A stretch of 62,662 nucleotides of DNA, counting the filler, from Stramenopiles sp. TOSAG23-2 (Eukaryota): the NCBI GenBank assembly GCA_900128395.1. It is 11 parts of 11 records of this genome, joined end to end, with 100 filler letters (N's around TTAATTAATTAA, not from the genome) between each part and the next. Parts side by side here need not be neighbours in the genome. Positions count along the whole stretch, not along the records: positions 46,569 to 53,102 come from LT650450.1; 10 more parts are not named here. One strand, 5' to 3'. Position numbers and translations under genes: made by a program. Numbering within the stretch: the stretch's first letter is position 1; every line of letters begins with the position of its first letter. The notes below the pieces were generated by a model, which ran no database searches, had not been told where the DNA came from, and worked only from the letters and a program-made list of their open reading frames with translations. This document shows, one piece after another, positions 1 to 62,662 of the stretch.

Positions 1-6
1 CAGGTA

Positions 7-1010
7 TTGGACAATGGCAATTTTGATATAGATTCAAAATATTATGCAACCTATACATTATTAAATAAGAAATATCAAACTGAAGATACGAAACCTACGT
101 TTGATCCAGATGAATTGACAAAACCATTATTAGCATTTGAGAGTACACGAAAGTATTGGGCAAAAGGTAGTGTACATGCTATGAAGCATTATTTCAATAC
201 ATTAGCAAAGCCAATGGAAATTAACATTTATAAAAGACGTACAAATCCATTTTTATCGATTTTAGATCGATTAAACCATGCATTTGATGAAATTGATTTT
301 GAATTGCATGGTTCCGTAGTATTAAAAGAACTCGGGTATGGCATAATTTTCAATCCACGAACAATTGAAGCATTATTAACGACAGATCAAGCGTCTGCTA
401 GGAGACAATATATTGATGAATCTGCTTTGAAAAACAAATTGAAAAGTATAAGTGTTTTAAATCAAGGTCGTAGTAGTGGTACTGGTCGATTTAAAAATTT
501 AAAAGCAGCTGGTTCAGGGAATAAATCACCTAGCCCACGTAAACGAGGTGGCCCATCATCATCCCCAAATAAAAAAAATCGTAATAGTAGAAGTAATAGT
601 AATGTTACTGATGATATTAGTGAGAAATATAATGAAATGAATGAGGAGGAGGATGATGATACTGAAATATTGTATCGTTGGCCAAGGAATGAGTTTTGTG
701 ATTTAGATACATACGTAGAAGGTACAATTGTTATTGGAGAGTTAATGCTTCGTAAATTTCAAGAGGAGGAAAATAAAATTGGAAATAGTGTATTACATGA
801 AGCAATTTCAAGAGATGAATGGGTACAATCCATGTGTCAAACAGTACAATTGCGTTATATTTACGAAGCTGCTATTCATTATCGTGGTGGAATCAAAAAT
901 GTTACGGGTGTACAAAAGCTAAAAGCAGCACGTTTAACAACATCGTTCTCTTCATTGTTACCTACATCGGATAGTGCTATGAATAATAATAATCATAATA
1001 ATAAGGCAAC

Positions 1011-1042
<32 letters not shown>

Positions 1043-1668
1043 GAGGCGATGATAATGCTGTTCCACCAAATGTAAAATTTGAAACATTTAGTCATGAACT
1101 TCATCACCATTGTGGAAAAGAATATAAATTACCATCATTAGCATATGAATCATGCTTATGGGCATTAACAGAAGGTGCTGCTAAATGCGATTTAATATGC
1201 CCATTGAATCCAATTGCACGCAAACAATTGTTACAAGATTATTTAACTGGATTTCAATCATTACCAGATTATAAACCAGTCACATGGAAGAAATTTTTAC
1301 GTGCTTGTTTAAGTACAGTATTACGCAAAACACTTGATAAATTATATGATACAGGCGATCAAAATATTAATTCATTGGAACAACAATCATCATTTGTGGA
1401 AACAAATAAACAAGAAGATATATTAATGGGTACTGCATTAGTGGATTTGTCTGATTTAGGGATGAAAAATCAAATGGATAGTACATATGACATTGAAATG
1501 ATAGAGGAAAGTTGGGAACATACATATCCACCATATTTAAGTTTAAGCGCATTTGTATTGAAAATCGATCCAAATCAAATGAGAAGAGGTGGTGGTGGTG
1601 GTGGAAAGAAACTGGATGATGGGGAGGGGGAGGAGGATGATTTGGAAGATAGCATGTTTGCCTTTTGA
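7..1668 (+). CDS. Hypothetical protein, 5'-partial, with an Asn homopolymer and a possible C2-like C-terminal segment
   Basis: 553-aa open frame running from the contig edge with no upstream ATG; C-terminal 'DILMGTALVDLSDL...YDIEM' resembles the last strands of C2 domains (weak). Confidence 0.6.
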
Positions 1669-1836
1669 GTGTACAATGTGTGCGATGTGCGAGAAGGAAT
1701 AAGGCAACAACGTTAACAAGAGATATGAGATATATTTATACATGTATACGAAGTTACGTCGTGACTATGATAGTAGTACGGAAAAGTCGGAAGAGTATAA
1801 AAAAGAAAAAGAAAAAAGAGAGAGGGAGATCTGAGA

Positions 1837-1911
1837 TCTCGAGATTGAGTATTGAGCATATTATTTAACATGAGAAGAAGTAAAATTATTATAACTTAGA
1901 GATTTTAACCA
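1837..1911 (+). repeat. Dispersed ~75-bp element, copy 1
   Basis: TCTCGAGATTGAGTATTGAGCATATTATTTAACATGAGAAG..TAAAATTATTATAACTTAGA..TTTTAACCA; near-identical reverse-complement copy at 26322-26391 and partial copies at 14177-14215 and 18046-18094. Confidence 0.85.
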
Positions 1912-2235
1912 TCAATATTATAAAAAAAATAATTATATATTATTTAAAAAAAAGTATGATACTAGTGTGTTTTATTCTCTTTCGCTCTTTCCATTCTTTT
2001 GTGTCTCGAATTTCCCAACCACATTTTTTTCTTCCGCCTTTGGTTTTTCCAACTTCAATACATGCCTATAACCCTACGAAGTATAAGTACGATCCTCATA
2101 CCTCTCATTCACCCTACCAACTACGTCATGAATCAATATATTACCATGGTCGTTCAACTTTATATATGCAAAGTCGTCGTATATATATATATATATATAT
2201 AACCACCCAGCAACACCCCCCACATCTCAACATTA

Positions 2236-3077
2236 TTACGAATCATTATTATTCGTATTATTGTTATTATTATTACTATTGTTATAATTATTATTCCGTG
2301 GTTGATTGTTATGGTTATAATTACGATTACGATTGTTATTGTTGCGATAACCACCTCGTCCTCTATTATTACGCCTTCCACGATATCCACCACGTCCTCT
2401 GCCACGATATCCACCACGACGTCTGCCACGTCCTCTGCCACGGTATCCACCACGATACCTTCTGCGTTGATTGTTATGTAAACTTTCTGCACCAAATGTA
2501 TCCAAATTCTTTTGTCGTTGCGCATTTCTATCGTACATATTGTTATTATTTAAACGATCCGTCGCATCGCTTGATAAATCATCAAAAAAGGAACTTTTTT
2601 TATCATATTTTGGACCTGAATTTTGACTTAATATATCAGCTGCTGTTAAATGTCCTTCATTTTCTTGTGATGTTTCATTTGTTCCATCATTATTGTTGTT
2701 ATTGTTGTCATCATTGGCCCCGTATTCATTGTTGTCATTACTAATATTGTTATTTGCATTGATACCCATGCTTAACAATTTCAATTTTTCTTGAATAAAA
2801 TCTTCTTTGTTAAAACCTTCTAATTGTTTTTGAAAATCAAATTCTTTTTTAATTTCTTCATCATTTCTACTTTGATGTCCACGCTCACGTCGATTCATTA
2901 ATGATGCACCTGTACCAACAGCAGCATATGATTTATTACCACTACGATTATTGCGATTATTATTATTTCTACTACGTTGCCTGTTCTTGTTGTTGTTATT
3001 GTTATTATTGCCCATATTGTTGTTGTTGTTATTATTGTTATTCCCCCATGCATTTGTAGTTGTTCGTTGTTGTTGGC

Positions 3078-3114
<37 letters not shown>

Positions 3115-3525
3115 TAAAGATACATTTGGTATTAATTTTGACCTTTGTTGTTGTTGCGAAGATGGTGGATTTGGTGGCATATTCGTAACATTATTTGTAG
3201 TAGGTATATTTGGTGCTTGTTGTGGTACACTGCTTTGTGATACGATTGCTGGATCTTGCAATACAGGTGTTGGTTGCTGTGAGGCTACTGGTTGTTGTGA
3301 TGTTACTTTTAAATCTTTAATATCACTACCACGAAAAACAACATTTGGATAAACAGTATTACTACCTTGAATTTGTGTTGTCCCTCTACCTTCTGTACCA
3401 AATGATACTACGTTTGTCAATTCCACTGTCGATGCTACAGTATCTATTGCATTCAATATCCCTTCATATCTTACCCCCATGTTGGATACTACTGTTATTT
3501 TAGAACCAATATATTGTGTCGACAT
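2236..3525 (-). CDS. LSM14: LSM14/Scd6/RAP55 P-body protein
   Basis: N-terminal Lsm domain (YIGSKITVVS...RYEGIL...VSFGTEGR...VVFRGSDIKDL), FDF motif (EFDFQ), FFD box (YDKKSSFFDDLS), TFG box (NLDTFG), RGG-rich tail. Confidence 0.95.
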
Positions 3526-3686
3526 TATTTAATATATATTTGATACTATTTAAAAATGTGGTAAATATAATAATGTTTTGTTAAATGTATAAAAATGATT
3601 GATTGAAGAAAACAAAAATAAATATATACACAGAGACAATAATACTATTCGTAATAGAATTTCTTGTTTTGAATTTGTTGTTTTAG

Positions 3687-3994
3687 TTTTACTACTCTTG
3701 TTCGTTGTCGATGTAGTTGTCTTGATTAATCTGTTATCTTTCTACGTCTGCACGTATACATCATATATCGATACACGTAGGCGTGGAGAGTTCATTCAAT
3801 TTTTTAAATATTTTTTATAAAATTTTTTTTGATAAAAAATGTTGCTTAATGGTATTCCCATGCTATGTAATGCTATTTTAGTGCTAATATATTGATAGGT
3901 GTGTATTTGTATATACTAACGTTTTAGATGAACACAGCGGGTAAATATACCATATTTGGTTGTACTTAATAAATCGATGTCAATAATATATTTC
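3687..3994. repeat. Left arm of ~300-bp inverted repeat
   Basis: Reverse complement of 4851-5170 with scattered substitutions and small indels. Confidence 0.95.
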
Positions 3995-4257
3995 ATTCCT
4001 TCTTTATAAAAAGGAAGAGGAATTATTATATCACACTGTCTTTAGTTCTGTTTTTTTATTGAAATTATTATGGTATTTTGATGTGTATATTTTTTAATTC
4101 TATTTTTATCATTTTCAATTTTACAAAGTACATTTGGTTGTGATTGTTAAAGACATAAAGCGGATATCTGAATACGTAAATGTGATAATGGTATGGTATG
4201 ATCCTGACCACCAATCCTCCCTTTTTTTAATTCTTCTTTTTCTTCCATCGATTGTCA

Positions 4258-4384
4258 CCTATCAAATGACATTATGACATTATATATTATATGTATACTT
4301 GAATGCGAAATTAGAATAATAAATAGTGGATCATGCCTATCAAATGTCAGGCAATATGTACTTGAAAGGAAAATTAGAATATCA
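4258..4384 (+). promoter_or_regulatory. Two tandem copies of a bipartite motif, CCTATCAAATG-N(12-31)-TACTTGAA(T/A)G(C/G)(G/A)AAATTAGAA
   Basis: Copies at 4258-4318 and 4336-4384; also 21395-21457 (-) and 51491-51546 (+) on other contigs; function inferred from position only. Confidence 0.5.
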
Positions 4385-4424
4385 ACGTTTCTATTGCAAA
4401 TGGCAATTCGTAGTATTTCATACC

Positions 4425-4760
4425 TTTAATGCTATTCTCACACTATTTGGTCTAAAATCACTTGATCCCATATTCCCCTGCTAAATGCTGCTATTTGATA
4501 TCTGCAACCTTCTAATGCTATTCCCATACTATCTGCTATTCACTATCTTCTAATGCTATTCCCATGCTATCTGCTATTCAGCTACATACTAATGCTATTC
4601 CCATGTTATCTGCTAACTAATGGTATTCCCATGCTATCTGCTCACCCCTGCTGGGCCTGCTACCTTAGTCGGAACACACGACGCTACCTGCTACCTGCCT
4701 GCTACCATAACCCTACCGCTAACTACCACCTCATGGTATTCACAATGCTATTCCCCTCCT
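4425..4760 (+). repeat. Degenerate tandem array of TAATGCTATTCCCATGCTATCTGCT-like units
   Basis: Repeated ATGCTATTCCCATGCTA / ATGGTATTCCCATGCTA cores (e.g. 4553, 4592, 4620). Confidence 0.85.
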
Positions 4761-4850
4761 ATCACATTTCTCTTCAATCTCTCTCCATTCAATTTGTGAT
4801 GGCAGCAAATGTATTCTGTGTGGATCATAAAAATCAATTATTTGTTGTCG

Positions 4851-5170
4851 GAAATATATATTATTGACATCGATTTATTAAGTACAACCTAATATGGTAT
4901 ATGTACCCGCTGTGTTCATCTAAAACATTAGTATACTTAAATACATACCTATCAATATATTAGCACTAAAATAGCATTACATAGCATGGGAATACCATTA
5001 AGCAACATTTTTTATCAAAAAAAATTTTATAAAAAATATTTAAAAAATTGAATGAACTCTCCACGCCTACGTGTATATATGATGTATACGTGTAGACGTA
5101 GAAAGATAACAGATTAATCAAGACAACTACATCGACAACGAACAAGAACAACAACAAGAACGTAGTAAAA
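4851..5170. repeat. Right arm of ~300-bp inverted repeat
   Basis: Reverse complement of 3687-3994; ends about 20 bp before the eIF3h ATG. Confidence 0.95.
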
Positions 5171-5190
5171 TTACCAAAACAAAACATAGT

Positions 5191-6244
5191 ATGAGTGATT
5201 CAAACCAAGTAACTAGTACACAAAATAACAACAACGGTATACCAACATGCAATGATGACGTCAAAGAAGTACATGTAGATGGTTTAGTAGTATTGCAAAT
5301 TATACAACAATGTGAAAGTACATTACCAGCATTAAGTAAAGGTTGTTTATTAGGTTTAGGGGAAAATAATATAGTAGAAGTGACACATAGTTTTGGTACA
5401 CCAATATATGCAACTGCAGAGGAAGAGCAACAAGCACGTGATAGTGGTGAATTGTATGGGGAACGATATGAACAAGAAATGATGAAATTATTAAAAGACG
5501 TCAATGTGGATAATAATTGTGTTGGTTGGTACAAAGCATGTGAATTAGGTTCGTTTATTGATAGTAAATTGATTAAATCCATGCTATCGTATCAAAATGA
5601 ATTGCCATTAAGTGTGTTGTTTGTGTACGACCCATACCGTACAAAAGCAGGGCACTTATCATTAAAAGCATATCGTTTAAAAAAACAATTTGTACAGGAT
5701 TATAACAATAAAAAATTTACATTTGGTACTTTTAATACCAAAGGGGAAAGTGAAATATTTATTGAAATACCAATTATTGTGAAAAATGCAAATGCCATCA
5801 AAGCCTTTTTATGGGATTTAAAAGATGCACAAGGAAATGAACTTGATACGGATTTTGATCGTTTTNNNNNNNNNNNNNNNNNNNNNNNNNNNNNNTACGA
5901 ATCCATTTTTAGAACGTAATTTAGAATTTTTAATCAAATCTGTTGATGATTTTGGACGGGAACAACGTTATATTGATGAAAGGCAAATCAAAGTACAACG
6001 AGCATTAGCTGCATTTAGTCGTAGTAAAATTAAACGTGCAAAAGAGAATGAGGCAAGGTTAGCGGCTGGGCAACCATTGATACCAGTGGAAGATCCAGAA
6101 TTTCGATGGCCAAATAAACCAAATCGTTTAGGATCCATGTTAGCTGCAACGCAAATCAATGAATATTGTAATCAAATCAATCGTTTCAATGGACAAGGTT
6201 TTAGTAAATTGTTTTTAGCAGGTAGTTTACGCAAGGAAGAGTAA
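5191..6244 (+). CDS. EIF3H: Eukaryotic translation initiation factor 3 subunit H (MPN domain), spanning the N gap 5866-5895
   Basis: VHVDGLVVLQIIQQC, GCLLGL, VEVTHSF, VNVDNNCVGWY, YDPYRT, LSLKAYRL, EIPIIVKN; after the gap TNPFLERNLEFL...QINEYCNQI...KLFL. The frame change falls inside the 30-N gap. Confidence 0.93.
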
Positions 6245-6561
6245 ATATCATGTACATTTTAATGATTTGATGAGATTTATTTCATTTAAATGGATTTATA
6301 ATATTATTATATATATGTGAACAAAAGGAAAGAGAAGAGTGTACAACACGTGTGAAAAGAAAAAAGAAAAAGAGAGAGAGAGTTGTATTAAGAAGAGTAG
6401 CATGTTGTTGTATGGAAAAATGAAAGATTTTAAAATGTTATAAATTATATCATAAAATCATAAATGTCACACCCACCGCTGAAATAAAATCACTACGAGA
6501 GTTGGATAAAATTTCTCATCAAGATGCATATGTATACTGAACTAATTCATCAATCCATAAC

Positions 6562-6661
6562 NNNNNNNNNNNNNNNNNNNNNNNNNNNNNNNNNNNNNNN
6601 NNNNNTTAATTAATTAANNNNNNNNNNNNNNNNNNNNNNNNNNNNNNNNNNNNNNNNNNNN
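6562..6661. other. Artificial contig linker N44-TTAATTAATTAA-N44 (also 13217-13316, 19870-19969, 26522-26621, 33174-33273, 39823-39922, 46469-46568, 53103-53202, 59725-59824, 61194-61293)
   Basis: Identical 100-bp structure ten times; the 12-mer gives stops in all six frames; contig lengths descend. Confidence 0.98.
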
Positions 6662-6689
6662 TAATAATAATAATAATAATAACGACGAT

Positions 6690-9125
6690 ATGAATAATTC
6701 TAATAATTACCACGACAATTATCAAAATACAAATGTAAATAAAAAAAAACAATTACAAATAGGAAAAATATATCAGCAGACAATACAGGAAGAAGATATG
6801 GTTTATAATAATAATAATAATAATAATTCTATTCGAGGTTACGAAGAAACGAAAACTTTAAGTCCTAACATGCCAGTGGCAAATAATCAAAATAAAAATA
6901 ATTTAAGTATGAAATTGTCTCCATCTCCAGTATCATTGACAAAAAAAAGACTGACATCGTCATCGAATTGGATATTTTCCCCAAGTTCTGTTGACATGCA
7001 AAATGATGACAATCGTAAATGGTGGACGTCATATGTTGTTGCAGCAGCTGAAGTTGAACGCCAACGTCGAATTAAATTAAATGATGAAGAAATCGATGAA
7101 GAGGCTAGAGAACGTTATGAAAGGCAAGAATGGGCGCGTCGGGCAATTGAAGCTGAGCAGCAGCGCATCAATGCTGAATACGAAAGCAATCAGCGAAATG
7201 ACACTGTAAAACATATCGACGAATCTTCTACATACGACGATAATTATATAGTTGTTTGCCCAAATGTATCTAAAGGTTGTACATACGAAGGTCATTTACG
7301 AGAGATAGAATTACATTTATGTAAATGTGAATTTTCACATCGGAAAAAAGATGATGTAATCAAAAATCTTAGTAACAATATTTGTAAGGATGTCAACAAT
7401 TTCGACGATAAAAGTAATAAACTACAAGATGACAATAGCAGCTATGGCGTAATTATGTGCCCATATTCATATTTTGGATGTGAACATTGTTGTGTTAAAG
7501 ATGAATTAGAAAGTCATATACAAATTTGTGAATTCCGTGGTAAAACCAGAGAAGATGAAGAAATTGATAGGCAAAATAGTATTTTAGATGCAATTCAAGC
7601 AACTGAAGAAGAACAACAACGACGTGTAGAGGAACGACACAATGAGGCAACATTGTTAGGGCGTGATATTTCGAATTTAGCGACCCCGTTTACTGCATTA
7701 CAACAAATTATGGATATACAGACAAAAATGTTGCAAAAACATTTAGGCAGAGAAATTTTACATTTTAGTAAAAAATGTCATGAAACTTACATTGAAAATA
7801 GAGTATATTGTGATGAAATTATTGAAAGTCTTACAGAAATGTTACAACAAATCTGTCCTAGCGCTTTCATCGCAACTTATGGTTCTTATAGCACCGGTTT
7901 ATCGATTGAATCAAGCGATTTAGATCTAGTCATAAGTCAATGTGATACTCCTGAAATATTGATTTTATTAGGGAAAATGTTAAAAGACAAAGCATTAGAT
8001 TGGATCGATAATGTACAAATCATTACGACGGCGATTGTCCCTGTTCTAAAATTCAACGTATGCTTAAAGAAACCACGTAGCTTGGTTGAACCTAAAAATG
8101 ACGAGGATGCCTATGATGATGACAAACTATTCAATATAGCAGTAGACATAACAGTTGGAAATGAAAATCATTCTGGCATAATGACTGCGGCTTTTGTACA
8201 AAAAATGATATCTTTAATGCCACATTTAAAACCAATAACGTTGGTACTAAAGTCATGTTTTTCGAAATCAAATTTAAACGATACATTTACTGGTGGAATT
8301 CCGTCTTACGGCATTTTTTTAATCGTTTTATCCATTGTATTGCATTTGCAACACGCAGATTTGCCAAGTACAGATGATGGGGCTGTAGAAGAAGAAAATA
8401 TAACCAAGCATAAATTTGAAGATGAAATGGAAGTTGCATTGCCAGAGAAACTTATTTTGACTATTACCCCACCATCTTCGCCGCTTAGAAAAACAAAGAA
8501 AAGTTTATCGCCAAAACGAAACTACAATAATAATCAACACAGTGAAAACTTTGAAAGTGAGAAAGAGCATGGGACAAAGTTAGCCATTGGTATATGTAAA
8601 AATATACAGCATATACATGAAATTAATTTCCCATCAACACTGCGCAACCGTCGACGTGGCCGTTCCAGATCTTCATCAAAGCATAACCAAGATCATGTAT
8701 TAGATGGCGAGGGAAAAGAAAGCGAAGATGAAGAAAGCAAAAGTGTAGTATTAGGGCGTTTATTTATGCATATTCTACATTTCTTAGGGCAAACGTTTGA
8801 ACCGAATCGTGATCATATATCGATTCTGCATGGTGGTATATTTCCAAGAAAGGATATTCCAAATGATGCAGTGGTAGACCCGCTCTTATTAGATGATCCG
8901 TTGATAATTGGTAATAACGTCGGTAGAAGATGTTATCGCATATCCGAAATTCAAATGAAATGTGCCAACGCGTTAACGAAATTGTATCGAATTTTAAATC
9001 GCTTTCAAATTAGAAGTAAAAGATCATCCAAAAACACTACGGATGTGTTGGAAAGTGTATTTGGAACTTTCAATGTGGTTAATGTAAATAATAATAATGG
9101 TGGTACAAAAGCGAATGATGAATGA
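6690..9125 (+). CDS. Non-canonical poly(A) polymerase / terminal nucleotidyltransferase (Trf4/TENT4-like) with two TRAF-type zinc fingers
   Basis: YGSYSTGLSIESSDLDLV (GS...DxD), AIVPVLK, VDIT, LNDTFTGGIPSY, PAP-associated LLLDDPLIIGNNVGR; CPNVSKGC...HLCKC and CPYSYFGC...HIQIC fingers; may be 5'-partial. Confidence 0.88.
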   Translation: MNNSNNYHDNYQNTNVNKKKQLQIGKIYQQTIQEEDMVYNNNNNNNSIRGYEETKTLSPNMPVANNQNKNNLSMKLSPSPVSLTKKRLTSSSNWIFSPSSVDMQNDDNRKWWTSYVVAAAEVERQRRIKLNDEEIDEEARERYERQEWARRAIEAEQQRINAEYESNQRNDTVKHIDESSTYDDNYIVVCPNVSKGCTYEGHLREIELHLCKCEFSHRKKDDVIKNLSNNICKDVNNFDDKSNKLQDDNSSYGVIMCPYSYFGCEHCCVKDELESHIQICEFRGKTREDEEIDRQNSILDAIQATEEEQQRRVEERHNEATLLGRDISNLATPFTALQQIMDIQTKMLQKHLGREILHFSKKCHETYIENRVYCDEIIESLTEMLQQICPSAFIATYGSYSTGLSIESSDLDLVISQCDTPEILILLGKMLKDKALDWIDNVQIITTAIVPVLKFNVCLKKPRSLVEPKNDEDAYDDDKLFNIAVDITVGNENHSGIMTAAFVQKMISLMPHLKPITLVLKSCFSKSNLNDTFTGGIPSYGIFLIVLSIVLHLQHADLPSTDDGAVEEENITKHKFEDEMEVALPEKLILTITPPSSPLRKTKKSLSPKRNYNNNQHSENFESEKEHGTKLAIGICKNIQHIHEINFPSTLRNRRRGRSRSSSKHNQDHVLDGEGKESEDEESKSVVLGRLFMHILHFLGQTFEPNRDHISILHGGIFPRKDIPNDAVVDPLLLDDPLIIGNNVGRRCYRISEIQMKCANALTKLYRILNRFQIRSKRSSKNTTDVLESVFGTFNVVNVNNNNGGTKANDE

Positions 9126-9433
9126 ACGTTGTTTTGAGATGATGCTCTTGACATAAAATTTTGTGTGCGTGTGTAAATATGATGTGTATATATATTATAA
9201 ATAATTTGTAAAAGATCTTTTTATAAACTCCCAGGCAGTAAAATGCCTTTCTTTTAAAATTCTAAATTAAATGTAACCCCCCCCCCCGGTGTGTATCACA
9301 TACCAATCATCCTTTGTGTGATCACATATCAAAACATGGGCTATCTCAAATAATACTGTATGTTATTGTAACGGCTTATGAAAAAACCTTTTTCATTTCT
9401 TTCTCTGTATAGCTTTTTTTTCTTTTTTACAAC

Positions 9434-9874
9434 TTAAAAATTATTACTACTTTTAAATATACAGACCGCTATTATAGAAACTATCATCTCTAATCCAATG
9501 AAGGCAATACTAATTCCATTGAGAATAACATCAATACGTAATACATATATTTGCCACTGTAAGAAGAATGCATTCATAACAACACTACCCACTCCTAATA
9601 GAATGCTAACAAGTACTGGTCCGATCTGTTCCGTTTTATTACCTAATGATGCTGTAAATATACGAAAACCTTCTAAAATTGCAAATATAAATACAGACAT
9701 GATATCAATACCAAGTCCTGGAGTCCGTGCTGGATATGGCAAATAATAACCCTTGTATACAAACGTTGCAATATTAAGTACTACAAACAATCCAACAAAC
9801 CAACGATTGAAATATAGTAAAATTTGTAACGTTAACAATGAATCAATTTTACTTTCATGATTACCCTGATTCAT
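9434..9874 (-). CDS. TMEM216/TMEM17/TMEM80 family ciliary transition-zone membrane protein
   Basis: SLLTLQILLYFN, YKGYYLPYP, ILEGFRIF..SLGNKTE, WQIYVLRIDVILN; four TM segments; first ATG at 9874. Confidence 0.88.
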   Translation of the reverse strand: MNQGNHESKIDSLLTLQILLYFNRWFVGLFVVLNIATFVYKGYYLPYPARTPGLGIDIMSVFIFAILEGFRIFTASLGNKTEQIGPVLVSILLGVGSVVMNAFFLQWQIYVLRIDVILNGISIAFIGLEMIVSIIAVCIFKSSNNF

Positions 9875-10603
9875 CTTTTTCACAAGCTATTCAAGAAACT
9901 TTACAAATTGTTATTTCTTTCTTGATGAACTTTCTTGTCTCTATACTATTTTATCTTCGTCTATTTCTTATATGGAAAGTATGATGCAATCAATTTGAAA
10001 TTACATTTTTGAAATACAGATGTATCAAATATTTATATATTTTATCAAACAATAGATGTTTTTAACAGTCTAGATGGATTTAGCATGTACACACTATTGC
10101 GAACCATTATTACCAAGGGAGGCAGTTAATTTGAAATTTTGCTGAGACCTTCGTTGTACTTGTACGTAGTGTTACACGATTATTATACGTCCTATGAATT
10201 TATACTACTGAATACTGAATAGTGCAAAAAAAAAGGACACTGGATTTTGCATATATAACAAAATTTCATCACAGGCCATCAACAGCAGAGACATGTACAT
10301 ACACAGTGTTTTTTTTTTTTATACTAATACGTATAATAGGTACGGGCCTGGCCAGCCTTCCACGGCCAGCTGGGTGCCTGCCTGGCCTGGTGAAATATTA
10401 TATATAAACACGTTGTTTATTATGTTGTAATAACTATCCTGAGGAGGTAATAATAAAAATCCATTATTAAATACTAATACTGGAATACATATATACATTA
10501 TTAATTATTTAACAATCTATGTTTAAACCACATTTTAAATAGTATTTGGTTCGGATTGAATACCTTTATTTGGTAAGCATATACATATATGTATATATGA
10601 AAA

Positions 10604-13216
10604 ATGGAAGCTTATTTAAATCGAATCGATAACAATATATGTGAACGTGTGAAATTACAAAAAGAGAATGCAGTGAAAACTAAAAAAAATAAGACATATT
10701 TACACAATGTAGTAAAAGACACTTTACGGTCAAGTTTTGATAATACAATGTATCCGACTGTCATCGAGAAAGTAGTGATCAGCAACGGAGGGCATGTTAG
10801 AAAAGTAAAACCATATAATGATGATCCACAGTATGATCATTCGATGGAATCTTCGCAATTTCATCGTGAATGTAGAGAAGAGTTAGCATATGATATAGAA
10901 AATAGTTACAAATCTAAAGACACGAACGAACTAAGTGACAAAGAAGTCAATTCGGCGTTAAATAATTTACATAAGTGGATACAAAATGCTGGAATGGCGC
11001 ATAAACCATTGTCAGAAAAGGTGTTTTTCCTAGAAGAACTTTTAAAATGCTTTAAACTTAATTCCAATCCTTCTTTTTTCAAGAATATAATGACTGAAAT
11101 AGTTGCGTTGAAAGGTATCGGATTTATGAACAATCATGTTGATCAAAATATAGTTGATGAAGTTACGATACAGGATTTTTTAATAAAACGTTTTTTCTTT
11201 GCAAATCCTATAGATGTGAATAATGAAAAGTTTAACAACATTAATAACAGTGTGAAAGATCGTTTAGAAGATTATCTAAAAGGTTCCGGTATAGAAAATT
11301 ATAAAGCAATAGTTCAAGCAACGTTAAAGAATGGAGTAGTAGATGGTGATGAAAAAAAAGAAGATTTATCTTGGAATTGGGGTGACAATGATAGGACTTA
11401 TACCATACAAGATGTTACAAATGAAATTGAAAAAGTTGCTATTGTATTAAACAAAATGGAAGGTGAAAATGCAGTTGAACATGATTCAAAAATTCCACTT
11501 TTTGCAGAATTTAACGATCTAGATAGAGAAATCATTGAAAATGAAATGAATTGCCGAAAAACAGTAGGAAGATTGCACCCTGTCATTTTTTTAACGTATT
11601 TAAAAGATTTAGAGAAATATAAAAAACTGTTTTTCGATATCAAGTCATTGTCATATTCAATTACAACATCATTGAATGAAATTTTAATAAACGTAGTAAA
11701 AGGATTAATTATTGAAGAGGTACAAATATTTAATATACAGGAATGTGATCTATTTTTAAAAGAAGCGAAATTGAATTATTACAATATAGATCGTGCATTG
11801 AATAGTATTTCGAAGGAAGGTATTTTAATACAAAATCTACAAATGGAGGAGAAAGGTGAAGAAGAAAAATCCTCAAAACATTGGACAGCTAAATTGCGTG
11901 ATGACACTGCAGAACTTACGAAATTAACTGAAAAAATATCATCTCTATTATCATCCTCTTCGAACGACATCACACAAGGAAATACTGCATCTACTAATGT
12001 AAACAAAAATGCAGGGAAAAAGGTAGTACAATATTGGGGAATTGACGGCACCAGCGATGAGAGTAATAAAATCAACATTGCATCGTTGAAGATACCTGGA
12101 CTACGCAAAACTAGAGAAAAGCGGAGAGGGATTATTGATATGGAATGGAAAAATGAACCAATAGACTTTTCCAAAATTAATCTGGATGAATTTGAGGAAG
12201 GCTTCGAGGAAGAGGATGTACATCGTGCTGTTCTAACCCATGAGGAATTGTTTACTTGTATTAAGGACAAACCTGCAAAGAGCTCACCAATTGCCCACTT
12301 AGTCAATCATCATTGGAACAATCTTTTTTTAAATGTCGACACCGTAGGTGAATACCAAGTTAGGCGGTTAATAGAAAGGTTTGTAATGATGGATGAAGAA
12401 CAGGGAGGCTATTTTGAAGATGAAGAAGTTGCAGAGTTTATAAAAGACGTCAATGAATTTGCCGGAAAAAAACAAAGTACCGAAGAGGAAGAAGAGGGTG
12501 GGCTTACCCTGAATAAAATGGATCTTATCAAATATTTTCCAAAAGCAATTACGCTTTTGCCGACGGTGCCGCATGAGGAACCTCAAGACAATGTGGATAA
12601 AATCATGAGTGAGGTATCTTTTGCTTTCGTTGATGCTATTGTTTATGGTGTAATGTATGAATTATGTGAATTAATATGGCCAAAGTATGACAAAGATGAT
12701 AGTGGTACAATCAGCGCAAAAGAAATGTCAAAAATGTTAAAAGTTGAAGCTGCCCTATATGAGTCTGTTGAAGTATGCGAATTAGTTGTTGCAAGTATAG
12801 ACGAGAATGACGGGGATAATGAAATATCCTTATATGAAATTTCAAATTTTTTACACTCAATGGCGATGATGGCGGGACATGACCGGGAGACATATCAAAA
12901 TCGTGGCGGAGCTAATAAAACTTTAATGTTGTTTTCGGAAACTATGTTGGAAAGAATGACATTAGCTGAAAGCTATGACTACGTATCGGAGACGGTACGA
13001 AAAAGAAAAGGTGAACAAATTAAATCAGACAATGAAGCAATAGAATTGCATAAAAAGGAACAAGAACAAAAAGAAGCCGAGCAAAAAAAAATCCGTGACG
13101 AGCAATTAGCACAACAAGCAGAGGAGGAAGAGGACGCTGCAGAAATTAAAACAAAAACGGGGGGTGCTGAAGGGACGAAAGCTGAGGATGTAGAAGTTAA
13201 GGCAGAAGACAACAAA
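10604..13216 (+). CDS. Large EF-hand protein, 3'-truncated by the contig end
   Basis: EF-hand loops DKDDSGTISAKE and DENDGDNEISLYE, plus degenerate DEEQGGYFEDEE; open to the linker. Confidence 0.75.
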
Positions 13217-13470
13217 NNNNNNNNNNNNNNNNNNNNNNNNNNNNNNNNNNNNNNNNNNNNTTAATTAATTAANNNNNNNNNNNNNNNNNNNNNNNNNNNN
13301 NNNNNNNNNNNNNNNNTCTTAGTTTATTCATCAAAATAACTATTGGCTATTTTTGGATTTTTTGTAATATCCAACTACCTCCCTATCAAATATGCATAAA
13401 TTAGTATACTAAATTATCACTTAAATTAAGTACCATTTTGAAATCCACAGTCGATCAGAGGAAGATCTGC

Positions 13471-13677
13471 AAAAAAATAAAATAATTAAGTACAATATTA
13501 GTATAATATAATTTAACAACTTGATAGGAAATCGACAAAAAAATGTAACAATTGTGTACTTTTTTAATTCGAAATTTTATTCTATATCAATTTTGGTACA
13601 ATTTAACATTTTTTTGTCGATTACCTATCAAGTTGTTAAATTATAGTATACTAATAATGTACTTAATTGTTTTTTTC
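13471..13677. repeat. ~200-bp fold-back (MITE-like) element with ~70-80-bp inverted arms
   Basis: AATTAAGTACAATATTAGTATAATATAATTTAACAACTTGATAGGAAATCGACAAAAAAATG at ~13484 mirrored by its reverse complement ending near 13668. Confidence 0.85.
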
Positions 13678-13964
13678 GATAACTAATCCGTTTACACGTT
13701 GGCCGTCCGCATGACAAAACAATTTCTATAAAAAGATCTTAATCTAAATTTAGGCAACTTTTATTGGATTGCAATGGTATGTCCATACTAATAATTGTTC
13801 AACTTCGTCACATGTGCCCTTTTTGTATTAAAAACAATAAATATATATATGCACGTATAAATATATGTGGAGATACATCTTAGTTGAAAAATGGAATCTG
13901 TTGTTGACATGTTATAATTATTATAAGACGTGAAGTACTTTAGTATAAACGATATAGTAGATAA

Positions 13965-14111
13965 ATGACGGATGAACGTTTAGATGCATTAGAGAAATTA
14001 GTCACAAAACAATATGAAAGCGATGCATGGAATCGTTCAATGCATTTAATGTTTGGATTTGCATTATGTATTGGTGGTCTCGTCATGTTGATTTTAAAAT
14101 TTTATGGTTAG
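13965..14111 (+). CDS. Small 48-aa protein with a C-terminal TM helix (not in the ORF track)
   Basis: MTDERLDALEKLVTKQYESDAWNRSMHLMFGFALCIGGLVMLILKFYG*; coding-like composition; followed by the 3'-end dispersed element. Confidence 0.55.
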   Translation: MTDERLDALEKLVTKQYESDAWNRSMHLMFGFALCIGGLVMLILKFYG

Positions 14112-14176
14112 TCAAACAGCTTGGCCATCATTTTAGACATCATGTAGTATAAAAATGTATATTTTACATCGTCTAT

Positions 14177-14215
14177 AGAAGTAAAATTATTATATAACTT
14201 AGATTTTAACCACAT
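14177..14215 (+). repeat. Dispersed element, partial copy
   Basis: AGAAGTAAAATTATTATATAACTTAGATTTTAACCACAT. Confidence 0.8.
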
Positions 14216-14461
14216 CATCTTTTTACATCATCTTGTACAATTTATTTATTAAATTACATTTTTTAATATATCCCTTCGGAGCTTGATAGAAAAACATGCT
14301 TGGTAGTATATGATACACATATAATCAAAACAGGTCGGTCATAAAGAAGAAAATTCAATACAAAAAATTGTAATAACCAAAAAAAGAAAATGAATAAATA
14401 CGGACAAAAGCAAAATAAAACAACAAACGTAATTACATTTTTCTGAACAAGGTATAACCAA

Positions 14462-17400
14462 ATGGATATGTATTATCATAAATATGTAATGAATGGTCTC
14501 CCTCAGAAGAAGTCCAATGCCATTTTTTTTTTAGCATGGATATTATTATTTTTTTCTTTTTCATCGCCATTAACAACAATTTTTGCATTTGCATCTTCAG
14601 TTAATAATGTTAAAAAAGGAACTGTTTATATTGATGGACCAAACCATTTATTTTACGGTAATGTTACTATCGAGGAAAATATACAAACAAATTTTATGTC
14701 CGGCAGTTTCAATATTATAACACATTACGAAGCAAATACTCGTTATAGAATATCATTTTTTCCATATGTTAAAAAAACATTAGATACCACTATAGATACA
14801 ACTATGGAATCACCTTTTGGCGAAGTGATGTACACTATATATAATAATACAATAGCAACAAGTAACAATAATAATGCTATATTTCAAATAGATACGTTTA
14901 ATAATAGCAAAGTATCATTAAGCAAAGAATATTTAACCACAGCAAAACCCAATTCTGTCGTAGGTCGAACATTAGCAGTCGAATCTTGTGAAATAAAATT
15001 AAACACTGTAACCAATAAAATGCAAGATTATTGTAAGATAATAGCAAATGGTGTTGTCGGTGTATCAAAAGTGGATAGTAACGAGAATAACATTGCCAGT
15101 GGTTCTTCATATGCATATGAGAAAACATTAGCATGCTTCTTAACGTCTAATAACAACCATACATTAAATAAGGACCAAACATATGGAACCTTTTTGATGA
15201 GAAGACGCGATAATGAACAATATGTCTATGAAAATTATTTGCGTATGTCGAATATAAAATTTGGTGGTTCTACACACGCATTACGATTGCAAACAATTGG
15301 TGATTTACCTTTAAATGAATATGGAACGGTTTATGATTTAAACGATCGAAGTGGAATGTCTGGCTTTCCATGTGCTAGTAAACGTCGAATCGGAGACATG
15401 GGTAATGTCCCAAGTACCCCAGATGGAGATGGTTCATATAGAAGTATTTTTAAATTACCAATAGATTTTAAAGATTTGCTTGGAAAATCTTGTGTATTAT
15501 ATCGCAAAAGTGCTGTAACATGCGAAGCATGGGATGAAGGCTGCACAAATCGAAACATAAACAATAATATTATAGCTAGAGGCATCATTGGCTTAGCGGA
15601 ATCATCTATGCCACTGCCTGTTCATAAACCTGCAGATTACGACTGCACGAGTTTGGTAAAAGCATATGCTCATGCAAAACTTATGCAATTTGGATCTGGT
15701 AAACCTATAGATGGATATGTTGATTTTTTCGCGGCAGATACGGATGGTGGTGGAAATAGTGGCATTAATCACATATCGTTGCAATTAACTTTAACTGGTA
15801 TACAACTAGGCACTATGGTAAATAATGGTATTGGGATTTTACGTCATGGGGAACCGCTTTCAGGGGAATTTAATCGTCTGCCATCAAATTACGCGTCAGA
15901 TCCATCCAATTTTGAACGCTTCGATCCAAGCAACATTGCTGTACATGGTGTGCCACCATATGCTAGAAGAGTTGGTGATTTAGGTAATATCATAAAACAA
16001 AATGTAACAAGGACCATGCCTGATGTGCAACATTTAATTTCATATACAATAAGTGGGGACAGTCCATCAATACAAAATACATTTACGTCCGTTGTAGGGC
16101 GTACATTTGTTGTTTATCAAAATAAAGATAATGGTACATATTCACAGCCAAATGGCAATGTTGGTATACCATGGGCTTGGGGTATCATTGGCATGCAACT
16201 TATTCCACCATCATCAGATGGAAGTCAAGCGGTAAGAAACGTAGCAAAAGGAGGTACGGAGAATGATGATACGAAGCATTTAGTCGCAGAAATGGTTTCC
16301 ATGGATGGCGAAACCGTGAAAGGGATTGTCGAATTAGATTTAATAAATGATCCAGATGCAACATCTGCTGACGATTTAATGTTTCAAGCTTATGGTAAAT
16401 TTAAATCTTTATCACCCAAAACACCATATCAATGGCTTATATTGGGAGCAGGAGCAAAAGAAACAGATACGAAACCTATTGTTGCCACTGCTGATAATGT
16501 ATTGGTGAAAAATTCATTATTTCCAAATGGGGAAAAGGTACCTGATTGTGCAAGTTCTTCAGTATCAACATCATCGTCATCAAATGAGTTGAAAAAATAT
16601 TATGATTCCTCTGATAAAATTGGAAATTTTGGAATTATTATGCCGCCAAATAATATTACGGAAAAGAATTATGTTAATAGTAGAGTTGAAAAAGTCTGGG
16701 AGAAAAGAACATCTATATCAACATTAGGGGCATATGCAGGGTTAACAGTTGTTCTTGTACGATTAGAAAAAAATGGTGCATTATCAAATCCAAAAGTAGT
16801 TGCAAGTGGTATTCTAGGCGTTGCAAATTATCCAACATTTTCTACGGCAATTAATAATCGGAAGTCAACATCGATTTATAGTATTTGCAATGATGTCGAA
16901 GTAAAAGTGAAGGTGTATGAAGGTTTTCCAAAGAACAATTTGATCATGGCAGAAGAAATAATAGCATTGTTAGTTGGTTTTGGTATCACCATGCTCGTTG
17001 TAAGCATCAGTGCTGGTATATTTTTCGTTTATTATGGTAAAAAGAAAGAGGAGCAATTAAATAAAGAAGGTCCAACTAGAGCTATAAATGTAGATGACGG
17101 ACCACCTCCACCACCTTTGCCTGATGAGAAGGATGTAGATACTGTTACTGATATGGATCAACTTGGATATACTAGTGTTGTTAATCCTATGGTAGAATTA
17201 GCAGAGAAAGATAAGGTGAAAGAAATGGAAATGACATCTTTGCGAAAAAGAACAAATACATTGAGTAGGACAGGATTGCCTGTACATCCAAGTAAAAAAA
17301 ATTTAAAGATGGGAAAAAGCTTTTACAATCCACGAAAGCTTGAAGCAGCTCGTTCAGTACATCGAATGAATAAAGCTGTATCGCAACAAGTATTAGTTGC

Positions 17401-17875
17401 CACACCTGGTGGTCATCGACGCGGTGGTAGCCACCCAATAACGATCATGAAACGTATTGGTAGCATAGGAGCGCAAGGGATAGGGATGCGAGCATCAGCA
17501 AATACAGTGAATATTGATCGCCATGGAAGAAGCTTCATGCATTTACCAACGAAAGATGGTGGTTCACGTATCGCAAAAATCGGCCCACCAATCCGTAATA
17601 CTGTTGCACGTCGTGGATTACCTACCCATCCTAGTATGATGAATGTGAAAAAAAATGCAAATATTAGTGAAGTGGGAGCACATGAAATCTCCATGCAGAG
17701 AAGGAAACGGCGTTCCACACGAAGGCATAGTGAAGTAGAACAATTGGTTGGATGGGATCAATTAAATATAGGGGTACGAACATCCACAGTTGGCGAATTT
17801 CTAAGCGATGAAGAGATGAGACAACTCGCATTAGAATATTCCAGTAGTGATTATGGCAGTGAAACAGATGATTGA
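14462..17875 (+). CDS. Type-I membrane protein with four degenerate Cu/Zn-SOD-fold repeats
   Basis: Hydrophobic N-terminal signal; SOD signatures RRIGDMGNV, HGVPPYARRVGDLGNI, SVVGRTFVVY..D...QPNGNVG..WAWGIIG, IIANGVVG, IIARGIIG, VVASGILG; TM IIALLVGFGITMLVVSISAGIFFVYYG; basic cytoplasmic tail. Confidence 0.8.
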   Translation: MDMYYHKYVMNGLPQKKSNAIFFLAWILLFFSFSSPLTTIFAFASSVNNVKKGTVYIDGPNHLFYGNVTIEENIQTNFMSGSFNIITHYEANTRYRISFFPYVKKTLDTTIDTTMESPFGEVMYTIYNNTIATSNNNNAIFQIDTFNNSKVSLSKEYLTTAKPNSVVGRTLAVESCEIKLNTVTNKMQDYCKIIANGVVGVSKVDSNENNIASGSSYAYEKTLACFLTSNNNHTLNKDQTYGTFLMRRRDNEQYVYENYLRMSNIKFGGSTHALRLQTIGDLPLNEYGTVYDLNDRSGMSGFPCASKRRIGDMGNVPSTPDGDGSYRSIFKLPIDFKDLLGKSCVLYRKSAVTCEAWDEGCTNRNINNNIIARGIIGLAESSMPLPVHKPADYDCTSLVKAYAHAKLMQFGSGKPIDGYVDFFAADTDGGGNSGINHISLQLTLTGIQLGTMVNNGIGILRHGEPLSGEFNRLPSNYASDPSNFERFDPSNIAVHGVPPYARRVGDLGNIIKQNVTRTMPDVQHLISYTISGDSPSIQNTFTSVVGRTFVVYQNKDNGTYSQPNGNVGIPWAWGIIGMQLIPPSSDGSQAVRNVAKGGTENDDTKHLVAEMVSMDGETVKGIVELDLINDPDATSADDLMFQAYGKFKSLSPKTPYQWLILGAGAKETDTKPIVATADNVLVKNSLFPNGEKVPDCASSSVSTSSSSNELKKYYDSSDKIGNFGIIMPPNNITEKNYVNSRVEKVWEKRTSISTLGAYAGLTVVLVRLEKNGALSNPKVVASGILGVANYPTFSTAINNRKSTSIYSICNDVEVKVKVYEGFPKNNLIMAEEIIALLVGFGITMLVVSISAGIFFVYYGKKKEEQLNKEGPTRAINVDDGPPPPPLPDEKDVDTVTDMDQLGYTSVVNPMVELAEKDKVKEMEMTSLRKRTNTLSRTGLPVHPSKKNLKMGKSFYNPRKLEAARSVHRMNKAVSQQVLVATPGGHRRGGSHPITIMKRIGSIGAQGIGMRASANTVNIDRHGRSFMHLPTKDGGSRIAKIGPPIRNTVARRGLPTHPSMMNVKKNANISEVGAHEISMQRRKRRSTRRHSEVEQLVGWDQLNIGVRTSTVGEFLSDEEMRQLALEYSSSDYGSETDD

Positions 17876-18045
17876 CTTTAAAGAGAGATTCAAATAAGCA
17901 CCCATACGAAGTAAATTTTAAAAAATGAGAAAAGTAAATTTTTATAATATCATATATATTACGGAGTACTCGTATAAAAAAAATACGAACCGTATCTTTT
18001 TGAACGAGTTCACGTATATTATTTATATTTATAAAAAAATATTAC

Positions 18046-18094
18046 TTAACATGAGAAGTAAAATTATTATATATAACTTAGATTTTAACCACAT
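18046..18094 (+). repeat. Dispersed element, partial copy
   Basis: TTAACATGAGAAGTAAAATTATTATATATAACTTAGATTTTAACCACAT. Confidence 0.8.
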
Positions 18095-18153
18095 AAATAT
18101 TTTTCTACGGATTCCAGATTTAAACATTATGCATATGATATCTCATTCTATAT

Positions 18154-18663
18154 TTAAAGTGTTACGTCCGATTCACCTCTTGCTCTACTAGGTTGTTCCT
18201 TTTCATCCTTTTTATTCGCTGTTGCAGCAACATCTTTTGCCATTGCTAATACTTCCACACCTTTACTTGTTATAAAATCAAGACCATCTGAAGCGACTTC
18301 GCCAAATTTTGAACTAGCTCTTCTTCTTACATTATCGATATGACGATCAATATGTTCTTCATATTTTTCCAAAGTTGGTGATACAAACTGTACATAAAGT
18401 TTAGTTGCACCTTTAAATTGTGGCAATACTAACCATGCTATAAAACACATTTTAGCTTCATAATAAAATGGTAGCCAGCTGAGTATGTTCTCAAGCAACA
18501 TTTCAAAAACGGTAAAGACTGCAATGACAATCCAATACACTAACCATTGTGTATGCAATAAAGGGTCTTCTGAATCCACAGCTTTAAAACTAGCCCATGC
18601 TGGATACCCATATGCTAATGTTGTACAAACAAATGTTGAAAAAAGGGAATATAAATACATCAT
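18154..18663 (-). CDS. REEP/HVA22/TB2-DP1 family ER-shaping protein
   Basis: YGYPAWASFKAV, QWLVYWIV, WLPFYYEAK..FIAWLVLPQFKGATKLY, YEEHID; first ATG at 18663. Confidence 0.93.
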   Translation of the reverse strand: MMYLYSLFSTFVCTTLAYGYPAWASFKAVDSEDPLLHTQWLVYWIVIAVFTVFEMLLENILSWLPFYYEAKMCFIAWLVLPQFKGATKLYVQFVSPTLEKYEEHIDRHIDNVRRRASSKFGEVASDGLDFITSKGVEVLAMAKDVAATANKKDEKEQPSRARGESDVTL

Positions 18664-20299
18664 TTTCACTATAATATATAATATATCTTGTATATTTTTT
18701 TTTCCCGTTAAATATGCAGTATATCTATCTAAAGGGAATATAAATACATCATTTTCACTATAATATATAATATATCTTGTATATTGTTTTTTCCCGTTAA
18801 ATATGCAGTATATCTATCTACCTATCTATCTACGAAACACAAACCGAGGGACTTACATATATCTATATCAAAATAATCAATTGTTTTCTTCATACACAGT
18901 TCAACATTTCAAAACCCAGACATGTTTCTTCTTAGTCCAGTTGTTTTTTAAAATGAAAAATTATTGAATTTTCTTCGGTGTACCACAAAATAAATAGTTT
19001 TTTTTCAATAGTAATACGTTTTATTTTCAAATCATAATATTTAGGATACACACAGTATTGTTATATAAATAATAAAAAGAAGAATAAAATAATAATAAAA
19101 ATTAATTATAGAGTAGCTGATGTTAAAGATGGCAACACAAATGTAAATTTATCTTTTTTATTATCATTTTTTCCCTCGTTTCCAGTGTAGTACAATATGG
19201 AAATAGAATTACACCCACACAGTTTTTTTTTTTCTAAAAAAAAAGATTAATAACTAAATATTAAAAATACCTTAAATTAGTTATGTAATGCTATTTGCAG
19301 ATATATGATGCTCAAACTAGAAGGGTGGTCTGAAAAAAAAAGTTGAAAAAAGAAAAAAATTATTATGATTTTAAGGTATTAATATATCACATTATTTTTT
19401 ACGAAATACAAACATTTTTATCATACACAAAATACATGTACACACATATGTACACAAACGTACGAAGTATTATACATAAATATACACGCGAATTCGTACA
19501 AATTATATACGAATATATATGACACACAAAATATACATGTATATTACGTACGGTTTCGTACGAACCGTCGTACATTTTTCTCGCGTGCTCCTTTTTTTCT
19601 TTTTTCTCTTTTTTTTTTTTTTTTAATAAAACGAAACAATATAATGTATTACGAAACCATAGGTGCCATAGGGATGTTTGGTTGCTTTGTTTGAGAAACA
19701 TATTTAAATTTTTTTTGGAGTATATAGAAATACATCTTATTTTGGAATAGAGAGACACATCAATTTTAGTTATTTTTTTCTTTTTCTGTATAAATTGTGA
19801 TATACAACATGTCTTTAACACTTCATACAACTTTAGGTGATTTAAAATTAGAATTACATTGCGATATTGNNNNNNNNNNNNNNNNNNNNNNNNNNNNNNN
19901 NNNNNNNNNNNNNTTAATTAATTAANNNNNNNNNNNNNNNNNNNNNNNNNNNNNNNNNNNNNNNNNNNNAAAAATGGTATACTAGTGGAGCCTAAGTTTA
20001 AAAAGGTATTTTCAATGTTTTTCCTTTGTTTTCATGTAATAAAATGAAAAATCCATCATCACAACAATGAAATAGAAGAATTTAGGTTGAAAATGATGAT
20101 TTTAATGAAATTTGATGGAAAATATGCGCAATGTAATTATATTGCAGTGTTATTATTTAAATTGATGCGAGTTGTAATGGTATGTAGTGTTAAATTATTA
20201 ATATATTTGTATATTGTATTATCCTTATTCTACACAAACAAAGGTATTAGCGACACAAAACTATTATATGTATATATATATATATATACAAATCACAAA

Positions 20300-20720
20300 C
20301 TTCCAGGTATATTTAAATTCTTCGCTTTGCAATAATCAATATTTTTTATGTTTGTTACGTGTCTAATATCGTCATCATCTATCCGGACAACCGTATCATA
20401 TTTTTCACCGATTAATGCTGGGCCACCAACCAAAAATAATTGAACTCTAAAAAATTCACTATACTAACAGAATGCCCAAAACGTCGTGGAGGAAGCTTTT
20501 CTACATCGTTTAATGGACAGGCAAAGGGAACAGCGGGCCCAGGGGCACTTAGACCGCAAATCATATCTTTAAATGAAATATTTTGAAAAAGATACCATTC
20601 CCGTTTACAACAACTACCAAAATGACACGGATCTAAGCACTTTTCTCGACTTTTATACACGTAAACCCAAGTATTTCTTTCTCTTCCTACTACCACTGCT
20701 GCTACTACTGCTGTTCTTCA
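20300..20720 (-). pseudogene. Frameshifted coding remnant, possibly glycosyltransferase-like
   Basis: ORF 20412-20696 continues in another frame as EFFRVQLFLVGGPALIGEKYDTVVRIDDDDIRHV (DxD-like motif); no ATG start. Confidence 0.3.
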
Positions 20721-20790
20721 TCCTAGCCGTTTATTAAAATCCAAGAATTATTTTAACAAAGTTTACAACACCCACTCTTCTTACACCCTT

Positions 20791-20958
20791 CTACATAGTA
20801 ATTAAGTCATTGAATTCCTCAATAGTAAATTTACACCCCATACCTCTATTGCATGTTGAACAAAGACAAAATAGATTATCTAAATCCATTGTTCCTTGTT
20901 CTACACCAGATAATTGTGCAAAAACTTTCATAGACTTAATACAGAGGGAAAGATGTTT
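20791..20958 (-). pseudogene. HNH endonuclease C-terminal remnant
   Basis: Manual translation KHLSLCIKSMKVFAQLSGVEQGTMDLDNLFCLCSTCNRGMGCKFTIEEFNDLITM*; matches the HNH G..x.L.NL..LC..CN..(M/K)G pattern; in-frame stops upstream. Confidence 0.6.
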
Positions 20959-21756
20959 TTATATAAAACCAATGAGGATAAAATAAATTTAGAGACTCTC
21001 AAACAGCATACCTCATCTGTATTAAAAACAACAGATGAATTCCGTAAGAAATTAAAAATTTTGTGTGATAAAAAGAATATTTCATATTATAACAAAAGGG
21101 GTGATGTTGGATCCCATCACGAAAACGATGAAGAATCCATCTCCTTTGTATGGCTTTTCAATATTCAAAATCTGATGTTTGATATATTTATCTTCTTGAA
21201 AATAATATATTTGCAAAGGATGAACAAGTACTGTATTTTTTACATACATTAACAACAAACTTCGTGTTATCATGAACAAAGCATTATTATCAGCAGCCAT
21301 AGAACACCAAACGGGTACAAAACCATTAGTGTTAAGTTTTATAAAATTCCCGAATCGCTTTTCAGTGAATTTTTCAAAATTCTTAGAACCAACCTTCTAA
21401 TTTCCCATTCAAGTATAAAATATTACAGTATTATACCACCAGTAGTCATTTGATAGGCGAGAGTAGTATAAAATCACAACAAAAAATAAACGTTGTTGTA
21501 AAAGCACTAAAATGCACCACAAAACACACGTATATATTACAAATTTAAAAATATAAGTTTACATCTGAGAGCAGATAAGTTTTTGTTATTAGTTCTGTTC
21601 AAATTTATATAAAAAGCAAAAAACAAATTTATATAATACGCTGACATAAGAAAGATTATTAGAATATATTGATTGAATAGTTGCGATTTGATTCATATAT
21701 ATATATACATATACATACACACACACACAAGCGAATAGCAAATAATATAAATAAAT

Positions 21757-22491
21757 ATGAATGTATCAGCATCTGGTGTAAACGACGATGAAAAATTATC
21801 ATTTGTGGACTCGTCCTCTTTATCACCTTCTTCAAATAATTATGGAAGAAGTGCAGGGCGTACACAGGAAGAAGGTGGAGTTGTGACTTATTTCCAATCT
21901 GCAAACCATCCAACTGCAGCATTGTTTCATATTTTATTCAAAACATTAGCAATGTTAACCTATGTGTTTGGTACATGGTTTATTTCAAACACTGTATTAA
22001 TATTTGTTACATGTGTTGTTTTATTAGCGTTTGACTTTTGGACAGTTAAAAATGTTACAGGAAGATTATTAGTAGGATTGCGCTGGGAAAATCAAATTAA
22101 AGAAGATGGTTCAAACGAATGGGTATTTGAAGCCATTGCCGATACGTCCAGGATTGGCAAAGTTGATTCAACTATTTTTTGGTTTGGTTTATGGATCTCA
22201 CCAATATTATGGGTTGTATTATTTGTCGTTGGGATATTAAAATTCAATTTAGCTTGGTTGGTAATAGTATGCGTAGCATTAACTTTAAATGGCATTAATT
22301 TATATGGCTTTGTTAGTTGCAGGAAAGGTGCAAAAAAACAAGCTCAAAATGCTGTAAATTCATTTATGACACAAGGTGTTGTAAGTGGATTGTTAAGTAC
22401 ACCAGGATTAATTACTGGTGCATTATTTGGTAGCGGTGGTAATAATAATAATAATAATAATAGTAATAATTCCAATGCCAATAGGGTCTAG
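21757..22491 (+). CDS. TVP23: Golgi membrane protein TVP23
   Basis: HPTAALFHILFK, LLAFDFWTVKNVTGRLLVGLRW, GSNEWVFE, IFWFGL. Confidence 0.95.
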   Translation: MNVSASGVNDDEKLSFVDSSSLSPSSNNYGRSAGRTQEEGGVVTYFQSANHPTAALFHILFKTLAMLTYVFGTWFISNTVLIFVTCVVLLAFDFWTVKNVTGRLLVGLRWENQIKEDGSNEWVFEAIADTSRIGKVDSTIFWFGLWISPILWVVLFVVGILKFNLAWLVIVCVALTLNGINLYGFVSCRKGAKKQAQNAVNSFMTQGVVSGLLSTPGLITGALFGSGGNNNNNNNSNNSNANRV

Positions 22492-22901
22492 GTTTTTAAA
22501 TTATTATTTGAAATAGAACACATTAATATGGAAAAAGCAAAAACTGCGTGTGTGTGGTGTTTTGGTTCGCATGCATGTGTGTGGGAGTATGTATTTTTTT
22601 AAACGTAAAACAAAAGTAGTTTTTTATTAAGAGATACGAATATATATTTATATTTTTAATAAATGAATATACAGTGCAAACACACACACCAACATACATT
22701 ATTACTCCCTCTTGATATTTTAAAAGTCTTTCTTTTGGGAGAAATAATCAAACATCACTTGCGTCCAAAATATGCACCCTCCGAATCTCTTTGATAAAAT
22801 TATCAATTTTTCTTTAAGTATGGATGATACAACCTCCCCCATAGTCATCGAAACTAACGTAATACGACACACATATATATATATATAATACTAAACAGCA
22901 T

Positions 22902-24539
22902 TTATTCTTTCACAGCACTTAAACCACTTGCTTGTTTAAATGTAAATCCACCAAAATCTGCTTTTTTTGCCGTTGCAAGTCTTGATGATGGTTCAACAGA
23001 ATCAATCACACGTTCACTTGTAAACTCTGCATCAAAGTTACTAGTATCATTTGCGCCACGTACTTTTGGTACAAAATCTGGTTTTACATCACGATTATAT
23101 AATTTTTTCCAATCCAACGTTTCGAAGAATGGATGTGCTTTAATAGGCGCACAATCATCATCGCCTGATCCAAGACGGGATCCAGGATCCCGTCGCAACA
23201 ATTTCGTAATCAAATCCCTTGCATTGTACGAGACAAATCCAGGCACACGCAAATCTGCTTTTTGTATCAATTCATACATCAAATTGACATTTTCACTGTA
23301 AAATGGTGGTAATCCTACCAACATCTCGTACAACAATATTCCAACACTCCACCAATCAACTGCCTTGTCGTGTGGGATCCCGTTGATGACCTCCGGTGCT
23401 AAATATTCTGGCGTTCCGCAGAATGTTTCTGTCTTTTCACCTGGTTTGCTGAAACGTTTGGATAAGCCGAAATCCGTTAATTTCACATGACCTTCATCGT
23501 CTAGTAAAATATTTTCTGGTTTCAAATCACGATATATGATACTACGCTCATGTAAATACCCAATGCCAAGTATGATTTCTGCACAATATAAACGTGCACG
23601 AGGTTCTTTGAAACGTCTATCGTTTTTTAAATGGAAAAACAATTCCCCACCCGTAATCATATCCATGACCAAGTACAATTTTGCACTAGTTTGAAATGCG
23701 AAATGCAATTTCATTAAAAATGGATGATCTGCTTCCTCTAAAATTTCACGCTCTGCTTTTGTATGTTCCACTTGATTTCGTTCCACAATAGCAGCTTTTC
23801 TTAAAATTTTCATTGCATATACTTTTCCATTCGTATCACCTTTTTTACGCACCATCATCACTTTACCAAAACTGCCTCTTCCAATAACTTTCATCAATTC
23901 AAAGTCTTCTACACCAACGGTGCAAGGTTTGCCACCCCACGTAGTGGTTCCAGCACGATTGCGAGATGCACCAAACGCATCTGTGCCACCTGATTTTTTC
24001 GCCAAAAGTGCTTTACCTTTTGCACGTAATTTTTTATTTTTCTTTGCTTGACTTTTAGTAACAACATAATCTTTTAAAGAGGATTGAGAAGAAAATTCTA
24101 CAGGCAATTCGCTGCCTTTAATAGCTTGCCATAGCGTCTTCAAGCAATCATCGATGATCTCTCTTTTGCGCAAGCTCATCAAACGGTAATCATATTCCTC
24201 TGGGATATGTATAACAAACTCGTCACTTTTAGTTGAAGCTGTAATATTACCAATTTTTGCAATTTCGACACGTCGTTTACATTTTTTATAATCATTTGGC
24301 ATTAAATTATAAACGGCTTTGTTCGATATGAGTAGCAAACGCTCTTGTGGCCTTCCTTGTGGATTGATTTTAATGATAAAATCACTAAAGTATACAGTCT
24401 CTGCTTCTGTATTTGCTTCATGATATTTACCTAATACAGAACGTACACTGGTACTAGATGCTAAATTTAAGTGGTCATGTGTTGTATGTGATTTCACAAC
24501 ATTATTTAAAAAACCACCACCTTTTGCAATTGCTGCCAT
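22902..24539 (-). CDS. AGC kinase (Akt/SGK/Ypk-like) with an N-terminal myosin-I TH1-like lipid-binding domain
   Basis: GRGSFGKV, YAMKIL, YRDLKPEN, DFGL, TFCGTPEYLAPE, DWWSVG, hydrophobic motif FGGFTF; N-terminal YFSDFIIKIN..GRPQERLLLISNKAVYNL...EFVIHIPEEYDY. Confidence 0.92.
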   Translation of the reverse strand: MAAIAKGGGFLNNVVKSHTTHDHLNLASSTSVRSVLGKYHEANTEAETVYFSDFIIKINPQGRPQERLLLISNKAVYNLMPNDYKKCKRRVEIAKIGNITASTKSDEFVIHIPEEYDYRLMSLRKREIIDDCLKTLWQAIKGSELPVEFSSQSSLKDYVVTKSQAKKNKKLRAKGKALLAKKSGGTDAFGASRNRAGTTTWGGKPCTVGVEDFELMKVIGRGSFGKVMMVRKKGDTNGKVYAMKILRKAAIVERNQVEHTKAEREILEEADHPFLMKLHFAFQTSAKLYLVMDMITGGELFFHLKNDRRFKEPRARLYCAEIILGIGYLHERSIIYRDLKPENILLDDEGHVKLTDFGLSKRFSKPGEKTETFCGTPEYLAPEVINGIPHDKAVDWWSVGILLYEMLVGLPPFYSENVNLMYELIQKADLRVPGFVSYNARDLITKLLRRDPGSRLGSGDDDCAPIKAHPFFETLDWKKLYNRDVKPDFVPKVRGANDTSNFDAEFTSERVIDSVEPSSRLATAKKADFGGFTFKQASGLSAVKE

Positions 24540-25472
24540 GTTTCTTTATGTATGTATATATATGTATATATATATATTTCTGTGTTTATATTAAATATAT
24601 ATTATTGAAACACTTAATGGTTTTTGTTCCCTTGTTGTAATACGACTATTGTATCGTGTGTGTCACTCTGGTTTAACATGAATAATAATAATAATGCACC
24701 TAATCAATCATTATTATTAATAATATCTTCATTCATTTTCATTTTCCCCATTGTTATTAGTTTTATTTCTTCATTCATTTTGCCTCAGGTTTGCCAGTTT
24801 GCACACGGCACGACACACACAGTCGAACTAAAAAGTTTTGGATCTTTTTTAGTCTCTATTTTATGTGAGGCAACTTTTAGCAGCAAAAAAAGCAACCAAA
24901 TCGAGGCACACTTATATGATATGTGCATAGTCTATATTCGTATGAACATAGCATGGAGATCGTTCTAACAAGTAGTACTATGACTTGTACATTCAAGTAT
25001 GAATATACTTAGTCAAAACGTGAATATTCTGCCTATCAAGGATCGTCTGAATGTCTGAATATCAATCTTCTTCTCCTATCAAAAAAACACTTAATTCGTA
25101 CTTGAACGGGTAGAGGAATACCAAATCATCATAAACCCTACTCCTAACCATACAAAGAAGCTGAGGACCACACATCTTGCCCTTCAATTTGTTTTTTGCG
25201 AAAGGAAGCGGGCCTATTAAAATCTCAATCATAATGCTATTCACTTGCTATTTTCAGACCGGTTTTACACACATCTCTCAACAAATAAACTGTATTAAAA
25301 ATATATATAAGTTATATACGTAGATAGAAGTACAGATAGATGTCAATAGAGTTGATTCGGGAGGACACCGTTTATGATCAAAGAAGAAGAAAAACAATAT
25401 TAATATCAAGTTTACAGAACATATACATACACACACAAATATATATACACATCTATAGTAATATAAAACATC

Positions 25473-25955
25473 ATGCCAAGAAGAGAAGACGATTTTGATA
25501 AAGCATTAAGTGAATTTGCACCTGAACAAGAAGCTGGTGTTGGAAATGTAGTTATATTTTTCCTTGTATCAGTATTTTGTGCTGTCTTGCCAGGATATTT
25601 ATTTACTACACCAATGATTGGTATGGATTTAATGGAAAATATGCCAGTTTACGCTGGTGTAACTGCCATTAGTGGATTGCTTTTAACATTTGCATCGACA
25701 CGCGTTGCAGATGGTCTTTTCCGTGCAGCAAAACAAAAAGCTAAAGGTGGCAAAGGAAGTGAACAACTTGAAGAATTACAAAAACAAGAAGCAATTGGTT
25801 TCTCTATGTTTAAAAATAATGTCATGTACTTATTCTTAACATTATTTTTAGCATTTTGGTTAATCCCAACATTTACTGATGATGACAAAATTCGTTACGC
25901 TGTATCAGTTGCATCACCAGCATGCATGATGGCATATTTAGCTTCATACTATTAA
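25473..25955 (+). CDS. SSR3: Translocon-associated protein gamma (TRAP-gamma)
   Basis: DDFDKALSEF N-terminus, four TMs, conserved EAIGFSMFKNNVMYLFL and YAVSV. Confidence 0.75.
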   Translation: MPRREDDFDKALSEFAPEQEAGVGNVVIFFLVSVFCAVLPGYLFTTPMIGMDLMENMPVYAGVTAISGLLLTFASTRVADGLFRAAKQKAKGGKGSEQLEELQKQEAIGFSMFKNNVMYLFLTLFLAFWLIPTFTDDDKIRYAVSVASPACMMAYLASYY

Positions 25956-26321
25956 ATGATATATGATATATATAGATACAAGTAATTGTATTATTTATAA
26001 TAAATATTTATATATATATATTACGAGATAGAGAAATATATATTAAAAAATTACAAAACATATCATCAATAAAATATAGCAGATGGATTTTAGTAGAAGT
26101 GAAAGAAGAAATGTAAACATATATATGCGCGTTGTGTATAAAAATTCTTGATCAAAACAGACAGAGAGAGAGAGAGAGAAAAAAAAAAAGATCCAAAGAA
26201 TATTTTTATTATAATATATCCAGTGTGAAAATGTAAAATGTATGTGTGTGTGTTGTAAAATATGTATATTTTTTTTTATTTTACTTCAGTGCGTATTGAT
26301 ATGTGTGTGTATATTTATATT

Positions 26322-26391
26322 TGGTTAAAATCTAAGTTATAATAGTTTTACTTCTCATGTTAAATAATATGCTCAATACTCAATCTCGAGA
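26322..26391 (-). repeat. Dispersed ~70-bp element, full copy on the minus strand
   Basis: Reverse complement TCTCGAGATTGAGTATTGAGCATATTATTTAACATGAGAAGTAAAACTATTATAACTTAGATTTTAACCA matches 1837-1911. Confidence 0.85.
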
Positions 26392-26622
26392 ATATTTTAA
26401 AAATGAGATAAATTTTAAAAAGGGAAGAAAAACAAATCTCACACACATGTGTATCATACGTATTATATACCACGAAAGATTTTATACCCACCTCTCTCTC
26501 TCTCCCCCCCCATCTTTCTGTNNNNNNNNNNNNNNNNNNNNNNNNNNNNNNNNNNNNNNNNNNNNTTAATTAATTAANNNNNNNNNNNNNNNNNNNNNNN
26601 NNNNNNNNNNNNNNNNNNNNNA

Positions 26623-26730
26623 TTAAATGCTATACAACAATATAAAAGAGATGGATCAAACGGGTATCAACAAGTGGAAGAGATGTATATAGAGACAGAA
26701 GTTAAAATATTAGAGACAGAAGAATATTAA
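26623..26730 (+). CDS. Probable 3' end of a gene truncated by the contig start
   Basis: LNAIQQYKRDGSNGYQQVEEMYIETEVKILETEEY*, open from the linker. Confidence 0.4.
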   Translation, partial: LNAIQQYKRDGSNGYQQVEEMYIETEVKILETEEY

Positions 26731-27368
26731 TAATAAAATAAAATAACACTACACACTATTGAAATAATTTTTATTTTTTTTATTTTAGTACAACTAGACT
26801 ATATATACAAACAAAACAACATCACCACATAACACGCGTTTAATAATATTTGCGGTTAGAAGCTTATTTATATTATATATATAGTTTAATATATCAATGA
26901 ACAATTAAATGCATGGCATCCACAGTTATTGCCGTCAGTTATTCAATGCGTGTAATAAAGAAAAAGTAAAATAAAATTATTTTTTTAATCATCTCGAATT
27001 AAAAATATTATTTATTTTAAAATTATCATTAAATAGTGTGTCTCTGTAGAAATAATTGCACATTTAATAAACAAAACCTACTGCTGTTGGTTAATTTGCT
27101 TCCCCATCTTCGAGTTCAGTGAGGTGTAGATGCGTTATAATTGCTATGGCGAATTTTGAAGAGGTTGGTGGATGAATGAAGAAGAAATGTATCTATATCT
27201 TAATATACATGCAAATAAGAGAATTAATTAAAAAAATATAAAATGTGTGTTTTAAAAATAATGTAAATGTTTGTTGTATATAAAAAAACTTTAAAACGCT
27301 ACACAAAACAGGTTGACTATATATCAACAGAACAGCAACAACAAACAATTACTAAATTTCACACTTGA

Positions 27369-29250
27369 TTATAAAAAAACTGTCATGATCACACACATGA
27401 CAAATATCCAGCAACATTTCCATACAACATATTTACCATCATTCATTGCATAATTTAAAACATCGGTATCGGACATAACATCGTCTTTTCCCGGGGATGG
27501 TGCATCATTGTTATTATTAATATTCTTCTTACTTTTACCACCACCAAGTTTTAGTCCAGCTGTATAACAATATCCATCATTACCAGATTTTATATACCAC
27601 TCGCATCCTTTATTTGCTTTGCATTGTATTTCTTCATCATACGGTGTACAAACGTTTTTACTTTTCGTTGTTGATGTTGTTGATTTTTCTTTTTGGCCCT
27701 CCTTTGCCACCGATGTTTCATTATTCATCTTCGCATCATCATTATTATTATCAATTGAAAATGTCTTGTTATTTTCATCAATGGTATTTGGAAAAAATCG
27801 ATACATCGCTTTGATAATGGCAGTTTGCAATGCATAACCATCATGTCCCATATTATTAACCGAACAATATACATTCATTCCGGTTGATGTAATCAATGGA
27901 CACGAGGAATAATTATAACATGTGGCTTTGTTGCCAGTTGAAAATGTAATGTTGAAATCTAATTTTGTTTTCACATCACCTGTACACATTAAAACTTCAG
28001 TGGAATAATTTCTCCAATTTTCAATACCAACAAAGCCAGAAATAACAGAAGATGCATCTTCCCCATAATAATTATCTACATTTCCAATGACATTTAAAAA
28101 CGGTCTTTTAAATGTTGGATTGCAAATTGCTTTTCCTTTTAAGACATTGTTATTTGTATAATCATAATATCCAAGCGTTGGATCAAACCATGCTTGTCCA
28201 CCAATAACAAGTCCACCAATAGATTCAGATTTTTCACAATTAAATCGAAATGCCATTGAACCACCTTGTGAAAATCCTGACATGATTCTATAATGATGAT
28301 GATGATGTATATAATTATATTATATTTTAACAACATATTTTATTTTTCCAAATAGAAATTTGTAAAAGCGAATTATATTTGTTAGCAAACAAAATATCCT
28401 GGTATAAAACATTTATATCTTTGTATATATATATATATACTAATACTTACACACGTCCAGTTGGGATATTATACAATGTTGTTAATCTTGTTATAATTTC
28501 ATTTATAAATAATACATCTTCCGAATCTTCAGGTTGATTATTATTACATACACCAAATTTTGCAAATGCTTTCCAACATGGAGAACCATTAGCAGTATTA
28601 AGAAGACGGCGACGAAGATGAACACGGCGACGTAGATATCTTCTAAATTTTTTACCACCACTTTTTTCATAACATAAATTATATCCACTCCACCATTCAC
28701 AATTACTATTTGCATTACATGATGATTCAGTTTTGTATGTATCCATACATTGACTTTCCGATGATTTACCAGAAGATGAAGAACTGTCTTTTTTTGTCGT
28801 AGAAGTAGTGTCTTTCTTTGTCGATGTACTTGTATCTTTCTTATCCGTAGTTGTAGTAGATGATTTACTTGTATCAGTTGTTGTTTTATCAGAATTTGTA
28901 TTTGTTGTTGTTGTTGATGATGATGATGATGCAACTTCTTTTTTTTTCACAATACCTGGATGGTTTCTAGCAGATGGACATACAACAACAGCAGATGTAT
29001 ATTCCATAACTTTCTCGTAACCAGTACTACATAAACTTTTTCCATTTCCACCGGCACCATGTAATGTAACAATCAATGCCGTTGCATTTTGTTTATTTGT
29101 TGGTGGTACATACGTGTAATAATATCGTTCCTGCCCTTGGAATGTCATTTCCGTTTCGATCATTTCACCACGATTACAATACAATCCCATCATCATGGTA
29201 ATAAATATACATTTAATTTTTAATAATAATAGATCATTTTTTTTCATCAT
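27369..29250 (-). CDS. Secreted alpha/beta-hydrolase (LpqC/PHB-depolymerase/feruloyl-esterase-like), 2 exons: 29250-28451 and 28287-27369
   Basis: RYYYTYVP, LIVTLHGAGG, DVLFINEII; splicing the GTAAGT...TAG intron (28450-28288) gives GRVIMSGFSQGG (GxSxG nucleophile); candidate Asp (GNVD) and His (MGH); hydrophobic N- and C-termini. Confidence 0.85.
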
Positions 29251-29555
29251 GTTTCTCAATCCTATATATATCGTTTATCCCTCGTATATACCATCAACTT
29301 TTTCTAAAAACACGTAATACCTAATGGGGACTACCACGAAAAGGAGAATTATCAGATGATTAACCCTGGCAACTACTAACACACATACACATGTGATGGC
29401 ATTTATACAACATTTATCCTCTCAAAAATATGGGTACATATATATATATAAGTTATGACAGACTATGAGCGTCGTGTGTTCCGACGTTCCGACTAATGAC
29501 AGACCTATATTTATTATAAATCAAAAAAAAGGAAACATTTCGGAATCCGTCATGC

Positions 29556-29668
29556 TTTGTTAAAAATATATATATTAAGTATATATATTTGTATACTAAT
29601 AGTCCAATCAAATCAAATTGTAATATTAGTATACAATTATATGTACTTAATATATATTTTTAAAAAAG
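29556..29668. repeat. AT-rich fold-back (~45-bp imperfect arms)
   Basis: TAAAAATATATATATTAAGTATATATATTTGTATACTAATA ... TATTAGTATACAATTATATGTACTTAATATATATTTTTA. Confidence 0.65.
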
Positions 29669-29735
29669 TATAACAACGATTTCGAAATTTTTCCTGTGTG
29701 TAAGAATTTCCTTGTTGGTGTTGTTCTTTGTTCTA

Positions 29736-29911
29736 TGCTATTGTGTATATTACCTCTATAGCAGGTGAATACCACCACACCATCACACAATGCTGTATAT
29801 ATGTATATACCTCTATACCAGGTGAATAGCATAACACAATGCTATTGTATTGTAATCCTCTATAGCAGGCGAATAGCATTACACATCTCTGTAGCAGGTG
29901 AATACCACTAC
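29736..29911 (+). repeat. Degenerate minisatellite, ~50-bp unit, ~3.5 copies
   Basis: Core CTCTATAGCAGGTGAATA(C/G)CA at ~29754, 29811, 29858 and 29887. Confidence 0.85.
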
Positions 29912-29969
29912 TTTCTTTTTGAGAAAAAATCCTAAATAATCGTTACAACTGCCAAAATAAATCTAATAA

Positions 29970-30470
29970 AAATGGAAATGGAAAAAATATGACAGACAGA
30001 GGGAGATATGGACGATATGGCCGCGTCGAAAATTGGGTCCTAAAATAACACTGCACAGTATTGGAAAACAGGCCATGGTGAAAAATAATAAAAATGGTTA
30101 AAAAAATGAATCATTCAACTGGGACACCATATATAGAGGTAGAAAGTTTGTTGCATCAGCAAATGCATTTAATGAATTTGTTGGTATTTTACAAGAACAT
30201 ATTGAGGAACATAGTGATCTTGGAATAGATGAAGCAACGAGGGTTACATTTAATGTCTTTGATGAAGATGGAAGTGGTGAAATTGATGTCATTGAGCTTC
30301 AACACGCTATGACAGATATGGGTGTGGGGCAAGATTCAGAAGGAAATGGTGGATTATCAAAAACAGCAGCAAAAGAATTGATGAAACATATTGATACCGA
30401 TGGTGGTGGTTTAATAGCATATGAACAATTTAAAACTGCTTTAAATACAATTGCAGAGATTGCTGTATGA
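29970..30470 (+). pseudogene. Calmodulin-like two-EF-hand coding sequence with an in-frame TAA (not in the ORF track)
   Basis: ...AMVKNNKNG*KNESFNW...FNVFDEDGSGEIDVIELQHAM...LMKHIDTDGGGLIAYEQF...*; TAA at 30099-30101 separates ATG 30075 from the EF-hands. Confidence 0.6.
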
Positions 30471-30504
30471 TCGCGTGATATTTTTGACAGGTGACAGAAG
30501 GAGT

Positions 30505-30538
<34 letters not shown>

Positions 30539-30721
30539 AATAATAAAAGAAAAAAACGTTTTATAATAAATAAAAAACAATTTTGAAAAACAAATTCTAG
30601 TATCATACGTATTTTATAACTATTTTGTGTTCCTTCCATTTTTTAAAAAAGACTCGAAAAACACATTTTACCATTACACGCCCTCTTGCACATCTCTCCA
30701 CACTCCACACACACATAAAAT

Positions 30722-31450
30722 TCATAAAAATGCTCTACTTTGAGACATATCGATATGATCAAATCGATTGACCCATTTGATTTCAATGTCATCTTTGGAT
30801 TGAACATTTATTAAACTAGTAGCAGTATTATCATGGAAGAACGAAATATTTGATTTTCCATTCACAAATGCTTCAAGAATTAAACTCATTAATTCCCTAT
30901 GTACAATTAAAACGACAACATCATTCATATGTTGATTAATAAATGAATCACTTAATAACCATGTATTTACAATACGACGTGAACGTTCTTCTGCTTCTTC
31001 TGGTGTTTCTTTATGATCCAATTTATACCATGACCCTTGTTCTAACAAACTATAATTAAATTGTGGAAACATAGTTTCCAATTCTGTTTTACTATTACTA
31101 ATAACATTACGATACGTATGATAGATACCATCACGTTCATATAAAGTATCTAATACATTGACTGGTTCTGCTATTTTTATATATTTCACAAATTGTTCCG
31201 CAGTTTGTAAACCTCTTAATGTTGGGGACGAGTATACAAATACATTTTGACCATGCAAAATATTTGAATAAAATTGACTAACTTGTTTTCCTTGTTCAAC
31301 ACCTTGTATAGTTAATTGAGGGTCTTCACTACGTTGTTTTCTCCATTCTTCTAACAATTGTTCACGTGTATCATTTGGCCTTGTTTTTTCTAAATGTTTA
31401 AACATGGCATTGTTTGCAGATTCACCATGTCGTACGAGTAATACTTTCAT
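30722..31450 (-). CDS. Histidine phosphatase / phosphoglycerate mutase family protein
   Basis: LLVRHGES, DPQLT..G..Q, YSSPTLRGLQTA, LYE, VLIVH. Confidence 0.92.
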   Translation of the reverse strand: MKVLLVRHGESANNAMFKHLEKTRPNDTREQLLEEWRKQRSEDPQLTIQGVEQGKQVSQFYSNILHGQNVFVYSSPTLRGLQTAEQFVKYIKIAEPVNVLDTLYERDGIYHTYRNVISNSKTELETMFPQFNYSLLEQGSWYKLDHKETPEEAEERSRRIVNTWLLSDSFINQHMNDVVVLIVHRELMSLILEAFVNGKSNISFFHDNTATSLINVQSKDDIEIKWVNRFDHIDMSQSRAFL

Positions 31451-31543
31451 GGTATTTTTGGTTATAGGTATATATATTAACTAATTATTATTCAAAATTC
31501 TCTCGCTGAAGAAGGAGTTAATATTATTGTTGTAAATTAATAA

Positions 31544-31835
31544 TTTTAAAAAAAAAAATAAAGATGTGATGATGAACCAAAAAAAAAAAAAATACTTTTA
31601 TATTTCGCTGAAATATTCGTAGAATTGAAAGGTAGTATGGTTATTAATTGATATCAATAGTGAGTTAACTTGGTAAATATATCGATGTTTTTAAAAAAAA
31701 AAATAAAGATGTGATGATGAACCAAAAAAAAAAAAAATACTTTTATATTTCGCTGAAATATTCGTAGAATTGAAAGGTAGTATGGTTATTAATTGATATC
31801 AATAGTGAGTTAACTTGGTAAATATATCGATGTTA
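31544..31835. repeat. Near-exact tandem duplication of ~145 bp (probable assembly artefact)
   Basis: TTTTAAAAAAAAAAATAAAGATGTGATGATGAACC...ATATATCGATGTT present twice back to back. Confidence 0.8.
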
Positions 31836-31975
31836 ATATATATTGTATATATACAATATATTTACATATATATAGTAATAATACTCTATTATCTGCAACT
31901 TGGATTCTTTACGACAATTAACACTACATATTAATTGTACTTTAAATTGTCCTATATGAATCATAAATAGGAAGT

Positions 31976-32317
31976 ACACAGCATTATGAAAATACTTATA
32001 CAATGGTATGTACCTATTAAATCACATATAGTAGTTACACAGCATTATGGAAAAACTTATACAATGGTATGGAGGTATGTACGTATTAAATCACATTATA
32101 GTATACAATGGTATGTACCTATTAAAATCATAAATAGGAGATAGGAGATAGGAGGCACTAAATGAACTAAAAGGGGTTTTATTAGATGGACACAGCATTA
32201 TTATCCGGCGCAGATAGGAACCTTTTTCTTATATAGTTCCTTTCCTCGTACTTAAAAAAAAATAAGTTTTTATTACATGGACACAGCATTATTATCCGGC
32301 GCATATAGGAACCTTTA
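31976..32317. repeat. Degenerate repeats in a divergent intergenic region
   Basis: ACACAGCATTATG..TATACAATGGTATGTACCTATTAAATCA x2-3; ATGGACACAGCATTATTATCCGGCGCA(G/T)ATAGGAACCTTT x2 (~32186, ~32277). Confidence 0.75.
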
Positions 32318-32716
32318 CTCTTTACTTATATAGTATACCACCTATACCTACTCTGGACTCTGGACTCTGGACACCAGAGATGATTTTCCTTGCCTATAAA
32401 TGAAATAAAAAAAAGGGGAGGAAATCTTCTGTATATCTATACATCTATACCGTACTACCGTACACCGTACTCTATATAATCTAAACTAAAATAATACTAA
32501 AACATAGAATTGCAAAGTGCATATTCATTCATATTCATGTAAAAGATAATATAATAAAAGATACATAGCACCACATACATAGTTATATAATATCTAAGAA
32601 ACAGAAAGATACTGTAAAGCGGAAGAGATACACAAATACCGAAGAAAAACGAATAGATAAGAGATAGTCATATATATCGATATATATATATATATATTAA
32701 TATCAGTATAAATACT

Positions 32717-33173
32717 ATGGGCAACATGGCATCGTTAGTTACTGATGATAATCATACAACAACGACGACGACGACAAGAAGAAGAACAACAACAACCGAA
32801 GCATCTGGAGGAACACATTTTGAAGATTTAGCTGGTATATTACAAATATGTATTGGTACTGCTACAAGACCAGGTCTAATAGCATATTTTGATGATGATA
32901 TAATTGCAATGATAAATATGTTTGCGAAAACATGTAAAAAATTTCTTGAATATGATCCCTTGCGTTGTTATTATTTTAGAGTTGTATTAACAAAAAAATA
33001 TGGAGTCAATTTTGATGGCAGTAGAGTAAATTTGAATGGAAACAGGTTTCCATTCAAATTGGTTTGTGATGAGGATTTACAAAATATAGGTGAAGCATTG
33101 AAAGCAAACAATACATTAACGTACTTGGACCTAGATAATAATAATATTACTGATTTACAAAGTATTGGTGAAT
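32717..33173 (+). CDS. RNI/NLRC3-like leucine-rich repeat protein, 3'-truncated
   Basis: IGEALKANNTLTYLDLDNNNITDLQSIGE; open to the linker. Confidence 0.8.
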
Positions 33174-33852
33174 NNNNNNNNNNNNNNNNNNNNNNNNNNN
33201 NNNNNNNNNNNNNNNNNTTAATTAATTAANNNNNNNNNNNNNNNNNNNNNNNNNNNNNNNNNNNNNNNNNNNNTTTATAAATGAAAATGATATGTAAATC
33301 CATTTGTGGAGTGTAAATATATTATATATATTGATGGAAATGGACTTGGATTAAATATACTGTAATGCAAATCCAAGTTTCATTCATATATTAATATCTG
33401 CAACAAAAAAAATCATCATCATCAAAAAGGCCGGCAGGAAAATCAGACCAAAAGTTACTAGCCCGTAATAGCATTGTAAAACCTTAAAAATATCCTTGAT
33501 TGAACTCGAATTAGAAGCTACACAGCAGCACTAAATCTTAATCACTGTGTGCATGTTTTTTGTATTATAGTGATGTGAAGCTTTTGCTTTTCAAAAAAGC
33601 CTCCACACAGCATTGTTTGCAATGCTATTTCTATTATATTATTATTATGTAAACCAAAATTGCGAAGTTTTTAGTTGAGTTCATTTTTTTACTACTGGAA
33701 ATTAAAATAGCACAATAATACAATGGCGGAGCAAATTGAAATTGGTTAAAAACATGTATATAATAAAGATTATAAAAGCATAAGTTCAATATATTATATA
33801 TTATAGAAATATATATTGAAATATAAATTTATTTGATGAAAAGATTCATAAA

Positions 33853-34806
33853 GTGAACTGTACAATGTGTAAAAAATGTGTTCAGAAACAAGTGACAAGG
33901 ATGTATAACAAAAAACTTGATGAAGGAATGGTTTTAAGTGATACTTGCCAAGCAATGGTAGATATTGTTCCTCACCGTGATCATGCCCATATTCGATTTA
34001 GAAATGCGGCTGATGATACGGCATTTGGGCAATGGTCACAAATCAATACTACGATCGAAGTGTTGCAGGAAGTTTTAGACCCTGCATTTTTTTTTGTTCA
34101 ACTATACGATGAAGATACTATATTTGGTCGACCACGTAATGAAGTTCCAAGTGGTAAAAAACCATTGAAAGAAAAAATTAAAAAAATATTGAATGAAGCT
34201 ATGTTAATACCAAAATATATCAACGTGACAGACCAAGATGATTTACTTACTTGCAGTATTTGTCTTGAACAATATGACATTAACAATGGTAAAACACGTA
34301 TTACGGTATTACCGTGTGGTCATGAAATGCATACAGCATGTTTGGATGAGTGGTTTAAAACTTCTAGCGAATGCCCCGTATGCCGAAGTGAAATAACTGT
34401 AAAAGCTATAGTAAAACGGAAGTACGAGCAAGATTTAGAGTTATTGCGTCTAGCAGCTGAGGAAAAAAAAGAAAAAATGAAAACGGCAAATTTAAAAAAA
34501 GTGATGACTCTTAATCATCAGGATTTATTAGGCCAAGCTATGTTAGAAAGTCAACAAAAGAAAGAGAAAAGCAAAATAAGAAATATTTGGGGCAACCGAG
34601 AAGATAAAAAGGATCATTTAAAATCTAATAAAAAATCAAATGATCATAAAAAGCAAATGGATTCAAATAATGATAATGACGATAATAATAATAATGATGA
34701 TGATTATGGTTTCAAAAAGAAAAAAAAGAAAGTGAAGAAAAAATCACTGAATTCTTTCTTTACACTTAATTCTAAGAAAAAGCATAATCGAAGATATAAA
34801 AAATGA
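33853..34806 (+). CDS. RING-H2 finger protein (start uncertain; first ATG 33865)
   Basis: CSICLEQY...LPCGHEMHTACLDEWFKTSSECPVCR; Lys-rich C-terminus. Confidence 0.85.
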   Translation: MNCTMCKKCVQKQVTRMYNKKLDEGMVLSDTCQAMVDIVPHRDHAHIRFRNAADDTAFGQWSQINTTIEVLQEVLDPAFFFVQLYDEDTIFGRPRNEVPSGKKPLKEKIKKILNEAMLIPKYINVTDQDDLLTCSICLEQYDINNGKTRITVLPCGHEMHTACLDEWFKTSSECPVCRSEITVKAIVKRKYEQDLELLRLAAEEKKEKMKTANLKKVMTLNHQDLLGQAMLESQQKKEKSKIRNIWGNREDKKDHLKSNKKSNDHKKQMDSNNDNDDNNNNDDDYGFKKKKKKVKKKSLNSFFTLNSKKKHNRRYKK

Positions 34807-36269
34807 AATTGTATAAAATTTGTATGTAATATTAATACTATGATAATTCTCACACATAATTATTACACTAATATCTAGTAACAGGTATTAAAAATTATGG
34901 TGTACTGAAAATATTCAGAGTCAAAAAGTAAAAAAATTGTAAAAACATATTTTAAAACAATACTAATACGGTAAAACAAATTACGAGGTACGAGCTTCGT
35001 AAAATTAAAAATTTAACAAAAATGTATGTGAATACATTAATGAAATTAACATTTTAGTCTCTTTAAAAATAATTTTTTATCTTTGATACAAAATTATTTT
35101 TAAATCTTCCTTCGATATATTATATAATAATTTCAAAAATAAAAAAAATATTAATACCCTCTCTCTACTCTCTCTCTTTTATTTTATTAAAAAAATCTAG
35201 ATAAAAATATTCTGTTCACACACATGTATTTTATGATGATGTATAGTGTATAAATATTGAATACAATAAAATTATACTGAGATGTGCCTTTTGAATTATT
35301 ACTATTGTAAATCACTCTTATGCATGTTTTTCACTAATTCAAACATGAATATATGACATATTTGTGTGTATGTCTATTGCTTGCATTTTGAATACGGGAT
35401 TGTACTTGCAATATAGCTTGATGTGCCGATGCTACAGCAACTGCATTGATTACATTCATATGCGACGTAGACATTTTTATATTTTATCTTTTTCTTTTTT
35501 TATACTATTCTAGAACTATATATAATATATATAATAATAATAATATAAATACTTTCTTATTCTATCGTTGTATATCTATATATATATCTAGGAATTCGTT
35601 GTTTCTATAATCGTTTAATATATCTTAAATCGTTAGTATATAAGATTCTTTTGGGGATATGGTTGTTTTTATTGTTTGATTGTATGTTTCTTCTATCTAT
35701 ATATCTCTTTCTTCTATATATATTGAATGTGTTCATAATATATATATATATGTGTTTTTGATTTGGTATAATACTTGTAATGTGTATATAAAAAAAAATG
35801 TGGTAAATTTGTTATACCAGGTGTACCAGGGATTACCAGGTATAAAGAGAGGTAGTTTTTTAATATCGAGTCGTCTGGATCCACAGTGCTATTTCCATAT
35901 TAAAATATATCATTTTTTTACGATCACACGACACATCGAATCACATTATTATGTATTATACCAGGTAGGTAAATGGAGTATAGTAAAATCAACATATACA
36001 ACAATCATCTACTGACTTTCATTTTTCAATGATATATGAAAAATCATTGTAATTATTATATAGATGTGTGAAACAAAGAGACATGTCACAAAAGACATTA
36101 AACATCAATCAAAAAAAAAGAAACAAATTTCATCTCTACATATAACAATCATATTATAAAATATCTATAACAACAACAAAGTAATAAAACTTATCTTTCC
36201 ATTGCATAGTTAATATATATTTATTTATATATATATTATTATTCCGAAAATATTTTTTATTTTTTCATC

Positions 36270-37919
36270 ATGTCGTCGCAATCAAAGTGGTCAAGGTTTC
36301 CTCTCAATTCGATCATACCAAAAAAGAAAAAGAAAACTTCAACATCCTCGTACGTACCTAGAAAAACAAACAATCAAAACATGCGTTTGAACAATAATAA
36401 TAATCATTCGCAGCATTCTTCACAACGTTCTGCGTCATCTACGATAATGCAAGGTTCGGATGCAATGAATGGTGGTAGAAAGCGAAAATTAAATTTTGAA
36501 ATGAATAGCAGTTTTGATGGTAACTTCAGTAATAGCGAAAGTTTTAATAGTAGTTATAATGCTGGTAACAAAAACGATATTGTAAACAGTAATTCATCGC
36601 AAAGGAAATGGATGCAACAAGAAACAGAACGACGAAATGCTATGATGGAAAATCACAGCAGACTTTTGAGCCGATTAGTTGCGATTTCCGAAGAGCAAAA
36701 TTCTGCACATTTAAAAATTTTATCTGAATTGAAATCTTTGAATAGAAACGTTGAAGTCATCGATGAACGAAATTATCGTGGTTCTTTAGCACTTCGAGAA
36801 ATTAAAGGTAAATTGTCAAAACATGAAGAAGATCTTGATAATATAAACACGCGTGTATTACGGGATAATAATGATTATTCTAGAAGAAATATTACCAATC
36901 GTAACAATAATGTTATTGATGATTGTCGTCATAAAAATAAAAAAGTGAAAAGATCAGGAAATTTTACAAATGGAACTTCGAATGTAAATAACAACAATGA
37001 TAATGAAGTTATTATTAGCGAACACAAAAGCAGCTGCAAAAATAACAACAACAAGTCTTTTACAAATAACAACAATTACAATAATGATAATAGCAATCGT
37101 AACAATCGTAATCTTGAAATTGATAAGCAAAGTGTCAGAAACGATAACAATTATATTGTCCAATTGGAGCATTCAAGCGAAAAAGAAGAAGACGGCGATA
37201 ATGATGATGATGACGACGAAGATGAATCGTTATCATTAATTAATGATTCTGAACAACAAATTGAGCTAAATACGAATGGCGTTGTTAATAATATGAAAAA
37301 TCACGAGAGTAATTCTAAAAATGGAGATGCAAAATCATTATGGGATGATCCTGATACAATCGACAAAAATAATCCACTTCATGATGGCCTTCGTCTATGG
37401 AATAATGCAGTCGCAGATGACGTAAACAAGGATGAGGAAGAAGATGAAGAAAGTCATAATGTAAAAAATGAACAACGAAAACGACGAATCAAGTTAAAAG
37501 CAAACAATATTGTAATATTCCGTCATGATAAAAACTGGATTCTAGGTCGATTGCAGAAATTTTTTCCAACTTCAAAACATTGGACCGTAGTTGATATTGT
37601 CGATAAAAGCAATGCACATTCATGTCGAGAAGATGATTTGATTAAAATACCTTCCCCAAATGAATTATCTTCACATATGCAAGAATTATGCCGTTTTCAT
37701 GAAAGTAAGAAGAAAAAGAGAAGAGGAAGCAAAAAGACAAAAGTCATGGCATTGTTTCCAGATTCAACTGTTTTTTACAAAGGTACAATCGAATCAATTC
37801 CTAGCCGTGATAATGGATACTACAACAATTTTAAAGTTGCATTTGAGGGTGATGTTGATACTATTCAATATCGTTTGATCCATCCAAGACATGTTTTTTC
37901 GCCAAAATTTTTTGATTAA
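36270..37919 (+). CDS. SGF29-like tandem Tudor domain protein
   Basis: C-terminal WILGRL...WTVVDIVD and KVMALFPDSTVFYKGTI...FKVAFEGD, resembling the SGF29 Tudor pair; N-terminal coiled coil and Asn-rich linker. Confidence 0.7.
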   Translation: MSSQSKWSRFPLNSIIPKKKKKTSTSSYVPRKTNNQNMRLNNNNNHSQHSSQRSASSTIMQGSDAMNGGRKRKLNFEMNSSFDGNFSNSESFNSSYNAGNKNDIVNSNSSQRKWMQQETERRNAMMENHSRLLSRLVAISEEQNSAHLKILSELKSLNRNVEVIDERNYRGSLALREIKGKLSKHEEDLDNINTRVLRDNNDYSRRNITNRNNNVIDDCRHKNKKVKRSGNFTNGTSNVNNNNDNEVIISEHKSSCKNNNNKSFTNNNNYNNDNSNRNNRNLEIDKQSVRNDNNYIVQLEHSSEKEEDGDNDDDDDEDESLSLINDSEQQIELNTNGVVNNMKNHESNSKNGDAKSLWDDPDTIDKNNPLHDGLRLWNNAVADDVNKDEEEDEESHNVKNEQRKRRIKLKANNIVIFRHDKNWILGRLQKFFPTSKHWTVVDIVDKSNAHSCREDDLIKIPSPNELSSHMQELCRFHESKKKKRRGSKKTKVMALFPDSTVFYKGTIESIPSRDNGYYNNFKVAFEGDVDTIQYRLIHPRHVFSPKFFD

Positions 37920-38286
37920 AAGATAGAAGGAAGACGTCTCAATAATGTATATGTCATATGATATATATATTTATATGTAAAAATGATTTGATGTTACGAT
38001 ATTAGCTTATGTGCGTATGATATTTGAAAATACATTATTAATTACAGAATAATATTTAAACACATGATATTATAAAACCAAAACTATTACGTTGCGATTT
38101 ACAGTTCAATATATGATATAATAGTGTATATATATATATATACGGTATAAAATTGTTCGTGCGTGTACTTGTTATGTACATACATATTAGACATATATAT
38201 GTGTCTATTTTTATAAAATAGAATTCATAATCAAAGCCATTTATGATATATATTATATATGTGTGTTATGTACGTACATATTAGAC

Positions 38287-38318
<32 letters not shown>

Positions 38319-38432
38319 CTATTTTTATAAAATATAGAACATTCATAATCAAAGCCATTTATATGATAGATATTGTATACCACGAGCGATCGTGTGTATT
38401 TATTTCGTTTTTGTACACATCTCACATGCTTT

Positions 38433-39251
38433 TTAAACATTTTCTGAATCTTCAAATTTACGTTGATATTCACTGAAAATATTACTATCTTCTAATATAT
38501 TCATTATATCTTGCCCTGCTTCATCGTTGACATTAAATTCTCCATTTGTTACAAGATTTAATGCACGTGCTAATTCTTCCGGTCCTTGCATCATTGATTC
38601 AATATCCATATGTGTCCAACGTGGTGGATCATTCTTTGATACTTTATTCACTATTTTACTAACTTCCTCATCAGTAAGACCAGCTTCATTTAATAATCTG
38701 CTAATTCCAGATAAAATAAAATCCATCTTATCATTACTTAATACTCTTTCTAATGCCACAGCTGGATCAGGTATTGATACGGCGGTATCATTCAATATCC
38801 ATTCCCGTTTCCAATTTATTATGATACCGAAATTAAAATAACCTATCATGCATAATAACGAAAACGCTGTGGTGCCACCTTCCGCTGCAGTAATACTTGT
38901 CTCCCCTTTTGAAACAATATGTGACGATGCAATAATTCCCATCGTTAACATTTGTAGGGACATTGCCAATGACGAGCCACTTAACAAACCTAAATATAAT
39001 TCATTACGTTTATACATTAAAATATAAACACCAATACCACCTAGAATAATAGCTTGTAGTAGCAACCATATAGCTTCAAATCCGATGGAAGCAAGTGCTT
39101 CCGTTGCCATGACAATTGCACATATGGCATATAAAATTGCAAATACTTGTATTAATATCCAAAACAATATAAACCTTTTTGGTGGTGGTACATTTTGAAT
39201 ATTACTAATATCTTCTGACAATATAGAAACGGTATCCGTATCGAGACCCAT
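38433..39251 (-). CDS. Four-TM membrane protein, function unknown
   Basis: Four hydrophobic segments followed by an acidic soluble C-terminus. Confidence 0.7.
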   Translation of the reverse strand: MGLDTDTVSILSEDISNIQNVPPPKRFILFWILIQVFAILYAICAIVMATEALASIGFEAIWLLLQAIILGGIGVYILMYKRNELYLGLLSGSSLAMSLQMLTMGIIASSHIVSKGETSITAAEGGTTAFSLLCMIGYFNFGIIINWKREWILNDTAVSIPDPAVALERVLSNDKMDFILSGISRLLNEAGLTDEEVSKIVNKVSKNDPPRWTHMDIESMMQGPEELARALNLVTNGEFNVNDEAGQDIMNILEDSNIFSEYQRKFEDSENV

Positions 39252-40496
39252 TTGTATAAAAATATAATATTTTGTGAAAAATATACGTCTTGTTGTTATA
39301 TATATGATTATATATGATAATAATGATATAAAAATGTGTTTCGATTAGATTACTATCTTTTCATGTGTTTCTTTTACACTCTCTCCTTTGATTAAAATAT
39401 TAAATGAATATATATATATATATATAATGGATAATATTATACATAATGTGAAATCTTTGTCAACGTGCATGCCCACAACAACACGATTAGAGAATATTAA
39501 TATATATACAAGCACACAACATCATAAATAATAAATAATAGCACAATAATATAGGATCTGTGGATCTCATTCATTTGAGAGGAGAGATCCCAGAGATGAT
39601 TAATATTGTGATGTGTGACCATGGTAATATTATATGTTTGGCCGATTGCCTTATTTCTCATCCTTATTATGTATATGGAACCTAATGGTATTTTGATGCT
39701 ATTTTAAATTAAGCAACATATAATATACCTGGTAACTAAAAATTACAGTATAATATATCTTTTTATATAGAGTTATCTACATTAAAGATGGCGAAAATTT
39801 TTTTTTTTTTTTTTTTTTTCAANNNNNNNNNNNNNNNNNNNNNNNNNNNNNNNNNNNNNNNNNNNNTTAATTAATTAANNNNNNNNNNNNNNNNNNNNNN
39901 NNNNNNNNNNNNNNNNNNNNNNGTGTAAAGACATAAATATTTCCGCTTCTGAAAATATATTCTTTCTTCACATCTACACAACTCAGATATATAAAAAGTA
40001 TTACATAAACATAAACATAATATAATAAATATCACAATGCATATGTAAACCCAAAAAAAAGAAGATATAGGTGCATATAGGCACATATAAATAGCACTAT
40101 AAATAGAAGCAATCCTTGGCAATACCAGCCCAGGGCCAGCTCTATAGGTAAATGGAAACTGAGATTTTGTTAGGCAACACCAGGGATTTAAGTACAAATA
40201 TATTCGTATAATATTTTCCAAATTTTTTGCGCGAGTTTTTTTAATAGTTGTTTCTTTTTTTCTTCTCTCGCTTATACAGCATATACGTGCATACAGTATA
40301 CGCCAACTCCAACTTCTTATTATTATATTTGCGAAAGTGCAACATATATATATTGTCTGTGCATTATTGTGGATGAGATTATTACGACAAAATAAAAAGG
40401 TCAATCTGACGAATATATACACACATATATATATATATAAAGAATACGTACACTAGACGAAAAATAATAATAAGTGGGAGTGAAAAAATATACACG

Positions 40497-41546
40497 ATGA
40501 AAAAGAATAATTTAAAATTATATATATTTGTGATAATATCATATTGTTATGTTATCAATGCGGAGATAGGTTGTCAAGACGAGGATGGTTCAAGTGTTGA
40601 TTGGTGGGCAGCTATTAAATATCCAGATGGAACAACTTATGCATATGCAGATGCAAATTCGGATTCATTTAAACTGTCTTCGAATGACATGAAATACAAA
40701 ACAACAGGTGCGTTATCTGAAACATTGCAACAAGTATACAAAGGATCTTCAAAAACGGTCGGTTATGCTATGTATAATGATGAATCCCCAAACGGCGATA
40801 AGTTTGGTACGGCATGGGGACATTTTAAAGGTGTGGTAGCTACAGATAAAAGTAATGGTTTTTGGCTGATCCATTCCGCACCAAGGTTTCCTGAAACAGT
40901 CGCAAATGGTTACGATGGTTATCCTGATTTTGCTTCGAAATATGGACAAAGTTTCTTATGCACATCACTTGATGCTGATACGATCAATACTGTCGGTATA
41001 CAAATGCAAATGGCACGTGGACATATATACGATGCGAACGTACCATCGTTTGTAAATGATACTATGCCAGATTTTGCTGATGCTATTGGGGGAAAACATG
41101 TAACATCTGGTGATTTTACAAGTGTGAAAACAATTACAACGCGTGGTGGTACTTCTTTCACATCTTTCATGAAAGCTGGAAAATGGGATAAAGAGTTATA
41201 TGAATACCTCGTTGCTCCAACACTTGGTGCTGGTGTATATGCAGAAACATGGCAAAATGGAGTTGGTGCTACACCGTCATTTTGCAATACATCTTATTCA
41301 TATAATGCATTGAATATAAATGAACTTGTTATGCCAGATGGAACATCTTGGACAAATTCTAGAGACCATAGCAAATGGTGCTGTACAATGGACCGTGGAA
41401 TTAAAGTTGCTTGTATTGGTGGAATTAATCGCCAGCATGGACAATTTGGAAGAGGTGGCGGAACGTTGTGTTTCCAAGACAATGAGAATATGTGGGAATC
41501 CATGTATAATATGGTGAAAGAAGTAAAACCATGTGCTGATAAATAA
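40497..41546 (+). CDS. DNASE2: Deoxyribonuclease II (lysosomal, PLD superfamily)
   Basis: Signal peptide; CQDEDGSSVDWW..IKYP, MYND, GHFKGV, GFWLIHSAPRFP, YGQSFLC, DHSKW, CIGGINRQ..Q..RGGGTLC. Confidence 0.95.
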   Translation: MKKNNLKLYIFVIISYCYVINAEIGCQDEDGSSVDWWAAIKYPDGTTYAYADANSDSFKLSSNDMKYKTTGALSETLQQVYKGSSKTVGYAMYNDESPNGDKFGTAWGHFKGVVATDKSNGFWLIHSAPRFPETVANGYDGYPDFASKYGQSFLCTSLDADTINTVGIQMQMARGHIYDANVPSFVNDTMPDFADAIGGKHVTSGDFTSVKTITTRGGTSFTSFMKAGKWDKELYEYLVAPTLGAGVYAETWQNGVGATPSFCNTSYSYNALNINELVMPDGTSWTNSRDHSKWCCTMDRGIKVACIGGINRQHGQFGRGGGTLCFQDNENMWESMYNMVKEVKPCADK

Positions 41547-42040
41547 ATATTACATTTTTATATATTTAAAGTTTCCAGAAGAAAAGAAGAAGCATATTTA
41601 GTAGTTGTGTTATTAACAAAAATGACACGTACACAAAAACAAACAGAGGACTTTGTACATATAATAAAATATATAATAAATACGAAAATATTAAATCAAC
41701 AAGATAAAATATATATATGTGGGGTGTGAAAAAAAAAAAGAAGAATAGAGAGAGAGCAAGATGTACATGTAAAAAAAAATAAAAGTATTTTGATCAAAAG
41801 AGATATGTTAATCATATGATATGGTATTTTTATCTCTCTTGACTATATATACTTCACATATTGCTAGTTGGTAAAAATCTGCCACACCACACATATATCG
41901 TAGCACATTTAAAAAAAAATATTACCAATGCAATAATACATTACTATATATCTATATAACACCATAAAATATTCATAAACGCACAACAATAGATGCCGTT
42001 TTTTAGAATATTTTTCTGCACCCTACACTGAGAAACGTTT

Positions 42041-42700
42041 TTACATTTTGCTAGGGATTAATGCTTTTGCAGAAGCTCTTGAACCAATTCTCTCCATCAA
42101 GGCTTGAAGATTTTTGCAATCAGCAGGAATACTTTGATTTTTATCAATTTTTAAGTAAAACGCAAGAACACAATACAATCTGATATCTGCTAATGAAAAG
42201 CGATCTCCACATAAAAAGTGTCTGCCATCACTTAAATCTGAATCCAACCATTTCATTCCAGCAACACCGGTTTGTCTTTCACCTGCAGCATTTTCAGGAT
42301 GGATTGTACCTGGTCTGCGATCTTTAAAAAAGCCTGCCATTGGGCCATTTCTGAACGCAGAACCAATAGGTTCCAAAACCTTGAATTCTACACGTTTGAG
42401 CCACATCGAGGTAACAGCTCTTTCTTGAGCAGTCATTCCAAGAATCGGAGTCGAACCACCAGCTGAAACATCATCAAGGTATTCAACAATCGTAACACTC
42501 TCCGATAATGCAGTCCCATCCGCAAGAACCAAGCAAGGAACTTCACCTAATGGATTAGGATTTTTATCACTACGGTTTTCCATTTTTCCTACATTTAAGT
42601 TAATATTTTCTACCATGTATTGACGTCCAGTTTCCTCCAAATACATTTTCACTACATCCGGATTCGGGATTGCAGGTGCTGTGTAAAGTTTTAATGCCAT
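42041..42700 (-). CDS. Glutathione S-transferase
   Basis: PNPDVVKMYLEE, NPLGEVPCL, LSESVTIVEYLD, FLCGDRFSLADI. Confidence 0.92.
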   Translation of the reverse strand: MALKLYTAPAIPNPDVVKMYLEETGRQYMVENINLNVGKMENRSDKNPNPLGEVPCLVLADGTALSESVTIVEYLDDVSAGGSTPILGMTAQERAVTSMWLKRVEFKVLEPIGSAFRNGPMAGFFKDRRPGTIHPENAAGERQTGVAGMKWLDSDLSDGRHFLCGDRFSLADIRLYCVLAFYLKIDKNQSIPADCKNLQALMERIGSRASAKALIPSKM

Positions 42701-43261
42701 TATTATTTTGNNNNNNNNNNNNNNNNNNNNNNNNNNNNNNAAGTTTTAATGCTATTATTATTTTGTGTTTTGATTTTTTCTTTTGTTCTTTTTTTTTTTT
42801 TTGTTTTATCTACATCGTATTATACATGGTTTCTGTCTATCTATAATGTTTTTTTGTGTATAATACATGTATCTTTTTATAGTTGGACACAAACACAAAC
42901 AAGTGATGTGGTGATTTTATTAGTCTAACAGGTACCCTAATATATATATTACTGTGTATAATATAGCACATTGGAACAGCTTGTAAAAAAATGGAGAAAA
43001 AATAAAAAAATATATCATCGATGGGATGGCCTCCTAAAAAAGCAGAAAATTATACTATTTGGATTGAAGTTTTGGATTGGTTAAAATTACATTATTATAT
43101 ATTCAGTATCACAACAGTATTTAAATGATGGAGTTAAAAACACATACACGAGAATTACATTTTATTATTCGTATTCACGTGTCATGTATAATGTAAAAAC
43201 ATTAATTTACGACGGCAAATGACGAGATTGATAAATAACGCTCCTTCTTTTAATCCCATTT

Positions 43262-46200
43262 TCAAGCTTTTAATCCACTTGGACTTCTTCCAGCTATTTT
43301 TTTGCTCCAATAATTACTACTATATTTTTTAATCGTTGGATCGATATTTAATGCTTTAAAATGATCAGCATTGTTATACGAAGTATCAAACATACTTTTT
43401 AATGGATCTTGGTACTGTTTTGTTCTATGATTATACGTCCTTGCAGTACGAGCAAATCCAGTGTTTCCTGCTATACTAGCAGTAGCATTTAAAGTCGTTT
43501 TACCAAATTCTGGTGAAGTAACAAATGATGTTTCATAACAATCACGTTCAAATGAAAAACGTCGATTAGCAACACGCCGATGATTATTTCCACGTTTTGC
43601 TAGTAACTGTGCATATTCATATTGGGCCTCAAGGTTAGTAATACCAAACCTTTGGGCTTCTAATATATAAGTCCCATAATTATTGGCACGTGAATTACGT
43701 AAAAAAGTTGAAGACGCAGTCGTCAATGGTGCAGCTGATCTTTTATTAAAACTTTCATTGCCATTTCGATAAGATTGTTGATGATGATAATTTGCATTGC
43801 TGTTGTTGCTATTATTTGTAGAATTAAATTCATCTTCAACAATGTCACTCATCGATGCACTTGAATCTAAATTTGCCATGGATGGCGTTTCCTTCATCGG
43901 TGAGGTAAATTTAAATGGTGAAGGTATTCCATTTTGCGTATATTGATTGTTGTAATTATTATTTTTTGTTACTGAACGATTGTTATTATTATGGCTCATA
44001 TTAGCACTTTCATCTTCATTAGATAAATCAAGCATGGATGGAGTTTCCTTTAATGGTGACATTGCATGTAATGATAAATTCGATTTACTTTCCATGATCA
44101 ATGAACGTTGTCGTCGAGCCAAACGATGACCTCCTTCATTTATGATTGGTGAAAGTCCTGGAGTGTCAATGATTTTATTTTTATTATTATTGTTATTATT
44201 AAGATGATTTAATATGTATTCTGTATTGTGACGACGTTTCAATTCAATTTGTTTTTCCTTTTCTGCTGAATTATTAAAGAAATTACTACCATGAGATAAA
44301 TCTTTCATTTGTAAATCGTGATTTTTATTTGGTGTTGTTATATTTGTGTTATTTCCAGTTTGAAATCCAGTTAAATTATCGTCATTTAAATCATTACGAA
44401 ATAATAGTGTACTTTGACTTTTATTTCCACCAGGTAATGTAATTCCACCGTTGCTACTACCACTACTGTTATTCATACTAGTATTTGAATTGTTGTTATT
44501 ATTATTGTTATAATTCTGCTGCTTCATCTGTTGATGTTGTTCTTCTCCTCTTATCTTTTCCACCAATCCTTCTTCTTCTTCTTCTTCTTCCTCATCAACA
44601 TCTTCAAAAACTAATGATCGTGATATTTTCCTATCATTGATCAAACTATTATCGCGACTTCCACTATTAGTATCATTTGAATTGAAAGACATTTCACCAC
44701 GAGAATCACTTTCATTACTACTTAAAATTGGTGATAACCCTGGAGTAGGCACGGTTAAATTACGTTTTTTCATACTACTAGTAGAGCGATATTTATTATT
44801 TGCCAGATTATTGTTATTATTTCTTGTCGGTGTTGAATGTAATATATCACTTAAGGTCTTCTTTTTATTATTGTTACTGTCGTTGTAATTGCTATTATTA
44901 GCGGGTGAATGTCCTGTTCCATCATCATCCATGCCACCAATAGTCACAGTATTATTGCTATTTGTGCTACCTACGTCAGATGCAACTAATTCTAATCCAT
45001 TCAATGATATTCTTCTATTACTAACTGTGCTACTAGCATCATCTGATCCAAACGAAGCATTCATTTTTTGAAAATGATCTCCTACCAGTTCATCATCTTC
45101 ACCACCAAAGGATGGTCGTGTACCGATAGATAATCTATGTTTCGATTCAATCGAATCAGTCGATGGTCGACCACCACCAATACTAATTCTCCTCTCCTCT
45201 TGTATATGACTATTATCAACATCATCATTATTTTGTTGAATTGGTGAAATAATATTATTATTTTCCCTATCATTTCCGATTATATTATTCACCGATTTTG
45301 ATGCTATATTATTATTATGATGAAGATTTGTTCTCCTTCCTCCTCCTTCCACTTCTAAACGTTGTTGTTTTTGAACATGTTCATATAATGTTGCCATTGT
45401 TGGAGCATCATCGTCTCCTAAAAAATCATTATTTGTCAAACCATTGTCTTGTTCTCCACGTTGTATAGTTGGCGATGATTTTTTCTCATAATTTCGTACT
45501 CGAAGTGGTGTTTTTAATTTATCAATAGCCGAACCAGAATCTAATATAGTTGGTTTGCCTATACTTGGACGATTACGCATGACATCTTCAATGCTATCTT
45601 GTCTCAGCAACCCTTTCTCACCATCTTTATCATCCGTTGAAAAATCTTTTAATCCATGTAAATGAGCTAATGTATCAATACTGAAATTTAAATTTTGAAA
45701 GGACTCTTCATTTTGTGTAGGGTCAACAAATAACTCGTCATCTTCATCTTCCTCCTCTTCTTCTTCACCATTCTCATTCACTTTCTTTGCATCCATATTT
45801 TCAAATGCTTGATCAAAATCAGGAAAATGATCTTTATCTTTTGCAATAAAAGGATGTTGAAATTCAAGCAATTTCATTTGATCGTTTCGATCATTTAATT
45901 TTAATTCAAGTTCTTGTATTCTATTACGTTGTTCCTTTAATACGTTTATATTATTTTTTAAAACATGGGAATTTTTTGTANNNNNNNNNNNNNNNNNNNN
46001 NNNNNNNNNNNNNNNNNNNNNNNNNNNNNNNNNNNNNNNNNNNNNNNNNNNNNNNNNNNNNNNNNNNNNNNNNNNNNNNNNNNNNNNNNNNNNNNNNNNN
46101 NNNNNNNNNNNNNNNNNNNNNNNNNNNNNNNNNNNNNNNNNAATTTGATACGTTTCGTTTTCATCATCATCCATCATAATATTATATTGCATTGTATTAT

Positions 46201-46324
46201 TATTATTTATAAAAGTAGCAGTAGCATTTTTCGTTATTTTGTTGTTGTTTTCTTCCCCTTTTTCTATATGTTTTATTGGTGGTGGATGGGATGGTGGTGG
46301 TGGTGGTGGTTGTCCATTTTTCAT
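43262..46324 (-). CDS. Long low-complexity Asn/Ser-rich protein with a coiled coil; spans the N gap 45981-46141
   Basis: Uninterrupted frame; repeated TPGLSPI and SP(L/M)KETPSM motifs; no recognised family. Confidence 0.7.
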   Translation of the reverse strand: MKNGQPPPPPPSHPPPIKHIEKGEENNNKITKNATATFINNNNTMQYNIMMDDDENETYQIXXXXXXXXXXXXXXXXXXXXXXXXXXXXXXXXXXXXXXXXXXXXXXXXXXXXXXTKNSHVLKNNINVLKEQRNRIQELELKLNDRNDQMKLLEFQHPFIAKDKDHFPDFDQAFENMDAKKVNENGEEEEEEDEDDELFVDPTQNEESFQNLNFSIDTLAHLHGLKDFSTDDKDGEKGLLRQDSIEDVMRNRPSIGKPTILDSGSAIDKLKTPLRVRNYEKKSSPTIQRGEQDNGLTNNDFLGDDDAPTMATLYEHVQKQQRLEVEGGGRRTNLHHNNNIASKSVNNIIGNDRENNNIISPIQQNNDDVDNSHIQEERRISIGGGRPSTDSIESKHRLSIGTRPSFGGEDDELVGDHFQKMNASFGSDDASSTVSNRRISLNGLELVASDVGSTNSNNTVTIGGMDDDGTGHSPANNSNYNDSNNNKKKTLSDILHSTPTRNNNNNLANNKYRSTSSMKKRNLTVPTPGLSPILSSNESDSRGEMSFNSNDTNSGSRDNSLINDRKISRSLVFEDVDEEEEEEEEGLVEKIRGEEQHQQMKQQNYNNNNNNNSNTSMNNSSGSSNGGITLPGGNKSQSTLLFRNDLNDDNLTGFQTGNNTNITTPNKNHDLQMKDLSHGSNFFNNSAEKEKQIELKRRHNTEYILNHLNNNNNNKNKIIDTPGLSPIINEGGHRLARRQRSLIMESKSNLSLHAMSPLKETPSMLDLSNEDESANMSHNNNNRSVTKNNNYNNQYTQNGIPSPFKFTSPMKETPSMANLDSSASMSDIVEDEFNSTNNSNNSNANYHHQQSYRNGNESFNKRSAAPLTTASSTFLRNSRANNYGTYILEAQRFGITNLEAQYEYAQLLAKRGNNHRRVANRRFSFERDCYETSFVTSPEFGKTTLNATASIAGNTGFARTARTYNHRTKQYQDPLKSMFDTSYNNADHFKALNIDPTIKKYSSNYWSKKIAGRSPSGLKA

Positions 46325-46568
46325 CGTATCTTTTCTGTAATTTTTTTGAAGAAACCTCTAATTATTTCTTTATTAAATATAGAAATGAAAATTGTATGAG
46401 TTATTAAAAAGAGATATTATATGTCTTTTGTAGATCTAATTTGTTTTATTTCTATTTTGTTTGAATTANNNNNNNNNNNNNNNNNNNNNNNNNNNNNNNN
46501 NNNNNNNNNNNNTTAATTAATTAANNNNNNNNNNNNNNNNNNNNNNNNNNNNNNNNNNNNNNNNNNNN

Positions 46569-46877
46569 CTGTTCGTCGACCGTTACAGTCTTCTCTACAG
46601 TAACACTAGATGTATTCGATGGTTGTGTAGTGTTTAAATATTTCTGAGTAAATCTATAACGAAACCGCCTAAAACCAGGCCCAGCAGGAGTTAAAAGACC
46701 ATCTGTAAGTAACGCATTTATGGCATTCCTTATATATGTAGTTTTAGCACCTTTACTCCTACCGTAGTGCGTTAAATCATTTTGTAATAAATAAGCGCGG
46801 ATTTCTCCCTCTGATGATCCTTCAGGATTTGCCAATGCTCTTATGGCAGTTACCACACGTTGTTTATATGTTGGCAT
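46569..46877 (-). CDS. Protein with an N-terminal linker-histone (H15)-like winged-helix domain, 3'-truncated
   Basis: PTYKQRVVTAIRALANPEGSSEGEIRAYL...IRNAINALLTDGLL resembles the H1/H5 globular domain. Confidence 0.6.
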
Positions 46878-47910
46878 CTTTCTGTTTGTTACTTTTTACT
46901 ACATGTATAAAACAATTGAAATTCTTTTCTCTCTTTTTGTTCTTTGATATCTTCATTTCATATTTTACTTTTTTACTTCATACAAAAAAATAAATAAAAA
47001 CACGTTGTTTATATGTTGGCATCTTTCTGTTTGTTACTTTTTACTACATGTATAAAACAATTGAAATTCTTTTCTCTCTTTTTGTTCTTTGATATCTTCA
47101 TTTCATATTTTACTTTTTTACTTCATACAAAAAAATAAATAAAAAAAAAAAATATTATTTCAACATCAATTGCACCATTTATTCAATCCACAAAATCTAA
47201 TAATACCTTAACCTGTATTATACTAATAATAATTACATTCTAATTCTTCAATCTAAAATCTAAATCTAAATCATCAAATTAAAATATCAAATCTTCTTCT
47301 TTGTATTCTACCTGGTACTTATTGCAACCTATTTATCAACAACATCCAGCATAGTCGTAGCATTAAGAAACAGGACATGGACATAGCATTACGAATCTAG
47401 CATTTTAGAATTTTCAGCTGTAAAAGAAATTATTTCAGCATACTCGGTCCCTTCACACTACAATGGTGTCTCCTCGATACTGTCTGCTTCACTCCTTTTT
47501 GTATAATTTCAGCACAAGATCTTTTTATTTCCATTCAATATTTTAATCTATCGTGTTCAATATTCTAGAAGAATAGCATCGACATACCATTGTAAATCGA
47601 TGATATTTGATCTCAACAACAACTATTTATATATGTAGATATATATATATATTGTTTCATACAAACAAACGAAGAGTAGAAGAATAGCATCGACATACCA
47701 TTGTAAATCGATGATATTTGATCTCAACAACAACTATTTATATATGTAGATATATATATATATTGTTTCATACAAACAAACGAAGAGTAGTAGCAAGAAA
47801 AGAAACAAATATAAATTGATTTTGTTTAATAAAGTATATATATATATAGAAAGAAACACAACATAAACGAATATAGATATATATAAAGAATTTAACAAGA
47901 AAAAACAACA

Positions 47911-50466
47911 ATGACAAAACAATGGATGAAAATATTTGCATGTATTGCAATTGTAATATTTGCAAATAATGTTGTACGTGCAGCACCAACTGGATTAGCT
48001 GCTGCTGTGGACAGTTACTTGAAACCAGCTGCAGATGCTGCTGAAGAAAAAATAAAAGATTGTACTGGGCAAGGTTCATTGGATAGTACAGGTGAATGTT
48101 CAAAAGTATTGAAAACTATCTTACGTGATGGTGCTATTGATAGTTTGAATCAACAATTATCGTTACGTAATATAAAAGGTTTAGCAAAAGGAGATTTACT
48201 GGAATATGCAAAACAGTTTCAAAAAGGTTTAGGTTTATCCAACGCTGAATTTATAAATTTTAAAGCTGGTTTGAAAGAATCGATTACAGGAAATTCGCCA
48301 GTTTTCCTACGAACAATGAAATGCAACAAGGCTGGAAAATGTAAATATTTGTTGTTTGCTACTGGTCCATATACGAAATCAAAATTGGAAATCCTTACAT
48401 TAAAATCAACTATGGCATTTTCAGTTGCGCCTGATATTGTTGTTGTACAACAAACTGTTACTGATCCGGAAAGTGGTTTACCAGCTGGAAATAAAATTGT
48501 CATGAAAGAAGTACCAAAAACAAAAGAAAATGGAGTGGATGATGTTATGGTTTATTTTGATAAATATGTTTACCAAGAAATGAAAAAAGCATTTCATAAT
48601 GATGGTGGTAATGGTGGTTACGATGGTCCAAAGCCACCAACCCAGGTAAATCCATTTGCAAATTTATTTGACGAAAATGATAGTGATGATGTTACCTATC
48701 GTAGTATCGGAGAAGATGATTTTGGATTCGCTTTTGACTCTAGCAATGGAAAAGTGCAAGGTATACAACGTTATTCCCCAAATAAACAGCGTGAACAAGC
48801 ATTGATCGATGCATGTTATAGTGCTGGTTTAAGAGGTTCAGAGGCACGTCAATTCATGGCACAATGTTCCCATGAATGTGATAATTTCAATACGATGGAA
48901 GAATACGCGTCTGGTGCTGCCTATGAAGGACGTAGTGACTTAGGAAATACACAACCTGGCGATGGAAGACGTTACAAAGGTCGTGGCTACATCCAATTGA
49001 CTGGGAGAGCAAATTATATCGATGTTGGGCGTGCCATTGGTGAAAATTTAGTGGATAATCCAGACAGGGCAAAAGAGCCAAGAGTTGCAGCGAAGGTAGC
49101 ATTGCATTTTTGGAAAACACGTGTAAGAAGACGTGTTAGTAATTTCTGTGATACATATGCTGTTACCCGTGTAATTAATGGTGGAACCAATGGATTGTCT
49201 GATCGTAAATCTAAATTTGCAAAATATGGTGGATGCGATGGTAGTAGTGGTGGTGGTGACCCAGACCATAAATGTACTGCAGCTCGTGGTAAATGTGCAG
49301 ATTCAAACGCATACGATTGCTCTACTGGTTTTAGATCATCTCTTTGCTCTGGTAGTTATAGCAATAAATGTTGTACTGGTACCATTTCAAAGAAAGGTAG
49401 TAGTGGTGGCGGATCATCACCTGGTGGTGGTTCTTCTTCTACTACTTGTTCAAGTTGTTTAAAAGGTGGTGGTGGCAAAGGATGTGCAAGTCGATGCCCG
49501 AGTAACTATGCATGCCAAAATTGTGTCAAATTTGGTGGTGGCGCAGGATGTTTAATTAATTCCAAATGTGGCACTTGTGCAGGGACTTGTTTTAATAAAT
49601 ATTCAGGAAGTTGTAGTGGTTCCGTAGAAACTAGTAAATGCCCAGGCAGCTCTAGTATTGTTTGTTGTGCATCAGGGAAATTAAACTCTGGATCCATGTA
49701 TGACAGTCATCATAGTAGTGATAGTTTCACAGATGTAGGATCCAAAGTGGTAGATTTAGGTCATAAAATTACAAATCTGGATGATGCTGACGATGACTTT
49801 CATAATCGCTTTAAAGCAATTGTAAATCGTGCATTTAATAGTTGTGTAAGAAAATGCTTTGTTCTTCTTCATGATGCTCAAGCTTGTAAATCTCAATGTG
49901 AAATGGATGGGCAAGAAGTAATAGAGGAAAGTAAAGATATTGCACAACAAGTAGTAAGTCATATGATGGATAATGACGATACACAACCCGCAGGAGCAAG
50001 TGATGATACATTTGGTACTTATGCAGATGTTGGGCATGAAGTAGATACTTATGCAGATGTTGGACATGAAGTAGATAATGAAGCAGGATCCCGAAATTTA
50101 CGTGAAGCATTGAATCCATCATCTGGTAACTGGAAATATGATCTTGGTGATGGTTCTAGCATCAGGAATATGCTTGTGAATCATCAAGTGTTTGATGAAC
50201 AAAAGACGCGCGAGCTTCGTAGTAGTTGGAAAGAAAATATCAAGAAAAACTTTGTATATTTGTCATTTCCATTTTCACGAGCAGGTAAATGTTCAAAAAT
50301 AAGGTATGAAGCTGCTTTAAAGACCCGAGCAGGATGTTGCCCTACTCGATTATCACAAAAATGTCAAAAAGCAATATTTAATAAATGTTGTGCTAAATGC
50401 AATTCTGGATCATGTTTCCGAATATGTGCTTTAGAAGGATCAAGTGATATCGAAAGAAATTGCTGA
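47911..50466 (+). CDS. Secreted modular protein with a glycoside hydrolase family 19 (lysozyme/chitinase) domain and Cys-rich modules
   Basis: Signal peptide; FMAQCSHEC...MEEY...YEGRSDLGNTQPGDGRRYKGRGYIQLTGRANY...ALHFWK...VTRVINGGTNGLSDRKSKF. Confidence 0.92.
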   Translation: MTKQWMKIFACIAIVIFANNVVRAAPTGLAAAVDSYLKPAADAAEEKIKDCTGQGSLDSTGECSKVLKTILRDGAIDSLNQQLSLRNIKGLAKGDLLEYAKQFQKGLGLSNAEFINFKAGLKESITGNSPVFLRTMKCNKAGKCKYLLFATGPYTKSKLEILTLKSTMAFSVAPDIVVVQQTVTDPESGLPAGNKIVMKEVPKTKENGVDDVMVYFDKYVYQEMKKAFHNDGGNGGYDGPKPPTQVNPFANLFDENDSDDVTYRSIGEDDFGFAFDSSNGKVQGIQRYSPNKQREQALIDACYSAGLRGSEARQFMAQCSHECDNFNTMEEYASGAAYEGRSDLGNTQPGDGRRYKGRGYIQLTGRANYIDVGRAIGENLVDNPDRAKEPRVAAKVALHFWKTRVRRRVSNFCDTYAVTRVINGGTNGLSDRKSKFAKYGGCDGSSGGGDPDHKCTAARGKCADSNAYDCSTGFRSSLCSGSYSNKCCTGTISKKGSSGGGSSPGGGSSSTTCSSCLKGGGGKGCASRCPSNYACQNCVKFGGGAGCLINSKCGTCAGTCFNKYSGSCSGSVETSKCPGSSSIVCCASGKLNSGSMYDSHHSSDSFTDVGSKVVDLGHKITNLDDADDDFHNRFKAIVNRAFNSCVRKCFVLLHDAQACKSQCEMDGQEVIEESKDIAQQVVSHMMDNDDTQPAGASDDTFGTYADVGHEVDTYADVGHEVDNEAGSRNLREALNPSSGNWKYDLGDGSSIRNMLVNHQVFDEQKTRELRSSWKENIKKNFVYLSFPFSRAGKCSKIRYEAALKTRAGCCPTRLSQKCQKAIFNKCCAKCNSGSCFRICALEGSSDIERNC

Positions 50467-50825
50467 GATAAGATTTTACGAGAGCGCGTTTATCGAGATA
50501 ATATCATAAAAGAATTATAATCTAAGAGAGATAGAAAAAAATAAATGTATATACATATACACACTTTTATTAATATATATGTGTATCTCTAATATTTGAG
50601 AGTAAATTACTTCGTATATATATATATATATATATTTTCTTACCACAAGATATACGAACTTCGTAGAAATTATACGCCACATGATGTACACGCACGTTTA
50701 CTCTTGTGAAGTAATGGCAAACAAATACTTTAAACGGGGAAACCATTTAAAAATATTGAATTATTTTTTTTTAACATATCATATTTTACACACTTTTTAC
50801 ATCAAATAACGATACTATCACCGAT

Positions 50826-51071
50826 TTACTCTTTCGGCCTTGATATTGGTATAGGCTCGTAATCTGATATATCCATTTTTCGCATTGTACGTTCGTATTC
50901 TTCTTCTATATTATATTCTGTTTCAGTTTGTGATTTAATTACACGGTCCCATCTATCATATTTACCACCTTGAAAAGTTGCAATTCCAAAAGTACTTCCA
51001 ACGACAAAAAACAACATGGGCACACCCGCTATAGCAGGATTTTGTTTGACTTTCCGTTTGAATGCTTGAAG

Positions 51072-51074
<3 letters not shown>
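50826..51074 (-). CDS. COX16: Cytochrome c oxidase assembly factor COX16
   Basis: GVPMLFFVVGSTFGIATF...Y TM segment; NIEEEYE...DYEPIPISRP C-terminus. Confidence 0.8.
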
Positions 51075-51105
<31 letters not shown>

Positions 51106-51575
51106 CAGTTGATTATTATTTATAACAATATGAGAAGAAGTTTATTCCTTTTCTTGTTTACGTATATACTATAACTCATATTTATATTTTTTTATAATTT
51201 GTGTTGTTTTTTTTTTATTTTTTCTTCGTACATGTACAAATAAAGCACCACACCAACCGTGCAAAAAATGTACAAAATAACAAAATAACAAAATAAAACT
51301 ATTCACTATGGGAAATAGGTATATATCGTTTTCTAAAATGCCAATTTTATTTTTCATATATTTGTAAAAAATAGCAAATATCCGAAAATATATAAAAAAT
51401 GATGAATAGTTCCCCCATGGTGAATAGTGTTAAGTGTACATTTTCTGGCAGCAAATTACAAATATTATGCAACCCGATTTTCCACTACAATATCAAATGA
51501 TCAAGATCAATATTAATTTGTACTTGAATGGGAAATTAGAATATCAGAAAAAATAATAATAATATAGCAACAATA

Positions 51576-51700
51576 CCTGGCCTTAGGCTGGTACCGTCTT
51601 CATCTGATGATGTGCCCTTCGCTTCGCTCAGTTTTTGTACTTGTACATAAACTGAGCGTGGCCGTAGAAGGTACGCCCTATCATGGGTTTAGTCCTGGCC
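51576..51700. ncRNA. Candidate structured RNA / GC-rich island (unidentified)
   Basis: Hairpin CGCTCAGTTT-TTGTAC-TT-GTACAT-AAACTGAGCG with possible outer stems; bounded by two CCTGGCC; no family recognised. Confidence 0.3.
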
Positions 51701-51939
51701 GTATAATGATGTGCAACATGTGAACTACTACTATTATTTCGAATTTTGAATAATATGAAAATTTAAATTTAATAAAAGTTTCAGGTAAGATATAGATAGT
51801 TGATGAAACACGATTGTATACTGTATATAATAATTCAGACGTGGAATCATATTTCATATTTTTGTATTATTGTTATAGTTAGTTTGTTTGTATAAATTTG
51901 TGTTTTTATTTTTTGGTATCCAGTTGATTGATTGTAATC

Positions 51940-52971
51940 ATGTCATCTTCATCATCATCTTCATCAACAAATCAAACAAGAAATTTAGTGACCTCAACAA
52001 CAACGACGACAACAACAACGACGACTTTAGTAAACACTAGTCAGAATACTGGTGGAAATACAATATCAACACCTGAACATTTCATATGCTCAATTTCTGG
52101 TGATGTTTTTAAAGATCCTGTCATTGCTTCTGATGGACAAACATATGAAAGAAACGACATAGCAAAATGGATAAGACAAAAAGGAACAAATGCTACCTCT
52201 CCATTGACAGGAATAAAGCTAAAAACTAAAGTATTAACCCCAAATCATAGTATGAAAAGTCAAATTGCAGCTTGGCAACAAAAAAATAAAAATGGTAAAC
52301 ATTTGGAAAAGGCTTTGAAAAATTTGGCTGGAGAATTAATAACTGCCTTGTCAAGTGAAGAATTAATCATCGTAATCAAAAAGATATCTAATCTTGTTGA
52401 ATCAAGTGACAAAGTATTAGTGACTATGAAAAAGCTTGAAAAATGGACAAATGCCATAGACGATGAACTTCTAACTGATGAAGTTATATCTTCTTTTGAT
52501 GTTTTAAAATCTCAAGTATTAGTAATAACACAAAGAAAGGAAATCGAATTGAAACAGCTTTCTGATATAAATAAGTGTCAATCACTTATGATGGAGAAAA
52601 AAAAAGAAGAAAGTATGCAGATAGATATTGAGCATAAAAAGGTATATGATAAATATGAAAAGTCTAAAGTAGCATTTGAAAAAGCAAGAGAGAAGATGAA
52701 TAATGATGAGTTGGAATTAAAACGTGTTAAAAAAGCAAAAGATACCAATGCAAAACAAATTGAAATCTTGGCAGATTTAATTAAAGATTCCATTTCAGAA
52801 ATGAATAATAATAATATTGTCTGTGATAATAATAGTAGTAATAATAGCAATGGAAAAAGAAATTTATCAAACATTAATGGATCATCATCAAGAAAAACCA
52901 AACGACGTAAAACGAATAGTAATACTTTCAATGATGAAGTTGATTTGTCACTTGGTGCTCGTATGTGTTAA
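51940..52971 (+). CDS. U-box E3 ligase-like protein with a coiled coil; true C-terminus probably continues via the duplicated segment 52970-53102
   Basis: PEHFICSISGDVFKDPVIASDGQTYERNDIAKWI...SPLTG..L...LTPNHSMKSQI. Confidence 0.88.
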   Translation: MSSSSSSSSTNQTRNLVTSTTTTTTTTTTLVNTSQNTGGNTISTPEHFICSISGDVFKDPVIASDGQTYERNDIAKWIRQKGTNATSPLTGIKLKTKVLTPNHSMKSQIAAWQQKNKNGKHLEKALKNLAGELITALSSEELIIVIKKISNLVESSDKVLVTMKKLEKWTNAIDDELLTDEVISSFDVLKSQVLVITQRKEIELKQLSDINKCQSLMMEKKKEESMQIDIEHKKVYDKYEKSKVAFEKAREKMNNDELELKRVKKAKDTNAKQIEILADLIKDSISEMNNNNIVCDNNSSNNSNGKRNLSNINGSSSRKTKRRKTNSNTFNDEVDLSLGARMC

Positions 52972-53398
52972 AAGAAATTTATCAAACATTAATGGATCAT
53001 CAAGAAAAACCAAACGACGTAAAACGAATAGTAATACTTTCAATGATGAAGTTGATTTGTCACTTGGTGCTCGTAAATTATTTGAAGATGGATTAAACCA
53101 TGNNNNNNNNNNNNNNNNNNNNNNNNNNNNNNNNNNNNNNNNNNNNTTAATTAATTAANNNNNNNNNNNNNNNNNNNNNNNNNNNNNNNNNNNNNNNNNN
53201 NNATTAGGGTTAAAAGTTTATTTTACTGCTATTCGCATACTAATACACAATATTGTATAGAAATAATTTATTTTCGTTTTAGGCGACACTTTTAGCGGAC
53301 TTGGCTCTAATATTATTATTTATTAATATTATTACTGTCGATTATTACGTGTGTAAACAACGTAAACAAAATTAAATGTACGTGTCTGATATCTCTTT

Positions 53399-54701
53399 TT
53401 ACATAATATTAAATTCTCGAAGACTAGTGTCATCATAATCTGGAGGTAATAATGCTCTCCCATCTGCATCAGGTGCAAGTTGAATCTGATCACAATCCTG
53501 TACAACAAATTCTTTTGCTAATTCCTTTCTTTTAATTATATTTACATGATTTTGAAATATTTTAAATCCAATACCAAACATAATTAAAAATCCCATAAAA
53601 AATGAAAGAAATATAAAAATCAACATGATTATAGCAGCAACCACAAGTAAAACGACAAATGCCTCCCCGCCTCCACTGCAGTTGCAATTACCACTGCCAC
53701 CGCAATTGCAGTTGGAATTACCGCCACAAGAATTTCCCCCTCCACAAGAATTTCGTTCTCCATAGCCGTTACCACCACCGAAAATTCTTCTTTGCTCTTG
53801 TTCCTCTTTCGTACAACAACTAATGTGAAACATATTACGAGGAGCATATGGGAAAAAGTTATATATATATGTGTGTGTGTGTTAGAGAGACATTTTTTTC
53901 TAAATTATAATATATATAGATATTAATATTAGGGGAAATAATATTTACTTACCATTCAACGCACCAGCAACAACAAAATAAGGAAGCGAAACCAGTACCA
54001 ATTTCTTTACCTCGTTCTTCCTTGTCCATGGCTAATAATCTTAAAACTCCAAAAGATGCAAGTATCACCCAAGTTATCAAAACCGCCCAAATATAATAAG
54101 CAGTTTTTGTATGTTGTGCAATTCCGGGTGGCAAAGAATTTAAAAGACTGCCACCAGGGGCGCCTAGCTGACCACACATACCTGGGCACTGTGCATTCTT
54201 CGTATCCCATGTATAAAAATTATACTGTGTTTGAGGGCAACAATCTTCTGGAACAATGCGTTGAAATCCATTATCAAGAATTGCAATTAACCATGCAAAT
54301 CCCATCAGTGCAAGTTGGATAAATAAAATAGTTCCTATACTATCTCTTGCAATTAAAATGTCGGCTCTTTTAAAATGTTTTTTTGGATTACAGCATGCAT
54401 CAGTTCCTTCTGCATCTGGCTCTTTCTCCTGTCGAAGCCAATATTCATATTGACAAGTACTACAATGAGTAAAAGCTTTTGGAGCAGTGCTTAGTGCTCT
54501 TTCACGATTTAAACACCGGCGATGAACGTAGCGTCTGTCTCCATCACACAAACATGGTTTAATAAGATCCTCTTGATTCTCAGTTGAACCACAAAGTCGA
54601 CATTTTTTTCCACCTTCAATATCGTTCAAATGAACAGCTGTTGCCATTGCCATATTTGCAATTAAACTTCCACTCTTAGTATCGTTTCGTTCCATATTCA
54701 T
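53399..54701 (-). CDS. RING-CH (MARCH-like) membrane E3 ligase, 2 exons: 54701-53953 and 53819-53399
   Basis: CRLC...LIKPCLCDGDRRYVHRRCL...CSTCQYEY; GTAAGT...TAG intron 53952-53820 joins in frame (VEC|CCTKEE); TMs, Cys/Gly-rich loop, C-terminal KELAKEFVVQD. Confidence 0.87.
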
Positions 54702-55430
54702 CTTTACATATATATATATGGTATGTTAATTAGTAAATTAAATCAAATTATTTATATGTTTATATTATATCAAATTATAGAATTGTTTTGTATCATGTAT
54801 GAACTATTGTTAACAAGTATGGACATACATTATTGTGCATGTATATATATATATATTCGTCTCTATTTGGATTTTTAATAAAATAACCAGGCGTGTGTGC
54901 CTGTATTGGCCTCAATGCTGTGTCATGTATGTCGCCTCGGAGCCTTGCATCAAAAAAAAGTTGAAGAAATAAAATATATTTTACCTTGAATATCATCATC
55001 CCACCTTTATCTCTTAGCTAACGTGATCGATCCTGGATAAGTACATGAACATAGCACTGTTTATTTAGCATAAGAATAGGAAGCATCGATCTTCTGGATG
55101 GACAAAATCTTCTCTGTCTTCTTCAGCTTTATTTATTGCTGGTGTTGTAGTTGCCAGAGTGTATATTCGGAATATTGGTGTTGGTAGTAAAAAAGTAGTT
55201 TCGAATCACTTTAACTTTATAATTCTCTTCTTTCGTTTTCCCTTCTTTCCCTTTTTTGGTTGTTCTTTGCTAGCTTTACCTCCTTATTTTTTTTCATTAT
55301 TATTATTATTTTTTTAATTAATTATTTTTTTAATTAATTATTTAAATTTAAATTTAATTATAAGATAATATACGTGAAGATACCGGGGACGGGGAAAAAT
55401 AAAAGTTAGCTACTATATCTTTTCACGGTG

Positions 55431-56252
55431 ATGTATAGTTATAAAATGAATGTCATGTATAAAATAACATTGTATATGTTAATATCGATAGTATGCTTAA
55501 CCAATCATCATATTGTTGTATATGGGCAAGAAGAAGAAGAACAAGATGGATGTACACGTTTAGCAAAGGATTTGCAATGTAGTGCGTGTTCTATTTTTAT
55601 TGATGAATATTTTAATGCTGTTGCGCGTGCACCATCTGCACTTTTTAAAGAAGGTACATCTACAAAAAATTTATGGCATGATGGAGCAAGTAAAGTAACT
55701 GCAGCAAAAGTGTATGAACAACGAATCCGAGCTATTTACAAAAAACATGCACCAAAAAAGCTTCGAAGAGTTTTTTCCCTTATGAAAAAATACGCCGGTG
55801 ACGAATATAATTTATATTTAAGAATTTGTGATAAATATTCTGTCACAGCTGAACCGGAGTTTGAAAATCCAGATGATGAGGAAGAAGAGGACGATGAAGA
55901 AGAGAAAAATTCTTGGAAATATCAAGTTGCAACGGAAGCAATGGAAATTGTCAAAGGGTTGCCAACGAAAAATGGAATGCAATGGGCTATTTCAGGGGAT
56001 GAAGGTAAAAGAAAATTTGCTGATTTCAATAAGTTAATGAGTTCAGGAGGTACGATGAATAATTTAAGTATGGGTGGAAATGTTGCTGATGATTTAAATG
56101 GATGTTTTAATCATCTTGCAGAGACATTTAATGATGACCTTGCTACTGTCGTTTTTCATTCTGAAAAACCATTTTCATCTGGCCTTCATAAAAAATTTTG
56201 TAAAAAGCATGAATATTGTGGTCGTAAAAAGAAAAAGAAAAGTGAGTTGTAG
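55431..56252 (+). CDS. ER-lumen saposin-fold (Canopy-like) protein with an inserted helical module; KSEL C-terminus
   Basis: Signal peptide; LQCSACSIF...GCFNHL...KFCKKHEYC cysteine pattern; ends KKKKSEL. Confidence 0.55.
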   Translation: MYSYKMNVMYKITLYMLISIVCLTNHHIVVYGQEEEEQDGCTRLAKDLQCSACSIFIDEYFNAVARAPSALFKEGTSTKNLWHDGASKVTAAKVYEQRIRAIYKKHAPKKLRRVFSLMKKYAGDEYNLYLRICDKYSVTAEPEFENPDDEEEEDDEEEKNSWKYQVATEAMEIVKGLPTKNGMQWAISGDEGKRKFADFNKLMSSGGTMNNLSMGGNVADDLNGCFNHLAETFNDDLATVVFHSEKPFSSGLHKKFCKKHEYCGRKKKKKSEL

Positions 56253-56418
56253 AGAGATTTCTTTTTTTTATTATTTAAAAGAATTATAGAAACTATTATT
56301 TTTATAAAAATATGATAAAATATTTTTTTGTTTTTTTTAATAATTTGTTTTTTACGATAATATTAAATGACTCTCTTCGAGCAGCTGCTTTGGTAAATAC
56401 GCTCGTACTTTTTTACGA

Positions 56419-56457
<39 letters not shown>

Positions 56458-56555
56458 TGAGAGCTCTTCCGATTATTGTTTTTCATTTTTTTGTTTTTCA
56501 TTTTTTTTTTGTTTTTTGTTACACACCATACACTAAAAATATTAATTTTTATTTT

Positions 56556-57440
56556 TCAATAAAATTGAAATTTACCACGACTATTCCAAAATCCAATAGA
56601 TGCTTTTTGATCTTTTTGATATAATTCAGCTTCAATTTCATTTGCATCAACATCGATTATTTCAATACCTTCACTTGTTGCATAGAAATATGGATCAATC
56701 ACTTCTTGGTTGTTGTTTTGATGTTGGTGTTTTCGTTGGTGCAGATTTGATTTTGTGCGCTTGATTTCATCATGTATATTTTCATACATCCTACGATGTT
56801 CTTTTTGATTTCGGTTATTGTAAATATCATTATATTTACTATGTTCTCGTCTTTTTTCAGTTCTTCTTCCTCCATGGTGATTTTGCTTTACCTCTTCATT
56901 AATATTATTACTATTACTATGGTAATGTTCATAATTATCATTAATATGAGGATTCGTATTATCTGGTATTTCAAAACCATTGATACTTTCATCAAATTTT
57001 GGAAATGACAGTTTTAAATATTGTGAATAAACAATAGATTTTGTAATTCCATCAATATCTACATTTCTTGGTATATCCCACGATTTTTTATATCCACCTG
57101 GCCCTGAAACTTGAATGGTTTGTTGATTTCTTGGATGTCCAATAGATTGCTGTGGTATAATTCTCGCTTCATAATAATTACAATATCGTCCACATGGAAC
57201 AAACAACTCGATCGCATGATCTAAATCTTTTATGATTTCTTTTTTCCTTGGTTCTCTTCGATAACGTGGAGTTGGTCGTCGATAATGATGATGTTGTTGC
57301 GGTTGTCGATATCGTCTCCGATTATCATGTTGCATTCTTCTTTGATTATATCTTCGTGGTTGATTCATATAAAAAGCATTTGTTGATGTACATAATATCA
57401 ACAAGATACTTATCATTACAATCGATATCGATAGTTTCAT
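56556..57440 (-). CDS. Secreted protein with an HSP20/alpha-crystallin-like domain
   Basis: Signal peptide; IQVSG...GGYKKSWDIPRNVDIDGI......YLKLSFPK. Confidence 0.6.
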   Translation of the reverse strand: MKLSISIVMISILLILCTSTNAFYMNQPRRYNQRRMQHDNRRRYRQPQQHHHYRRPTPRYRREPRKKEIIKDLDHAIELFVPCGRYCNYYEARIIPQQSIGHPRNQQTIQVSGPGGYKKSWDIPRNVDIDGITKSIVYSQYLKLSFPKFDESINGFEIPDNTNPHINDNYEHYHSNSNNINEEVKQNHHGGRRTEKRREHSKYNDIYNNRNQKEHRRMYENIHDEIKRTKSNLHQRKHQHQNNNQEVIDPYFYATSEGIEIIDVDANEIEAELYQKDQKASIGFWNSRGKFQFY

Positions 57441-58120
57441 TTTATTTTTTGTTTGATTTGTTTTTATTCAAATATATAAGACGTATAATATACAATATTT
57501 TGTGTTGTTTATTATCGTTTGCGTTATATTCTTTTTTTTCTGTTGTATGATCGATTGTATCTTCAACCTGGTTTTTATATATGTTTATTTGGGTATATGT
57601 TAATAAATGATGAAAGTCACATTTTTCATGACACGTTGCAAATATAGCATAGGAATATCATGGGTTTTAGCATTTTGACCTCGTATTATACCAATTTTTT
57701 ATGCACCAAAAATGGCCACAAGAAGAAAAATTGCAATTCTCAATCCTAGAAGAGCAAAAATGTTGGTCCCTTAAACGTCGTCATGGAGGCCGATGATTAA
57801 TTTAACATGTGCAAGTTTTACTGTATATAGACCAATTTTATACAGGTGTTTATATAGGGAAATTCTTTTTTTAACCCTATCAAATTTAACATATATTAGT
57901 ATAATATATAATAGTCTAAATCGTTTGTTCCAAAATCCAATAATGCCCAAATTGAAAATAACACCCCCCTTGTGTGTCTATGCTATTGATTTTAAGGCGT
58001 ATTTACAATCGACACAGCATTGCCTACGATCCAATTTATCGTGTGAGGAAACGTGATAATTTTTAATGACGACCAACAAAAGTTTTTAAGTTGCCTTCTT
58101 TTACAAGGATATTAGAGAGA

Positions 58121-58158
<38 letters not shown>

Positions 58159-58274
58159 ATATAACTTGTATCACACGCTGTCTATATACTTTACTGTCCT
58201 GTACTGTCGTAGTAGTCGTCGTCTCTCAAATAAATGTAGACATACATATAATACCTTCTTTTATCAAAAGTATA

Positions 58275-59207
58275 ATGTCTGACGAAACAATCATTACCGC
58301 AAAAGAAATTGAGGTTGTTGAAAAAGTAGAGGAAAAGAATGAGGAAGTTGTTGCAAATGTACAGGAAGAAGATATAAATACCAATGTTGACAGTACAAAT
58401 GAAGATAGTATTACAAGTGACAAAGACAAAAAGACACCTGCACTTCAAAGTAAAAAGAAAACCGTACAAAAACGGGCAACATCGAGTTTAAGCGAAATTC
58501 TATATACAATAAAACAAAATATATCGGGATTGTACATGTATGGTTTTGTACTGTATGATGGATTTACCTGCGGAATGACCAACTGTCCTGGCACCATATT
58601 TTTCTTCATTTTTGGTCTATTAAATACATTATCATTTCTATATTTAATCCTACGATGGAAAGCAAAAGTTAAACGTAGAATAAAAATAATGTCTACTCCA
58701 AATTTTCAATCAAAGAATCCATTTCAACGAATATTAAAAATGTACTATACTAGATTTGGTTTACATGGAAAATATTATTTATATAAATTATATGGATCGG
58801 AAATGTTAGAAAAAATTTCACAAACATATAATTATATATATATATATACATGCATTTTACCATATGAATTCATTATGATGTTTTGTATATTGTACATAAT
58901 TGATTCAGGTATATTAGTTAAAACAATGTATAAAAGTTTATTTGGTAAAAGGACAATTATATCAACAACTGAACGTAATTTACAGTTAGCAAGAGATGTT
59001 GTATTTGATTTGATTTGTGCTTTAACGCCTTTATTGATAGCATGGTTAATGTATCGAATTCCAATAAATATTAACGAAGCAATTTTAATATTAATTAATG
59101 CCAATATATATATATATATATTGGCATTAATTAATATTTACTTTCATAAAATGTGTACCAAACAACGGTTATATATCGTCGTAGACAATAATATTAATAC
59201 CTTATGA
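58275..59207 (+). CDS. Multi-pass membrane protein, function unknown; 3' end uncertain
   Basis: Acidic N-terminus and several hydrophobic segments; the last ~35 codons read through TA repeats and look non-coding. Confidence 0.6.
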   Translation: MSDETIITAKEIEVVEKVEEKNEEVVANVQEEDINTNVDSTNEDSITSDKDKKTPALQSKKKTVQKRATSSLSEILYTIKQNISGLYMYGFVLYDGFTCGMTNCPGTIFFFIFGLLNTLSFLYLILRWKAKVKRRIKIMSTPNFQSKNPFQRILKMYYTRFGLHGKYYLYKLYGSEMLEKISQTYNYIYIYTCILPYEFIMMFCILYIIDSGILVKTMYKSLFGKRTIISTTERNLQLARDVVFDLICALTPLLIAWLMYRIPININEAILILINANIYIYILALINIYFHKMCTKQRLYIVVDNNINTL

Positions 59208-59306
59208 TGAGATCCGCCCTGCCCAGCCCGCCTGCCCACAGCAGAGAGGTAGATTTAATGCTATTTCCATGTATTATTCTTACTGTGTGATTTATAGTCC
59301 TCTGAT

Positions 59307-59488
59307 CCTCTCGAAACATCTTGGACTGTTCCACTTTCTTATACTTGTTAGTACAGCACTACTATCAAATATAAAATTTGGTGAAGGCCTTCGGCTGTCT
59401 TTTCTTTGCTATGTCTATAGTAAAGACAAGACTACAGAAAGTTATACTTTATTGTAATAGACGAAATGGCCCGAGATGTTTCGAGAGG
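59307..59488. other. 182-bp element closed by a 24-bp terminal inverted repeat with internal hairpins (structured RNA or MITE)
   Basis: CCTCTCGAAACATCTTGGACTGTT ... AATGGCCCGAGATGTTTCGAGAGG (outer 15 bp perfect). Confidence 0.7.
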
Positions 59489-59824
59489 TCCCAAGCCCAG
59501 GCAAGCCCATAAGGCAAGCAGGCAAGCAAAAAAATAATAATAAATTAGATTAGAGTTCTTGGTATTATAGATGGCAAATTTAAATATTTTAATTTGTTTT
59601 TTTTCAAATATTATTTTTCCAAGCCCCTTTAGTGAATTTAGTATACAAATACTATTACAAACACAATTTTAAAGGGTTTTTTTTTAAACTAAATATTAAA
59701 ATACCTTAATATATATATATACTGNNNNNNNNNNNNNNNNNNNNNNNNNNNNNNNNNNNNNNNNNNNNTTAATTAATTAANNNNNNNNNNNNNNNNNNNN
59801 NNNNNNNNNNNNNNNNNNNNNNNN

Positions 59825-61193
59825 ATGTAATGACTTGACCACTTATACCACTAATTTTAAAATTTCCGTTATTTTCTGGACTCGCAGTACAACCTGATAT
59901 AGTTACTATGTCATTTACTGATAAAAAATTAGACGGCAACATAGTAACGTCTATTGTTAGTGTTCCCGTTGTTGTTATGCTATCAATGATCAGCATGTCA
60001 ATGGGAACATCAACAACATTTGTCAAAACATTTCCATCACGACTATCAATTAACATCACAGTACCAGATGTTATTGCTTGCGTATCCATTTGAGTTCCTA
60101 CATTATCGGTTGATTCTAGAAATTCAATTTGTATTGGATTTCCAGCTTTATCCGATGTACTTTTTACACGTAATAGTTTACCATCGGTCATATCGTTATT
60201 ATCTATGATATCTATTATTTTACCTGATGTCAAAAGCGCTGCTTGTAAATTTGTTACAGTGCCATCCTTCAATGCCGAAGCATCTACATCAATAATGGTA
60301 CCAGACATTGCTGCGGTAACATTGATATTGATTATTTTACCACCCCCGCCGGCTCCGTCAGCGGCAGTAAGGCTACTAGATGTACTTAGCAAGTCAACCA
60401 TATTTCCCGATCTTAATAGATTTCCACTTACACGTACGATTCGTCCTGATGTTACTTTATTAGCTGTAATATCAAATACAGCACCAGTACCGATAGCAGT
60501 TGCTTCTGTTTCCAAATGCATAAGTCGACCACTTGTCAATAAAGTACCACCAGTCAATTTCAATAAATTGCCTGTTCTCATATCAGTAGCACTTATTTCA
60601 GCAATACTACCAGCCGTCTCATCATCTCCTTGTAACAACAATAAATGTCCTGTGTTTGATAAAGTATGATCAATACCACCACCTTCTAAAGGATGGGTCG
60701 TTCCATCCCCAGATATGATATGCAATGCTTTCCCAGTTGTTAAATCTCTTGTTTTTATTTTAATACCAGTTCCTCCTTGCATTTCTTCTGCTGTAATACG
60801 TATTGCACCAGCTGCATCATCTAAAGTAGTACTTGTTTTTATATCAAGCAATGCACCACTTGTCAAATTAGTAAGGGATTGTATTCGAATCGCACGACCA
60901 TCACTTAAAGCACTGGCATCAATATCTAATAATGTACCAGATGTTTGTGATGTACCTTTTAGCGTCAATAATGATCCACCTGTGCCGTATCCTCCTGAAC
61001 CATCATTTAATAATGCATTTCCATCAAGACTATCAATTACCATACCATGTCCAGTTGTCAATGCTGGTACATTCATTTTTATACCTGTACTTACATTCAT
61101 ACTATTGTATTCGATAAATATTGGTTTTGCGTTCGCTACTGTAGCTGATATTGTTTTTATATGAAGTAAATGTCCTGTAGTAAGATCTTCATT
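59825..61193 (-). CDS. Internal fragment of a large repetitive beta-helix/solenoid protein
   Basis: Frame open across the contig; recurring ~13-aa units (LTTGxxLxI, LTSGALLDI, LTSGKIIDI) with GGG loops. Confidence 0.75.
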
Positions 61194-61333
61194 NNNNNNN
61201 NNNNNNNNNNNNNNNNNNNNNNNNNNNNNNNNNNNNNTTAATTAATTAANNNNNNNNNNNNNNNNNNNNNNNNNNNNNNNNNNNNNNNNNNNNTTTGCGT
61301 ATATTTTTCAAAAGATCAGTACTTTCTTCTAAG

Positions 61334-62120
61334 TCAGACTTCAATTCCATCATTAGCTACTGAAGTAAGTCCTAGTTCTTGATTTTCAACCACCTCTTCT
61401 TCTTCGTCTTTCTTGCTATGATGTTCATTTACTGTTGTTGTTTTTACGTTAATATTGTCGTCCACTATAACTTCCACTTTAGCTACAACTTTGTTCGTTT
61501 TCTCTACATTATCAACAATATCTGTGTCTGTTGTTGATAAGTTATTATTAGTTGTCTTAACATTATTGCTTTCGGTCTTATTCATGAGTTTATGATCTAC
61601 ACTTTTTCCCACAAGTTCTGTATTCTTATTGGCGTCACTATCTTTTGCATTATTCACAACGGTCTCGGCAAACAATGTATTGTCTTTAGAGAGGTCCTTG
61701 CTATCTAGTATAATAGAACTATTCGAAGGCAATTTGTTTGAATCATTAATATTCCCATCATCTGCTGTAATAGGATCTTCTTTCTCTTCGTCGTAGTTCG
61801 AGTCTGTCCCACCCTTAAATGGTGGTGATGTGATAGAGGTAATATTTGGTTTACCATAGTTAAAAAATATGTTATTAGTTGTTGAGGGAATGCCATCGAC
61901 CATTATTGTAATCGGTTTCAACTTGCCAGTACCAGCTGGAGACCTTGCGGTTATCAAACTTTCACTTTGGCGTATGATCGATTGCCATGGAACACTATTC
62001 ATAGATATTACTATTGTTGAATTGACGTCACCAAAATATTCGCCATAAAAAGATGTTAAAATGCCACCGGAAGTAGTACCATTATTTGGATTAAATGATG
62101 CTATTATAGGAGGTGTGTAT
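61334..62120 (-). CDS. IPT/TIG domain-containing exon or fragment with an acidic low-complexity tail
   Basis: YTPPIIASFNPNNGTTSGGILTSFYGEYFG...ITARSPAGTG...ITIMVDG...FNYGKPNITSITSPPFKGG; 5' boundary uncertain. Confidence 0.65.
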
Positions 62121-62662
62121 AATATAGAATATATATGTTTATTAATTATTTCGATGTATCTTTTTATATAACAGACACAGAAGACAGAAGCATATCCATT
62201 TTGATCTATTTAAGGGTGATATTTATATGATAAAATTGTGTACAAATATGACAAATTGATATTACAGATGGTATATAATTAACATAAAAAATATGGATCC
62301 AAAATATGTGCAAAACGTTGCCTTTGATAAGGTAATTATTAGCAACTTTTAAGTACAATAAATTATAGAGTAAGTCATATTATTTTAATTTCCCTCAAAA
62401 TAATAATAAAAATCGTTCGTGGTGGATATTCATCATCTAATCATGTTTCTAAAGAGTTACAAGAGACGACAGAAGATGATGATGAATTCAATTAATGGTT
62501 TGATGATGATGATACAAGCGTTCTTTTGGTTGTTCTGTTGTGCTATTCAGATGCTAAAAGTATCTTTCGAGAAACCTGGATAGCTAGCTGGGCTAGCCCA
62601 GTCTGTCCATTAATTACTTACGATAAATTTAGCACTACATAGCACTAAAAACAAGATTTCAG

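Follow-up and report, generated by a model that had tools for sequence, protein, structure and literature searches.

Bacterivorous and other planktonic protists consume a large share of ocean bacteria. To our knowledge, the enzymes with which planktonic protists lyse bacteria are mostly known by family labels alone. Antibacterial genes have passed from bacteria to eukaryotes, such as those for GH25 muramidases and tae/dae amidases, which are also cell-wall hydrolases in a eukaryote but belong to other enzyme families than the protein described here. Artilysins, fusions of endolysins with peptides, were engineered to reach the peptidoglycan of Gram-negative bacteria; the present protein would be a natural counterpart, with modules whose membrane activity is only putative.

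In Trichomonas, GH19 enzymes gained by lateral transfer were reported in 2025 to act on peptidoglycan but not on chitin (PMC12612818). Our protein resembles these metamonad muramidases in being a secreted protist protein whose GH19 domain clusters with bacterial sequences, in keeping both catalytic glutamates, in having accessory domains that are reshuffled among relatives, and in its use against bacterial peptidoglycan, which for the present protein is only proposed (PMC12612818). It differs in lacking the SH3b and LysM domains that the Trichomonas enzymes carry, in having instead parts that match no known family (N-domain, Cys-rich modules, acidic spacers), and in its host, a free-living marine plankter here and an anaerobic symbiont for the metamonads (PMC12612818). 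The same domain type, at 35-55% identity and with the same catalytic and substrate-binding residues, occurs in phage GH19 endolysins (SPN1S, 4ok7; mycobacteriophage lysin A; S-CREM2). However, the three-helix peptidoglycan-binding insert of the SPN1S endolysin (residues about 60-105) is missing from the present GH19 domain, which also differs from phage endolysins by 3-4 extra cysteines, a putative signal peptide and its location in a eukaryotic nuclear gene. In MAST-4, which are uncultured marine stramenopile flagellates, GH19 was found among the most highly expressed glycoside hydrolases, and GH19 was taken there as a chitinase family with possible lysozyme action (PMC8237690). Those genes, like ours, come from a marine planktonic eukaryote and are abundant in ocean metatranscriptomes, but the domain type, origin and architecture of their GH19 are not described in that report (PMC8237690). 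The acquisition of a bacterial-type lytic GH19 by a protist, proposed in the initial annotation of this locus, is thus a less novel idea than was assumed there, as lateral acquisition of GH19 muramidases by protists was published in 2025 (PMC12612818). Since the principle is already published, the gain lies in breadth and new modules and not in a new concept; the present architecture is new.

The gene was found in a window of 62,662 nt composed of 11 joined parts, along which all positions are counted, and lies inside the LT650450.1 part (46,569 to 53,102). It is a single open reading frame on the + strand (47911..50466; 851 aa plus stop), which reads the same with translation tables 11 and 1. 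In the order given in Table 1, the protein comprises a signal-peptide-like start, the N-domain, acidic spacers, the GH19 domain and Cys-rich modules, in line with the initial annotation, which had also noted two further Cys-rich regions (four Cys at aa 645-663 and the C-terminal ten) and the YADVGHEVD duplication. The N-terminus, MTKQWMK followed by IFACIAIVIFANNVV and RA-AP, looks signal-peptide-like on direct reading of the sequence. The pattern match for the second six-Cys module covers aa 553-586, and its start at 556 was set by direct reading.

Table 1. Positions in the window of the gene, its approximate transcribed span and the parts of the encoded protein.
Feature	Residues (aa)	Position	Strand	Remarks
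Coding sequence		47911..50466	+	851 aa plus stop, intronless; RNA contigs without any joint
Transcribed span, approximate		47806..50549	+	RNA contigs of 4/4 runs, no joints; ends not fixed exactly by contigs
Signal-peptide-like N-terminus	1-23	47911..47979	+	Basic start, 14-residue hydrophobic core, VRA-AP; direct reading
N-domain	24-245	47980..48645	+	New domain family, predicted alpha/beta
Acidic spacer	246-282	48646..48756	+	D/E 9 vs K/R 2
GH19 catalytic domain, endolysin type	283-441	48757..49233	+	Predicted acid E322, base E331, water-holding T364
Six-Cys module 1	455-488	49273..49374	+	C-x6-C-x7-C-x8-C-x7-CC; not in P0003/P0004
Doubled four-Cys unit CxxC-x8-C-x3/5-C	513-553	49447..49569	+	Also in P0003, P0004, P0006, P0007
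Six-Cys module 2	556-586	49576..49668	+	C-x3-C-x7-C-x8-C-x7-CC; similar in P0003, P0004, P0005, P0007, P0008, P0009
Acidic spacer	591-628	49681..49794	+	D/E 8 vs K/R 2
Four-Cys region DDADDDFH..CVRKC..C..C..	624-686	49780..49968	+	Seemingly helical, from low-confidence model alone
Tandem TYADVGHEVD x2	703-722	50017..50076	+	Inside acidic spacer
Conserved tail motif LREALNPSSGNWKYD	730-744	50098..50142	+	Common to P0003, P0004, P0049
C-terminal ten-Cys region	794-851	50290..50463	+	Net charge +8 across aa 791-851

In all four marine metatranscriptome runs examined, which come from four studies, RNA contigs spanned the whole gene, were confined to it and were unspliced; two of the four runs were poly(A)- or oligo-dT-selected, and such contigs do not strictly prove transcription. 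No contig cover was found in these runs at 47000-47754 and 50624-51076, on the flanks of the gene. The contigs break at the TYADVGHEVD tandem repeat, which is present in three copies in a 98%-identical variant (P0002). The stretch was present in 20 of the 24 rows listed (12 studies), and 17 of these 20 are RNA rows. The third-position GC content (GC3) of the gene is 0.19, and 0.23 for its GH19 part, compared with 0.16-0.27 for seven of nine neighbour ORFs and 0.42-0.44 for the other two. The neighbour genes encode DNase II, GST, U-box, RINGv, linker histone, LSM14 and eIF3h proteins. Thus, the GC3 shared with its neighbours, the eukaryotic housekeeping genes on its flanks and the RNA contigs confined to it show that this is a genuine and apparently expressed eukaryotic gene.

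A metagenome scan found two related loci only: L159, and L158, where the same locus (96% identical) lies beside the same upstream gene on an independent contig. The dN/dS values against L159 were 0.06 for the GH19 domain, 0.17 for the N-domain and 0.19 for the Cys modules, and the gene is thus under purifying selection. The window contains gaps, and perfect tandem duplications lie directly upstream of the gene. These two features, the lack of introns and the 55-61% identity of the GH19 domain to bacterial and phage proteins could indicate bacterial or phage DNA misjoined to a eukaryotic assembly, or the dead relic of a transfer. This explanation is refuted by a GC3 equal to that of the neighbours, a reading frame that runs on through eukaryote-only modules, whole-gene RNA contigs from four studies with poly(A)/oligo-dT selection in two runs, the independent contig bearing the same upstream neighbour, and dN/dS values of 0.06-0.19; contamination was ruled out on the same grounds. 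Among the neighbours, no cluster of lytic genes was seen around the GH19 gene, and the DNase II gene, 6.4 kb upstream, is the only one of digestive type; neither paralogues of the GH19 gene nor tRNA genes were found within the window. The term "system", used for this locus in the initial annotation, is therefore an overstatement for a single gene.

The GH19 domain was detected by Pfam (PF00182) at aa 310-410 with 45 bits for a cut-off of 25.5, and no other Pfam family was found in the 851-aa protein at E ≤ 1. The GH19 motifs SHEC..NTMEEY, YEGRSDLGNTQPGDG and GRGYIQLTG are all present. Among its solved relatives, phage lytic enzymes take the first eight places (E 6.8e-20 to 3.8e-12), whereas plant chitinases follow only from E 2.1e-9. 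Four of the eight PHROG families matched are labelled "endolysin" (best 1.6e-39), and 1722 phage records were matched, the best being the virion endolysin of Synechococcus phage S-CREM2 (54.8% identity). The best named bacterial matches belong to Lysobacteraceae (58-61% identity). Relatives made up 356 of 415 candidate stretches in a viral contig collection, the best at 56-59% identity; a giant-virus or other viral source was rejected, these sequences being no closer than those of bacteria.

The residues expected at the active site are conserved. The pair of GH19 catalytic glutamates, nine residues apart, and the water-holding threonine correspond to E322, E331 and T364 (E49, E58 and T130 in SPN1S numbering, GH19 using Ser/Thr as water holder), which are invariant in 62/62 rows. 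Together with G352, G357 and R358, they occur in 7/7 eukaryote-like and 55/55 other rows, and H321, Y338, R341, N423 and R432 occur in 7/7 and 47-54/55, respectively; relatives among P0002-P0058 were called "eukaryote-like" on account of their signal peptides, the Cys motifs they have in common and their place in the tree. The endolysin pattern of the GH19 Engineering Database consists of I33, R109, G118 and L/Y173 (PMC8547705). Two of these four positions are matched exactly, by R341 for R109, an equivalence based on the YEGR motif since the MAFFT placement is ambiguous around the SPN1S insert, and by G352 for G118; conservative replacements stand at the remaining positions (L307 at I33, V409 at L/Y173). 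A loop-3 disulfide (C97, C105 in rye chitinase numbering) is found in 91-93% of GH19 chitinases (PMC8547705). On reading the sequence without alignment to a chitinase, no Cys lies between E331 and G352, that is, between the catalytic base and the glycine, and this disulfide is thus missing. Pfam detected neither a chitin-binding module nor the peptidoglycan-binding domains LysM, SH3b and PG_binding_1. The GH19 domain has 3-4 extra cysteines that are present in 0/55 bacterial/phage rows.

An enzyme that digests food or particles containing chitin (diatom fibres, the walls of fungi or chytrids, debris of crustaceans) instead of bacteria would agree with the Pfam name of the hit, "Chitinase class I", with the chitinase label of one of the eight PHROG families, with only two of four endolysin-pattern positions being exact, and with the interpretation as chitinases of the highly expressed GH19 genes of marine heterotrophic flagellates (PMC8237690). 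We consider this quite improbable, given the scores of solved endolysins (1e-20 to 1e-12) against those of chitinases (1e-9 or worse), the missing disulfide and chitin-binding module, a relative (P0009) that carries VanY, a peptidoglycan peptidase, and the lack of chitinase activity of the laterally acquired protist GH19s that were tested (PMC12612818). Judged by search scores and motifs, because the trees contain no chitinase-subfamily sequences, the GH19 domain belongs with the endolysins and not with the chitinases, and its predicted active-site residues are intact. The assignment to a phage/bacterial type in the initial annotation is therefore upheld, with solved relatives, PHROG and trees in agreement.

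In maximum-likelihood trees of 103 and 62 rows, built without plant, other (eukaryotic) chitinase-subfamily or metamonad sequences, the GH19 domain was nested within bacterial and phage sequences. Its clade of five rows (support 96/94) lies inside the bacterial/phage radiation, with uncultivated phage contigs and Crocinitomicaceae among its nearest neighbours. The P0005/P0009 pair stood apart from this clade in the best tree. Forcing the seven eukaryote-like GH19 rows together cost 4.31 log-likelihood units (p-AU 0.131), and a single origin of these rows is thus neither supported nor rejected.

The Cys modules were found at their predicted places, the six-Cys modules as listed in Table 1 and the CxxC(L/V)KxGGGxGC units at aa 513-525 and 535-547, and 21 of the 149 residues of aa 442-590 are Cys. 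In composition-preserving shuffles of this segment, the six-Cys pattern appeared in 677/20000 and the doubled-unit pattern in 23/20000, so that the patterns by themselves are not very improbable. However, all Cys of the shared modules are invariant in P0003/P0004 (56-62% identity), and the modules are regarded as real because of this conservation. The Cys motifs occurred in 9/9 eukaryote-like family members and in 0/49 other proteins compared, in support of a GH19 domain combined with modules confined to the eukaryote-like relatives. Both six-Cys modules end in CC with a spacing like that of beta-defensins and big defensins. The "defensin-like" description thus stands for the Cys spacing but not for profiles or solved sequences, as the Cys modules matched no defensin Pfam family at E ≤ 10, and PDB sequence searches returned midkine at E 0.5 or nothing, and no solved defensin. 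A word-based search with aa 446-590 returned P0002-P0004 only, and one with aa 600-851 among shorter proteins returned only fragments of the same gene. A CAKAIFKKMC stretch of P0007 is similar to the C-terminal ten-Cys region.

The N-domain (~220 aa) represents a new domain family, predicted to be alpha/beta. No Pfam family was found for 10/10 members at E ≤ 10, chance rows aside, and this includes no Cyt toxin match; its profile gave nothing relevant against PDB sequences. Foldseek with the N-domain model gave 0 matches at E ≤ 0.001, and the AF2 model of aa 438-851, from a 7-row alignment, was too poor (pLDDT 42.3) for a fold reading. The ESM Atlas gave no usable match for the Cys region or the N-domain. 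Elsewhere in its family, the N-domain also occurs by itself, in tandem copies or joined to membrane anchors.

Judging from its sequence, the 851-aa protein is one of a small family of secreted mosaics in which this GH19 type and these Cys motifs are combined in different ways with each other and with further domains, giving at least four architectures. In P0009, the same GH19 type is joined to a VanY D-Ala-D-Ala carboxypeptidase domain (8e-18). The four-Cys region precedes the GH19 domain in P0003, P0004 and L159 and is also found in P0049, which has no GH19; the scaffold of N-domain, four-Cys region and ALNP..G.W.YD tail also exists without it. A polybasic stretch lies ahead of the tail motif in P0003, P0004 and P0049. 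NCBIfam gave no family for P0001, P0006 and P0007.

From these results, we think it probable that the gene encodes an enzyme which a marine planktonic eukaryote secretes to lyse bacteria, modular in build and centred on an endolysin-type GH19 core of bacterial/phage origin; hydrolysis of bacterial peptidoglycan is its most likely function. The substrate, the roles of the accessory modules and the site of action we infer as follows. The GH19 core would have come from bacteria or their phages, in a transfer old enough for a full match to the codon use of the host. It would have gained extra cysteines after transfer, and would have been inserted into a pre-existing eukaryotic scaffold of N-domain, four-Cys region and ALNP..G.W.YD tail, with cationic Cys-rich modules and acidic spacers between them added beside it. 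The domain would most likely act as a muramidase that cuts the glycan strands of peptidoglycan, with E322 as predicted proton donor, E331 as base and T364 as water holder. The putative role of the accessory modules is to bring the enzyme to its substrate, by wall binding or by disturbing the outer membrane, and bacteria would probably be killed or digested, in a food vacuole or outside the cell.

Alternatively, the enzyme may be bacteriolytic but released from the cell, as a weapon or for the control of attached or symbiotic bacteria, and not used for digestion in a food vacuole. The protein has a putative signal peptide and neither a membrane anchor nor an obvious retention signal, its cationic Cys-rich modules are similar in make-up to secreted antimicrobial peptides, and the Trichomonas GH19s act on surrounding bacteria (PMC12612818). 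The lysosomal-type DNase II gene upstream lends weak support to a digestive role, and we regard exclusively external action as unlikely. A more elaborate and doubtful version of the bacteriolytic enzyme is an all-in-one weapon against Gram-negative bacteria, in which the outer membrane would be opened by an N-domain resembling cytolysins (Cyt/volvatoxin fold) together with cationic disulfide-rich peptides, giving the muramidase access to the peptidoglycan. The acidic spacers would shield the positive charges until food-vacuole proteases release the single active pieces from the chain. If this were true, the N-domain family would extend the membrane-active cytolysin-like proteins by a new branch in eukaryotes. 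The polyprotein processing and the phagosomal action suggested in the initial annotation are likewise putative.

In the favoured interpretation of a secreted bacteriolytic enzyme, the GH19 domain was, after transfer, probably adapted to the secretory pathway by additional cysteines and then shuffled into at least four architectures. Its companions are two kinds of module and a domain of 220 residues, all outside any described family, whose wall binding or membrane activity could be assayed inexpensively. An abundant, widely expressed marine transcript of the "GH19 chitinase" type would be a phage-type lysozyme domain adopted by a eukaryote, and this transcript would then count towards the turnover of bacterial walls instead of that of chitin.

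The stretch 47911-50466 (+) encoded every feature proposed for it by the initial annotation, each at the expected place (table below). These included a signal-peptide-like start, read directly from the sequence as a basic, then hydrophobic N-terminus ending VRA/AP, the GH19 domain, and the two six-Cys modules around a doubled unit. Besides GH19, no Pfam family matched the 851-aa protein at E ≤ 1. Acidic spacers set apart the four-Cys and ten-Cys regions. The TYADVGHEVD repeat varied in number, with two copies in the window gene and in L158, an independent metagenome contig, and three in P0002, a 98%-identical variant; RNA contigs from all four runs broke at this repeat.

Features of the secreted GH19 protein, with GH19 residues aligned to the SPN1S endolysin (published endolysin numbering)
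Feature	Residues (aa)	Window positions	Remarks
ORF (+)		47911-50466	single ORF, 851 codons and stop
N-domain	24-245		about 220 residues, after the signal-peptide-like start
Acidic spacer			between N-domain and GH19
GH19 domain	310-410		Pfam PF00182, 45 bits (cut-off 25.5)
Predicted acid, with preceding His	H321, E322		SPN1S H48, E49; E49 is the proton donor
Predicted base	E331		SPN1S E58; same nine-residue spacing
Endolysin-pattern position	G352		SPN1S G118
Predicted water-holding residue	T364		SPN1S T130
Conserved residue	N423		SPN1S N187
Conserved residue	R432		SPN1S R196
Six-Cys module 1	455-488
Doubled CxxC(L/V)KxGGGxGC unit	513-547		flanked by both six-Cys modules
Six-Cys module 2	556-586
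Four-Cys region	645-663		4 Cys
TYADVGHEVD duplication	703-722	50017-50076	inside an acidic spacer
Tail motif	730-744	50098-50142	LREALNPSSGNWKYD
C-terminal Cys region	794-851		10 Cys

The GH19 domain had been described as a phage- or bacterial-type lytic domain, and database comparisons bore this out. The best eight solved relatives were phage lytic enzymes (E 6.8e-20 to 3.8e-12), among them mycobacteriophage endolysin A, PWe endolysins, and the SPN1S endolysin, with plant chitinases appearing from 2.1e-9 onward. Four of the eight matched PHROG families were annotated as endolysin (top 1.6e-39) and one as chitinase. In a phage collection, 1722 records matched, headed by a virion-associated endolysin of a marine Synechococcus phage (54.8%), and 67 loci were confirmed among 185,579 species genomes, the best named bacterial ones belonging to Luteimonas and other Lysobacteraceae (58-61% over query residues 33-156). 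The catalytic residues were kept, and E322, E331, T364, G352, G357, and R358 were invariant across a 62-row alignment; the three-helix insert of SPN1S was missing. Two of the four endolysin-specific positions of the GH19 Engineering Database were exact (R341, by the YEGR motif, and G352), and the other two showed conservative changes (L307 for I, V409 for L/Y). No Cys was present between E331 and G352, which leaves the domain without the disulfide pair characteristic of 91-93% of chitinases. On balance, the domain appears from search scores and motifs to be of the endolysin type; the trees described below contain no chitinase-subfamily sequences.

The gene is a eukaryotic one and, as judged from RNA contigs, expressed. 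Elsewhere the window codes for ordinary eukaryotic proteins, among them DNase II, GST, U-box, RINGv, linker histone, LSM14, eIF3h, SGF29, and a kinase that carries a myosin TH1 domain. The GC3 of the gene was 0.19, and 0.23 for its GH19 part alone, compared to 0.16-0.27 in seven of nine neighbouring ORFs and 0.42-0.44 in the other two, 43262-46324 (-) and 59769-61100 (-); the latter encodes a Thr/Gly/Leu-rich repeat protein without Pfam match. L158 carried the same gene (96% protein identity) with the same linker-histone-domain gene upstream. The stretch was present in 20 of 24 listed sequencing-run rows, from 12 studies, of which 17 were RNA rows, all marine or seawater metatranscriptomes. 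RNA contigs, which inform on presence and structure and not on level of expression, were mapped for four runs, each from a different study and two made from poly(A) or oligo-dT libraries. In all four they spanned about 47806-50549 and left both flanks (47000-47754, 50624-51076) uncovered; none contained a joint, so the gene is without intron.

The upstream intergenic region held two perfect tandem duplications, 46855-47144 (145 nt, twice), within which the divergent linker-histone-domain gene begins, and 47566-47787 (111 nt, twice). Each unit was single in L158; the duplications may be assembly artefacts or recent events. The window contained 1101 N in total (at 46469-46568 and elsewhere); two short gaps among them lay between ORF 43262-46324 and the linker-histone-domain gene, where gene models are incomplete. 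The DNase II gene (40497-41546, +; Pfam 4.3e-94), 6.4 kb upstream, had a signal-peptide-like start, and a lysosomal-type nuclease would be in keeping with a phagotrophic life.

The origin of the domain was analyzed with a quick ML tree of 103 rows, from which P0002, six all but identical Luteimonas loci, and every locus with <95 aligned residues had been removed, and with a careful tree (62 rows, 164 columns) obtained by adding 13 rows (12 from viral contigs, plus the SPN1S endolysin) and then taking out 54 (distant clades, long-branched or nearly duplicate rows, and SPN1S itself). In both trees, the window gene and the related proteins P0003, P0004, P0006, and P0007 formed one clade (96/94 in the careful tree), nested within the bacterial and phage radiation. 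Its weakly supported sister group (71/84) contained uncultivated phage contigs (L078 and L083 with protein P0010; L089, L092, L132), a Crocinitomicaceae genome, and a Frateuria locus; the closest viral contigs reached 56-59%. The trees identify the donor no more closely than as a bacterium or a phage. A second eukaryote-like pair, P0005/P0009 (100/97), branched one node further out. Forcing the seven eukaryote-like rows together cost 4.31 log-likelihood units (p-AU 0.131), and a single transfer is thus neither shown nor rejected. The complete amelioration of codon use and the dS of >1 relative to the orthologue-like metagenome locus L159 jointly argue for an old transfer. These results support the core of the earlier proposal, a horizontally acquired domain joined to eukaryotic modules, through its bacterial and phage nesting and its eukaryotic gene context.

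Cys at 323, 413, and 442 were found in all five window-clade rows and in none of the 55 others, Cys 302 in four of the five, and Cys 319 in all five as well as in 6 of the 55; these Cys would fit disulfide stabilisation in the secretory pathway. Relative to L159, dN/dS was 0.06 for GH19, 0.17 for the N-domain, and 0.19 for the Cys modules, rough values as dS was saturated. The GH19 domain is under strong purifying selection, and the N-domain and Cys modules are constrained too.

Given the composition, the Cys patterns by themselves are not very improbable (shuffles yielded the six-Cys pattern in 677 and the doubled unit in 23 of 20,000). The modules are considered real because they are conserved: the Cys of shared modules were all invariant across relatives merely 56-62% identical overall, and at least one of the two motifs occurred in 9/9 eukaryote-like members and 0/49 other collected proteins. 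The six-Cys modules follow the pattern C-x(3-7)-C-x(5-7)-C-x(8-11)-C-x(6-7)-CC, reminiscent of beta-defensins; no defensin match was found for the modules among Pfam profiles or solved sequences (PDB). The fold prediction of aa 438-851 (pLDDT 42.3) was too low to read a fold. Net charge was +9 in the GH19 domain, +9 in the Cys region, and +8 in the C-terminal region, every intervening spacer was acidic, and P0003 and P0049 carried polybasic stretches ahead of the conserved tail motif. An arrangement of this kind would be consistent with cationic peptides kept masked until proteolysis frees them.

The N-domain had no sequence match in Pfam, NCBIfam, or PDB, and a search of 1.84 billion representatives returned nine proteins carrying it (E ≤ 1e-3). 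There are hints that this family may act at membranes: some relatives (P0050, P0052, and P0055 among those noted) had two to four tandem copies, one had a C-terminal membrane anchor, and in two the copies were separated by a hydrophobic, glycine-rich stretch that gave a faint C19orf12-like match (E 0.07-0.08). In an AlphaFold2 model (10-row alignment; pLDDT 77.5, pTM 0.76), a first set of helices is followed by one strand, further helices, five long strands in antiparallel arrangement, and finally a long C-terminal helix. Foldseek gave no match at E ≤ 0.001; its sixth-ranked match (probability 0.23) was Evf, which has a cytolysin fold (PMC5390079).

The relatives form a mosaic family. P0003, P0004, and L159 have the N-domain and a four-Cys region ahead of GH19, lack the first six-Cys module, and end after the ALNPSSGKWKYD tail, while P0049 has the N-domain, four-Cys region, and tail without GH19. 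P0006 has an N-terminal part of a different kind, followed by GH19 and the doubled unit; P0007 has a signal peptide, GH19, a six-Cys module, the doubled unit, and a Cys-rich tail; P0005 and P0008 have one or two GH19 domains with six-Cys modules. In P0009, GH19 is fused to a VanY domain, a peptidase of peptidoglycan (8e-18); of the indirect hints at peptidoglycan as the substrate, this is the best. In the simplest reading, the transferred domain would have been put into a pre-existing secreted scaffold and then shuffled.

The Cys-rich C-terminal 90 residues of P0007 had no Pfam match; in our own reading, their CGPNW..CC.SHD motifs resemble those of a secreted phospholipase A2. In two runs, longer RNA contigs (3513 and 1123 nt) matched solely 50105-50143, at the tail motif, and ran into unlike sequence on either side; other marine transcripts seem to share this motif almost letter for letter.

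A 2021 survey of 22,461 GH19 sequences confines endolysin-type GH19 to phages and their hosts, and carbohydrate-binding modules to chitinases (PMC8547705). According to a 2025 report, Trichomonas and other metamonads obtained GH19 genes from bacteria; these bear signal peptides and reshuffled binding domains, and two recombinant enzymes were muramidases without chitinase activity (PMC12612818). In a 2021 study of MAST-4 flagellates, GH19 ranked among the glycoside hydrolases with the highest expression in the surface ocean; it was taken to be a chitinase family and showed positive selection at the codon level (PMC8237690). The present architecture was not found described in literature, supplementary files aside, on GH19/Dictyostelium, endolysin transfer to eukaryotes, MAST-4, or protist muramidases. 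Our data support a phage- or bacterial-type lytic GH19 domain that a eukaryote adopted and fused with eukaryotic modules. This principle is already published for protists, and the present case is thus a variant of a known phenomenon; what is new is the marine free-living host and the architecture, and also the 220-residue domain family and the two types of Cys module.
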